The position numbers were made by a program, and so were the translations under genes. Under the pieces are notes generated by a model. That model worked only from the letters and a program-made list of their open reading frames with translations. It did not search any database and was not told the origin of the DNA. A DNA stretch of 64,000 nucleotides, taken from assembly GCA_009103225.1 (NCBI GenBank), contig RHPI01000638.1, positions 124,001 through 188,000 of the forward strand. Reading direction: 5' to 3'. Positions within the stretch are counted from its first letter, which is position 1, and every line of letters starts with the position of its first letter. Shown here piece after piece: positions 1 to 64,000 of this stretch. Origin of the DNA: Chlorokybus atmophyticus. Its lineage: Eukaryota; Plantae; Mesostigma and Chlorokybus algae.

Positions 1-34
1 CAATTTAGTCTTTAACAGTTGACTGTGGCTAATA

Positions 35-310
35 ACAGGCGCCTGTTAGTTACCTATTAGGCCCTAACAGATGACTTTATATAATTCACAGGCACTGGTT
101 AGTTACACATCAGGCCTTAACAAGTGGCTTTATATAATTTACAGGCACCTGTAAGTTACACATCAGGCCTTAACAGGTGACTACACCTAATTAGCAGGCA
201 CTTGCAAATTACACATCAGTCTTATGTAAGTGACTCAGCCTATGTGACAGGCACCTGCAGGTTACACACCAGTCCAGCGCAGGCGACTAAGCCTAATTCA
301 CAAGCACCAA
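35..310. repeat. Degenerate tandem repeat, ~53-bp unit, ~5-6 copies
   Basis: The motif 'acaggcac' or a variant recurs near 35, 88, 141, 194, 247 and 300, each followed by 'gttacacatcaggccttaaca'-like sequence. Confidence 0.85.
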
Positions 311-667
311 ATACGTAATATCGACAAGTTAAGGCATTCTTTAACAACTGAAGGTGACTAATGCCTAACTGTCGTCATATGTATTTGCATAGCTTGACTA
401 CACGCGACTGTCACTGACTGCCAGCATTGTTATGTGCATGTGCTGTGTACAGGTACTTGAAATGTGTACAGTGTCTCTCAGTCACTTGCCAAGGCTTGTA
501 GTTCAATTTTGTGACTCGAATGCAGTTCTGTTGTATATTATAGGGATGCAAGTATTGACATGAATGAGCATAATGACAATTGACTGAGCTGGTTTAAGAT
601 GCACAACACTCAGTCACAAGAGCCTTGTAGCTATGTACAATACCAGCTAAACGGACTACCAACTGCG

Positions 668-1551
668 CTACAGCTCCTCTCCATCATCGCTGATCTCGTC
701 ATTACGGAACAAAGCACCACGCGCTGGGGCCTGTGGAGGAGACGCCGGAGCTTGCTCTTCCTCCTCAAACGGTTGTGCCAGCCAATCAATTGCCGATTCT
801 ACCTCAGCGAGCGGGTCACGAGCTGCTGTCTCTTGCAGCCAGCGCCGATTGGGATCTTTCAGGTATTTGACACAAGATGCAGTGCGGCGTTTCACAAGGG
901 TGAATGGCTGGAGGGCTGCGTACCATTGCCTCATCTCCCGCTTCATTGACATGATCATGGTGTTGATTTCGCTGAGGTACTCTTCATGTTTGTCTATGCT
1001 GGCAGCTAGGAGAGGGTCTCCATCCTTGCCCTTAAGGATGCGCTCCACCTGCGTAGTTTACAGGCATGTCTTAGTGGCATCAAAAGCCACTATTCACTGC
1101 AACGCGTCTGCAAGCCTGTAGTCTGGGGCTACAGCATTCCTGAATTGCTAATGATGGAGTTCAGAGTGCTCACCGTAAGCAACAGGTATGCGAGGTGGTT
1201 GACTGTCAGCTGCCGGCGACCAGGTGTAGTGACGGCGTAAGACCAGCATTGCACGATCATTTGCCAGATTATGGGATTGCCCCATTCATGGATGTATCTC
1301 CTCCGCTCCGGGTCTGCAGTGTCGGTCACCTCAAATCTCCGCCATGACTTATCTGCGACAGGCATACCGACAAGGCATTAGTTACGAGATAGATAGTTCA
1401 AGTTGAGCCTGCACCAGGCTAAAATAGTGCATGTGACTTACTTTGGAGCGCGTTGCGCATCTGGGCTTTTTGGGTCTCGGGGTCCATAAGGGCGTCGATG
1501 TGCCTGATTGAATCGGTTACAATAGGCGAGATGAGTACGTGTGTATGGAGG
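668..1551 (-). CDS. 3' exons of a hypothetical protein (no own start codon found; may continue the gene at 1961-2960)
   Basis: Three phase-compatible GT-AG exons: LHTHVLISP...MRNALQ / NKSWRRFEVTD...AYLLLT / VERILKGKDGD...DDGEEL* (stop at 668). No family recognised. Confidence 0.55.
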
Positions 1552-1626
1552 CTGAGTAAGAAGCCAGTGTTGCATAGCAGACGTGGTGGTGAGGGACCCA
1601 ACTCACTTGCGCTTTTTGCTGTTAAA

Positions 1627-2086
1627 CTGTTGACATACACACGTGCAAGTGACATGCCAACAACATCAACACAAGAGCATGACTGCTGCTGCCGCCATAG
1701 CATCCGCACACATGCTACATCGTGACCTCTTTTCTTCATTGCAACAAGTCTGGGCTTTATACCCCGCCAGTCTCTACACACGTCTACATTGGCAAGCACC
1801 GCGTGCGCTATACTCAGCCGATTGCTGTTCTGTAAGCTACGCTGTCTAGCTCACAACCAGAGCTTTTCAACAAGCTTAACCACGCCTGCTAAGCTTACGT
1901 ATCCACGAAGCTACGCGATTTCTCCCAAGGCTCTACCAAGCAGCCTGGTCCGGAGTCCGTCATGACTCGACCGTCTTGCTAAGTCTGGAGTCCACGCGCT
2001 TCTTCCTGGTACCTTCGACCCTCGACTCCTGTATGAAGGGCAAGCTGACCGGATACAAGCTTTACCCATGTAATACCTTCAACATA
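1627..2086. repeat. Left copy of a ~460-bp inverted duplication (partner 8912-9368)
   Basis: Its reverse complement matches 8912-9368 base by base; by eye ~16 substitutions and one 3-bp indel (~96% identity). Confidence 0.95.
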
Positions 2087-2960
2087 AACAGTGTCCACTT
2101 GTACTCCTTCTCAAGGACATGCTTGATCTTGGTGACGTTCTCAAACCGGACCTGCGTAGCTTTCTTCAAGGCGACACTCCAGTGGAAGGGGCACTCCTTG
2201 AGAGTCCAGTACACCTCATAGAACTTGGCCGCATCGGCCTCATCGTCATGGTCGAAGCCAACTACCTGTCACGGGTAGGTTGGTCAGTGTCACGGTGCAG
2301 TGCGGTCATGAAGCATTCACAGCACCTGACACATGACGTTACAAATAGTGTCCTCCTTAAGATACACGTGGCTCTCTACCCAGTGGCCGTTTACGATTTC
2401 AATGACGGCATCTCGCAAATGCTGTCCACAGAAAAACAATCCGTTACACACATACACACAGTGTCACAGTGTCACACAGTGCTTACCTCGTTGCCAATCT
2501 TCCACTTGCTTGGGGAAGGGTTGCTGACGGCCGAGGTTGCCACGTCACGGCCAAATGCGTTTGGGTTGGGGGTTCCAATCGACCCTCTGCAAGCACAACC
2601 ACATGAGTCATGCTGCCAGCCATGAAAGATGCAACCCTCACAGTTGCAAAAGAAGAACAACGTGCACAGTGTATCCAGAACGCATGCAATGAGTCACTGT
2701 GCTAGTTATGACAGAAGCAAGCATCAAAGTTAGAAGTTGAGCAAGAAGCAACGTGCACAGTGCATCAAGAACGCATGCAGTCTAGCTTGCCCTTGCGACT
2801 GCGGTGTCAGGTGGAGTTGTTGTAATGTGCTGGGCGTTAGCGCGGGGTCTTGCTGCAATTGGTTGGCGACGGTTGCCTAGTTGAACACCGGGGGTAATGT
2901 GGACAACTGGCGCCGACCTCCACGACGAGGTGCACTTACGGATGGACCACGAGGCACCTC
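1961..2960 (-). pseudogene. Spliced hypothetical protein gene with an in-frame stop
   Basis: Exons ...LSTLPPVFN*ATVANQLQQ (TAG at 2877-2879) / GSIGTPNPNAF...KIGNE / HLRDAVIEIV...EDTI / FGFDHDDEADAAKFYEVYW...LK / ESRVEGTRKKRVDS...VES*. Splice sites are plausible; the 3' exon frame is ambiguous. Confidence 0.45.
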
Positions 2961-3089
2961 TCCAACTGATAGTTGGGTGCCGCCTGTTTAGCTGATAGTG
3001 ACGCTGCCGCTTCCAACGCTGCCGCCGCCGGTTGGCCCGCCCGAATATACCAAGCGCGAAAACGAAAATGAGGCGGTTTTGAACGTCTG

Positions 3090-3300
3090 GAGTCCCGCAC
3101 TAAAGTCGCACTTGTAGTGCGTATTTGCTCCTATGGTTGATGGTACGACTTATGCATTCGTGCCATCCATGCTTCGTACAACCATTGGTAACAATGGTTG
3201 TGTCGTAACATTTATGGTACGACAGAGGCATCTCTCGTCCAACCCCAGCCATTGCCGTACAATGGCTCTGTCGTACCATCCATGGTACGACAGAGGCATT
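3090..3300. promoter_or_regulatory. Palindromic TCGTACCAT/ATGGTACGA motif cluster (subterminal-repeat-like or protein-binding array)
   Basis: Six GTAC cores (3143, 3176, 3217, 3257, 3273, 3285); perfect 13-bp inverted repeat tctgtcgtaccat-cc-atggtacgacaga (3267-3294); further hairpins at 3180-3199 and 3247-3267; direct repeat atggtacgacagaggcat twice. Confidence 0.7.
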
Positions 3301-3349
3301 GCTCGATCAGCCCAAATGGGAGTTGGCGTGCACTCACCCAAACACGCTT

Positions 3350-6300
3350 CATTGATGGCCGGATGATGGCACGCAGGGGCACCAGGTTGATGACGGGTCG
3401 AATGTCAGGCTTGATGGGCCTGGGTTCGACTAGGAGGCGGAGGATCAGGAGTCGGAGGAGGAGGCGGCGGCGGCGGCGGCGGCGTGGCACATCTTGCGAG
3501 AAGTTGTGGTCGTAAGAGTTCAAGCAGCGAAGCCAGCTACTACCGGTCGCCACGTCATGGATCATGGCAGGCATCAGCAATGGGGCTGTCCAACATGCAT
3601 CACCAACATTGGACAAGCCAGCAGGCAAGCCATTAAAGACCATCTTCACACAGAGAGCTGCTTGGTGGCTCGCTTTCTGCAATAAGGAGTGGATCAGGAG
3701 CTGCAGTCTTGGAGCCCCTTGTCAAAACTATGCGGGACCAATTGCGGCTGTGGGAACAAGCACAAAAGAATGCAGAGGTACGCTTAACAGTCACATGCAT
3801 TTCCTTGCAAGAGCAATTTGTTTTTTAGCGCAGTCCATGTGATATGTGTAGCGTGGCTGTAGGCCTCCACTATTCACCCATACCCACCCTACAGTCAAGC
3901 CGACATTGCGGAAGCCAGAGCAAATAACCAGAGCTGGGCGGCGGTATGTTGTTGCCAATCTCGCTGTGCATGCTGACTGCATGCACCTCCAATGCATGCC
4001 TACCTTTGCATGCTAGGATGTGCGTGAGCGTGCGAAGTCGCGCGCGCGTGCCGAATGAAGTAGGCTGGGTTTGAGCACAGGAGCGCGTGGCCATTCGTCC
4101 GGCATTCAACCAATAGTGCATCAACCAGCAATGACGCAGTCCATGCAATCATTCGTGCATCAACCAGCAATGCCGCAGGTGACTGTTCGAAGCAACCAAC
4201 TGATGACGGTGTGACGCAGTTGACTATTGCAATTGCAGTGTCGCAAGCATGCAGCTAACCCACATGTGATTGGTTGACAGCACCACAGTGCAATAGGTCC
4301 TGTTGAAGCTCCTATGCAAGCCTGGATTCAATCCCATTAACTGGTCCTTCAATCCCACTTGCTGATGGGCGCGGCGGCAATGCGGCATCAGTTTAACATG
4401 CATGTTGGCATGTTGAATCCCGACATGTCCATTGGGGCAGTGGCGCATGATGTGCCCATGGCTTACGAGCTCCGCGACGAGTCTGCGATCGAGGGTGGCG
4501 GGGAGAGTGCACCTAATACCACCTTGTCAGCCCCCATGGCTTCCCCTGCTCCATGCAGCCCACGGGCCATTGAGGTAAGTCGCTGTCTTTTATGCTCGTG
4601 CCTTGGTAACAATGCGTCAGGCACTGCATAAGCTTATATTCGTCCTTTGCAACATTGTGAGCCATCTTATCCTGGGTCCTGTATACAGCCCCCCTTGCTG
4701 CATGCACAAGTGGTCTCACCTGCAGCTCCTGCTCCCCTCGCAGCCAGAGCGCAACCACCTTCCGCGGCACCAGTCCTTCGTGCACTGCCATCTCCTCCAC
4801 GAGCAGCACCGGTGATTGCGGGGCAACAATCCTTCTTGCCGCCACCGGCGAGACCACAGCACAATGCAACAACCGATGTGGCTTCTGCACCTACCTTACC
4901 CCACCCGCTGCAAGTTGAAGCCGGCAGTCTGCCCCAAACTCAGGTACTTTATCAGTCACTGTGACTCTTGCCGTCCACAGTTGGACACACCATTTAAGTG
5001 CTGTATGCGCATGCAGCAGGGGTCACCACCTGCCAGCGGGTCATTAGAGGAGCTGGCCGCAACCCGCATACGGCCATCAGTCATGCTAGGTAGCCAGCTC
5101 GCCTCATGGGACCAGTTCAATGCGCCAACGGATGGTAACTGCTTCTACCATTGTGTATTTCGCGCCATGCCATCCATAGCGCAAAGTGTTCTAGATGATT
5201 ACAAGTGCCCCAGCTCGAGCAGAATTTGGGCCATGCTGGACACCATAGACGACGACGGCAGGGGGCACACTCTCCGCAAAATCACCGCCAAGGCTGTCGA
5301 TGCAGGCGTGGCGAGCAGAATTCTAGACTTCTGCAGAGCTACTGGTGCCGCGGGAGAGATGGCGCAGTATTACGACAAACTGCCTGCGACATGTTGGCTG
5401 ATGTCAATTGCAACATTGACCTAGCCATGGCTAAGGTGCGACAGATTGTGCGGAGAAAAGATGTGTACGTCGAGCACCTGCAGATGACCATGTTCGCCAA
5501 CAAGCTGGGCTTGTTGATTGGCTGCGTGACCGTTCAGCGCGAGCATGGGGAGTGGGTGCCATGGCCCGGCAGCGCAGTTTGGGTTGAAAATAAAAAAGCC
5601 CCCAACTCAGTCCTGTTGGTGGGCAACACTGCTCCTGATGAGCCAGAAGCACACTTTTGGCTCCTCAAGCCTGCAAGCACCGAACAGTGGTCGTGGCCTA
5701 TGCATGAAGTGCCACCGGAGGTAACACACCTGATCGGAGAGTGGCGGAATGGCGTTGCCAATTCCCCGCTACCACCGGCTGTGACCCAGAGTGCTGCGCC
5801 AACGCCTCAGGCCTCGCCTTCGTGTGCTAGGCAAGAAGTAGCCAAGTGTTCTGCACATTCTGCCTCGCCTCAACCACAGCCACATGCTCGCAATCCCAAT
5901 TCAGCACCCTCCCTTCCTGCCGCGGAGACTCACTTGCCACCGCACTCTTACCATCCGGAGGCATCTCCATCAAGAAGCGGCTGTAGCTCGCCCTCTCCCT
6001 CCAAGCTTGCCACATTGATCCCAGCCTGTCTTGTTGGTAAAGAGATTGATCGAGGTGTCCTGAAAGCTGCACTGAAAGACAAAGGCTTCATGCTCGACCT
6101 CATGAAGCAACATGAGGTCGTGGAGGAATGGGAGGCAACCAACAAGCGCAAGGCTGTGGAGCAAGAAGATAACGCCTTACCTCCTCTAAATGACAGTGCC
6201 ACGGAGAGCGCCTGCTAAGATGTGCAGGGTGAAAAAAAAAAAAGAAGAAGGTTATTGGAACAAAGGACGCTGACAGGACCAAAAAAGGAAAGGTGAGGCA

Positions 6301-7268
6301 TCGTTACAACATTAGAAGAAGCACAGCGCCTTGAAGCCTCACTGGGGCTGACTGTGTGTCTTGAGTAGGCACAGGCGGGTTTACAGCGTCAAGTGGATGC
6401 TCAGCATCGTCCAGAGAGACAGCCGGTGCGGCACGAGCTGCCTAAGCTCAAAGCACCGACGCGCAGACGCTTCGAGGGGCTGACTCGTAATGCAAAGGAG
6501 TTGATCACCCTACAGTACGCCCAAGACGCGCTGCATCACCGCATGCGGCATGTTTTGAGGTGGGTGACGAAAGTATGCAATAAGTGGGAGCAAACGCGGA
6601 GTGTGCGGTCTAATCAAACCTTTGGGGATTGGCCGTGGTTGGAACCCATACACGATATGGCCATCCGTAGTACGTTGTTGCCCCTTGCCGTCCTCGATAT
6701 GATGGTGTTGTTGCTGCCGCAGCAACCCGGCAATGTGCAAGAGCTATCTGCGGAGCAGAACTTCGACCTGCTGCAGCAGATGTATCTGTCGATGTCGACT
6801 AATGCGGGTCGAGATGTGTGCCACTATCTGAGCAAACATACTCGGTGGCAAGTAAAACCATTCGAGCTGTACTTGGCATGCTTTGGCTGGCAGTGGCTGT
6901 ATGTCATACAGCACGTCGAGCTGATTGTGTGAAAGCTCGCAGAAAATGACGATGCGGGGGAGTACACGAGTGACGACAGCCATGTTGAGGGCCTGGATGA
7001 ACGCATGCTGGACGAGACCACCAAGACAAGCAGGTGGTGTATGGAGGCAGATGGGCAACAGATAATCAAGCAGGCAGTGGAGCGTTATGCTGCGCCATTC
7101 AGATGGGAGTCGCTACGCCTGCAACGCGATAACAGAGTTTGGTGGCAGAGGCAGCTTGCACACCCGCGTGCACCATGTGTGCTGATTTGTCGCATTAAAG
7201 AGCCACCCCCCAAGCGGATGGGGAGACGCCCTGTTGCAAGAAAGCGATGTGCCATGTCTGCATCATAG
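3350..7268 (+). pseudogene. Large spliced gene with an N-terminal C2HC-like Zn finger, Pro/Ala linker and OTU-like cysteine protease domain; disrupted
   Basis: GCPTC...DHLHTESC motif (~3580-3665). OTU catalytic motifs 'PTDGNCFYHCV' (~5125-5157) and 'EAHFWLL' (~5645-5665). One-base frameshift near 5390. In-frame stops at 3431 (TAG), 6216 (TAA) and 6930 (TGA), with coding-like sequence continuing beyond each. Linkage of the 3350-3760 exon is inferred. Confidence 0.65.
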
Positions 7269-7885
7269 CACATCAGAAGACTGTGGCAAATAAATGAAAG
7301 AATCTACAAGCGTGTCCATTCTGCAAGCAACCTCACCCTTTTTGGTCGCCACGCCTGATGCAAGACGCCAACGTGTCGGCAGTGATTTAGTCCCCGCCTT
7401 AATGCCAATTGTGCATATATTGTAGTTTTGTGTTGGCTTCCTGTGAACCATGTAGGTACATGTATAGTAGCAGCATGGTGCATGGTGCACCAGAGATCTG
7501 CTGTTGTCAGAAGCATTGGCTGTACATGTGTATGATGACTGCCCGGCGCATGAGTCAGTGCATGGCTTGCATACCTCGCTGGTTTAAAGCGTGGTTGACA
7601 GCAACAAATTCGGACAGCGCTCTGGGTTCCATGGCATGACAGCACATTATTACTCTACGATCATGGTAGTATGCGAGTATCCTTGTATTGTAGTACCATT
7701 AACAGATGGAGTACTATTCATATTGATGTAGTACCATGCATGGGTTTGCAATAGCGTCCTTGGTACAGTCGTGCTTCACTTGAAGTTTGACCCATTTAAG
7801 GTTTGTACGCTGGCAACCCTAAATTCATGCCCATACCCTAAAGTCTTGCTCAGTTTGTGGGCAACCGTGCCGATTCCTATTTTGC

Positions 7886-8804
7886 ATGATGTCGGCGGCA
7901 GCAGTTGAATCCCCCTCACCTAGGAGACCATGCTTGGTGTGCCCACAATGCAATGCGTACGTATGTGCCAATGGCCGTAGGCAGCAAATGCGAGCACACT
8001 TGACCGAATGCCAGCGAGTGCAGACAGTGTGCCACGGTTTTAGTGCTGCTTGCTGGCATCACACCACACACAATGTCGACGTGTTTGGCTGCCGCCTCGG
8101 CCAAGTGTCGTGCAAGGAACCCGAGTTTTTCCATTGCGTGCAATGCGTGTGCGAATCGTGCTCGCGCTCATGCTTCGAGTGGCGAGGGGAACCCATGCGC
8201 TTCTTCACATGGACAACACCGGGACATGTGGTTAGTGGACAGGTGGTGGATGCTGTGGAGGTAATCCACAAGAGTGGACCGCGACGTATCACTGCATGTT
8301 ATGTTGGGCGTATGCTTATTTCATGCATGTTGAAGCTGTTGTCGCATTCAGAGCAGTCTTCCACGGTGTGGGCGTGGGCAGTTCCATCCACTGGCCGCTG
8401 TAGAGGAGGCAGACCAATCGTTGGACAGCGCACTGCATCAGCTGCGAAACGCAGTTAAGTTGGGATGCGAGCAGCTGATCGGTGTGAGTGTCATGGTGCA
8501 TTGGCCGCTGGATGGGGAATGGTATGCGGGCGTTGTGGAATCATTGAAGCAAGCGTCAGGTCAGCATCGCGTCGTGGCGTGCGAGATTGAGGACGCATCA
8601 TATATGCATGGTGCAATGGAAAATGTCTTTGCAGGGCAGCACCGTATAGTATTCGATGACGGTGATCGACCACAAACCATCAACTTTAAAGGGCACAACG
8701 TATTCGCGTACACATCAGTTGACGGGGCACGCCATGTTTCGCGTTTCTATAGCAAATGCAGTTCCTCCCGCAATGGCGGAGTGCATAGGGCGTCTCATGC
8801 TTGA
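7886..8804 (+). CDS. Cys/His-rich (Zn-binding) plus Tudor-domain protein
   Basis: Exon 1 has CxxC motifs (CLVCPQC...HLTEC, CVQCVCESCSRSC). Later exons give LIGVSVMVHWPLDGEWYAGVVESLKQASGQH-RIVFDDGD, matching the plant-type Tudor consensus (V.WP.D..WY.G.V.......H.I.YDDGD) as in PDS5/MSH6. Confidence 0.65.
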
Positions 8805-8859
8805 AACAATGGATATGCGCTGTGACTACCCTCCTGTGTCATGGAACTATGAGGCTTGA
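8700..8859 (+). pseudogene. C-terminal fragment resembling C5-cytosine DNA methyltransferase motif X
   Basis: An alternative frame reads YSRTHQLTGHAMFRVSIANAVPPAMAECIGRLMLE, compared with the consensus FP..Y.L.G......QIGNAVPP.LA.AIG..I. No catalytic motif IV (PCQ) was found nearby. Confidence 0.5.
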
Positions 8860-8911
8860 GTGTGGTGCACTGTATTGATGCTTAATGCCACATGGCGGAC
8901 TGATTGTTGAA

Positions 8912-9368
8912 TGTGTTGAAGGTATTACATGGGTGATGCTTGTATCCGGTCAGCTTGCCCTTGATACAGGAGTCGAGGGTCGAAGGTACCAGGAAGAAGC
9001 GCGTGGACTCCAGACTTGGTAAGACAGTCGAGTCATGACGGACTCCGGACCAGGCTGCTTGGTAGAGCCTTGGGAGAAATCGCGTAGCTTCGTGGATACG
9101 TAAGCTTAGCAGGCGTGGTTAAGCTTGTTGGAAAGCTTTGGTTGTGAGCTAGACAGCGTAGCTTACAGAACAGCAATTGGCTGAGTATAGCACACGCGGT
9201 GCTTGCCAACGTAAACGTGTGTAGAGACTGGCGGGGTATAAAGCCCAGACTTGTTGCAATGAACAAGAGAGGTCACGATGTAGCATGTGTGCGGATGCTA
9301 TGGCAGTAGCAGTCATGCTCTTGTGTTGATGTTGTTGGCGTGTCACTTGCACGTGTGTATGTCAACAG
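8912..9368. repeat. Right copy of the ~460-bp inverted duplication (partner 1627-2086)
   Basis: For example 'ggtaccaggaagaagcgcgtggactccagac' at ~8985 is the reverse complement of the sequence at ~1983-2013. Confidence 0.95.
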
Positions 9369-9495
9369 AATGTTGCATGGCACATTCGATTGTGGTGACA
9401 GTTGTGCAGTGCCAGCTGCCCGATATTGTATACGTCCACATGCAAAAGTCTTAGCATACGATTAGCAATGCTCAACTGACTGATATGCTCCACAC

Positions 9496-12400
9496 TCAGA
9501 GTAGTGAGACAAGTACATGTGCCACGTGGAAGTGCAGTGAACGTCCACCCAATACTTGCCCTCTTGTACACGGGCGCGTGTCCTTGTCAAACATGGGGAG
9601 CAGCTGGACAGTGCCTTTTACTTGCTCTAGAGTCACGACATCGAGATGTGGACCGCCTCGACGCTTTTCCCATTGCAGAGCGATGCACTTTGTGTCGCTC
9701 GTCACACCCAGCTTTGTGTACCAGCGGACAAACACGACCTCCTTCCACACGCGCTCGCCTCTACCACCCCACACCACAATGCGCAGAAAAAGGAGTGCCT
9801 GAGCCCACCACGTCACGTTCACACCGACCTCATCACCTTCCAACTCAAGTGTAGAGAACCAAGGCCGCCCATGGAACATCCCAGTTGCGCGCGCCATGCT
9901 GATTCCTGATGTCATGTACAACGCTGCGCCTCCGTTCACCACGCGAACAGCACGCCACCCGTCGGCCAACTCCAGTTGTTCCCTCCTCAACCAGCTGTCC
10001 AGGGTGGCAGGCAGCTTGTCGGCAAATGGAGTCTTCAAGGCGACTTGGCGGCTACGCGCAGATCCGCTCCAGTACGGGCTGGACTCCCTCCTTGTCAGCA
10101 CATCCATCCGTAGCAACTTGTCCGTCTTCTCCATGACATTACAGCACTGCTGCCGCGCCTGTACCATGACCGCGCGCATCTCCGGATCCACGACCATGCC
10201 ATCCTCTCTCACATATTCCGCACAGCTCCATGCCTTTAGGATACGTGCCTGGTAGTCCCGGTTGTTGCCACCACGCGCCCATCGTTTGATATTTTGGGCG
10301 TGCGTCTGCTCCATGCGGTTGGCGCTGAACCAATCTGGGTGTCCACTGCTGACAATTGCCGGCCCAAAATGAGTGAGCCGATGCATCTTCTCGATCTTCC
10401 AACCTAACTTCTGTGCAGAATGTGACGACAGTAGCGGATGCAACACTGCAGCTTTGAAGGCAGCCATCTCGTTGTCGGCTGTGGTCAGGGTCTCTCTTGT
10501 GTGTTCATGCGCCTTGAGCAACTTCTTGTTCCACTGGGCAAGCGATGCGGCAGCAATGGTGAAGAAATCGTTGCCCTCACTGTCGAGCAGCAAACCGTCT
10601 GCGAGGACCGGCAGCAGCTGCAGCACCGCCACTTTCTCCACCACCTGAAAGGAGTGGTCGGACAGGAAGAAATCTACTGTGCTTGTGGGTGCCTTGAAGT
10701 GCGAAACCCGCAGAGTCGCCTNTCAGCCTGTGCACATCTGCTGTGAGCACGTGTCGTTGGCTTTTGTGTTCAACACCAAAGACGTGCCTGGCCTGCAGAA
10801 TCTGTCTCGTAGATGGACGCATTCGTTCCTTCGCGGCGTCGTACACAGCAGCAAGCAGGTGGTCAATGATGCCTCCCAGCACATGCATTGCGTCAGGGGC
10901 AAGACGAGAGTAGCAGTCAGCTCCCGGCACCCGCGACTGTCGCCAACCCCACAGTGCATTCTGTTGCCAAACCACATTGCCTGGTTTCACGGAAAGCCAT
11001 TCATCCTCACGAATGCCGATAATTTGACCATTACCTCCTCAACATGCATGGAGTGCTGCTCTTTGAAAGCCTTGGCTGCCTGGCGTGCATTCCTAACACC
11101 GCTATGCAGGTCCGCCTGCAGCTGACGTATTGCTGGTGTGTAGAAGGCCTCGGTTCCCAATTCCCGATCCTCATCCATCTCCAACAGATCTGATTTGGTG
11201 ACGAGACAAACATTGCAAGGATGTCGTGTTTGGTTGCCCGACACAGTGCGTGCGAGTGTGGCAGTCTCCTACAACACAACAAACTCAGATGTTCTACTGA
11301 CAACATCCTCCATGCACTGTTTGCTGGCAGGCTGCATCCGGTTACAACCATTCATGCCCACTACCTGCAAATCGCTGATGTAGTTGGCAAGCGCGGGAAA
11401 CACACGACGCTCGATGCCATTCGGGTCGATGAGCTGCAGACCTTCTCAACTCGCCCGCTTCACATCCCCTAACACTACATTCAAAGCGTCGTGAAAAATC
11501 TCACATTTCCGAATGGAGATCGATTCCTTGCCCTGCGCCCAGGTGGGATGCCCGGCCACTGCGTGAACCACCGGCAGAAGCGCTATCATAACAACCCCCA
11601 TGTTGCTAGCATACATGTCCCAACTGTAGTTGGCAAGCGATGCCATCAGAGGGTAGCCAGAGCGCTTGCCCGCGCTGTCCAGCGTGGTCTTGTCACTGTA
11701 CGGAATGGCAGGCGCTAAGTAGGACGCTTCCCCCACCTCTCTCCTCAAATCCACCTCCACATCCTTCCACCAATCACCCGTGGAAGGATGGCCAAAGCTG
11801 TGCTCGTCACCACTGTACTGGAGATTGAAGCCATTGGCGGCATGTGGATTGCCATACAACCGCGCGAGCCATACCTGCTCCGACCAAGAGCATTACTTAC
11901 TATGCTGGCCTCAGAATAGATACTGCATCGATACTGCATTAGGTACTGCATTTCACAGACCTTGGCCGGCATATATGTGACGCAGATGTCCTGATCCTCA
12001 GGGTCTCCAGGCTTGCGCAGGTCAGCCGTCACGTAGTTCTGATACGGCAGCACACTCGCATGTGCATATGTGACATGGCTCTGATGGTTGAAGCACATGC
12101 ACCGCACACCGTGAACACACCTCAGACTGAGAGAAAGCAATCGTGGTCCGGAGGTAGCTGGCCGCATGCACACCGGTCTCCCACTGGAGCTCTTCCGTCA
12201 GGAAGTGTGCATTTCGGATGCACTTGATGATCCGCCCCATGTCGGAGGCCGACAGGCCTTGGCCGTTGTTGCACTGCACGAATGCCACTGCAAGAGCATG
12301 CTCCGAGCCATACCACCTGGATTTCATCGCGTGCGAAGGGACGCCTCCACTTCCATGTTGGCGTGCCACAGGTTTCTCAGGCACACGCACACATCAAAAG

Positions 12401-12645
12401 CCCTCGTTCACTTCCTCCTCCTCCTGTTGCTGCTGTGCGTGTGTCTCCTGGAGGAATCCTTCAGCATCAAGCATGTGCGCATCCTGAATCGAACTCCCGG
12501 GTTTAACATGACCCGCATCGTACTGTAATGGACGCTGGCCGACATACAGCTTGATCTGCTTGCACACCCTGCTGCTAATAATGTGCATGTAGACCGAGCT
12601 GCGTGTGGCAAAGCGCATGTGGCAATACGGACAAAGGACTCCCAT
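9496..12645 (-). mobile_element. Plavaka-family DDE transposase gene (spliced, inactivated)
   Basis: N-terminal C2H2-like finger (CPYC...H...C). Hallmark blocks: HPSTGDWW, LAPAIPYSDKTTLD.GKRSGYPLMASLAN, DPNGIERRVFPALANYISDLQE, HPCNVCLV, APDAMH..GIIDHL, KIEKMHRLTHF...G....FSANRMEQTH, and C-terminal WFSTLEL...VFVRWY...VQLLPMF. In-frame TGA at 12394 and 11446. Confidence 0.9.
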
Positions 12646-12789
12646 ATTTCACTACTAACGTCAACACAGGTGTCGCCAATGTAACCTGCATCATATCCAG
12701 CAACACGCACACCCGCCGCCGCCGCCACCGCTACCGCCACCGCTACCCTTGCATGCCAGGTGTGGGAAACTTGGCCGCCATTCACTAAC

Positions 12790-13000
12790 TCCGTCGTACA
12801 TTATTATGGTACGATCGAGCCATTACACGTCCAGAGTGAGTCTCTGGAAATAAATAAATATATATATATATATATATCCTGATTGAACCGTTTCAACGGT
12901 ACGAAGATGCCTTTGCCAAAGGTACCATTGAAATGGTGCCTTTGCTAAAGGTACCATTTGGTACCTTTGTACAGTGGCAATGGCAGTTCGTACCATTGAC
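12790..13000. promoter_or_regulatory. Second GTAC/TCGTACCAT-like motif cluster with an embedded (TA)n run
   Basis: Eight GTAC cores in ~200 bp (tcgtacattattatggtacga, aaaggtaccatt twice, tcgtaccatt); hairpin ccagag-tgagt-ctctgg; TA run at ~12859-12877. Confidence 0.65.
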
Positions 13001-13157
13001 AACTCTAGCACTGTCAGTCCCCCTGCGCACGAAAACACCATTGATAGCTCCGCCAAGCTATGCCCTTACAAGGGCGTGATGCCGAGGGTATGTGGCGTTT
13101 GGAGGATCGTTGGCGGCGCTGCCTGGGGCGTAGTGGGCATTGTGGTCGAGGTCCGGG

Positions 13158-13975
13158 ATGAATTCTCTGTTCGTACAGGGCGGGCAGGGTGCCGGAGGGG
13201 TGTCCTCGGTGTCAAACCCCACCATGCCTACCAAGGGCACAGCCAATGACAACAGTGACTCGGGCGATATCTTACAGGGCTCCCCCTCCGAGTGGGCAAA
13301 GGCACACCACAATACTGCCTCTAAGAAAATCCGACCCACCAGCAGCTGCGACCACGGCGACATGATTGAAGGGACCAAACAAGACTGGCATAACCAAGGT
13401 GGGTTACGATGCACTGTCAATGCCACATGCTAGGGTTCTTTTATCTTGCACATGCACAGCCTCAAGTATCTTGCACTTGACATACACTGTCAATAACACA
13501 TGCACACCCTCATGCACAACCTCTAGTGTCATGCACATGAGCAGCATGACCAATCTCGCAAATGCACAGCCTATTTCTACTTGCGGGAGCTCACAAGTCG
13601 CAAAAGAGAAGCTGCGGAGTACCACGAACGGGTAATCCATGACCTAGTTTAAATGTTTCCAGCGGTAATTAAGCAGTATGCTTGCAGATTGCCATATTGG
13701 TCAGAGTGAACCGAGAGCAGTGCGGCAGGCTGACTGTCTGCCTGGTGGAGTGCAACAAAGCGGAAGACGAGGTAAACATGTGTATGCTGATGGGCTAGTC
13801 CTCAGTTATCGTAACGCCACTCTTACAGCATTACCAAATGCAGGTGGTCACTCTAAAAGCGACCATCAAGCGCATGCGCGTGCACGGCGAGTCGCTGGCA
13901 TTCAAGCTGAAGGACGAAGTAGCCGCTGTACTGTCAGCGAGCGAGGCAGCGGATGAAGATGACTCCGGCGTTTAA
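13158..13975 (+). CDS. Hypothetical protein, 4 exons, coiled-coil-like C-terminus
   Basis: Phase-consistent GT-AG exons: MNSLFVQGG...WHNQ / VAKEKLRSTTNG / VNREQCGRL...KAEDE / VVTLKATIKRM...DEDDSGV*. Confidence 0.5.
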
Positions 13976-14781
13976 GCAGAAGACTTGTCGGAGGAGGAAC
14001 AGGAGGAGGGGGTTTGAGGAGGAGTTCTGAGGCAGGCACCACGGGTTGACAAGCTGCGCATGAGTCCGACAGCTAGACTCAATGTTATAGAGTAGTTTCA
14101 TGCGCAAGTCGGCTGCTCAGTTGCAAGTGGACATACTCTCACCACTGCCGGTACATTGTATATATTATATTGTGGGCTTATAGGTGCAAGACTAAACAAT
14201 CAGTAAAAGGTTTATACAAGCTGCATGGCATGTTAGTGATGGCTTACGGCAAGAATTGCCAACTTTTGTCAAATGGCAAGGGTCACATATTAACAGCAGT
14301 GTAACGGCAAAGAAACTGCCGGCTATTGCTATCAGCTGTCCGTAACTACCAGCTAACGGCCATCTGTGCACATCGACCAAAGGGTAACTGGTTGACAACT
14401 CTCGGCCGGTTAGTGCCACTGACAACCACTTTCGGCCCGCGGCCGTTTGCGTCAGTCCATTTAAGCCAACGGCAAACCCAACAGTCCACAAGTTATATTT
14501 CATGCAGCGACAGGCAGGCTCAGGCACAAGTCAGTCCCTCAGTCCTTAGTCAGTCACCGTGTAAAATTTGCGACGTCAACTTACCTTCAGCCTCCTTTCC
14601 GCGCCTTCTTTCGAGCCGTCCTGCCAAACTGTCTTCTTTGGACGGTTGCGCCACTTTCGTTCCTCCATCACGAACTCCTTCTTCGCCAAGTACTCTGTTG
14701 CTGCTGCTGCCAAGACGAAGCCGGCTGCGCCATCGCTGAAGCGCTAGCTGAGCGACAACGAGGATGTGTAAGATTTGACAG

Positions 14782-15996
14782 ATGAGATTCAAAAAGGAGT
14801 CCTTCCTGCCGTCTGAGAATGAGAGCCCCAAGCAAGCGCGTAAGCCGGCTCAGAAGCGAGTAAAGGCCAGCAAGGGTGCTGCAGCCAAGGGTCAGGGAAG
14901 TGGCAGCACCGGGAGCTTGGGGAAGCAGCTTTCAGCACTGCAGGTGGGTAATGTGCTTAGAGAAAGCTGACTTGCATGCGACGATGTGGTAGCTAGCTGC
15001 AGTGCCATGCTTTGTGCTCTGCTTCGCCACGCTAAGCAATGCTCTTCTCCTTCCTTCGCTTCTATGCTATGGTTTACAAGTAAGCAATAGTGAAGCTGTT
15101 GGCTTGTGTTGGTTGCTGTGACCGCATCGTATGACCGTGTTCTGCTTTGTGCTGTGACTGACTACTTGCTGCGGATGACATGAAATCTTCACCGATCACT
15201 TGTAATACACCACCTTTTTGTGTCGCAGTCCTGGCAGCTAGTCAATCTCCTCGTTGAAGTGGCGCAAAGGCACCCTTAGCTGACGCCGGAGCTGCTGAAG
15301 GAGGTGCCACGGCTGGACCTGTCGGACACAATCGATGAGCTCAATCAGCTCCAGCGCAACATCACCAAAGCCCTCCCGCGCTACGGCAGCGGCAATGCCT
15401 TCTCCTATCGCCGCTGCAGCGTACATATCCAAGAGCTCCAAGAGGTCGACATGCATTGTGTTATTGCGCTTGTAATGATGTTATGCAATACTACAACCTG
15501 TCATGCTCATGCGCACGGCCTTTGTCCTGTATACCGCCTCTGACCATGTGTCATGCGTGCGTGCCGCTGCAACAAAGCAGTTGTGCTTGTCGGTGCGAAC
15601 CCTGCACACATGTGTGGGCATTTACCACCGTGCTGTGGTCGCTGGATTTCAACTCCAACAACATCTCTTTTCAGAAAGCCTGGCCAAGGGCACCGCGTTG
15701 ACGGGCGCCGAGTCATGGTCAACTGCACTCGACTACATCGTGCAAGCCGCTGCGGTAGCCAAGTCCGCTGAGGACTGGGATGCGCCAGAGCACAACAAGC
15801 CTAAGGCGCTCACCGTAAAGGCCTTGGACAGGATGGGCAAGAGGGCGGGCAACAAGGCGCCGCATCGTTTCAGAAGGCCGAGGTTGAGGAATGGATCGGG
15901 GGCCACATCGTTCCAGAAGGCCTGGAACAGTACAAATCATCATTCCCGTCCAGCTTGGCAGAGCTGCAGAAAGTAGCCAAGAAGTGCAAAGCTTGA
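14782..15996 (+). pseudogene. Cut8/Sts1-like (nuclear proteasome tether) gene with an in-frame TAG
   Basis: Basic N-terminus, then LLVEVAQRHP*LTPELLKEVPRLDLSDTIDELNQLQRNITKALPRYGSGNAFSYRRCSVHIQEL and WSTALDYIVQA...DWDAPEHNK. This resembles remembered Cut8-family blocks (RHP..., DYAYNRVR.HL, W...L.Y...LP.WD...HN). TAG at 15277-15279; one splice junction is not cleanly resolved. Confidence 0.5.
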
Positions 15997-16299
15997 GCCC
16001 GGGTCACATAACGAACGCTTGTACATAGGTGTTTACCAGCTGGTTTACATAGTCTTTTCACTGACAATGGTGGTATATGTGCGTGGCATCATGTATGCGA
16101 GGCAGCAAGTCTGCAGTCGAAGTCATGGATGGCTTTAGTTGTCACTCTCTTCTCTCAAGATAGCAGCATTTGATGCGCACTCTAAGCAAGTGTTTGCTAC
16201 GAAGATACAACCCGCAATCATAATGCCATTGCGTTCACAGCTTTCGGTAAGACTGAGCATGCAACACAAGGTTAGCTAGGCAAGAATGTCTGCCACAAG

Positions 16300-17891
16300 A
16301 CTTGCACTGGTTTTTGCTTGTTTTGCGCCCAGCAAGGTGATATCCTGCACGACAGAGTTGCTTAGCAACTGCCGCCAGGTTTTAGGTCAAACTGTTAGGA
16401 GTTGCTTATCAAGCATGAATGGCCATACCTGATCTTCAAGAATGGCCCGTACACCTGTCCATCAACCAGTATAGGAAACGGCTCCCGGGCCTCAACAAGC
16501 ATCTCTTGGACATGCGCACAGGATGCTGTTGCCAACAGGTCCTCCAATGTTCGCTGATGCTTTCTTGATTTCTACATGGAAGCACGTGACATCAGGAGCG
16601 TGAGTACGTGACATAAGTATACTGCCTATTTGTTGTCAACACCAAGCAAACATGTACGACTAGCTGCAACCAAGCAGCATGCAGCACAACATGAGCAGCA
16701 GCGACTGTCTGACCGGGTCATATGCAGCAAACTGTCCCTCCAGCCAAGTACATCCAGGAGTCACCCAGTTGGCGCTTTGTTCCTTCTCAGGGATGTTGTT
16801 GAGTGTCACTGAAGACCATGCTTTGGGTTGCAGTGGCAAGGAAGACGATATGACCGCACCTGTCATGTCCACCTGTGCACAAATGGGACAGTTTCACCTG
16901 GTCACATTTTCAGGCCACTCCAGCGACGTACACGAAGCCGCACTCCATGTTGTTGACTTGATGCACTTGAGGTCGTGTATACTTACAGTGGTGACGGTAA
17001 CGGATGCATCCAGCTTGTAGCTTTGTATCATAGGCGCCATTGCACTGAGCTTTGCCGCTGGGTGATTGCGATGCGGGTCAATTCTTGGGATTGCAGCATA
17101 GAACTGTAAGCCTGTTCTATGGTTAGCGTGATGGCTCGCGGCTGCAGCTTCCATACCGAAGCTCAGACTTTCATGGAACGCGATGTCGCATTTGTTTAGG
17201 GTCTTTCCCTCTTTGAACCAGCCTTCACACCTGAAGAGTGTTACTGGCACCACCTCCTGCAGTGTGATCGGTATGAGGCGCACTGCACTTGTTGCAATTG
17301 TGTTGAACAACGCTGTGATTAACTACCATAGCTGCCAGCAGATAGTGCTGCAGGCTGTCTTGAAGCACCCTTGCAGGTGCCGTGTCGGATAGCGCAGGCT
17401 GCTCGCGGGTCTGCTCTTCAGCTTCAGGCGCGTGGCCACGCAATAGAGAGGAAAGACGGCGCCGGATACCTGTTGCGAGGTGCTTCAGCTTTTGCACATG
17501 ACGAGCAGGGAGTGCCTTGCAAGCTGGTGAAAGGCCTCACCCCCTGAGTGCTGGGGCGCTTCTGGATTTGCAGCGCTGCAACACAACAACAGGGAGGTGA
17601 AACAGAGCAGTTACTTCTGCCAGGGCCATAAGGCTGTGCTGCTACGCACTCTTTGCTTACTGAGGGAAGAGAACAGACACCCTTTTGGTAGTGGACTGTC
17701 GTTGCACAAGCAGGGAGCGTCTGGATTGTCCTGAAAGGATGAGCGCTGGAGAGGCTCGCCTTGAGTGGGAGATTGACGACCGGGGTTGGAGAATGGAAGA
17801 CTTGCGGTGAAACATTGCGGCGATGGATGATGTACGCTGTCTTGCAGGCTGCATGATTGCAGAAGCAGATGAAGCATACCGTCAGAACACA

Positions 17892-17943
<52 letters not shown>

Positions 17944-20900
17944 ATATATATATGTATATATATCTGGTTCTTGGGCAAAACTGCGGTCAAACTTTGACGC
18001 AACCACCACTACCCAAGCCATGCAGCACGCATGTCAGTGAGGGCAGCAAACACCTTGTGACCTATGCATGTCAATGGGATAGAACAAACTGCTTGTGATG
18101 TGAGCATGGGACGGGCAATGACAGTTGCATAGGCGTGCCCCATCTCACACACGACCAATCTTTACTATCAATTGCGTGCAGATACCTCTTTGTCGTGACT
18201 AAGGTATGGCACAAAAGGCAGTGGGTCCAGGTGCGCGTTGCACATGAGCGACCAGTAGCCATCTCGCGCAGCGAGGTATTGCGACAGGGACTTGAGTTGG
18301 GCAGGTTTTGTTGGCATCAGGTAGAAGTGCAAGTCTGCAAGGCGCGACAGTGTCATGCCTGCAGTTGAAGCACATAGCCAGTCAGTTATGCTTACCAATC
18401 TGTGACAGAAGCTCTTGACATGGCTTGTCGTCGATCAACTCTGTCGAGTGCAGCAGTTTTACGTAACCGTTCACAAAATGGTGCAAGAGTCCGCGCCCTC
18501 CATGCACAAGGACTCGTACACAGTGCTTGGCATCAGCAGTGGAGGTGCTGACAACCCTGCATGAAGGACAGTCGCTAATTATCTCGTAGCATAATAAGCA
18601 TCAAACTCACTACAACAGCCGACAAAAAGCCCGATCAGCTCCTGACTGCCTCACCACAGAGAATGCAACAGCTGCATGAGGCCTACCTGAAGTCTTGATT
18701 GCACCTGTGCAGTATGTCTTTGAGACCTTCTGCGGCTCCCGTCTCCGGATAGTGTTCTGCTTCATCAAGCTGGCTTCCGGTCAAGGTTTCTGAGGTGCTT
18801 GTCACCTTCTCGACAGAAGGAATCCATTCAAATGCGCAGTCCATGGCCTCGATCATCATCCTTTTTGTACCGGCCACAGCGGGTGGCTGTTTTGTGGGTG
18901 CACTGCGGCGCGTCTGTTTCATGTACAACACATGAAGCGTATGCGCATTGAGAGTGATAGACTCCAGAGGCACACCTGTGGAGTACTGGGCATTGAACTG
19001 TCGTCGTCCATGCGTATTGGGTGACTTACAGGAAATGAAGCTCCCACCTGTGCCGGAGTGCAGTTAATGTCAACATGTGCCAGGTAAGCTACTATCAGTT
19101 ACTGGATAATCCATGGTAGTGCTACAGGTGTGTAACTGCTGCAGCATACCTGCTGCAGAGCTCCCCACGCAACATTCATCCCAAGATGGGGTTCGACGGT
19201 CTGGTTCTTAGCAGCGTCATTTGCATCGTTTGTGGCGTTACCTGCATAAACCAGCCATTGCGCTTCAGCAGCAACGTGACCAGGTGGTTCATGCACGACG
19301 TGATGCGCACATTACAGGTGGCCAAGCTGAGGATGCTGAACAACTGAGTATCTCTCTTTGCTGGTAATATTACCAGCTAATAGTACTGCAGATTCGTAGA
19401 TGCCATCCAATACGTCCGGATGGAGGCCAGTCATTCGTTCACGGGTGGTTTCGGTCACGTCAAACCCAGCTGCCACAAACATGGACGCAAGTACAGAGGT
19501 GCGTCTTTCTGCACGGACTGCGATGTCCATCTTACCTTGCTGCCTGCAAAGTCAGTGGTTACACAGTCGATACCTGCGTTGTCCTTGTTTATGAGCTATG
19601 TGACATCTATTTCACACAATAACAACTTTTCAGGCAAAAACAAGTGCATGGAGAGCGGACTGTCGGATACAAGACAAACACACAACATGCGGCGTAAAAC
19701 TGTGTGCAGCAGTGGTATGTGTATGTGTGCACCTACCTTCCCTCAATGTCGCACTCTACAGCTCCTAGCATCGCCTTCAGCCAGCACGCTTGCGGCAACT
19801 CAGGGTCACACAGCAAGTACACTGTCTGCTCATGTTTACCTCCTGCAAACGCTGCATTGGCTTGGTGCAGCGCAGCACCTGAACTTGGGCTGATCAGTTT
19901 GGCATTCTGCTGGTTGTGTACATGAACAAGCTTGCTACCGCACCTGGTTGTTGCAGCTCGCTTAACAAGATGGCCATAACGCGGCCAGCATGTTGGCCGA
20001 GAGGATTTGGTGCTTGGTAGTAGGTGGACGCAACAAGGTCTATAGCAGCTGTGAGTACATCTTTCTCTAACACTGTCTGCGCAAGATGTCCAGTGTTCCG
20101 GGACACATGACACCAACGGTAAGAAGAGTAACGCGCTGCTGTGAACAAGGACAAGAGATACAACGTGCGTACCACTGCCAGTAGCTGCTGCAGAAGGTGC
20201 AGACAGCAAGCAGTTTTTCCGACGTGCAACTCAGGACCCTGACTCTCCCGCAAGTTTGCCAGAACAGCGTTCATCGCTGCTGCCGCACATCTTGCTGTTT
20301 CTGCAGCGCGCACAAGCACCCACTGCTGCAACAGCATGGCACCTGCACATGCCAAGCTAGTATGCAAGACTGCCCCCAGTATGCAGTGATCTGGAAGAGA
20401 ACAGTTTATGAAATCACTTCCACCTTACCGATCTGTGCATGCTTGTCCTCCGCCACCATGGTGCGGACCAGAATGTGGACTGCATGAGACACTCGTTCAA
20501 CGACTGTGCAGTCAGCAGCGGCCTTAACCATACGCACCACCTGCATTGCACGCTCAAGTCATGTTTTGATGAACTTTCCAAGTTGCGCATCAAGCATGCA
20601 GCTTTACTCTGGTTGCTAGGTTGTGTCTTTACCTCAGCTGCCCAATCTTGGCGTTTGCTGCTGATGTTGGCAGCTGCAGCAGCTTGCAGCGTTTGAGAGG
20701 TGGCGTTGCAACCTTTGAGTAGCAGAAGCAACAGTACTGTGTTGGCAACAGCCCGCCTGGTCTGCACATGGACGTTTATTGACCAGCGTGGCAGCCACAC
20801 ACCCACATAGTCAGCAGCAACAGCGCCTCTCACCTGCGAGGTTACTGCTTGCGAATGCTGCACTGCACTGGCTGCTGCAGCAGAGTCCTCCTCTCTTAGC

Positions 20901-21363
20901 CGCCACAGCAGCTCCTCTACCGTTACACCAAAAAAACGTCACTTTAGCAAGACATAAAACACGCAACCAGTCGCCAAGATGTTTGACAAGCACACAACCT
21001 GTAGTAGTACTCAAAGGTCACCTGCGTAGCTGGTACTTGCTGCGCCAGCTCCAGCCCATAACCTTACCATCTCAGCTTCATTGACCAACTGCGAGCCTGC
21101 ACAGCGTACGCTTTGGATTGACTGCAAGATGTTCTGCCGTATTGCACAGGTACACGCAATCGGCTATGAGAGTCGTACATGTACGCACTGCAGCTTTACT
21201 GCTTGTGATGACCTCTTGACAAATGACAAACATCCTAGATCAAGCAACATTCACGCAGTTACATGCATGCAGTCTGGTTCATTTCACAAGGCACTGCACC
21301 ATCTGGCTCAAACAGTGGATTCGTCATTGCTTTGAAGCTTTCTGCGACAGCAGCCGAAGCCAT
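16300..21363 (-). CDS. Large multi-exon hypothetical protein (helical/ARM-like; unidentified; 3' end approximate)
   Basis: Start MASAAVAESFKAMTNPLFEPD at 21363. Successive GT-AG exons include EELLWRLREEDS, TRRAVANTVLLLLLLKG, VVRMVKAAADC, GAMLLQQWVLVRAAE...LSELQQPG, MDIAVRAERRTSVLASMF and PLESITLNAHTLHVLY. Confidence 0.5.
17892..17961. repeat. (TA)n microsatellite, intronic
   Basis: Direct TA run with a few TG interruptions. Confidence 0.95.
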
Positions 21364-21828
21364 GCTGGTCAGCTTCTGAACAGCCCAGCTGCCTTATTCT
21401 ATTCAACGCTTTGTCCAGCGTCTTTTATGAGACACCCCTGGCACACGTGCTCTTACAGTGAAACCAGCTCCCGCTGCCAAGCCAGGCCAGGCCAGACCAG
21501 ACCAGGCCAGACTAGGAGCACTGCCAATGCATGCTGCTGCCCGGCCTTCCAACTTGAAACGTTATTGAGGACGACCGCATCCTTGTTTCAAGCTCTTGCT
21601 CTATTCGCGAGCTTAGCTATAACTTGCATTGTTGTCAGGCATTCGATATGAGGGTATCCGTTTCGGAACTTCTGCGGTTTTATACGGCGTCTTTTCGCGT
21701 CTCGAGTTTTTCGCAGCACGGATCCAGCGATCCCGATCAGTCCGGCAGCAAACCGTGGGGATCGACCGACTCGCTCTCAACTCTTCCACGTGGCAGTGTT
21801 ACATGAAGCGACGGCGGCGGTGTGGCAG

Positions 21829-24800
21829 ATGGCAGAGGCCATCCTTGCCCGCCTGAAGCAAGCTGTGGACGGGAACGGTGCCGATGATGGCGACACAGAG
21901 AGTGGACGCAAGCGCCGCCGCAGCAGAGGCCTGTCGTTCCAGCCGGTGAGCGCTCCTCCTGCATGCAGCGCCAAACCCGGACAGCATGTAGGCACCAATG
22001 CAATGCTTGCAGCTGTGAGCATTGCCACTGTGCTAGTACTGTGCCAATGTGGTTGCAGTGAACCTTCAACCGTTTGTCACCTATATTCTTAGTCACTGAT
22101 AGCTGGTGCTTTGGAGCTTGCATTGGTGTGCATTCTGGTGTGTTATGCAGGTTCCAGTATAAACTATGCTTACAAGTTGCCTGTTGCTTTACAGTTGGTT
22201 CAGCAATTGGTGTATGAGCTCGAAGATATTGGTCTGTCCAGCGGGCTGCCGCCGCAAGCCCTGCATGCGGCGGTTGATGTCGCCACAGTGGATGCCGTGG
22301 ACAGCAAAACAGCTTTGACTCTGCTCGGAGCATGTCTGCCTTCAACTGTGGTGAGCGTAGGTGGACGTAGACACAAGCACGAGAGCTTGTCATGGTCAAG
22401 GCGCATCTATACTGGTGGTATGGTACGATACTTCATACTGCAGGTGTGGCCCAAGACTGTCGTATTGGCGTGTGGAGCGCTGGGTGGTGCGCCGGTCGTT
22501 GTCAAGGTACATGTGGCAATGTAATCAATGACGTTCTTTCCTGCATGTGGACTGCGGTAAACTCTGCCCCCACCGCCTTCAGGCGCCATTTGCATGCACG
22601 CAGTTGCACACACACATGCTCACGTGTGTGCGCGTGTGGGTACATGCATGCGCGATACTGTATGTGCGGGCAGTATGTACACATGCGCTCGCATGCATAT
22701 TGACACAACAAGTTTGACAAGCACACGCAATGCATGACCAGTGTTTTTGCTCGGTTAGCTCTTGCATGCACTTGTCGAGCAAGTGTCAGGGTTGGCTTGT
22801 GCTTGTGCAGGTTGCTATCATCAAGTGGATAATCCTAATACACAACTGCATAGAGAGCCATAGCATCCTCCAGGCGCTGTACCCACAGCTGTTTCAGCTT
22901 CTCGACTACCAAACCGTACGACCTTACACATGCCATCTGCTGTACAAGTTGACACAACGCAGAGACGTGCAACCATTCAGGATACGGTACATGAGTTGAA
23001 GCATACAATGGCATTTTGTCGTGATGTGTGGTCTAAGGCAATTAAGGCATGCTTACTTTGCAGCAAACTGCAGGCGCTGATAGTAAGCTCTGGCCGCGAG
23101 CCATGGATTGCAGCTCTGCTCGCGCGTTATCAGCAGTTGTGTCCAGAGTTGCCAATAGTCGCTTCTGCCGCACAATCTTCGTCAACTCCATTCAAGCCAT
23201 TGGATGCGTGAGTGGCAGAGCTCGCACAGCTCAGCAATTGCTGTTCATGTTGTTGTTTGACCTGTTGCTCATCAGCTGCAACCCTGGTAGTGGCCTTGTG
23301 GAAGCGCTGGCCAATATGCAAGCACGGAGTCCAAGTGCTATCATCGACAGAAGTGCAACTGAGGTGAAGACAGTTTTGTCGCGTGGAAGACATACAGCGG
23401 AAACAGCAGTGACTGTTCCTTCAGTACAAACGGCAATAAGCAATGGACACTGGCATGGACAGCCTGTGCTCGAGGTATGCACTGAATGCCTTGGGCGTGT
23501 TGGATGCGTCATGGCGATATGAAATCTGAGTGTAGCGTGCAGAAAGTATGGTTGGTGTCATTTCCAGGACATGCAAAGCTTTCAAGAGTTCTGTGAGCAT
23601 GTGGACACGCTGGCTCTTCCTCAGCAGCTTGCAGCGGTCATTAATGATACCAACCTGCAGGTACTTGAATGCAACAGAATGTAGGTTGTCCACATGCGTT
23701 GATGATCTTATGTGTGAGCCAGCAGTCATAACCATCACAATGCTCAAGATATCCATTGTTGATCAGAACGCTCCTCCTTTGCAGCATTTATTCTTGATGA
23801 GAGCGGAGCAGAGTGCCATTCAAAGAGTGCGCGAATGGGTGCAGTTTGCACTGGAAGAGCCCCTTGCTGCTGCGAATGAGAGTAGAATAGCGGATGACGT
23901 GCTGGACATCCTGCGCAAACTGGTTAGGTGCTAATGACTGCCCAATTGGCTGGGAACCATTGCTCCCTTTGTCATAGAAGGTTTCTCCATGCTGAAGCCG
24001 TACACGGGTGACTGCAGATTTTGTCAATTTTATCAGGAACTCTTGCCAGAGATAGAACAGTACTTGGTGAGGTTTTCCGCCACGTGGAATGGGAGGAGAC
24101 ACCGCACTATGGTAAGACCTTTGCCATCGCATGCAATCCGTCTCCTGTCCATGTCTCTGTTGCGCACTGGCAGAGCAGAACTCAAATCATTGTGTACGTG
24201 TACAGATACTGCAGCTGTACAGGCAATTACGTCCTTGTGCTTGGGAGGACCTCTATCAGGATGTTCTCTTGCCACTACAGAAGTGAGTGTGGGAGCTGCA
24301 CATGTGCTGCATGCTGGCAGATATCCACTTGGAGAGTTGTCTACTTACGAATTTTACGCCACAGGTTATGCCTTGATGGATCCGCCGAGTTGCAGGCGGC
24401 GGTGATAGACGCTTTGACAGAGATGTTGCGGTCATGGTTGCGCTATGACTGGAAGTAAGTGCGCATTGACAAAGTTGATCTGACTGCACATAGCCCGGCC
24501 ACGTCCCTGTACATGCTTGACAAAGCACTAGCTGCTGGCAGTGGACAAAGTCTTGCCATGACGCACATATTTCATGCACGGGACTTGATGCACATAGCTT
24601 TGGCACTAAGGCTCGCATCAGTAGCTTTGGTCAATCGCTGTTGAGACTGAGTTCCTTCGAGGAAGCAATGAACAATCAACTACTGCCTTTATGCTCGTAA
24701 CATCCACTCACGTTTGGAGTGCCTGTTCCGCCAGTCAGTGCTTAAAGCACCTCTATTACTTTGCTGCGCAGGCAGGTTGCGGTTGTTTCACTGCCAGGAG

Positions 24801-26423
24801 GTGCTGCTGCATTGGAGGCTACGGCACCTTTCGAGGTGTGGCTGCACCATCATCACATATTTGGCGCCATACCTGGCGGTGTGAACTACTACACCTTGCT
24901 GCAAGAAGTCATTCACTATGTGGACAGTTTGGGTACGCTGGACGCCTCAGATGCATGTGTATGCAATGCAACCTTGTCATATTGAAGGCTTGCTTGCCTG
25001 CCCGTGTCCCAGGCTCTCACGCACTGGGCAGCACCAATGCGGAGTTGGTGGTTCTCGATTCCATGCTCAACTTCTATGAGGTACATGGGTACATTCTGCC
25101 TGGCTGTTACCTTGCATTGCAGTGCTTGCTTTGCCTTGTAACGAACACAGTGGGCACTTGCATGGTAGTCAGTGTGTCTATGTATAAAAGCGACATGTTA
25201 AATGCTTATGCGTATGTATGTTCGTACCCACAGCTGGACTGCGCGTTCAATACGTGGTATGTTACACCTAAGCAACCTTGTGTGGCAGGTCGTGAGCGTG
25301 ATTGCGTCCAAGCACTCTGTACCGTTTACAAGGATACCTTCTGAGACGTTAGTTTACCGCTCGCTGCTGTACCCTCTCCCTCTGCACGTGTCGCGCATGG
25401 CGGGCATCCTCGCGCAGTATAAGACGGAGTTTGCCCACCTCAAGGGCACCAAGGATCCTGTGCTGGAGAACAAATACGGCTTCAGCAACGGGTTGGAGCA
25501 CATTGTTGGTTTCAACGGTGCGTGTTGAAAGCAGAATCACAATGCACTGCCCAGACCATGCGTGTGCACATGCGCGCGCGTGTATGGCTATGTTGCGAGG
25601 CTTGTTGCTTTCAGTGGTGCTTGATAACAAGCAGTATGGAACTTTTATGAAATCCGTCGGGCACAAGTGCGTGCGTGCGCGGAGAAGTAATGTGTCTTAC
25701 AAGTGTTGAGCGTCTTTTGGCGATCGCAGGTTTTGTGCTGGATTTCTGCAATGCGCTATGGCGGCAACGAATACTGGGAGCTGAAGAGTCAACAGTCTGT
25801 TTTGAGCTACCTGATGAAGTTCTTAGGAAGGTTGGGTACTACAAACAAGTTCTGCGTAAATGCTATTGCTGTGATTTTGCTGCTTACAAGCTTCATTGCT
25901 GCCAATCTGTAGCTTTGGGAGAAGGATGAACAGCTGCACCGGCGCCTGTCCATCACGCATTCGGTGGCGTTTGCGCCATTTGCGCATGCGTATGCGAGGA
26001 GGAAAGCTGTTGCAGTAGCTGATGTACGTGACGACTTGAAGGTTAGTGGAAGCAGATTTTGTGTTACTGCCAAGATATGCACGGTAGCACTGGTGCTGAG
26101 TGTGGTAATTTATTAGTTCTAAGGTCTGATGATCACTGAGGCTGTATTCCAACTGGTGCATCTCTAGACTTCATAAGCATTAAGCACTGACTTGCATGCA
26201 TGTTGGTCACAATGGCATATACATTTAGATTGTTCTTAGCATTCCATCAGTAGTAGTCCTTGTCCAACATAGTTACCACCACTTGTGCCATGCACACTAG
26301 TTGCCTCACACACTATCCTGTGGTCAGGTGGAGTACTTGTCGTTCCTTGCCAATCAAGGCATGGAAGGTCTTCAGCGCTTCCTCTGCTGTTTCGTTAGCT
26401 CGCTCGTCAACCGCACCAAGTAG
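21829..26423 (+). CDS. CENPI: Centromere protein I (CENP-I/Mis6/Ctf3) homologue, ~12 exons
   Basis: Collinear blocks match remembered CENP-I/Mis6 sequence: LEDIGLSSGLPPQAL...LLGACLPSTVVS; IKWIIL...LYPQLFQLLDYQTVRPYTCHLLYKLTQRRDVQPFRIRKLQAL...ALLARYQQLCP; ELLPEIEQYL..TWNG; SMLNFYE; PSETLVYRSLL...SRMAGILAQYK; NGFVLDFCNALWRQR; LSITHS; final exon VEYLSFLANQGMEGLQRFL...*. Confidence 0.85.
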
Positions 26424-27290
26424 AGCTGGGCGTCGGACACTCCACCCTTACCAATGCAATGGCGCGATTGCAAGGTGGGCCTTTGCAGTGTAGTAAACAG
26501 TCGTGTTGCCCACACACACGCACATGCACGCGCGCGCGCGCAGGCGCAGGCGCTCGCACACGTGCTTGCACACATGCATGTTGGACTGGTCTATGCGCGT
26601 GTATGTACAGTTGTATGCGAGAGCTGTGCGCAACGCATTCAGTAAAGCATAGCATGGTTTGACAATGCATATTGTTGACTCAAAGAAGACAGGCTATTCT
26701 ACGCCGCAACGCATGGAAAAGTCTTGCTTCCTGAGTCTGTGCTTATCTATGGAGTTGCATGTAGTGCCATAAAGGGATGCCCTGTTGATGTATGACTGAC
26801 CCAGGCCTGTATTGCAGTGACACCACAACAGAAGATTGGTTTTACCATGCAGGGTAGCTTGACCAAGGCAAGGCTCCAGCGCATGATACTGCCGCAACAT
26901 GCGAGTGCACAATGTGCATCACCCAACATAGCTGCAGACTGTAGGCTCACTCTAGCGCATTGTTGAGCTTGGTACCAATGCTAGAGAAGGGGACGAATAA
27001 AGATCTGCACTGGCACAACCATACGCTGCTCAATGGGTGTACACTGCTTGCATGCAACACGTGGCAACAGGGTTGGTTTGCTGTTTGCGAATGCTGTGCC
27101 ATGTTGTACTGCTCAAACTGTTATGGCTTCAGGCTTGGCTCGCCTGTAGCACAACACATGCATGCGTGTCTTGCATGTTATGTACACATGATTTGTAAGG
27201 ACACAAGTGTGTGCAGCTATCGCGTGTACGTGTGTATAGAGAGAGTAGTGCGCACTTATCCTCATATGTGAGCAGCTCTTATTTGAGATA

Positions 27291-27382
27291 TGTAACACAC
27301 CCTGAGAACAGCTGCAGCTCAATGACAACATGCTGTACATTGTCTAGGACCTAACATAAGTGGAGCTGTTCTCAGGTGTTAC
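27291..27382. repeat. Short hairpin/MITE-like inverted repeat
   Basis: gtaacacaccctgagaacagct ... agctgttctcaggtgttac form near-perfect ~20-bp inverted arms. Confidence 0.6.
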
Positions 27383-27704
27383 ACATCACTCACAATATGC
27401 TGTACACTTTCCAAGACCTGTACTGTCATACGGGGAGATGTTGTTAGGGTGTGTTACAACTTGTCAGGCTGGTCGGTGCCCCAATCTCACCGAAGTTGCA
27501 ATGTTGAACTGTGGTGGTCTTCTTTTTGCATTTCACTAGTGTTGCATGCCAGTTGCATACTTGGGCTGAGCACGGGCATCGATGTACCTTTTACTTCAGT
27601 TGTATATGCTTGCTTGCTCACACAACGACTAATACATTATCCGAATGCCTGCATGCATCTCGCCACACTTGCAGAAAGAAAACTCTGCTGATTAGACAAC
27701 GCTG

Positions 27705-27739
<35 letters not shown>

Positions 27740-28246
27740 GTCTGTTAGTCGCATTGCATGGAAGCAACCACTCTGCAGTACCCACACTGGTGTTTCAGCT
27801 AGTAGCGCTGGTTGCTACTTGCATGGTTGAGCTGACGGCTGGCTGATTGGAGCCGACGCTGTGAGTAACGTCAAGGTGCGTTGCTGTTTAGTTTTGTTGT
27901 AATTGATGTCGATGTTGGTGTTGGTGTTGGTGTTGTTGTTGCTGTTGTTGTTGTTGTTGTTGACTTACCAACCAAGCAGCACTTTTATTCCACCCATGCT
28001 AAAGCAGCAAGCACATTTGTGTCATTGTGGGCTCAAGTTAAACGCACTAACTATCGTCATAATAACAACAGCTGCAACCTCCTCGACTTGCGCCTTGCAA
28101 TGATAGCATCTTTCAACTACGGAGTGACAACATTTCCAACTCACACATCCCTCTGTTGCTGGCAGGGCCTTTTCAACTTCAAGTCTCGAACGAGAGAGAG
28201 AGAAAGAGAGAGAGATGCCAGCTTGAAGCCCAGATTAGTTCAGCTT

Positions 28247-33594
<5,348 letters not shown>

Positions 33595-34499
33595 ATATGA
33601 CTATAGCGTTGTTGTAGTTTGTTATAAGACAAAATCTCATCGTCATTTTGGTTGTGCATATTGACGCCCAAACTTGATGATGGGGCTTGGGTGTGTGGGT
33701 GTCGCTAAGGTATCTTCGTGTTCACTTGTTGTGTCGTCTGGTGTGCCATTGATCTGTATATGGTAGGCATATCTTTTGCTGCCGGGGCTGTTACTGACTA
33801 GCCTAGCTTGAACTGTCATAAGCACGTACGCTACCCGCATTGTGGACGCTTGACTGCATCTACTCTTGTGCAAGGGTTGCTTGTGTCCAAACACACTCCC
33901 AGAAGTGTGCTTTGAACCAGCGCAGTGCTTATGCAAGCCGTTGTCGCGGTGTACAGGCATTCCAATGTAACAGATGCAAGAATGTACGCACACACGTAAC
34001 TCGCGGACTTGCTGCTACGCTACTTGCTATATGCTGCTATGCTACTACGTGCTGCTATGCTTGCTACTGGCTGCTTTGCCACTACTATGCTACTTGCTGG
34101 TGCTGATGCTGGTGCTGTGTTGCTGGTGCTGATGCTTGTGATGCTTGTAACCACTATGCAGTGCATGTGACAGAGATGCTTCATGCCAGTCATGTTGGTG
34201 ACCGTTGAGACAAGCGACTGACAGAGCGCCTGCAGGCGTTGCGACCTTGTGTTGTGACAGGGATTGGGTATACAGCCGCCATCGGAGCTGCTCGGAGGCG
34301 GGGGGGTCCAGTCAGTCGTCAACATCGTCCAAGTCCAACTGGTCTACCCCCTCCACAAGGACTGAGCCCGGACCTCTGCTGCGCAGGTGGTTACCCCGTG
34401 CTGAAACCTCTCCATCCCTCAACCCCCTGCTCTGCCTGCTTGTGGTTGTCGTGCTAGCTAGCTGTGTCATAGCTTAGCAGTTGGCAAGCGCTGGTCTGC

Positions 34500-34650
34500 C
34501 CCCCCCCNNNNNNNNNNNNNNNNNNNNNNNNNNNNNNNNNNNNNNNNNNNNNNNNNNNNNNNNNNNNNNNNNNNNNNNNNNNNNNNNNNNNNNNNNNNNN
34601 NNNNNNNNNNNNNNNNNNNNNNNNNNNNNCCCCCCCCCCCCCCCCCCCCT
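34500..34650. other. Assembly gap (Ns 34508-34629) flanked by poly-C
   Basis: Seen directly in the sequence. Confidence 0.98.
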
Positions 34651-35711
34651 TCCAAATTTGCAATGATACCATGTGTGTGACTGCCTTGACACTGCTTCTG
34701 CACCACACTTGCATCTATACTGCTTTTACACATGCACCGCACTCATCACAACTCGGCAAAGCACTCCGCAATTACAATATTCGGGGGCAAAGGGCTAAGC
34801 TCAACTAAGTGCGAGCAACCAAGTGGGATGCAAGGCGGTTGGGCAAGAAGGGCAAGGAGTAGGGCAAGCAGAAGGTAACCGACCTGTGGCAACAGCGCCG
34901 TAGGTTAGACCTGGTGTGGTCCAGCAACTGACAGTGTCACAAGCACAGCAATAGCAGCAGCTGCAAGGGCGGAGTGTGCAGTGCTGGTGGTGTGCTTAGG
35001 CAGGCATGGCGGCCGCCTACTACTGGTGAGATTCTGGCGTACATTCTAGCCGCTTTAAGTGCATAATCGCTAAGCGCATACAGCAGCATATGTCACCGTT
35101 AAAAAGCGATTAGTGCATAAATGTCACAACACAGAAGGCCGAACCATGGGCAACAGCCATTCGCTAGTCATATCCACGTTAGAGCATGCATATTTTCAAT
35201 GGGTTTTACTAGGGTCACAAACGTCATGCACGCATTGAGGTTTGATTGAGACAATGTGATCAGAAATGGCTGCAGGCGCTTCCAGCTGCAACAGCTCGTT
35301 GGTGAATTAGTCCGTAGCAGCCACCGTAGTTAGTGACAATGTTGCAACATGGCACTGTTGCTGCACATGATCATGCACACGACACTCATGAATGCAAGCA
35401 TGGCATGACTCATGAATGCAAGCATGACATGACTCACGAGTGCGCGCATGGCAGCACAGCAAACAGAAGTATGCGTGCCCCTTCTCCTTGTGCATGATCC
35501 GCAGAGCGGTTATGACGATAATTACTACAGCAAATGTGTACACAACCCTCTTATCGATTTCCAGACATATTATCTTTTTAAAACCAACTGCAACTTCAGT
35601 TTGCAACATGCGCACCGCGCAAAAGAGATGATCAATAACGCAAAGAATGGGATTTAAGTCAATAAATAGCAGCTAGCTTCTACCCTTTGTACACAGCAAT
35701 TCTCCCACCCA

Positions 35712-38700
35712 CTACAGCTTGCAATCCGCATATGTTCCATAAATCTCCTGCCCGAGCGCTCCCGTATTCCCGGGCCGCGAGTACACTATCTGCATCACTC
35801 CCAGCGTGCGCGTCCTGAACCCAACAGCACAATACAGAAAGTAATAATCCCAGGCTCTGATGAACTTCTCATCGAAGCCGAGCGCACGCACGCGATCGAT
35901 GTTGGAAAGGAAGGCCTCGCGCCATTTGAGCAATGTGGGAGCGTAGTGGGGACCGATGTTCTCGGCGCTCTCGATGGAGAAGGAAGAGTGTGAGGACATG
36001 GCTGAGATTAACGAAGCGAAAGAAGGCACGCAGCAACCGGGGAAGATGTACTCTTTGATGAAGTCGCTGCTCTTGCGGTAGACGTCGTAACGCTCCTCGG
36101 GGGTCGTGATCACCTGCGAGTTGTTGGGTTGGGTTGGGTTGGGCTGAGTTGGGTTGGGTTAGGTGGGTGTCGTGCGCCTCGCGAGGTGAGATGTGTGCCT
36201 GTTGTGTGTGACATGTTGTCATACATACCCACATGCGCGTGTGCGTGTGCACATACACGTGCATGTGAGCAAACAACAGCGTGAATGTGTAATATGCACA
36301 TGTACACGCACATAAATAAGACATGTATGCTTGCATGCAAACGCGTGCGCGTGCAACAGCACACCGCACATGTATAATGTGAACGTGCCTGCGTATGAAA
36401 ACGCACACGTCCATGCTGCAGACACCCACACGCACGCGCGCACACCCACCCACACACACGCATGCATGCACGCACGCACGCACAAATGGGTCTTCCCCCT
36501 CCCCACACCCACACCCACATACCTGCACCACCATGATCCCATCTGGTTTCAGCAGCCTGTCGCACTGCCCGTAAAAATCCCCAAGATACTCATGTCCCAC
36601 TGCCTCCAGCATCTCGCACGAGACGATCCGATCGAACGCGCATCCCTCGACGTCGGCCAGCGATCGGTAGTCGCACAGCTTGAAGGTGATCTTGTTGGAC
36701 AGGTTCAGAGCATCGACGCGGGACTGGGCGAGGGCCAACTGCTCCTTGGATAGAGTGATGCCTGAGGGGAGAGGAGTGTGTGTGTACAGAGGTAAGTGGT
36801 GACGGTGACATGACAATTGGGTTGGACAGAGATACATATGCACGGATACGCGCACACGCGCGTACGCATGCATGCATGTAAATGCACAGATATACGAGCA
36901 CGACACACGCCCGTATATGCGTGTGTCAACACATATATGCACGCACACGAGCGCAGACCCCCACCCACCCACCCACACAGACCAGTAGAGCAGTTACGTG
37001 ACTGTATGACTTCATTGGTGAGTTAATTTGAAACACCAACATCACCTGTGACATGGCATCCGGTGGCTTGCACCGCCATGATAGCTAAGCTCCCCCACCC
37101 AAACCCAATATCCAGCACTCTATGCTTTTCCCCAATCCTCGCTTTCTCAATCAACCCCATAATCTTCCTCGTCTGCGCGTCTTGCAGTGGCTCGCCTGGA
37201 TGTTGAAATACAGCGCACGAGTACGCCATGGTCGGATCCAAGAATAAAGAGAACAACTCGTTGCCGAGGTCGTAGTGGGCGGCGATGTTGCGACGGGCCT
37301 GAGAGAGCGTGTTGGCGCGGAGCAAGTGGCGGAAGTAGGCGGAGGCATAACCGAGGCCGGCGGTGGCTAAGGAAGCACCCGCCATCAACCAACCCACGCG
37401 CCTTGGGGGTGACAATAGAAGTTAGGCACATGTGCTTGCGCGTAGGCGCACATACACACGCAGGAACTCTTACACAATGTGCGCATACACATGTGCGCGT
37501 GCGCAAGCACCCACTCACACTGCACGCACGCACGCACGCCATGGCAACGCACACACACGCACACGCACACGCACGCCATGGCAACATGCCCGTACAGGCA
37601 CATGTTGCACTGCAGATACACACATCAGCACAGGACACGCACATGCACATTTTCTTACTTGTTGTGGGAGCCTCCGGGTTTGCGCTGGGCGTCGCGGTTG
37701 ACTATCAGCAGCTCCAGCAAGTCCATCACGGTGGCGTCGGGTCCAGCGCACTCGAAATCCGCATCAATGTACGCATCAGCAATACCAAGGTCCGCGCGTG
37801 TAGCCACCTGTTTGTGTGCATTCAACACGCAACAATTGCACTTCCGCTTGCACGCACGCACACACATACGCATGCAAGCGTGCAAGTGCGCGCTCACACA
37901 TGCACGCATGGATATACTCGCGCACGTACGCATGCAATCAATCATCCATGCACGCCAACATGCAAACACGCACGCATCACTCATGCACGCGCACGCATAC
38001 ACACGCACACACGCGTGCATGCACACGCACACGCAGCCTCACCTTCCAGTAGAAGGTCGGCGAATGCACGCGCAGCTGGCAGTGCGGCTGACATCTCCCC
38101 TTGCCCTCGCCATCTCCCTCAGGATTCCCAATCACAACCGTCGAGCCGCCCGTTTCCGCAATACTGCAAAACCGATACAACTCTTCAACACCGATATCAC
38201 ACCCGCACACGCACACACACCACAATCAACAACCACACTTACGTAATGCTCCCAATCTTGATGAACCCCCGCAGGAACGCAATCACGGCCGCCTTGGACA
38301 CGCTCTCCGTCACAGAGAGAGCGAACTGTTTCGGGTACGGCAGCAACGCAGGCTTCTCTTGCAACAACGCGCTGGCGGCGCGCACGCCAGCGACAAAACC
38401 GTCTTCATGAAAACCGTACCTGCACCGGAGATGCATCAGAGAGATGCATCAGAGAGATACGATATACGCACACGCACGTACCCCGCGTATGCGCCAGCGA
38501 AGTATGTGTGGTTTGTTCCTTGCATGCGCGTGAGGCGAGCGGCGGCGAGGGCGGCGGCGCGGCTGGGGACGGGGTGGGACGTGCGCCACTCGGATGCGAC
38601 GGAGGAGGGGGGAGGGGGAGAGGAGGGGTTGAGAGTCACGAAGAGGGGAGGGACCGTGGACGGAAGGTTCTGAGGAGGGGAGAGTGAACATAAGCGCATC

Positions 38701-40860
38701 AGTATGAGAGATGGTGTGAACCTTCGGGGGGGGGGACTACAGCAGCTGTGTAGGTGTGATGCAACGTAGTATGGTACAGTGTGTGGAACACATAGTTCAA
38801 CTTGCTTGCTTTGATGTCATGTGCTGTGATGAAGTGTGGCATAGTGTGGTGTGCTATGTAGTGTCGTGTACTTTGTAGTATAGTACTAGCATAGCGAAGG
38901 TTACCATGCTATGTTGCGTGGTGTTGTAGTTATCGTGTACTAGTAGTATAGCATTACATTGTTATACAATTCATCAATAATTCGTGTCGTGTGGTGTGTG
39001 TGTGTGTGTTGGTGTCTCGTCACTTGATTTTGCTGCTACTCACCACCGCGGTCCTGTGCTAGTGCCCTAAGTACTGATGCCACACAGAGCAATTTGGTAC
39101 AGTGCATTTGTACATCTCGACACAATGACATGCTTGCCTGCAGTCTGTTGAGCCAATACGTCACCGTCACGCCCGACTCGGCATCCCCAAGAAAGTTCCA
39201 GCTGCTCCAGCAGTTGCGCCTGTATCACAACAACAACACGACATCACTCACACTCTTTTACACCCCCACCCCCCCACCCCACACACACACACTCAAACCC
39301 ACCTCGTAGGCATGAAGGACACATCCCTGTGCAGATATATCTTACTCTCCGAGTATCCAAACGCCGACAATGTATCCCTCTCCTCCTGGTCGGCATCATC
39401 ACCGAGGATTGCGAGGGCGTCGGGTGCGTGGCAGGCGAGGATGCACTTGTCGTATGTGTGCGTGTGGGAGTTGTTGGTATCATCAACGGATACAACAGAC
39501 ACGCCCGTGGGGGTGCGTGTGACGCTCTTCACGGGTGTGGAGAGCCGGATATCTGCCCCGTGATCGCGGAGGAAAACGAGGACCTTAGACACGTAGGTGC
39601 GAGAGCGGCCAGCCACGGTCAGCCATTGAGGCCTACCGAGGATCTGTGGGAAGGGGAGTGTGTGTGCGTGTGTGCGTTCGCAAACACGCCTATGCGCGAC
39701 AATACGTACACAGGTCTGTGCGTGCGTGTGCATGTGAATGTGCACATGTGTTCGTGTGCGCAAGCGTGTGCGTGTGCTCACCTTTGTTTAGATGCACATG
39801 CATGTGGGCTTTCAACACACTTGATATCCACATGCATACCTCTGCATGTACAAATGCAAATGCGCCTATATGCTGTGTACACTCGCACACATGAACACTT
39901 GCTTGACCACACGCACACAAAGTTGTGTAATCTGTCTCAATCTTACCTGCAACATGTGGTGGTTTTTAAGGAAGGACAGTATGCTGTTTGCCGAGCACGC
40001 CAACACTGTAGCTGTGGAGCACGACCATATGGCCGCGCACACGGGGAGTAGATAGTACTCTTTGAAGTAAGCCGAGTACCCGTGCTTGTTCAAAAATCCC
40101 CCGAGCGCAATATCATCTTCGGGTGTATCATTAAGATATCTCTCAGCATCGCCCCTAAAGCGCAGCATCTCCGATATCATGCGCAGGAACGACGGGTTCA
40201 ACATGTTGGCACGCTGCGCGAAGAGAGCGTCGAGGCCATCGCTACCCCACTCTAGGAACGGAGTGTTGTTGGGTTGTTCGTCTCTGCTCCCCCTCTTCAG
40301 GCTCACGGCAAAGGACATGTCGCTGGGCTCCACAGCCACGCCGAGCGAATCGAACCACTCCAACATGTTGGGATACGTCACCTGAAAGCAGAATGTTGAC
40401 TCCATTATAGAACTTTGTACGCGCACACTGCAACCAGTGATGCAATGCAAGCATGCAGGAATGTGCGTGTTGGTGAACACTCAATGGCATAAGGATCAAC
40501 GCGCAAGCATGTCTGCAAACCATCAACCCACATTGACTCAATGGAGGGAAAACTCAATGCAGGTGTGCATGTTTGGTTATAGTTCCACAACCCAACACGT
40601 CGGTCCGCTTGTTATGGCATTGTCACATTGCATCACAGGCACGTATTCCCCCCACTCACTCTGTTGAACACCATGAAGCCGACATCGACCTCGACCCCAT
40701 CGACTTGGACGGTTCGGGCATGTCCCCCTACTTCCACGTCACGCTCGTACAGCGTCACGCTGTGGCCTGCCGCCGCCACACGCCACGCCGCGGCCAGACC
40801 GGCCACGCCGCCGCCTACCACCGCCACCCTCAGAGGGGTGGCGGGGGCGGCGGGAGCCAT
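35712..40860 (-). CDS. cfa: Plant-type cyclopropane-fatty-acyl-phospholipid synthase-like protein: N-terminal FAD amine-oxidase-family domain fused to a SAM-dependent CFA/CMAS methyltransferase, 11 exons
   Basis: VAVVGGGVAGLAAA...GGHART...DVGFMVFNRVTYPNM; WSSWNF; YWLNRLQNL; GAYAGYGFHEDG; ARRNIAAHYDLGNELFSLFLDPTMAYSCA; VLDIGFGWGSL; GITLSKEQL; DRIVSCEMLEAVGHEY; DFIKEYIFPG; HYAPTLLKWR; WDYYFLYCAVGF. All exons are phase-consistent. Confidence 0.95.
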
Positions 40861-42275
40861 GAAGGCAGAGTCTTGTCCTCCACTCCACTCCTCCACCCCT
40901 GCTGGCTCCTCGCCCACTCCTCGCCTCTCCCTCTGTCCTCCAGACAACGACAACTATGACTAGTGCAACACCGCCGCCGCCGCTGCCCACGTGCTGCAAA
41001 CAGCCTTCCGGCCTGGTGTCACGTAGCTTGAGCTCTCGAGTTCAAGTCAATGCTGTCAATGCAACATGTTAAGAGGCTTCAGCGGGGCGCGGCCGCGGGG
41101 TACACGCCGTCGTCGAAGGTACAGATGGCTCGGTACAAAGTACAAGTGTACCACAAATTGCACAGGCTGTGTACCGCAGCTTGGCGCCGCATGTTTCAAA
41201 CCGGTTCATCCATGACGACAACTCTCTCATCTTGATGTCAATCAAGCCAAGTATAGGACTACCCAGCTTAGCTGAATGGACGGTTGGACCTCATGAGTTA
41301 TGAGTCGTAGTCTCGGCGTTGAACCGGCTCGACAGATGCGGACTGAGCGATGCAAGCGGTACCAAACTGAACTGTACTTTTTGACCCTCGTCTAACGTTA
41401 GGGCGCTGTTGCGTGCACTTAGCGGCGGCGGCAGTGGTGGCGGAGGGGGCGGCATTGCTGTCGTCGTCGTCGTGGTAGTTGTTGAGGACGCCATTGGTGT
41501 TCGCCTGCATGATAGAAGGAGAAAGTCATGCCCGTCGTTGTGGTGTGAGTTGAGCTGTGGTCAATGTTTCGGGAGCTGTTCTTCCTGCATTTGTGGGAGG
41601 AGGAGAGCGAAGCGTTGGGCGGCGGCGGCGGCAGCAGCGGCGACGCCGGCGGCGGCAGCGGCGGTGGAGGCGATATGAAAGGTGGACGCGTGGCATTGTC
41701 TCATGAAAGATCCACCGTCGACTCCTCTTCTGTCGTCCCGCTGCCTTTATCTGAGGTGATCGGCGTGGCCGGGCCGGGCCACACCACCCCCGACCCCGCC
41801 GCTGCCCATGTGGTCGACAATGCAGGCAACCCTCGAGCCAATTTGAACAAGGCTGCATTGGCGAATGCAACAGAAACTAGGAACATAAAGGATATCCGTT
41901 GCCTGCCGCTGAGAACTCTGCTCAGAGACATCAATTTTCAGGTTCGCCATTGCAAGTTTGACTGCGCTACTGTTGACTTCAGTTGCTTAGAGTTACTATC
42001 ACAGAAGTTGCTAGGAGACAATGATGACAACTTCAGTACAAAGCTGTTGACACAAACAACCTCACATGCAATAGGACACTTTGTGACAACAAAGTGGCAT
42101 GGCACTTGTCTTCGGGATTATAACGCACGCATGTTTTTTGCCATGTGCGCCGCAACAACCAACCCAATGGCTGATGTAGGTATAGATTTCTGTCTCGTGA
42201 GAGTGTTTCAAGTACTCATTGATTGTGTAGTCCAACCTGCCTATAAGGTATAGGATATATACCAACCACAAGTGC

Positions 42276-44295
42276 ATGCCGGGGGTAGTCTATGCAGCAC
42301 CACCTACTACACATCATGATGTGCATGTCATTGGCGTAAATACGCAACTGCCATGCATCATGCCGCATGAAGTGACAGTCCTGACAATGACAACTATCCC
42401 ACATAACAGGTATACTGTCTGATGCACGTGGCGGCGCTGTTGACTCCCTTCTTGTGGCGCCCAACCTTGCCCCGCGCCGCACTCCTCCTCATCACATACA
42501 ACCTACGCATGTTCGGCATCACCGGCGGATACCACCGCCTCCTCGCACACAAGTAAGATACCGATAGCAAGAGTTGCGTCGCACGGGTGTCAACATGCAC
42601 ATGCATGCGTGTTGAGGAAGCGGCACACGCACACACACACACGTACTCATGCACACATGCACACTAATTGTCTCGCTCCCATAGGTCGTACGAAACGTCT
42701 CGCGCGTTTGGTTTCTTTCTGGCTTGGCTGGGCGCCAGCGCGATGCAGAAGGGTCCGTTATGGTGGTGCTCTCACCACCGCCACCACCACCGCAACGCCG
42801 ACAACGAGCGCGATGCCCACTCGCCGATGCACACGGGGTTCTTCTGGTCACACATGGGATGGTACGCAACACCACATCAAGGGACACATCAACGAACACA
42901 TCAACACATCAAACACGCACGCACGCGCGGTATCTGCGCATGTGGTACACGCGTCACTCGCATGCATTTGACACGCATCACTCGCACGTGCTGTATCTGT
43001 GCACACATACCTGGTACCAACGCCACTGATACAACTTCGCCACTGATACAATTTCCTTCACACGCACGCGCGCATACACACCCAACACTCCCCCCCCCAG
43101 GTTCCTCTGCACCCCCGCCCACGTTGAGCCTCTCTGGTCGTCCGTCCCCGACCTCCTCCTCCGTTCCGAGCTGTTGTGGCTGGAGCGCTGCCACTTCGTC
43201 CCTCCGCTGGCGCTGGCGCTGGCGCTGTGGGGCGCGGGAGGGGGAGCCGCGCTCGCGTGGGGGTTCGCGCTAGCCACAGTCGTGTGCTGGCATGCGACGT
43301 ACTGCATCAATTCGGTGGCGCATGTCGTAGGAACGAGAAGGTGGGCGGGACGGGGATTGACAAGCCCTTTTATGTGTGTGCGTGCGTGCGCGCGTTGTGC
43401 GTTGTACGCTCAAGAGCATGTGTATTGCGACAATGTGCACATAGGCGTTTGCACACACATGCGTTTGTGCTTGTTTGTGTGCGCGTGTTTATGGGGATGC
43501 ACTTGTGTTACTGTAGAGCAGTGCGCATGTGCATGCGTAACATGTGTGCGCGTGCGTGCACACAATGACTTATTTATAATATGCGTTGTCGTCGCAGGTA
43601 TCGATGCGAGTTTTCGGGTGGTTGTGATGCGCGCAATAACGGGCTGCTGGCCGTCATCACACTGGGGGAGGGTTGGCACAACAACCACCATGTGAGTGGC
43701 AGATCACCGCAACACATGTGGCGCACGGATAGCACACACACACACACGCAAGTGCACGCACATGCACACGCGCACTTGCACGCTGAGTCAACCTCACCAC
43801 CGCAGTGCTACATGCGCTCCGCCCGCCATGGGTTCTACTTTTGGGAGTTTGACGCGACATACTGCGTGCTGCGTGCTCTCGCCCTCGCAGGGCTCGTGTG
43901 GGACCTTCACCTACCCCCAATGGAGCAGGTGAGCAGAGCTGCAAAGCGCACAACAATCTCAACACGTCGTTGTTGCGTGTGTTAGAGGTGTCATATGACA
44001 TTGTCTTAACAGTACCCCTACACAATCATGACAGGTTTTAGGTTCAACAGCAAACTTCATCACCTCAGCTTACAGTCTCTCTGTATCACCAAGTTTTGCC
44101 AATGTTGTGACCAAATGCTTGAGAAATGTTGTACCAATTGTGTAACCAAAAACGCCCATGCCACCTTTCCCTTTACAGTTGGAGGAGAGGAGGGAGGGTC
44201 CGGACCAGTATATATGCCGATGCCACGAGCAGGACTCATTGACGGAACGCATTGTTCACCGCAAAAAGTGTGAAGCCAACAGCAAGGTCTGTTAG
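42276..44295 (+). CDS. Bacterial-type delta-9-like acyl-lipid/acyl-CoA membrane desaturase (first exon tentative)
   Basis: His boxes: [32 protein letters not shown]...[12 protein letters not shown]. Also [24 protein letters not shown] and WEFDATY. Exons 42410-42552, 42685-42861, 43101-43340, 43598-43691, 43806-43928 and 44179-44295 are phase-consistent. Confidence 0.92.
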
Positions 44296-44783
44296 AGAAG
44301 GTCTGGTTATAGGGATCGGTTGGTTGGATTGTTCAACGATTCTATTTATTCGATTATTTGATAGCAGCGGTGCAGCCGCCACATAGCCTACGGCCCCTGA
44401 TATTGTACAGGTGTAGTAAACAGAAGTGCGATTCGTGTTGCCCCATTCGGCAACTTAACTCATGTGTAGCCGTTGATGTCTCTCTAAATGTGTAAAAGAG
44501 GTAAGCCAGTAACGTGTTGATGTTGTGCATTGCGCTTGCGATTGTTAATGATTACCCCATTCATAGTGTACAAGAGATGCAACTGGGACTTCTTGCACGC
44601 AAGACATTACACCATAGTGCCAACTTGTCACCACTGTGCTTGTGGGAAAATGTTGCCTTAGTTGTGGGCAGTTTGGAATGTGTTGGACTTGCAGAATAGC
44701 CCTTCGCTGGAACACATGGCATAATAACAGCACCTTCATCGCAGTAAATAGTGTTGAAATATGCAGACAACGCCATGTTGTCA

Positions 44784-47700
44784 TCACACTTTGTTCAGCT
44801 TGGTCACGATGCCAACTCGCACGCATTGGTCAAAAGCGCCAAACACTGCTAGGCCAGCTTTGTCGGGACTCCTGCGGACATATATAACATTCACACAAAA
44901 TGTGCCCAGGTTCTGTGAAATGTGTTGATGTGATTATGATGCGGCATCACAGAAACGACATGAAAAGACATAGCATAGACACTCTCAATGCATGTGGGCT
45001 TACCAGTCGAAACAGGAGATAGGTTGCGAAGAAATGGGCCGGTCTGCGAGCAACTCCAACTTTCCTGCAACCTGCGCACGAAAAGCATTGGTTACAACCT
45101 CACATGTAGACACGAAGATACACTCGCACGCACACACACGCGCATGAATACATGGACAGAAGCGAGCTTTTGCGCTTTGACACGTGCAAGTGTGTGCATG
45201 CCGTGTGTGCATGCTCATGCGCGCATGTTTCTGATATATGTGTGCTGGCAAACCCACGCACACGCACGCATGCGCGACAAGCCAACACAGTCACACTTAC
45301 TCCCTCAGCCAGGCCCTCAAAGTCTTTTTTGCTCCTGTTATCGGGGTAAGAACTGCAGACAAACCAAGCGCACATGAGAACCAAAGGGTGGTGAACAAAG
45401 CCCAACACATGCACAGCTGATCCGTTAATCAGTCATCAACCCAACCGCACCCACATCAGACAGGGAACGAGTACATACTATTTGTAGAGTGAGAGCGAGC
45501 CATTGCCGCCGCCCACCATGCACACGTCCCTGTTTTGAGGCAAGTGCCGGCAGCACCATACTGTGGAGCCGTTAGAGCACTGCACACGAGAACACATGTT
45601 GGTTTACAGCTCAAGCGTGCGCACGCGAGAACGACCAAACAGTGACTTGTATCGAACAATCAGCTAGCCGATGGAGGGCTAGTGGCTCCTTGAAGAGACA
45701 CATGCATGCACGCCCGCACGCAGCGATGTGAGTGCGCGCACGCACGTGCGCACGCAAGTGTGTGTGCTTGTTTGTGGCTGTGCGTGCATGTCTGAGAGAA
45801 AAAGCCCTTGCCTTTTCTACAGCCGAAGCGAAGCCATTTGTGGGGTGCTGTGTCCTTGCGTCAAACACCTGTCCGGCAAGTATACTTTTGAGCCACCAAC
45901 GTAATCATAAGGACAACGACACAGCACACACACTCAGAAACCTTGCCGGAAACAGATACACCCATCACCAAGGCGAGGAGGGCACATAAACTCCGAAACA
46001 AGCCTTACGTGCAAGCGGGACTCCAACGTGGCCGCCGTGAACTTGTTCATGGGGATGTCTTTGCGATCAAACTCCACAGCGCAGACCTGCGCCATTGTCA
46101 CATGCATCATGATACACGCAACAACAAGCGTAGGAGGCCACAGCAAAGCACGGTCGCTGCTGTACGCACCCCGTTGCCAACATTGGTCTCCCATCTCAAC
46201 GTGCCAGTTCTCAAGTCAAACATCTTCACATCGCCGCTGTCGTACCCTGCAACGTACCATGGTTGATACTTGTGCACGTGCATTGACGTGGACGTGTGCA
46301 CATATGTAGACAGCACTGTACTTAAGAACAAACGGAGAATGCAAATACATGTAAGAATACACATGCACATGCACATGCACATGCACCAACAATCGTGCTC
46401 GCATGCTCATCAGTACACACGGCTTTTATACCTGCAAGCACGCAGCGCTCCTCATCATTGAATGAGTTCCCTGTTCAGAAGCAACAGCAAGTGAGCGATC
46501 AATTGCAACACGACATGCACGTCAATGCAATGCTACACATACAAGTGCATCCGTGTACAGTAGGTGTCACATCAACCCAGCAACGTACCAAACGCCACGG
46601 TCCAGCAGTCCCGCGCCGTCGCGGGCTCCGCGGGCTCGAAACACGCCACGGGGGCGTCCTTCTGCCTCGTGTCCCACACGCACACGCGCCCTACGTTGTG
46701 TGTGGAAAGGTGGGTGTTTGTGAGTGAGTGCGCGAGCGTGTGTGAGAGACAGCGCGGCTGCGCGTATACCTGCGAGTGTGTGTGGGTGTGTCTGTGAACA
46801 CATGTGCTTGTGCATGTACATGCGCGTGCCCGCGTGTGTGCATGTGCATGCCTGCGCAATGTGCATGTGGGGAGTGTGCGCAAAAACAATGAGTATACGA
46901 TGCATCAGGTCCTCACCGTCACGCCCGCACGTGGCTATTTCAGGAGCGCCGTATCCGCGCTGTGGCCCGCCAGCGCCATCAATGCCATTGATTATAGCAA
47001 CATGCGCTGTACACACATACCAACATGTTGTAGACACACTGCATATGCTTGTGTGCGCAAGATTGCACGCGAGTCCCCAACCCAAACACAACACAACACA
47101 ACACGACACAAGGTTTGGTCACTCGTATACCTTTGCTTTGGAAGACAGGCGTTGCTGTTTTTTCCAAATCCCTGTTTGCTGTCACAGTCAGTCATGACAT
47201 GAGCATCACAACAGTGAAGCTCAAGAACCGTTTGACATGCGCACTGCACTCATGGTGATGAAGCACAGGAAGTCAGGACACATGACATGAGGAAACTTTG
47301 ACTGGCTGACTCACCAGACCTCGAGATCGCCGTTGAAGTTGCCCGTTGCTAAGTGCCTGTCAGCCTGGCGGCATACCAGAGAGGTGATGAGCTGGTTCAT
47401 CATGAGATCAAGATTGATGCTAGCAACAACATGCACCGAGTTTCGCCAGAACAGTCATGTGCGTATGCGAATGGCATTACCAGTGAGGACGCGCCAAAGG
47501 TTCCGCACTTCAAACTATGCTTCTTCTCCGTCTGCAGCATTGGCATCGTCTCATTAGCACGTACACGGTGCGTATGTATGCGTGGTGTGTGCCGTGCACG
47601 TGTGCCATGGCAACGTTGACGTGTACATGTGTGCACGCAGGCATTCCAATATCAGCGCATCGGTGCGTGTGCACAAACATGTGCATGTACATCCGTGCAT

Positions 47701-48661
47701 GCCTGTACGCACGTGGGGGCGCGTGCGTGTACTTTCGGCGGTACATGTGTATGCCTGCAAGTGTGTGCGTGCGCGTGTGAGTGCGTGCGCGTGCATGTGT
47801 GCTCACATGGGTGTACACATATGATAAAATGATGCAGACGGAAAATGAGGCTTACAAACGACCAACACTTTGCGTGGAAGACATCTTTTTAGCCAAGACA
47901 TGCGATCAATGGCGCAAGTGACTGTCCTTACAATCTCTGCATTTGCTCTTCCTCTACAACTTGCTGAGTGACATGGTCAATCACGCCACAAGAACAGTCT
48001 CAATTGTCAACATTCTGTTGCACGCAAGGCAATGCACAAAAGATGACACATGCACACACATGCAGCACTGTGTGGTCGTTTGCACACCTCTGAAAGCAGC
48101 TTAAGTTCCGTCCCATCCAACTCGTAAACCTGTCATCAACACGCAAGCGTTTCACTTGTAGTGTCTCCAAAGAACAGATCAATTGTCTTTCTGAACAAAA
48201 TCACAGAGCAGCAAAATAAACCGAATATTTCACCTGCATACTGCCGGTATTCCGAGCATACGCACCCAATACAACCAGCCGAGCACTGTGCACAATGCAG
48301 CACACAGATTGTTGATCAATTGAAGTGTGTGCCCATACAACACATGTATACAGTCCCAAAGGTGCAAACGACAAAGTCAAACGTGATAGGCAGTGAAACT
48401 GATCAAGAGCAATAACTGTGCTACGGCTTCAGGCAAACGTGTGCATTCTGGAGGTACTGCATTGGGCCGTAGCAAAGTGGTGTCCAATTTACCGATTGCA
48501 CCTGTTTTCACAGTACTTGTGTGCCAATGAAGACTTGCAGTAATAAGTAAATTACTTGCAAGTCTTCACCTGCTTGGCACCCATTTCGTGTCGTATATTG
48601 TGATGCTGAGGCTCTTGCTGATGTGCTCCAGGATCTGAGGCCTGTCCGTGGTGTCCGCCAT
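44784..48661 (-). CDS. WDR92: WD repeat protein 92 (DNAAF10), axonemal dynein assembly factor
   Basis: [34 protein letters not shown]; [10 protein letters not shown]; RHLATGNF; [19 protein letters not shown]; [17 protein letters not shown]; [12 protein letters not shown]; [11 protein letters not shown]; [11 protein letters not shown]; [32 protein letters not shown]. Confidence 0.95.
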
Positions 48662-51600
48662 GATGCCACCGCCGCCGCTCGGTCTGTCGCTCTAGGCCGC
48701 AATGCGCGACTGTATCCCTCGGCCTGGCGTGGCCTGGTGCGGCCTGGCGTAGTCTGGCCTGGTCTGGTTGTTGCTTCTGCCGTTGTGCGGACAGCACAAG
48801 CAGTGCGTGACAAATGTGGTAGGTAGGCAGGTAGCGGACGTGAGCTCTCACACGTAACTGAAACACATTCAGTTACTCGCGATCTTCCCTCAGTGGAACC
48901 ACATGTGTCATGCATGGTTTCACCTACCCTTTTATCTGTACACCACAAGCTATATGATGTGGACTCGCCCAAGGCAAGTAGGCGCTTTCGCTGCCAATGC
49001 GCAGTCATAACGTGGATGCTATACTGAGCTGAGACTGTCGCTTACATACCGCCCAGACAAATTTTGATAATGTCATGATACCCTGTTGGATTGCATATGA
49101 AGCATTAAAATAAGATAATTTTGCGTTGGTTGAATACTTTTTGCTTGTGTGTGTTTCTGGTATTCATTAATGATGTAACTCAATTTACAATCGCGTTGTG
49201 CTTATATTCGCATCAGCATCGAGCATGCGCCTCGTTTGTATGTGAGCAGACCACTTGATCTTTCGTCTTAAAAAGCTACAAAGCGGGTGTTGTGACCACC
49301 TTCAACTAATCACGAGTTGTTTCGACAAGATGTATGCTAAAGCTTGTGCATTTTAACTTGCCTTTTGCAGACTGATCAACTTGTATCGTAAAGAAGCAAA
49401 AAAAGCCCTTTTATTCGAGTCATGTACTTATTGCAATTTGTCGACAATCATTAGTACTCTTGCAAGTATAAACTGAGTTTAAAGGCGTCCGTGGTCAGTC
49501 TGAAAAGGGTATACGATTGAATTAGACGCCGCACCATGTTTGCACTTTACAATGATGGTATCGGTGTATGGTTACCTATGCTAGTTAACCATTATACAAC
49601 GTTGCGGTATAGCAGTCTTCTCAAAGTCTGACGGCATCCTCATGACTGTGGGGTTTTGTTGTTGGCGGAATGAATCCCCACGAATGTGAAAGCTCTACTA
49701 GCTGAGTGCCTGCTTGGGTCGTCAAGCAGCAATGCGTCGCAGTATCTGCATTGATAAAATCGAATTGTGCGACGCGGCAGTAAACATGCCTGTCGTATGC
49801 ATGCATTGCATAAACTTTAATAGTGTTGCTGACCCTTATGCTGCGTAAACTCGCCTCGTGGTAGCTATGATATGATAATGTTGGTGCAAATGTTTTTCAC
49901 GATACTGTAGCATGTTTATAATATGATTATTAACGCACAAAGTACTGCAAACATAATACAAGAAGCAATTTTCATGCTATCATACATTCTGGCAGGCTAG
50001 TGTCTACGAGTTCATAAAGTGAAGGCTTCATTTCTTTGAAACAATTTATCTGTTATTATAGATAATTGTGATATTATAAACGTATAATTGCAACTTGCGG
50101 TAATATGAACTTGCTCACAAATGCTGTTTGCTAAGCAGGTTCAAGGGCCGAACGCTTGCAATAACTAAAGCTTGTGAGCATATGAATTCAAGTATCATGC
50201 GTGACGTTTCAAATCGTTGGAGAGATGCTGACAATCATGACTTCAATGAGCTCATTTGCTTTTATATTACCGTCATTGTATCCGCCACATGTGCATAGGT
50301 TTGCATGCATGGCCTTGGGCTATGCTTGATATTTTGTATTGTGCACATTTGCATCTAATGAGTGCATCAGCTCCATATGCCGAATCCAAAGGAGCCTCAC
50401 ATTAAATGGCAGAAAGGCTAATAATTAGTAATAGTGTAGAAGACGACTTTCAGCCCAATACTTGCATGGCTTTTTAGCTTGCTCGCGACGGCCACAGCTC
50501 AAATTGTAATGTAATACAAGCATTTCAAAGCATTTCCAAATACATAGCGAATTTGAAGTGTACCACAAGCTTGGATAGTCAACAAACAGGCTGAGAAGTG
50601 ATATATTCCACATCTTGTCCCAAGTTATCTAGGGTGGCAGGGATCAATGCGTTATTGGCCGTATCGGCATTCAAACGAACAACCGTATCAATACGATTGT
50701 TCGTTTCAATGACAAGTGCCACTTGACCAATAGTTACGGACTGAACGGACGATTGCGTACAAAAATGAAGTGGCGGTGGACATGGGGGCTCATACTCGTG
50801 ATCAACAGACATACACATATGTGGGTGCAAGAGATGAAGCAGAGTCGTCTGATACCATTCGCGCAGGAATTATGTCTGACAATCGAGCCGGATATCGAAT
50901 ACGAATCGTCCAAAACAATGTACTGGTTCAGGGTGATATGGTTGGAGTACAAGACCAGCAGAAGTTCATGTGCAAGGCGTTCATCACGGTCGTGACGGGC
51001 ATCTAGTCGCCAATTGCCTTTTTGAGTCATTTTATTGCCTAGCTGTCGCTGAGTGGGGTGCCTAGCGGCGTGCATTAAACTCTCGAGTCTGTAAACACGT
51101 TACGGTCCTCCGCTTCAAGATGGCACGATAGGAGTTCCATTGGCTCCACGCCATTAGCGCGCACTGCTATGTAAAATACGGCACTTAATATGAGTGCGTC
51201 TGCTAGGTTTTAAACTCCCGTTACGTAAATTTGAGGTATGCGAGCTATTACCTGCAACACAATTATGATCGCGAGTGCAAGCAAACGCAGCAATAGTAAG
51301 AAAAAGCTTTATGATCAGTCCGACGCGTCTCGCCTCGACAGCCGACAATGCTTATCATTTGATATACATAGATACGTGGATTCGAGCGATATCAAGATTA
51401 TAAAAATGAGTTCAAATTTCATTGCAATCAACGAGTGTCATGGCTGAGATATATAAAAAGCTGGATGCCAAGCATGCGCATTAATGGGATTCACAAATCT
51501 GGCAAAGTTCGCGGTAAGTAATGTCAATGCAACGAAGGTTTCGTGCCCGCAACATCAGCCTGAGCCATCTTTAAAATACGTCTCTTGGGATCGTACGACG

Positions 51601-52393
51601 CCTGCACATCGTGGCGCCTCTCAAGTGGAGCAACATCGATGTCAGTATTAGGGCTTCATGCCTGGCGGAGGACGCACCATTAATGCAGACATATCAAAAG
51701 GGCTGTCTTTAAGAAGCCTCTCTCAGCCTTTTTTGAAACTTCACGTTGTTCGTTTTTTGGATCAAAAACCATGAACCCGTCAATACTAATAGTGCAAGTG
51801 AATATGTTTTCCATGCAGATGGCGGGAGGTGTGCCCTTGCCCACATTTTAACCCTGCTTCAACCTGCCAGCATATTCGACGCCCAAACTAATTCACTATT
51901 CGATTGCCATAGTCTTAACAATAATCATGCAAGATAAACTTTGCTACACACAACATTTCAAGCCTCTCACTATCAACCAATCAATAGACTATAGCACGGC
52001 AAATATTATGCAATTGCAAGAAGCTTGATGCGGCTACATTGTAAATAATCATTAATATACAGGTTTGATGTTGTGAGAATCTACATAATGCACAACTCTA
52101 TCATATTATCGACGATAATATGGTATAACAACATCGCATGGTAATTTACGCATAATGATACCATCAAGTTGTACACCATTTCTTATTATAGCCAACAAAA
52201 CCTTGTTGGAAGGTTTAATGTTGTAAAAATACGAACAATCTCATACAAACTCTTTTTGTTTGGATCTCATGCTACTTGTCACAAGCTTGAACGCTTACGC
52301 ATCATCAAACCTATGAGAGCCATGGTCAGCAATAAAATTGTGGCCTGATCTTAGTTTCATGTGTCATGTGCTGTATAGGGTTGCCACCAATCA

Positions 52394-52899
52394 TGCAACA
52401 AGTGGGCTCCAACCACTAGGCTATGGTAGCAAAGACGCTATCATGAGTGAGGTTCGTCACAATATATCATAAATCGTGACATTTCTCCCCAAGTTTATCC
52501 ACGGGTTCCTCATTATCCAATAAAGCACTTACTAGCCCATGTCGCCGTGGTCATGGCCGTACTATGACCAGGCCGCCCGCGGCCTTTTGGATCCAGCCTA
52601 CGAACGGACAGAACCAACCAAACTGCAGCGGCCATCCTCACCGCGCGACCTGCCATCGCTGCGCGACCGCTCACGCGGCCATAGGTCAAACTGGCTCGGC
52701 GCGCAGGCTGCGAACTTGCGCCCAGCCGCCCCAAATGTTTTTCGCCCTTGGATCTGCCTCAGTCCCCTACGGGAATTCCCTAATCCTGAGACGTCAAGCT
52801 GCAAAACCATTGTGACAAGTGGGCTCCGACGATTAGACTATGGTAGCAAAAGACGCTACCATGCGTGAGGTCCGTCACAACTTATCTCTAATTGTGACA
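52394..52899. mobile_element. Small element: two ~88-bp imperfect direct repeats around a GC-rich ~330-bp core
   Basis: 52394-52481 and 52811-52899 share acaagtgggctcc...atggtagcaaa(a)gacgctaycatg.gtgagg..cgtcacaa...gtgaca. The core is visibly GC-rich within AT-rich flanks. No target-site duplication found. Confidence 0.5.
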
Positions 52900-54789
52900 G
52901 ATCTTGTATTTTTAACTGTAATGCAATATACTTAAACATGATAAATATATATGCCATATCTTAAGATTGGTATCACCATAAGGAATCTATTTGAGGGTGA
53001 GAACGATGCTGATGCATGGCAATGCATGACCATACTATTTTTAAAAATTAATTGATGCAATGTTTTCGAAACCGTAGTATTGTGATCAAAATTTGTTAAC
53101 GTTACAATGCAAGAAGATATTTGTACAAGTGTGGAGAGAGGACGTGCGCGGGAAGGCGAGAAAAGGTTGGCAGTACTCGCATTGGATTCAAGTTGAGGTT
53201 GCTTCAAGCACAATAAAATTATGGAGTGTGCAGCGATGAAAAGCAAAAGCTTAGCAAAAGCTTTCATGTTGATGAAGAGATTACCCTCACGTTAACCATA
53301 TCCTGAAACACATTCACAAAAGTTATGTTTAACATAAATTAACATAATTTGCATGTGTAAGTTGTGAGTTCTGCAAAGCATTTGATTTGTACTTTGCAAC
53401 TGACTTCATTAATGACTATCAAAATCAGATAGCGTAACACATGCTACATGTTTACTATATAATGCTGCGTGTAGCAGTCTGTGTTGTATTAACTCGATTT
53501 AATTCTATTCAGCATTGATCTATTTAAGGGTTGATGGGTACCGTACGTTGCTACGAGTGCTTGTAACATACACAATTATGGCCTATACTTTTAATGATGT
53601 TGCCGACCTACATGCCTCCCAAACATCACGATTAGGGTTGTTAAGTGGTTCAAATCAAAACTCGGTTGAAAGGGCATTTTAACCATTTAGTTATGCCTAG
53701 CGTTTGTCATGTTGCTTGTCACATGCATTTACACATATTAAAAGCTGCACATATAATGCAATCAACAACCTTACCTTATGGTGAAAAGGGAGGGGGCATT
53801 ATTTGTGATGACACATCTAACAACTTTGACAATAGTACCATCCAAAAGTTAAGTTGAGACAAGATAGCCACCATGCAGGTGGCTACCACTGCCATTGATG
53901 CATGCATCCAATTGCCCAACGGCTTCTGACTTACTTTGGGTTTGTGTGTAGGTGAGCTACTGTCGTTGCTTCACTGCTATGCTCCAAGTGCTGGGCCCAG
54001 CGCAACTTCTCCTTCTACCGTACTTGCTGGTTGCTGCTTGTGTTCGTATTAACGCTAAACTTGCTCTGCTTCCTGCCTCCATTGTTGCTAGTACGCTGCA
54101 GTGGTGGTGCTTGTTGCTTGTCACGTTGCATTGCTTTGCTACAGTTTATGCCTACGCATGCCATGAATTGTACCCTATGCATGACTAACATGCAGGCGGC
54201 AGGAGTAGGGGCAGAGTTGAGGGTAGAGTAAGCCCGGTGGTTGTATATGCTGCACTGAGGTGCGTATGGCTTGCTTCATGTGATGCATGGCGTGAAAATT
54301 AAACCAGCCTTGCGATTATCCTATATACTCTACTCGTGCACAAGTGCCTCGCTCGTGGTGGGGTAGTGCTACACTCCAACAATTGGGTAACACGACATGA
54401 GAGCACGCATGTGGCAAGCAATTGCCTATGCCAATTGGCCAAGCATTGACATGCGGACGTTCGCTGGCTACTTGCTGGCCTATCGTTGCTGTGCAGATGC
54501 ATTTGCACGGTGGTGCGTATTAGACACAGCTCACTGGATAAATGCAGTAGGCTAGAAGTTGATGTCAATGTGTACTGAGTAGCACAGCTACACATGCTGA
54601 CATAGTGTGTCAGATTGTCTGCATAGTATACCACATCATGAAACTGCTTGTCCAAATAGTGCTCATGTACGTGTCAGTAACAAGTGGCCGTATGCTCACA
54701 ACAACATTTACAAAGCCATTTTACAATGGCAGGCTGCCTAGACCTTTGTACACGCTATGTCACATGATGCCCATATTGCTGCAGCTTCG

Positions 54790-56932
54790 CTATAGCTCCT
54801 TGCGCCGCTCACGATCTTTAAGCAACTCATCAAACTTTTGCAATTCACGCTTGGTCAACTCCACATTATCATCATACTCTTCTTGAGGCTCGTCCTAAAC
54901 GACACACAACCAAGACTCAATCGCACAGACCCTCAAAGTGTGCATCAACAAGAGACCACCTGCTGCTGACGTAAACCACATGCATGTGTGTTGATGTACA
55001 CCCACCTCAACTTGGTCCCTTGCCTTCCGCTCCTGTGTGCGGGTGGTCGCACTGCACAAGGACAAGGCACACAACACCGAATGAGGTACACAAATGCACC
55101 GCCATATGTGGCAGCATACTATCATTGGCAACATTGTTTACATTCTGCGTGTGGTTTTGCGAAAGCCTGGTATTAGAGGTTTTTCCAATGGTTCTTGAAC
55201 GGCTTTTCGCTCAATCTGCGTGAAACACAGATGCATGCACTCAACAACAAGATTTGCGCATGCCTATAGACAAGATGGTCTTGATAGCAACCAACCTGCA
55301 CATGAATGATGCCAAGCACCAGACTGAGAAGAAACAACTCTGACTTGTCACCAACCAACCCAAAGAGACCGCCCCTGCGCGTGTACACCACAGGCTTTAC
55401 TCAACCAACACCAGCATTGGTGCCAAAATGTATGTATCACAGAGTTCAGACTTTCTCGAGCGCTACTCACTTGAAGAATGGCAAAGCGTATACCAAGGCG
55501 TACAGCCAGTATCTGTACTTGCTCGTTTCCAAAGCTGGCAACACCCACGCCTGTGTGTGACGGCCGGATTAAGCATGTGCGCAGTGATTGTCTCTGTGCC
55601 AGTATCTAGGCAAAATACACATGCATGCGTAGATATGCGCGTGCACGCGCGTGCGTGCATGCGTGTGCATGTGTATATGTGCCTTATGTGTGTGTCACTG
55701 TCGTACGCAATGTTTTGAATACAAGTGAATGCATGTGCCTGATGTACTTGAGTGCCGGCACAGCAACAATTCAATTCAATTTCGTATCTGTACGCAAGCG
55801 TACCAAGAAGTTGAAATACGGTATGATGCTGATGACCGTCATAACACCAAAAGCGGTCCCTTGCCTGCTGCGCTCCGGGCCATTCACTGCAGATTCCTGT
55901 GTGTGACTAAAGCTCATCAACACACCGAAAGAACAGAGTCACACTACTGAGTGTGTGTGTTCAACTATGCACACTACCATCACACTCACCTTCTCATCCG
56001 GTGGCTCAGGCAAGCCCGCAGCATACAGCGCCAACGATGATGCCGAGGACAGCGCTGTGATTGCGAGAATGGCCACATCAGCCTGGTCGAGCGATGCGCG
56101 TGTGATGGTCAAGTTGTTGGCGCGCCTCCGCACCTGCAAGGGGTGAGCAAAACTGCAAACATTGGCGTGCATGTGCGTAAACTGTGAATTAGCAGTGCTG
56201 AGCGCAGGTGCCTTTCACGACTGATTGGAAAGGTGTTGAAAGAAGTTGATTTGCCAAAACACAACAGCGAATGTGCCTACGCAGAGTCATTGAGTAGCTA
56301 ACAGACTCAGTCGGGGAGTAGCTAACAGTAAACAATGTGAAGATATGTAGATCAACAACGCATGCAGGTTTTGCATGCAAAGTGGCCATGGTATGCCTGA
56401 CAAACTGTAGGCAGCTAACATGCGTCAACAACTTATCCTCAAGGCCTGACTCTGATCGGATATGACTGCAACTGCATGTTGAGAAATTGACATACGCAAG
56501 CATGCAGGCCTACAAGCTTGCATGCACACCAGACTGTGCTGTCAGAACTAGCGCATTACGCACTTACCCTAGAATATCCAGCTCCACGTGCCGGCCTCCA
56601 ACACTGGGCCTTTATTGCAACCAGCGGCGGCACTGAGCAACAGCAACCAAGCTGCTTTCATTACGAGGTAGATCACACGAAGCATGCAGCCAGCTTCGCA
56701 TACTTCGCATACACACTCAACTATTAACATGTTAGAGTGCGTCGTCTCTACCTCGCGCCCCAGACTTGCAACAGCATGGCACCATCACCATCAACCACCA
56801 TCACCATCGGGACCCCTTACCTCGCCGCCCCTGTCTCCTGCAGCAGCTAGAAGAACGTCCACCATATGTCCGAGGCACAGCCCGAGATCCGCTCGCCACC
56901 GCCCACGCCGCCGCCGCCGCCGCCGCCGCCAT
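54790..56932 (-). CDS. Uncharacterised plant-type (probably plastid) membrane protein, resembling from memory Arabidopsis At5g41960-like proteins
   Basis: Transit-peptide-like start (MAAAAAAAAWAVASGSR...). Exons GVMTVISIIPYFNFL / AWVLPALETSKYRYWLYALVYALPFF / ...LSLVLGIIHVQ / IERKA... / ...TKRELQKFDELLKDRERRKEL*. Phase-consistent. Confidence 0.7.
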
Positions 56933-57709
56933 GGCCACGCACCTGCAGAAATCTGCCCCAAAATGCACGCAACATCTGCTTTGGACGCACCAATGCGTTT
57001 TTACATAGGCCCTTTCCTACGTGGCAAAAGTGGCAATTGTCTATAAGCATACAGCACTGGGATCCTATGCCTATATCGCCAGAAGGCATATCTTATGATT
57101 CGGCTTAGGGTACTAGAATATTCAGCACAGGCCTTGAGGATATATTGAGCGGCGGCGACCGGAGCGGCGGGAGTGGCGGCGGTGTCCGTGTGGTTGGCGG
57201 CGGTGGCAGGAGGCGCAAGGATGTGGGTTCTTATGGGAGCTTGCTTGCGAAGTTGATGTGAGCTCAGCTAGCGCGAGCACGAGTCTTAACAGGTGGGTTG
57301 GGCGGTCCTGCCGTCTGGTGGCTTGCGCCAGTGCTTGGTTGCTGCTCCTGCTGTTCCTCCTGTTTAACTTTGTTGTTGTGGTACTATTCACAAGCTTCGG
57401 TTGCAGCCTCAGTACCATGTTCATTCATTCAGCGTGCCTTGTATTGTTGGTTCATGCAGTCTATCTCCCAGTAGTGATCGTACTACAGACAAGTGCGCTA
57501 CATTTGTGCAATGACGGAGTGACGGTATGGCTGTTTACCGGTGATTGTGGTTTACTATGCATTCTGTTGGCAATCTAGTCATCAATCTTTTTGCTTGGCG
57601 CCACCTGACAAAGCCGCGCACGCTTCTTGTTCGCACACTTAAGCACAGATGTTTGTTCAGACATTCTGCGTAAGCGCAAGTATTGCCACACAGAGTGATG
57701 TGTGGCAGG

Positions 57710-60219
57710 ATGGCCGCCAGTTGTCGCGGACCTGCCTTGTCTTCACTGAATCCGACCGCAGCAGCAGTTTATCTTCGCTCGCAACCTGCAGGACCTTCGT
57801 GTCGGACGTATGACCGTGTTGACTACGCGCGTGGCAATGCACCTTTTGCACCCAGGAGCAGAAAGAGAAGGTACACTTTTCTGCCGTGCATTGTCTGTGA
57901 TTGCATCTTGTGGCCACATCATTTGGGCTTTGAGCAAGTTGAATACACATCACAAAGGAATATAACACGGATGCGGCAGGAACAGAAAACCTGCTTTTGT
58001 GACAGTGTTTCAGCTGAAGCCACTTGCCTAGATTGATATTGAACTTGGCATCGATAATAGCAACGCATCTTAAGCACTATCTGCTGTTGTTTGCAATCTG
58101 GCAAGTCCATCAGGAATATGTTGTGGGTATCATCAAAACTAATCTCCTGCATTGTTGCACCTCTTTGCACAGCATGACCAACTGTTTGTTTGCAAACCAG
58201 GTCGCATCGCTTGGCCAGAAGCCTAGCGCTGTGTCTGCCAGTCCATGCTATATCCCATGCAGACGCAGACGCAGCACTTGCAAACTCATTTGATGGTGAT
58301 ACTGGCGGCGGCTTGGAGACAACATACGGCGATTGGGCTGTCACGCTTGAGGACGGCAGCAATGCAGGGGCAAGCACTCATGTAGTTGATGACGACGGTG
58401 CAAGTAACATCGCGAGCAGCGATGGCAACGACGTGCAAATCGACACAGAGACAAATAATAATGACACCGGTCACAACGACTTGCTGCGGTTGGCCACGCA
58501 GAGCGGCAGCACATCGATACAACGCGTGAGGGTGTCCAAACGGGCCGATCCGCTCTATCAGCTCGGCCTATCGCACCTACAGCAGAAGAAGCTTCGCAAT
58601 GAGGAGGAAGAGGACGTGGCCGCTGCGAAGGTTGCAAGCAAGGATGCTGTGCAGACGAGGCGTTTCCGCCTGATTGCGCAGCGCCTTGCCCTGGCGGCGT
58701 TTATCATTGGGCTCTTCATGATTGCAGCGGGTCCATCCAAAGCTCTCGCCAGCAGTTGGTTGCATAAGGTACACCATCAAGTCTTGCGGCCATCAAGTGC
58801 ACGCACGCACGCATCAGTACGCACGCATACACTCAACACGCACTTTGCGCGTGCGCACACGCACCTTGCATGCTAGCACGTTTATCCCGCTGATATATTG
58901 AATCATGGTCTGTGTTTCAGCTAAGAGAAGGTTCAGAGCCATCTCCAGCTTTGCCATCACCATCACCGTCAGACATCCCGGCATACCGCTTGAGGCTGTT
59001 TGGTAGGGACTGGATGTTGGCAGACTCCACGCCAGGTTGGGTATACTTTGCTCTGCTGATGGCAGCAGGGTGCGGCCTATTCGTGAGCGAGGAGGCGCTG
59101 AACGTGTGGGTGGGTGGTTCGCTTGGCCGGAGTATTGCCTCTGTTGCCCAAGACGGGTCTTTGTCCAGCATGACCTCTGCAGCGCTGGCTCACGCCCCTC
59201 GGTTGCTGGGTGTAATCAGTTGGGTCTACTGGGGTGTCACCATCAGCGACATGGTGCCTTTTTATGCTGGACGCATCGCTGCAAGCAGGGGAGAACAGCT
59301 GGCTAACAAGGCAAGTGGACCAAATGTTGAAGTAGTTGAGATTGGCTGGAGTCTGCAGCTGGCCATGTTCATCAGTCAAGCTGTTCTTGTCAGAAAACAT
59401 GTCTCAACTGTTACTGTTGCGCTATTGCTGTATGCCTGGTTGAGAGAATAGCTGCTGTATTAAGCATCAAGTGTCATCATCAGGCCACCACCGAACCGTC
59501 GCACAATAAGTACTGCAGATTCTGTTAACATCAGTGAACTTTACATTTGTGCATGGAGGGGGTGTAATTAGCTGTTTGGTCGTCATTGCCAAGAGTGTTC
59601 TTGAGAGCCTGCATTTGTCACGTGCAATGCGGCTCTTCACTCTCTTGTGCTTGGTTCAGATGAGTAGCAAGAATAAAGCCATGGGGGAGCGCGTTTTGGC
59701 CACAGTGCGGCGCTATGGCGACCGAGTGGGTTTTGTGGAGAGGTTTTCGCTTGGCATTCGCAACCCAGTTGGCTTTCTGGCTGGACTGTCCGGCGTGCCG
59801 CCTGCAAAATACTTCCTGGGAGTCTGCCTGGGCGCTTGCTTCACCCTTCCAGCGCAGGTGAGTTGAGCCCAGATATCTGCTGCATGCTGTTTGGTCCAAG
59901 TGCGCTTGCACACGCACAACATGTGTATCATCTTTTTTCTTGTACTGCAGCTTGCTGTAGGCTTCGCTCTCAGACAGCGGCCAGTTGCAGCGCTCGCGGG
60001 TGTTGCAGCTTTTGTGGTAAGCAGTTCACACTTCTTGTTGTTCTGCATGGAAGTTCTTTGCTGAAGTTCTTACATGAGGAACAACTGCCTTGACAGGGTG
60101 CCTGGAGTATTATGCCATATGCCACAGCCGCCATAGCTGCAGCCTTGTACTATCTTAAGCAAGCTGGCAGTGGCAGTGGCAGTGCGGACCCTTCCAGCGG
60201 CGTGGTTGCTAGCGGGTGA
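57710..60219 (+). CDS. DedA/SNARE-associated (VTT-domain) membrane protein with a putative plastid transit peptide
   Basis: GLFVSEEAL; WVYWGVTISDMVPFYAGR; VRRYGDRVGFVERFSLGIRNPVGFLAGLSGVPPAKYFLGVCLGACFTLP, containing the DedA 'R..YG....F..RF..G.R' motif. Confidence 0.85.
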
Positions 60220-61002
60220 TACTGTGACAATGCAACCGGATGTATGCATGGAAATTGTGTAAAGCTTCTCTAGATTTGGTTATTTATTTATTTGTACAGT
60301 GAGGGCTTCAATTATTGGTTGGTAGAGTAGCTTACGATTGTAGATATTGGTGTACATGGATTTTGGATATCACACATAACATGGGATGGCTTCTGGGCAA
60401 GCGCCGAAATCATCCTGCCCTCAACTCAGTAAGCACGTAGGCCGCTACTTTGACAGGCGCGCGAAACCCTTGGCGCAGATTCTCAAGCTAGATAGGCGAA
60501 AGTTGGCCAGCAACACGCCTTGCACACAACCTGGTTAGGAGTGTGGAGCAGGCTCATTCACCGTGTCTGTGTGCAGGCTGTCTGTTACCCCCGCTTGTTG
60601 CTACGTGAAGTGTCATGACGCTGGAGGTTGGTTGTGTAAAGCTGTAAGGTGCACGTGTGTATGCAAACCAACCCGCAAGCGGACATTGACGACAGCACTC
60701 AGACATGATTTGAGTGTTTGTGCTTGCATATTCAGACTAACTCAGTCCATGTGCAAAATTCATACAAGAAGGCGCACCTTTTTATTGATCATGTAGGCAG
60801 CACGTAGGCCCATCTGACCATACCAAACAGCAGAACTCTAATCTTTCACGCAATTGCAAGTTACCAGTGGTCCGTCACAGTATGATGTGCAGTGACAACA
60901 ACAATGTGCCTGAATCGTGCTACAGACACCAACGGCAACATGTGCACCAAATGCTAGTGAGGCCACCCAGGGAGGCCCTTCAAAGGGAGGGGCTAATTGC
61001 CT

Positions 61003-64000
61003 CTAATGGCTCTCCAACCACTCCTGTGCATTCTGAAACATCTTCAACCACGGACTGGGTCCCTTGCGATCGAAGCTCCACTCCGCTGGAGCCCAAGGAA
61101 ACTGCACAGCAATGCGAATGAGCCCAAAAGGTGGCAAACCAGAGGTAGTTTATGAAGGGTGGTGGCTGATGAAGTCACACGGGTGGGGTTTTGCCGGAAC
61201 AAGGTCGAAACAGCCAATATTCTATACGAGCTGACAAGTAAAGGGCAGCAACTATTACCTGCCACATAAGGAAACATCTCTCTGGATGAGGCATGATTGC
61301 GAGGTGGCGACCATCTTCTGAACACAGAGCGGCAATGCCCAATGGAGAACCATTGGGGTTGAATGGGTAGTTTTCAGTAACTTGCCCGTCATCACTGCAG
61401 TACCGCACAGGGGCAAGGCCCTGGTCCAACACCTGCAGGAAGAAGGTGCGGAAACAGTGAATCTAAGGATCTGTACCTGACGCAAGTGTCCGTGCATGCA
61501 TCATACACGACAGCCAGAGGGAGCACACATTACCTTCGACATGATGCGCTCATCTGGAAACAGCGCCCTGCCCTCACCATGTGCAACCCAGATACCGAGC
61601 GTGGAGCCTTCCAACCCGGAAAGCATGATGGAAGGGGACTTCTGTATGGTGACCGATGTAAAGCGGCATTCAAATCGACCAGACGCATTGTGCACAAAGC
61701 GAGGCTGGTTGACATCCGCAATCTCTCCGGGCCTACCACCTGCAACAGACAATGTGATCAGCCACCAGACAGCAAGGCGTGCAGAGCGAAGATATGACTG
61801 TACTGAAGGGACAACAGAGGAAGGCTGTAATACCTGGCACCCAGCCAAGCAAGGCCATCAACTGGCAGCCATTGCAGACGCCCAGGCTGAATGTGTCAGG
61901 CCTGTTGTAAAACTCCTGGAATTGAGCCAACACGGAGTCATTGAACTTGATTGTTGCAGCCCAGCCCTTGGCCGAGTCCAAGACATCCGCATAGCTGAAG
62001 CCGCCGGCAAAGACCACCCCGCGAAACTGCTGCAATGTTATACGCCCCTCGAGAAGATCAGACATGGTAACGTCCCATGGCTCCATCCCCGCAGCATGAA
62101 AAGCGCTGGCCATTTCACGGTCCCCGTTCACGCCCTCTTCGCGTATGATGGCAACCTTGTGCTTGGCAGCAGAGGCCATCGCGGACGGCGACGTCGCCTT
62201 GGGTGTGAACGGCACCTGCCAAATGGGACCTAAACACAGCGCAACTTAGCAGTCAACACTCTTTTTTTTGTTGTTGCAAGTGTTGAGAACGTGTCGTTGT
62301 GTACGCTTGATGTTGCAAGCTGGTAACCTACTTTGCCGGAGTTGGAGTCCTTGCTGCTCAGCGGCCACACAACCTGCTTCAGACTGCAACTTCTCCAGCT
62401 CAAAACTGGTTTTCTCCCATGCATCCCGTAGCTTGGGCATATCTTCCTATTATCCAACAACTCCACTGCATAAGCATTGTGAAGCAGATCACTCCAAGAG
62501 TCCCACAACCTAACGAGATATAATTACCTGAATCACGACAGCGCCTCCAACAGAGATCTCAATGACTGGTGTTGAGGTCGCAATGCCCAGAACTGAGCAT
62601 GGTACCTCTGCCTCCCTGAAAGCCGTCAGCACAGCATCCTCATTGCTTCTGGAAACCTGCACAGTACACACATCATCCATCAGCTAACTACTTAAGTAAA
62701 AAGGACGCAGTCTTTAAGGCTAGTGCAACCTTGCCAACCTCAAGTACGTATCCCAGCTCTTCTGCAAACAAAGTGCGCAGGACAGAATCACCAGAGCCAT
62801 CAGCATGGTTTGTGGCTTCTGGTACTTCCACACGCAGTCCACAGTTGCCAGCAAACGCCATCTCTGCAAGAGCTACTGCAAGACCGCCATCACTAACATC
62901 ATGACCAGCAGATATTTTGCGATCCGCGATCAGAGTCTGTACCACAAGAGTATGCGTTAAGGCCAAACAGAGTTTTGCAAACAAAGTAACTCGCGTCAAC
63001 AAGGTGCTCACCTGCATTGTCTCAAACGCACGCTTGAACATCTGAACATCATCCATGTCCGGGCTAGTATCCCCCAGCTGCGACACAGCAGGAGTAAATT
63101 GAATGACTGGCCCGATGCCAAGAACACACAAGCTACCAACAAACCTGCTGATAGACTTGGGCTAAGGAAGAGGCACCAAGCCGGCGACGCCCTGCAGCCA
63201 AGTCGATATGAAGCAGCACGCCATTGTCTCTCAACTTCAAGTCGGGTGTGACGGTCAGGGTAATGTCAGGGCAGGTGACGTAGGAGCTGATGACAAGATT
63301 GCCGGGTGCCATCACGGTTTCGCCTCCAGCCTGAAAACCAAACAGCCAAGCGATACGTTCCATGGTCGGTTCAAGTCCAGACAGCCTCTCCAGACAGGCA
63401 ACTATGTTGCAGGATTTCGAAACCAACCTGTGCTGCCATGGACAAGGAGTCTTTGCCGCCATCAATAGCAACACCCAGCGTAATCATAGCTTCCTTTAAC
63501 GCAATGGCAGCATCATACATGGCAGCGCCTTCTCCGCCAAGCTTGGCAGCATACATCCAGTTACCGCTTGCCTTGACATCTTTCAGAGCAGTTATCTGCA
63601 CGTACGACACCAACATAAGACGCATTGATGCCCTACTGCTCACACAGTTTGAAAGGATGTCAACGCGAGCATGATGCAACGGCTGCATACCTTTGCCCAC
63701 ACCAGATTGGTGAGAGACTCTCCAAGGGCCATGCGCGCCATAGCAGATGAATCTAACAGGCCATTGATAGGCTGCTCGCCAATGGAGATCGCTGCACCGG
63801 TTGTGCCTAGATGGCTTTGCGCTATGACAGCAACATCTGCAAGTGGCAGCTGTAGGGGACCAACTGTCTGTTGCTGTGCAACAAGGCCTGTCACGCACCG
63901 ATCAACCTGCAAAGCATTGTGCTTAGCTACATGCAAGTCACACAACAATAGCCTATGTAACCTCATCATAAGCACACCTTGGTAGTCAAGAAACGCTTGG
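61003..64000 (-). CDS. PFAS: Phosphoribosylformylglycinamidine synthase (large single-chain PurL), 3' portion; 5' part lies outside the window
   Basis: DRCVTGLVAQQQTVGPLQLPLADVAV; GEQPI; GNWMYAAKL; IDGGKDSLSM; SAGHDVSDGGL; VAIIREEGVNGDREM; FAGGFSYADVLDSAKGWA; LGVCNGCQLM; GRFECRF; WVAHGEGR; YPFNPNGS; MPHPER; PSPWLKMFQNA..WL*. Confidence 0.97.

Follow-up and report, generated by a model that had tools for sequence, protein, structure and literature searches.

Within the genome of the streptophyte alga Chlorokybus atmophyticus, a gene for a delta-9-type membrane acyl desaturase stands back to back with a gene in which an FAD amine-oxidase-like domain is fused to a CFA-synthase-type methyltransferase (CMAS). 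This arrangement raises the question of whether the two genes form a lipid-modification cluster and whether such a cluster was retained from a bacterial operon or re-assembled. In bacteria, the UfaM/UfaD/UfaO pathway starts from a phospholipid cis-monoene, with the DUF1365 protein (UfaO) as the furan-forming step (PMC7380195). Furan fatty-acid synthesis in eukaryotes is unsolved: AtUFAMD1 and the DUF1365 protein AtUFAO1 were put forward in 2024 as no more than candidates. What the oxidase domain does in plant cyclopropane synthases is a question standing since 2002. The plant fusion and DUF1365 have already been linked to UfaM/UfaD/UfaO in a 2024 publication, in which their Arabidopsis homologues co-localise on lipid droplets (PMC10940516). 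Additionally, singlet oxygen induces CFA1, CFA2 and a DUF1365 gene together in Chlamydomonas (PMC4067076), and the DUF1365 genes of Arabidopsis and Chlamydomonas are unlinked (PMC10940516, PMC4067076). No report of a conserved desaturase partner of plant CPS/UFAMD was found in the literature searched.

The stretch of DNA analysed, referred to as the window, is 64 kb in length. The earlier note had placed the locus at 35712-44295, and both genes are indeed found there, the two limits being the stop codons of two divergent, head-to-head and intact genes. The features, in positions of the window, are as follows.

35712 to 40860, minus strand: fusion gene (UFAMD / plant-type CPS orthologue), 11 exons, 896 aa; gene model, alignments and spliced contig
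40860-40660, 40381-39947, 39643-39303 and 39219-39138, minus strand: fusion exons 1-4, with a GC donor at exon 39219-39138
38669-38482, 38419-38243, 38163-38043 and 37807-37659, minus strand: fusion exons 5-8, gene model
37401-37046, 36761-36523 and 36113-35712, minus strand: fusion exons 9-11, gene model
38243 to 40860, minus strand: UfaD-like FAD-binding amine-oxidase-like domain, about aa 1-474, exons 1-6; Pfam and tblastn
35712 to 38163, minus strand: CFA-synthase-type methyltransferase with its N-terminal subdomain (CMAS1/UfaM-like), exons 7-11; Pfam and tblastn
40861 to 41563, no strand: shared intergenic region of 703 bp between start codons, candidate bidirectional promoter
41564 to 44295, plus strand: delta-9-type membrane acyl desaturase (JGI Chlat1 Chrsp175S02357), 7 exons, 423 aa; model and transcript joints
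41564-41941, 42410-42552, 42685-42861 and 43101-43340, plus strand: desaturase exons 1-4, model
43598-43691, 43806-43928 and 44179-44295, plus strand: desaturase exons 5-7, model
42533 to 42550, plus strand: His box 1, HRLLAH, from the translation; H168, R169 and H173 invariant in alignment A2
42773 to 42790, plus strand: His box 2, HHRHHH, from the translation; H205, R206, H208 and H209 invariant in alignment A2
43677 to 43691, plus strand: His box 3, HNNHH within GEGWHNNHH, from the translation; H340, N341, N342, H343 and H344 invariant in alignment A2

Gene models, Pfam matches and spliced transcripts agree that three activities are distributed over these two divergent genes. The reading frame of the fusion has zero internal stops and is represented at near full length by a spliced contig of 2713 nt (run X2), while intron 1 is confirmed by a transcript joint at 40377/40656, exactly that intron being skipped by transcripts of two studies. 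The N-terminal FAD domain carries the GxGxxG motif VVGGGVAGLAAA, as read from the model, and its single exons match the Pfam families NAD_binding_8 (6.6e-15) and Amino_oxidase (7.9e-13 and 2.8e-5), with 36-42% identity to a bacterial UfaD-like protein from an operon locus described below (L078; tblastn). The methyltransferase part contains the SAM motif VLDIGFGWG, matches Pfam CMAS on three C-terminal exons (1.6e-27, 1.6e-17 and 2.1e-22) and shares in tblastn 43-48% identity with the operon CMAS that adjoins DUF1365, as against 27% with the second, shorter CMAS of the operon. Residues 10-894 are collinear with proteins of 866-868 aa from the fern Pteridium (P0131) and from Mesotaenium (P0124), at 52-53% identity. 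This end-to-end identity, together with the Pfam domains, bears out the earlier recognition of the fusion as a known plant type; its architecture is that of plant cyclopropane synthase, named AtUFAMD1 in 2024. The Chlorokybus protein agrees with AtUFAMD1 (AT3G23510) and the Sterculia and cotton CPS in its N-terminal FAD amine-oxidase-like and C-terminal CMAS parts, in domain order and in length (about 865-900 aa); it differs in that its gene adjoins a desaturase, whereas land plants show no desaturase orthologue among the best hits. None of the long proteins (999-1273 aa) from a big homologue search carries DUF1365, so that no triple fusion appears among them.

The six-exon model of the desaturase is 100% identical to residues 127-423 of Chrsp175S02357 (P0408), from which exon 1 was taken, and joints in transcript runs X1 and X2 bear out each of its six introns. 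The eight conserved histidines are present in the three boxes (HxxxxH, HxxHH, HxxHH) that are common to the delta-9 desaturases SCD, DesC and ADS/FAD5 (PF00487), and the size and hydrophobic segments of the enzyme also fit this family. Its identity is 63% to a Spirogloea protein (P0002) and about 50% to bacterial acyl-CoA desaturases. In contrast to SCD, DesC and ADS, the enzyme belongs to a separate clade of streptophyte and red algae, which has a CEF..CDARNN insert and a C-terminal CRC motif of its own, as well as a conserved N-terminus, MFRE(L/I)xFL, in three of its streptophyte members. A grouping with ordinary ADS or DesC enzymes, named beforehand as a result that would speak against the cluster, gained no support: the 120 top-ranking hits of the Spirogloea orthologue include neither land-plant ADS nor cyanobacterial DesC, so that the Chlorokybus desaturase seems to differ from ordinary ADS/DesC enzymes. 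Scanned against NCBIfam, the desaturases and the proteins of the operon gave generic matches far below cutoff and no subfamily name.

The two start codons are 703 bp apart rather than about 1.4 kb, as had been estimated earlier. Messenger RNA contigs reach 40924 on the fusion side and begin at or before 41419 on the desaturase side, leaving an untranscribed stretch of at most 495 bp between their ends. The transcript evidence consists of assembled contigs from two studies (runs X1 and X2), which inform on presence and joints rather than on levels or conditions, and mRNAs of both genes are present in both studies. Two loose RNA contig ends, at 40857 and 43690, found no match when sought within the window. 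K-mers of 8 to 12 bases common to the Chlorokybus and Klebsormidium spacers are at chance level in number, revealing no common promoter motif. The reported absence of DUF1365 from the window was reproduced, since tblastn with bacterial L078 queries, a search of limited sensitivity, found no DUF1365, DUF1295, DUF2878 or lipocalin gene in the 64 kb.

On the basis of these features, the locus is read, with modest confidence, as a conserved divergent two-gene lipid-modification cluster of streptophyte algae in which the desaturase feeds the fusion enzyme. The delta-9-family di-iron desaturase would supply the cis-monoene needed by the methyltransferase domain within the same membrane lipid pool; a less likely role would be further desaturation of the modified chain. 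The SAM-dependent CMAS domain would then place a methyl or methylene carbon onto the cis-monoenoic acyl chain; it is fused to the UfaD-like FAD part, whose bacterial counterpart introduces a second double bond. The short common spacer may allow both genes to be switched on together. For a furan fatty acid as end product, ring closure would fall to a DUF1365 (UfaO-like) protein whose gene would lie elsewhere; without that step, methyl-branched or cyclopropane acids would be expected.

A different product is envisaged if the CMAS domain converts oleate to dihydrosterculate-like acids in the manner of the Sterculia and cotton fusions, which yield cyclopropane acids and not furans (PMC3132707); the desaturase would then supply oleate or palmitoleate, or desaturate the ring to a cyclopropene. 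Cyclopropane synthesis is the sole biochemically proven plant activity of the fusion architecture, with the oxidase domain dispensable (PMC3132707), and the Chlorokybus fusion matches plant CPS in domain order and length. However, no cyclopropane acids were seen in Arabidopsis, although it has the fusion (PMC3132707); DUF1365 (UfaO), the furan-forming step (PMC7380195), is part of the bacterial operon as well; and the product is not readable from sequence. A locus for cyclopropane or cyclopropene acids rather than furans is considered unlikely.

The proposed cluster of desaturase and fusion enzyme is further illuminated by other eukaryotes. Klebsormidium nitens has the same divergent pair (L084): a minus-strand Amino_oxidase+CMAS gene (871 aa) and a plus-strand desaturase (P0404), separated by 1.1 kb. 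Only the fusion and the desaturase match between the Chlorokybus and Klebsormidium loci, every other neighbour being different, which counts for the pathway-cluster reading. Conservation of the linkage, on which the earlier note had made its reading depend, is thus found in Klebsormidium nitens but not throughout: the pair is unlinked at the inspected loci of two Closterium species, with fusion CLOP_g15100 and desaturase CLOP_g12651 of Closterium sp. NIES-67 on separate contigs, and Porphyridium has a desaturase with no fusion nearby, observations that count against a pathway cluster. The head-to-head pair of Klebsormidium and its absence in both Closterium species and Porphyridium are new with respect to the literature searched. 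Two further candidates were rejected as instances of the same pair, namely L087, where a fusion lies 1 kb from a desaturase of the front-end (QxxHH) type rather than the delta-9 family, and the short contig L094, where a desaturase homologue stands beside a Methyltransf_16 gene without a fusion. On other eukaryote contigs (L089 and L090), the fusion adjoins DUF1365, a finding also new relative to the literature searched, which indicates that genes of this pathway do cluster in eukaryotes. The fusion family occurs in all land plants listed and no land plant is among the best 120 desaturase hits, suggesting that the fusion can work without the desaturase.

The bacterial counterpart was surveyed in 80 loci fetched by desaturase. 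In 12 of them the operon is complete, running from the desaturase straight into the amine oxidase and on through DUF1365 and CMAS in a single orientation. Counting truncated or variant versions, 15 loci are linked, and the remaining 65 show no linkage. Each gene of the operon at L078 is confirmed by Pfam, and the operon order was also recovered when starting from the oxidase (L093). The operon described in the earlier note is hence real and frequent. All 15 linked desaturases fall into one clade, which argues for a long-lasting coupling rather than chance, and this bacterial desaturase operon with linked desaturases of one clade is likewise new against the literature searched. The bacterial desaturases closest to the algal enzyme by identity (P0090 and P0100) lie at loci without ufa-like neighbours. 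The published UfaM/UfaD/UfaO pathway of Cereibacter sphaeroides and Rhodopseudomonas palustris (PMC7380195) employs the same families of CMAS methylase, FAD amine-oxidase-like desaturase and DUF1365, which at the loci fetched here are arranged as one operon. It lacks a membrane di-iron desaturase, because vaccenate is made by the anaerobic pathway, whereas many of the present operons add a delta-9-type desaturase as the first gene. Chlorokybus differs from the bacterial system in having UfaD and the methylase fused, DUF1365 absent from the locus and the desaturase as a divergent partner.

The relationship between the algal pair and this operon can be approached through the phylogeny of each gene. 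The algal desaturases group with eukaryotes alone (100/97), and none of the 80 bacterial sequences falls within their clade. Backbone support in the tree is weak (41-68), and a careful ML tree attaches the algae to bacterial lineages without the linkage, again with weak support. A tree constrained to join the algae to the operon-linked clade scored above a quick free search and received p 0.83 in the AU test, which neither rejects nor shows a sister relation. Of the 25 members of the operon-linked clade, 22 carry a 13-residue insertion (about xLxxxxPxLGTNG, before a conserved WG), whereas none of the algal or red-algal desaturases in the alignment does. A placement of the algal desaturase inside the operon-linked clade was consequently not adopted, the indel speaking against it while the ML trees and AU test leave the backbone weak. 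The earlier assignment of the desaturase to the operon subtype is not supported, given the eukaryote-only clade and the missing insertion. In the tree of oxidase domains, the eukaryotic sequences make up a single clade. It groups (SH-aLRT 88) with a set of bacterial copies to which those of the L091 operon, devoid of a desaturase, belong, and all 12 UfaD copies linked to a desaturase lie elsewhere.

A single horizontal transfer of the genes for desaturase, ufaD, ufaO and ufaM into an early eukaryote or streptophyte, followed by ufaD-ufaM fusion, loss of ufaO at the locus and an inversion, would leave a retained operon piece of this kind. Bacteria do have an operon that matches this gene content exactly, its desaturase immediately preceding the oxidase, and the AU result and the score of the constrained tree are compatible with such an origin. 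Against it stand the careful desaturase tree, the missing insertion and the oxidase-domain tree, as well as the occurrence of the fusion across many eukaryote supergroups without a known neighbouring desaturase and the divergent orientation in algae as opposed to the co-directional one in bacteria. Retention, set aside on the oxidase-domain tree, is kept as a quite improbable rival. Of the two origins that had been left side by side, re-assembly fits the oxidase tree, the insertion and the position of the desaturase clade better than retention; since the insertion is absent and the oxidase domain groups with another operon type, the algal pairing most likely arose separately from the bacterial operon, as judged from these sequence comparisons.

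Alternatively, the desaturase and the fusion might be functionally unrelated. The desaturase would then be a housekeeping delta-9 (palmitoyl/stearoyl) enzyme for bulk membrane lipids, and a compact bidirectional promoter, not easily split, would have kept the two genes adjacent. Desaturases without a nearby fusion in Closterium, Porphyridium, L094 and the 65 unlinked bacterial loci would be expected on this account, as would the retention of the fusion in land plants (none among the best 120 desaturase hits) and an algal enzyme that lies outside the operon-linked clade and lacks its insertion. However, this family of enzymes was also joined, independently, to the same partners in one coherent clade of bacterial sequences, the pair outlived the Chlorokybus/Klebsormidium split while all other neighbours changed, and the fusion is clustered with DUF1365 in other eukaryotes, and this explanation is rated as rather unlikely.

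The two-gene lipid-modification cluster permits a bolder extension, offered tentatively and with less than even confidence. The delta-9-family desaturase may be an unrecognised fourth enzyme of the methylated or furan fatty-acid pathway, recruited twice, once as the first gene of the bacterial ufaD-ufaO-ufaM operon and once in the ancestor of streptophytes, in divergent orientation to the UfaD-methylase fusion, and making a dedicated cis-monoene (e.g. delta-11). The promoter-held pair would then predate the Chlorokybus/Klebsormidium split and have been lost towards land plants. The pair in these two algae and the bacterial operon of the same enzymes make the desaturase a testable extra step of the furan or cyclopropane pathway, and tie it in as a concrete third gene for co-expression; the link also points to which monoene is the true substrate. 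Compared with other eukaryotic metabolic clusters and bidirectional pairs, this cluster comprises only two genes, candidates for consecutive steps, with a spacer of at most 0.7 kb and kept together across very distant lineages. It represents a rare case of a two-gene metabolic cluster maintained across the deepest streptophyte split, and it mirrors a bacterial operon apparently by convergence, seemingly without descent from it.

The region is eukaryotic, with abundant CA/TG-type repeats in its introns, and in single-exon Pfam scans it gave NAD_binding_8 and Amino_oxidase followed by CMAS, the latter on three exons, on the minus strand, together with an FA_desaturase match on the plus strand. 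Splice-consistent models of both genes were built manually, and the features are as follows.

40860 down to 35712, minus strand: oxidase-CMAS fusion gene, manual model of 11 exons and 896 residues, stop-free
42410-44295, plus strand: desaturase gene, manual six-exon first model
41564-41941, plus strand: first exon of the desaturase gene, added by the JGI protein Chrsp175S02357

The desaturase model holds the three histidine boxes of delta-9-type desaturases (HRLLAH, HHRHHH and GEGWHNNHH), and the JGI Chlorokybus atmophyticus protein Chrsp175S02357 (P0408, 423 aa) is 100% identical to the six-exon model. In the desaturase alignment, an N-terminal MFRE(L/I)xFL start is common to the streptophyte proteins of Chlorokybus, Chara and one transcript (P0408, P0406 and P0405), and a C-terminal CRC motif is likewise common to streptophyte desaturases; in Chlorokybus the start is followed by an acidic, glycine-rich stretch, and judged by sequence the N-terminus does not look like a transit peptide. 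In the fusion gene, one intron, intron 4, has a GC donor, and its GC-AG boundary (39138-39139, minus strand; CTGCAG followed by gcaagc) is backed by collinearity with homologues. A run of N at about 34500-34650, read as X in ORF translations, indicates a gap in the assembly roughly 1 kb past the fusion stop.

Transcription of both genes is documented by contigs from two public RNA runs of two studies, which were placed on 39900-44300 and include spliced contigs in both runs. Within this interval, fusion intron 1 and all six desaturase introns are skipped exactly. A single 2713-nt contig represents a near full-length fusion mRNA and extends to 40924, while the desaturase mRNA is represented by one 1638-nt contig starting at or before 41419, leaving an untranscribed spacer of at most 495 bp within the 703 bp that separate the two start codons. 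In both runs, some contigs diverge from the window exactly at the fusion start codon (40857), where in frame they would read ...LTARCVLEKN ahead of APAAP, and also where desaturase exon 4 ends (43690). Their continuing letters are absent from the 64-kb window, and they could represent alternative first or last exons outside it, a paralogue, or assembly-graph artefacts.

The fusion belongs to an already known family, as the earlier note had stated for plants. Searching 1.84 billion representatives by HMMER with fusion exon 2 yielded many proteins 860-920 aa long; the fusion model aligns with these over its full extent, at 52-53% identity to a fern protein and to a Mesotaenium protein. A word search with the Mesotaenium protein found orthologues in Marchantia, mosses, Selaginella, ferns, seed plants including Arabidopsis, and Closterium, and fusions of a related kind are carried by Corallochytrium, an amoebozoan and a stramenopile. 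The family is already described in the literature: members of Sterculia and cotton produce cyclopropane acids, with an oxidase domain that is dispensable yet helpful (PMC3132707), and a 2024 paper gave AT3G23510 the name AtUFAMD1, for its homology to UfaM plus UfaD, and the DUF1365 protein AT1G30130 the name AtUFAO1, with both located at lipid droplets (PMC10940516; review PMC13247531). In the bacterial pathway, vaccenate is converted successively by UfaM, UfaD and UfaO into a furan acid (PMC7380195).

Orthologues of the desaturase were found in Mesostigma, Klebsormidium, Chara, Spirogloea, two Closterium species and the red algae Porphyridium and Galdieria; land plants, in which the fusion is kept, and cyanobacteria are absent from the best 120 desaturase matches. 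The Klebsormidium nitens desaturase is likewise flanked, at 1.1 kb, by a divergent gene for an 871-aa protein with Amino_oxidase plus CMAS, which makes this the same head-to-head pair as in Chlorokybus. In tblastx, matches between the two loci are limited to these two genes, and no common motif was detectable in the two spacers. In the established phylogeny, the deepest split among streptophytes separates Chlorokybus from Klebsormidium. Since the two algae stand on either side of this split, the simplest account places the origin of the pair in their common ancestor. The linkage is absent in Closterium and in Porphyridium.

A second form of eukaryotic clustering for this pathway is seen on two eukaryotic metagenome contigs, on which the fusion adjoins a DUF1365 gene. 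On these contigs (L089:10001-15275 and L090:10001-15162), a eukaryote with a 985-aa oxidase-CMAS fusion has the DUF1365 gene convergently oriented, some 1 kb downstream of it; neighbouring genes include Sec6, an RFC subunit and an RNA polymerase subunit. A compact, GC-rich (70%) eukaryotic contig (L087:10001-14898) carries an 857-aa fusion about 1 kb from a 419-aa desaturase, the two being separated by one small called gene; this desaturase was rejected as a delta-9 family member, its motifs HCANHG, HHQVSHH and QVEHH being of the front-end type.

The bacterial operon described in the earlier note, with desaturase, FAD amine oxidase, DUF1365 and Cfa-like methylase, proved to be real. An alignment of the closest desaturases was used to fetch 80 bacterial loci, in which matches to the fusion model and to the proteins of one operon were sought. 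In 12 of the 80, amine oxidase, DUF1365 and CMAS come straight after the desaturase on the same strand, and three more show a linkage that is truncated or altered: L066 breaks off behind the oxidase, L047 shows, of the cluster, only the genes that lie upstream of the desaturase, and L065 has a CMAS gene immediately after it. Linkage was seen in Acinetobacter, Pseudoxanthomonas, Methylophaga, Methylococcaceae, Steroidobacteraceae, Planctomycetota and Gemmatimonadales, and a second CMAS, DUF1295, DUF2878, DUF6134 and a lipocalin often lie in the vicinity. When two bacterial oxidases near the eukaryotic domain were taken as the starting point instead, one operon contained the desaturase (L093) and the other lacked it (L091). 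In the Methylophilaceae locus L078 (6242-15090), where Pfam confirmed each gene, the order is second short CMAS, DUF2878, DUF1295, DUF6134, lipocalin, desaturase, amine oxidase, DUF1365, CMAS and Methyltransf_30; the gene set of this and other linked clusters exceeds the published ufa genes, and the order differs among taxa. No mention of a membrane desaturase as a member of this operon was found in the literature searched.

Whether the algal pair was retained from such an operon or re-assembled, as the earlier note had put it, was addressed by phylogeny. A careful maximum-likelihood tree of 92 desaturases places the algal and red-algal proteins together in a clade of their own (100/97) that excludes all bacterial rows, and all 15 linked bacterial desaturases fall in one clade of 25. 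The backbone is weakly supported; an AU test did not reject (p 0.83) a union of the algae with the linked clade. Of the 25 desaturases in the linked clade, 22 carry a 13-residue insertion that occurs in none of the algal sequences. In the oxidase-domain tree, one clade (SH-aLRT 96) unites the eukaryotic fusions and a separate one the 12 desaturase-linked bacterial copies; the eukaryotes lie nearer (88) to bacterial copies including that of the desaturase-free L091 operon. Taken together, the two trees and the insertion modestly favour, within limited sampling, an independent assembly of the algal pair over a retained operon. In the alignment of the 92 desaturases, the insertion has a consensus of about xLxxxxPxLGTNG around residue 191 of the L078 protein; the Gemmatimonadales members L027 and L066 are without it, though L066 is linked, and Chitinophaga carries an unrelated insertion at the same site.

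The same enzyme families exist in two independent couplings, by operon and by a long-conserved divergent pair. These couplings, together with the eukaryotic clustering with DUF1365, tip the balance towards a functional link between desaturase and fusion. In the simplest mechanism, the desaturase would supply a cis-monoene to the methyltransferase domain, and the candidate product could be a methyl-branched, furan or cyclopropane acid.

The desaturase-free operon (L091:6586-14833) comprises amine oxidase, DUF1365, CMAS, Chalcone_3, MFS, DUF3833, SDR and SnoaL; upstream of it, genes for a SOUL-domain protein and a TetR protein lie on the opposite strand. Singlet oxygen induces CFA1, CFA2 and a DUF1365 gene together in Chlamydomonas via SAK1, and SOUL proteins of this alga are likewise induced by it (PMC4067076).
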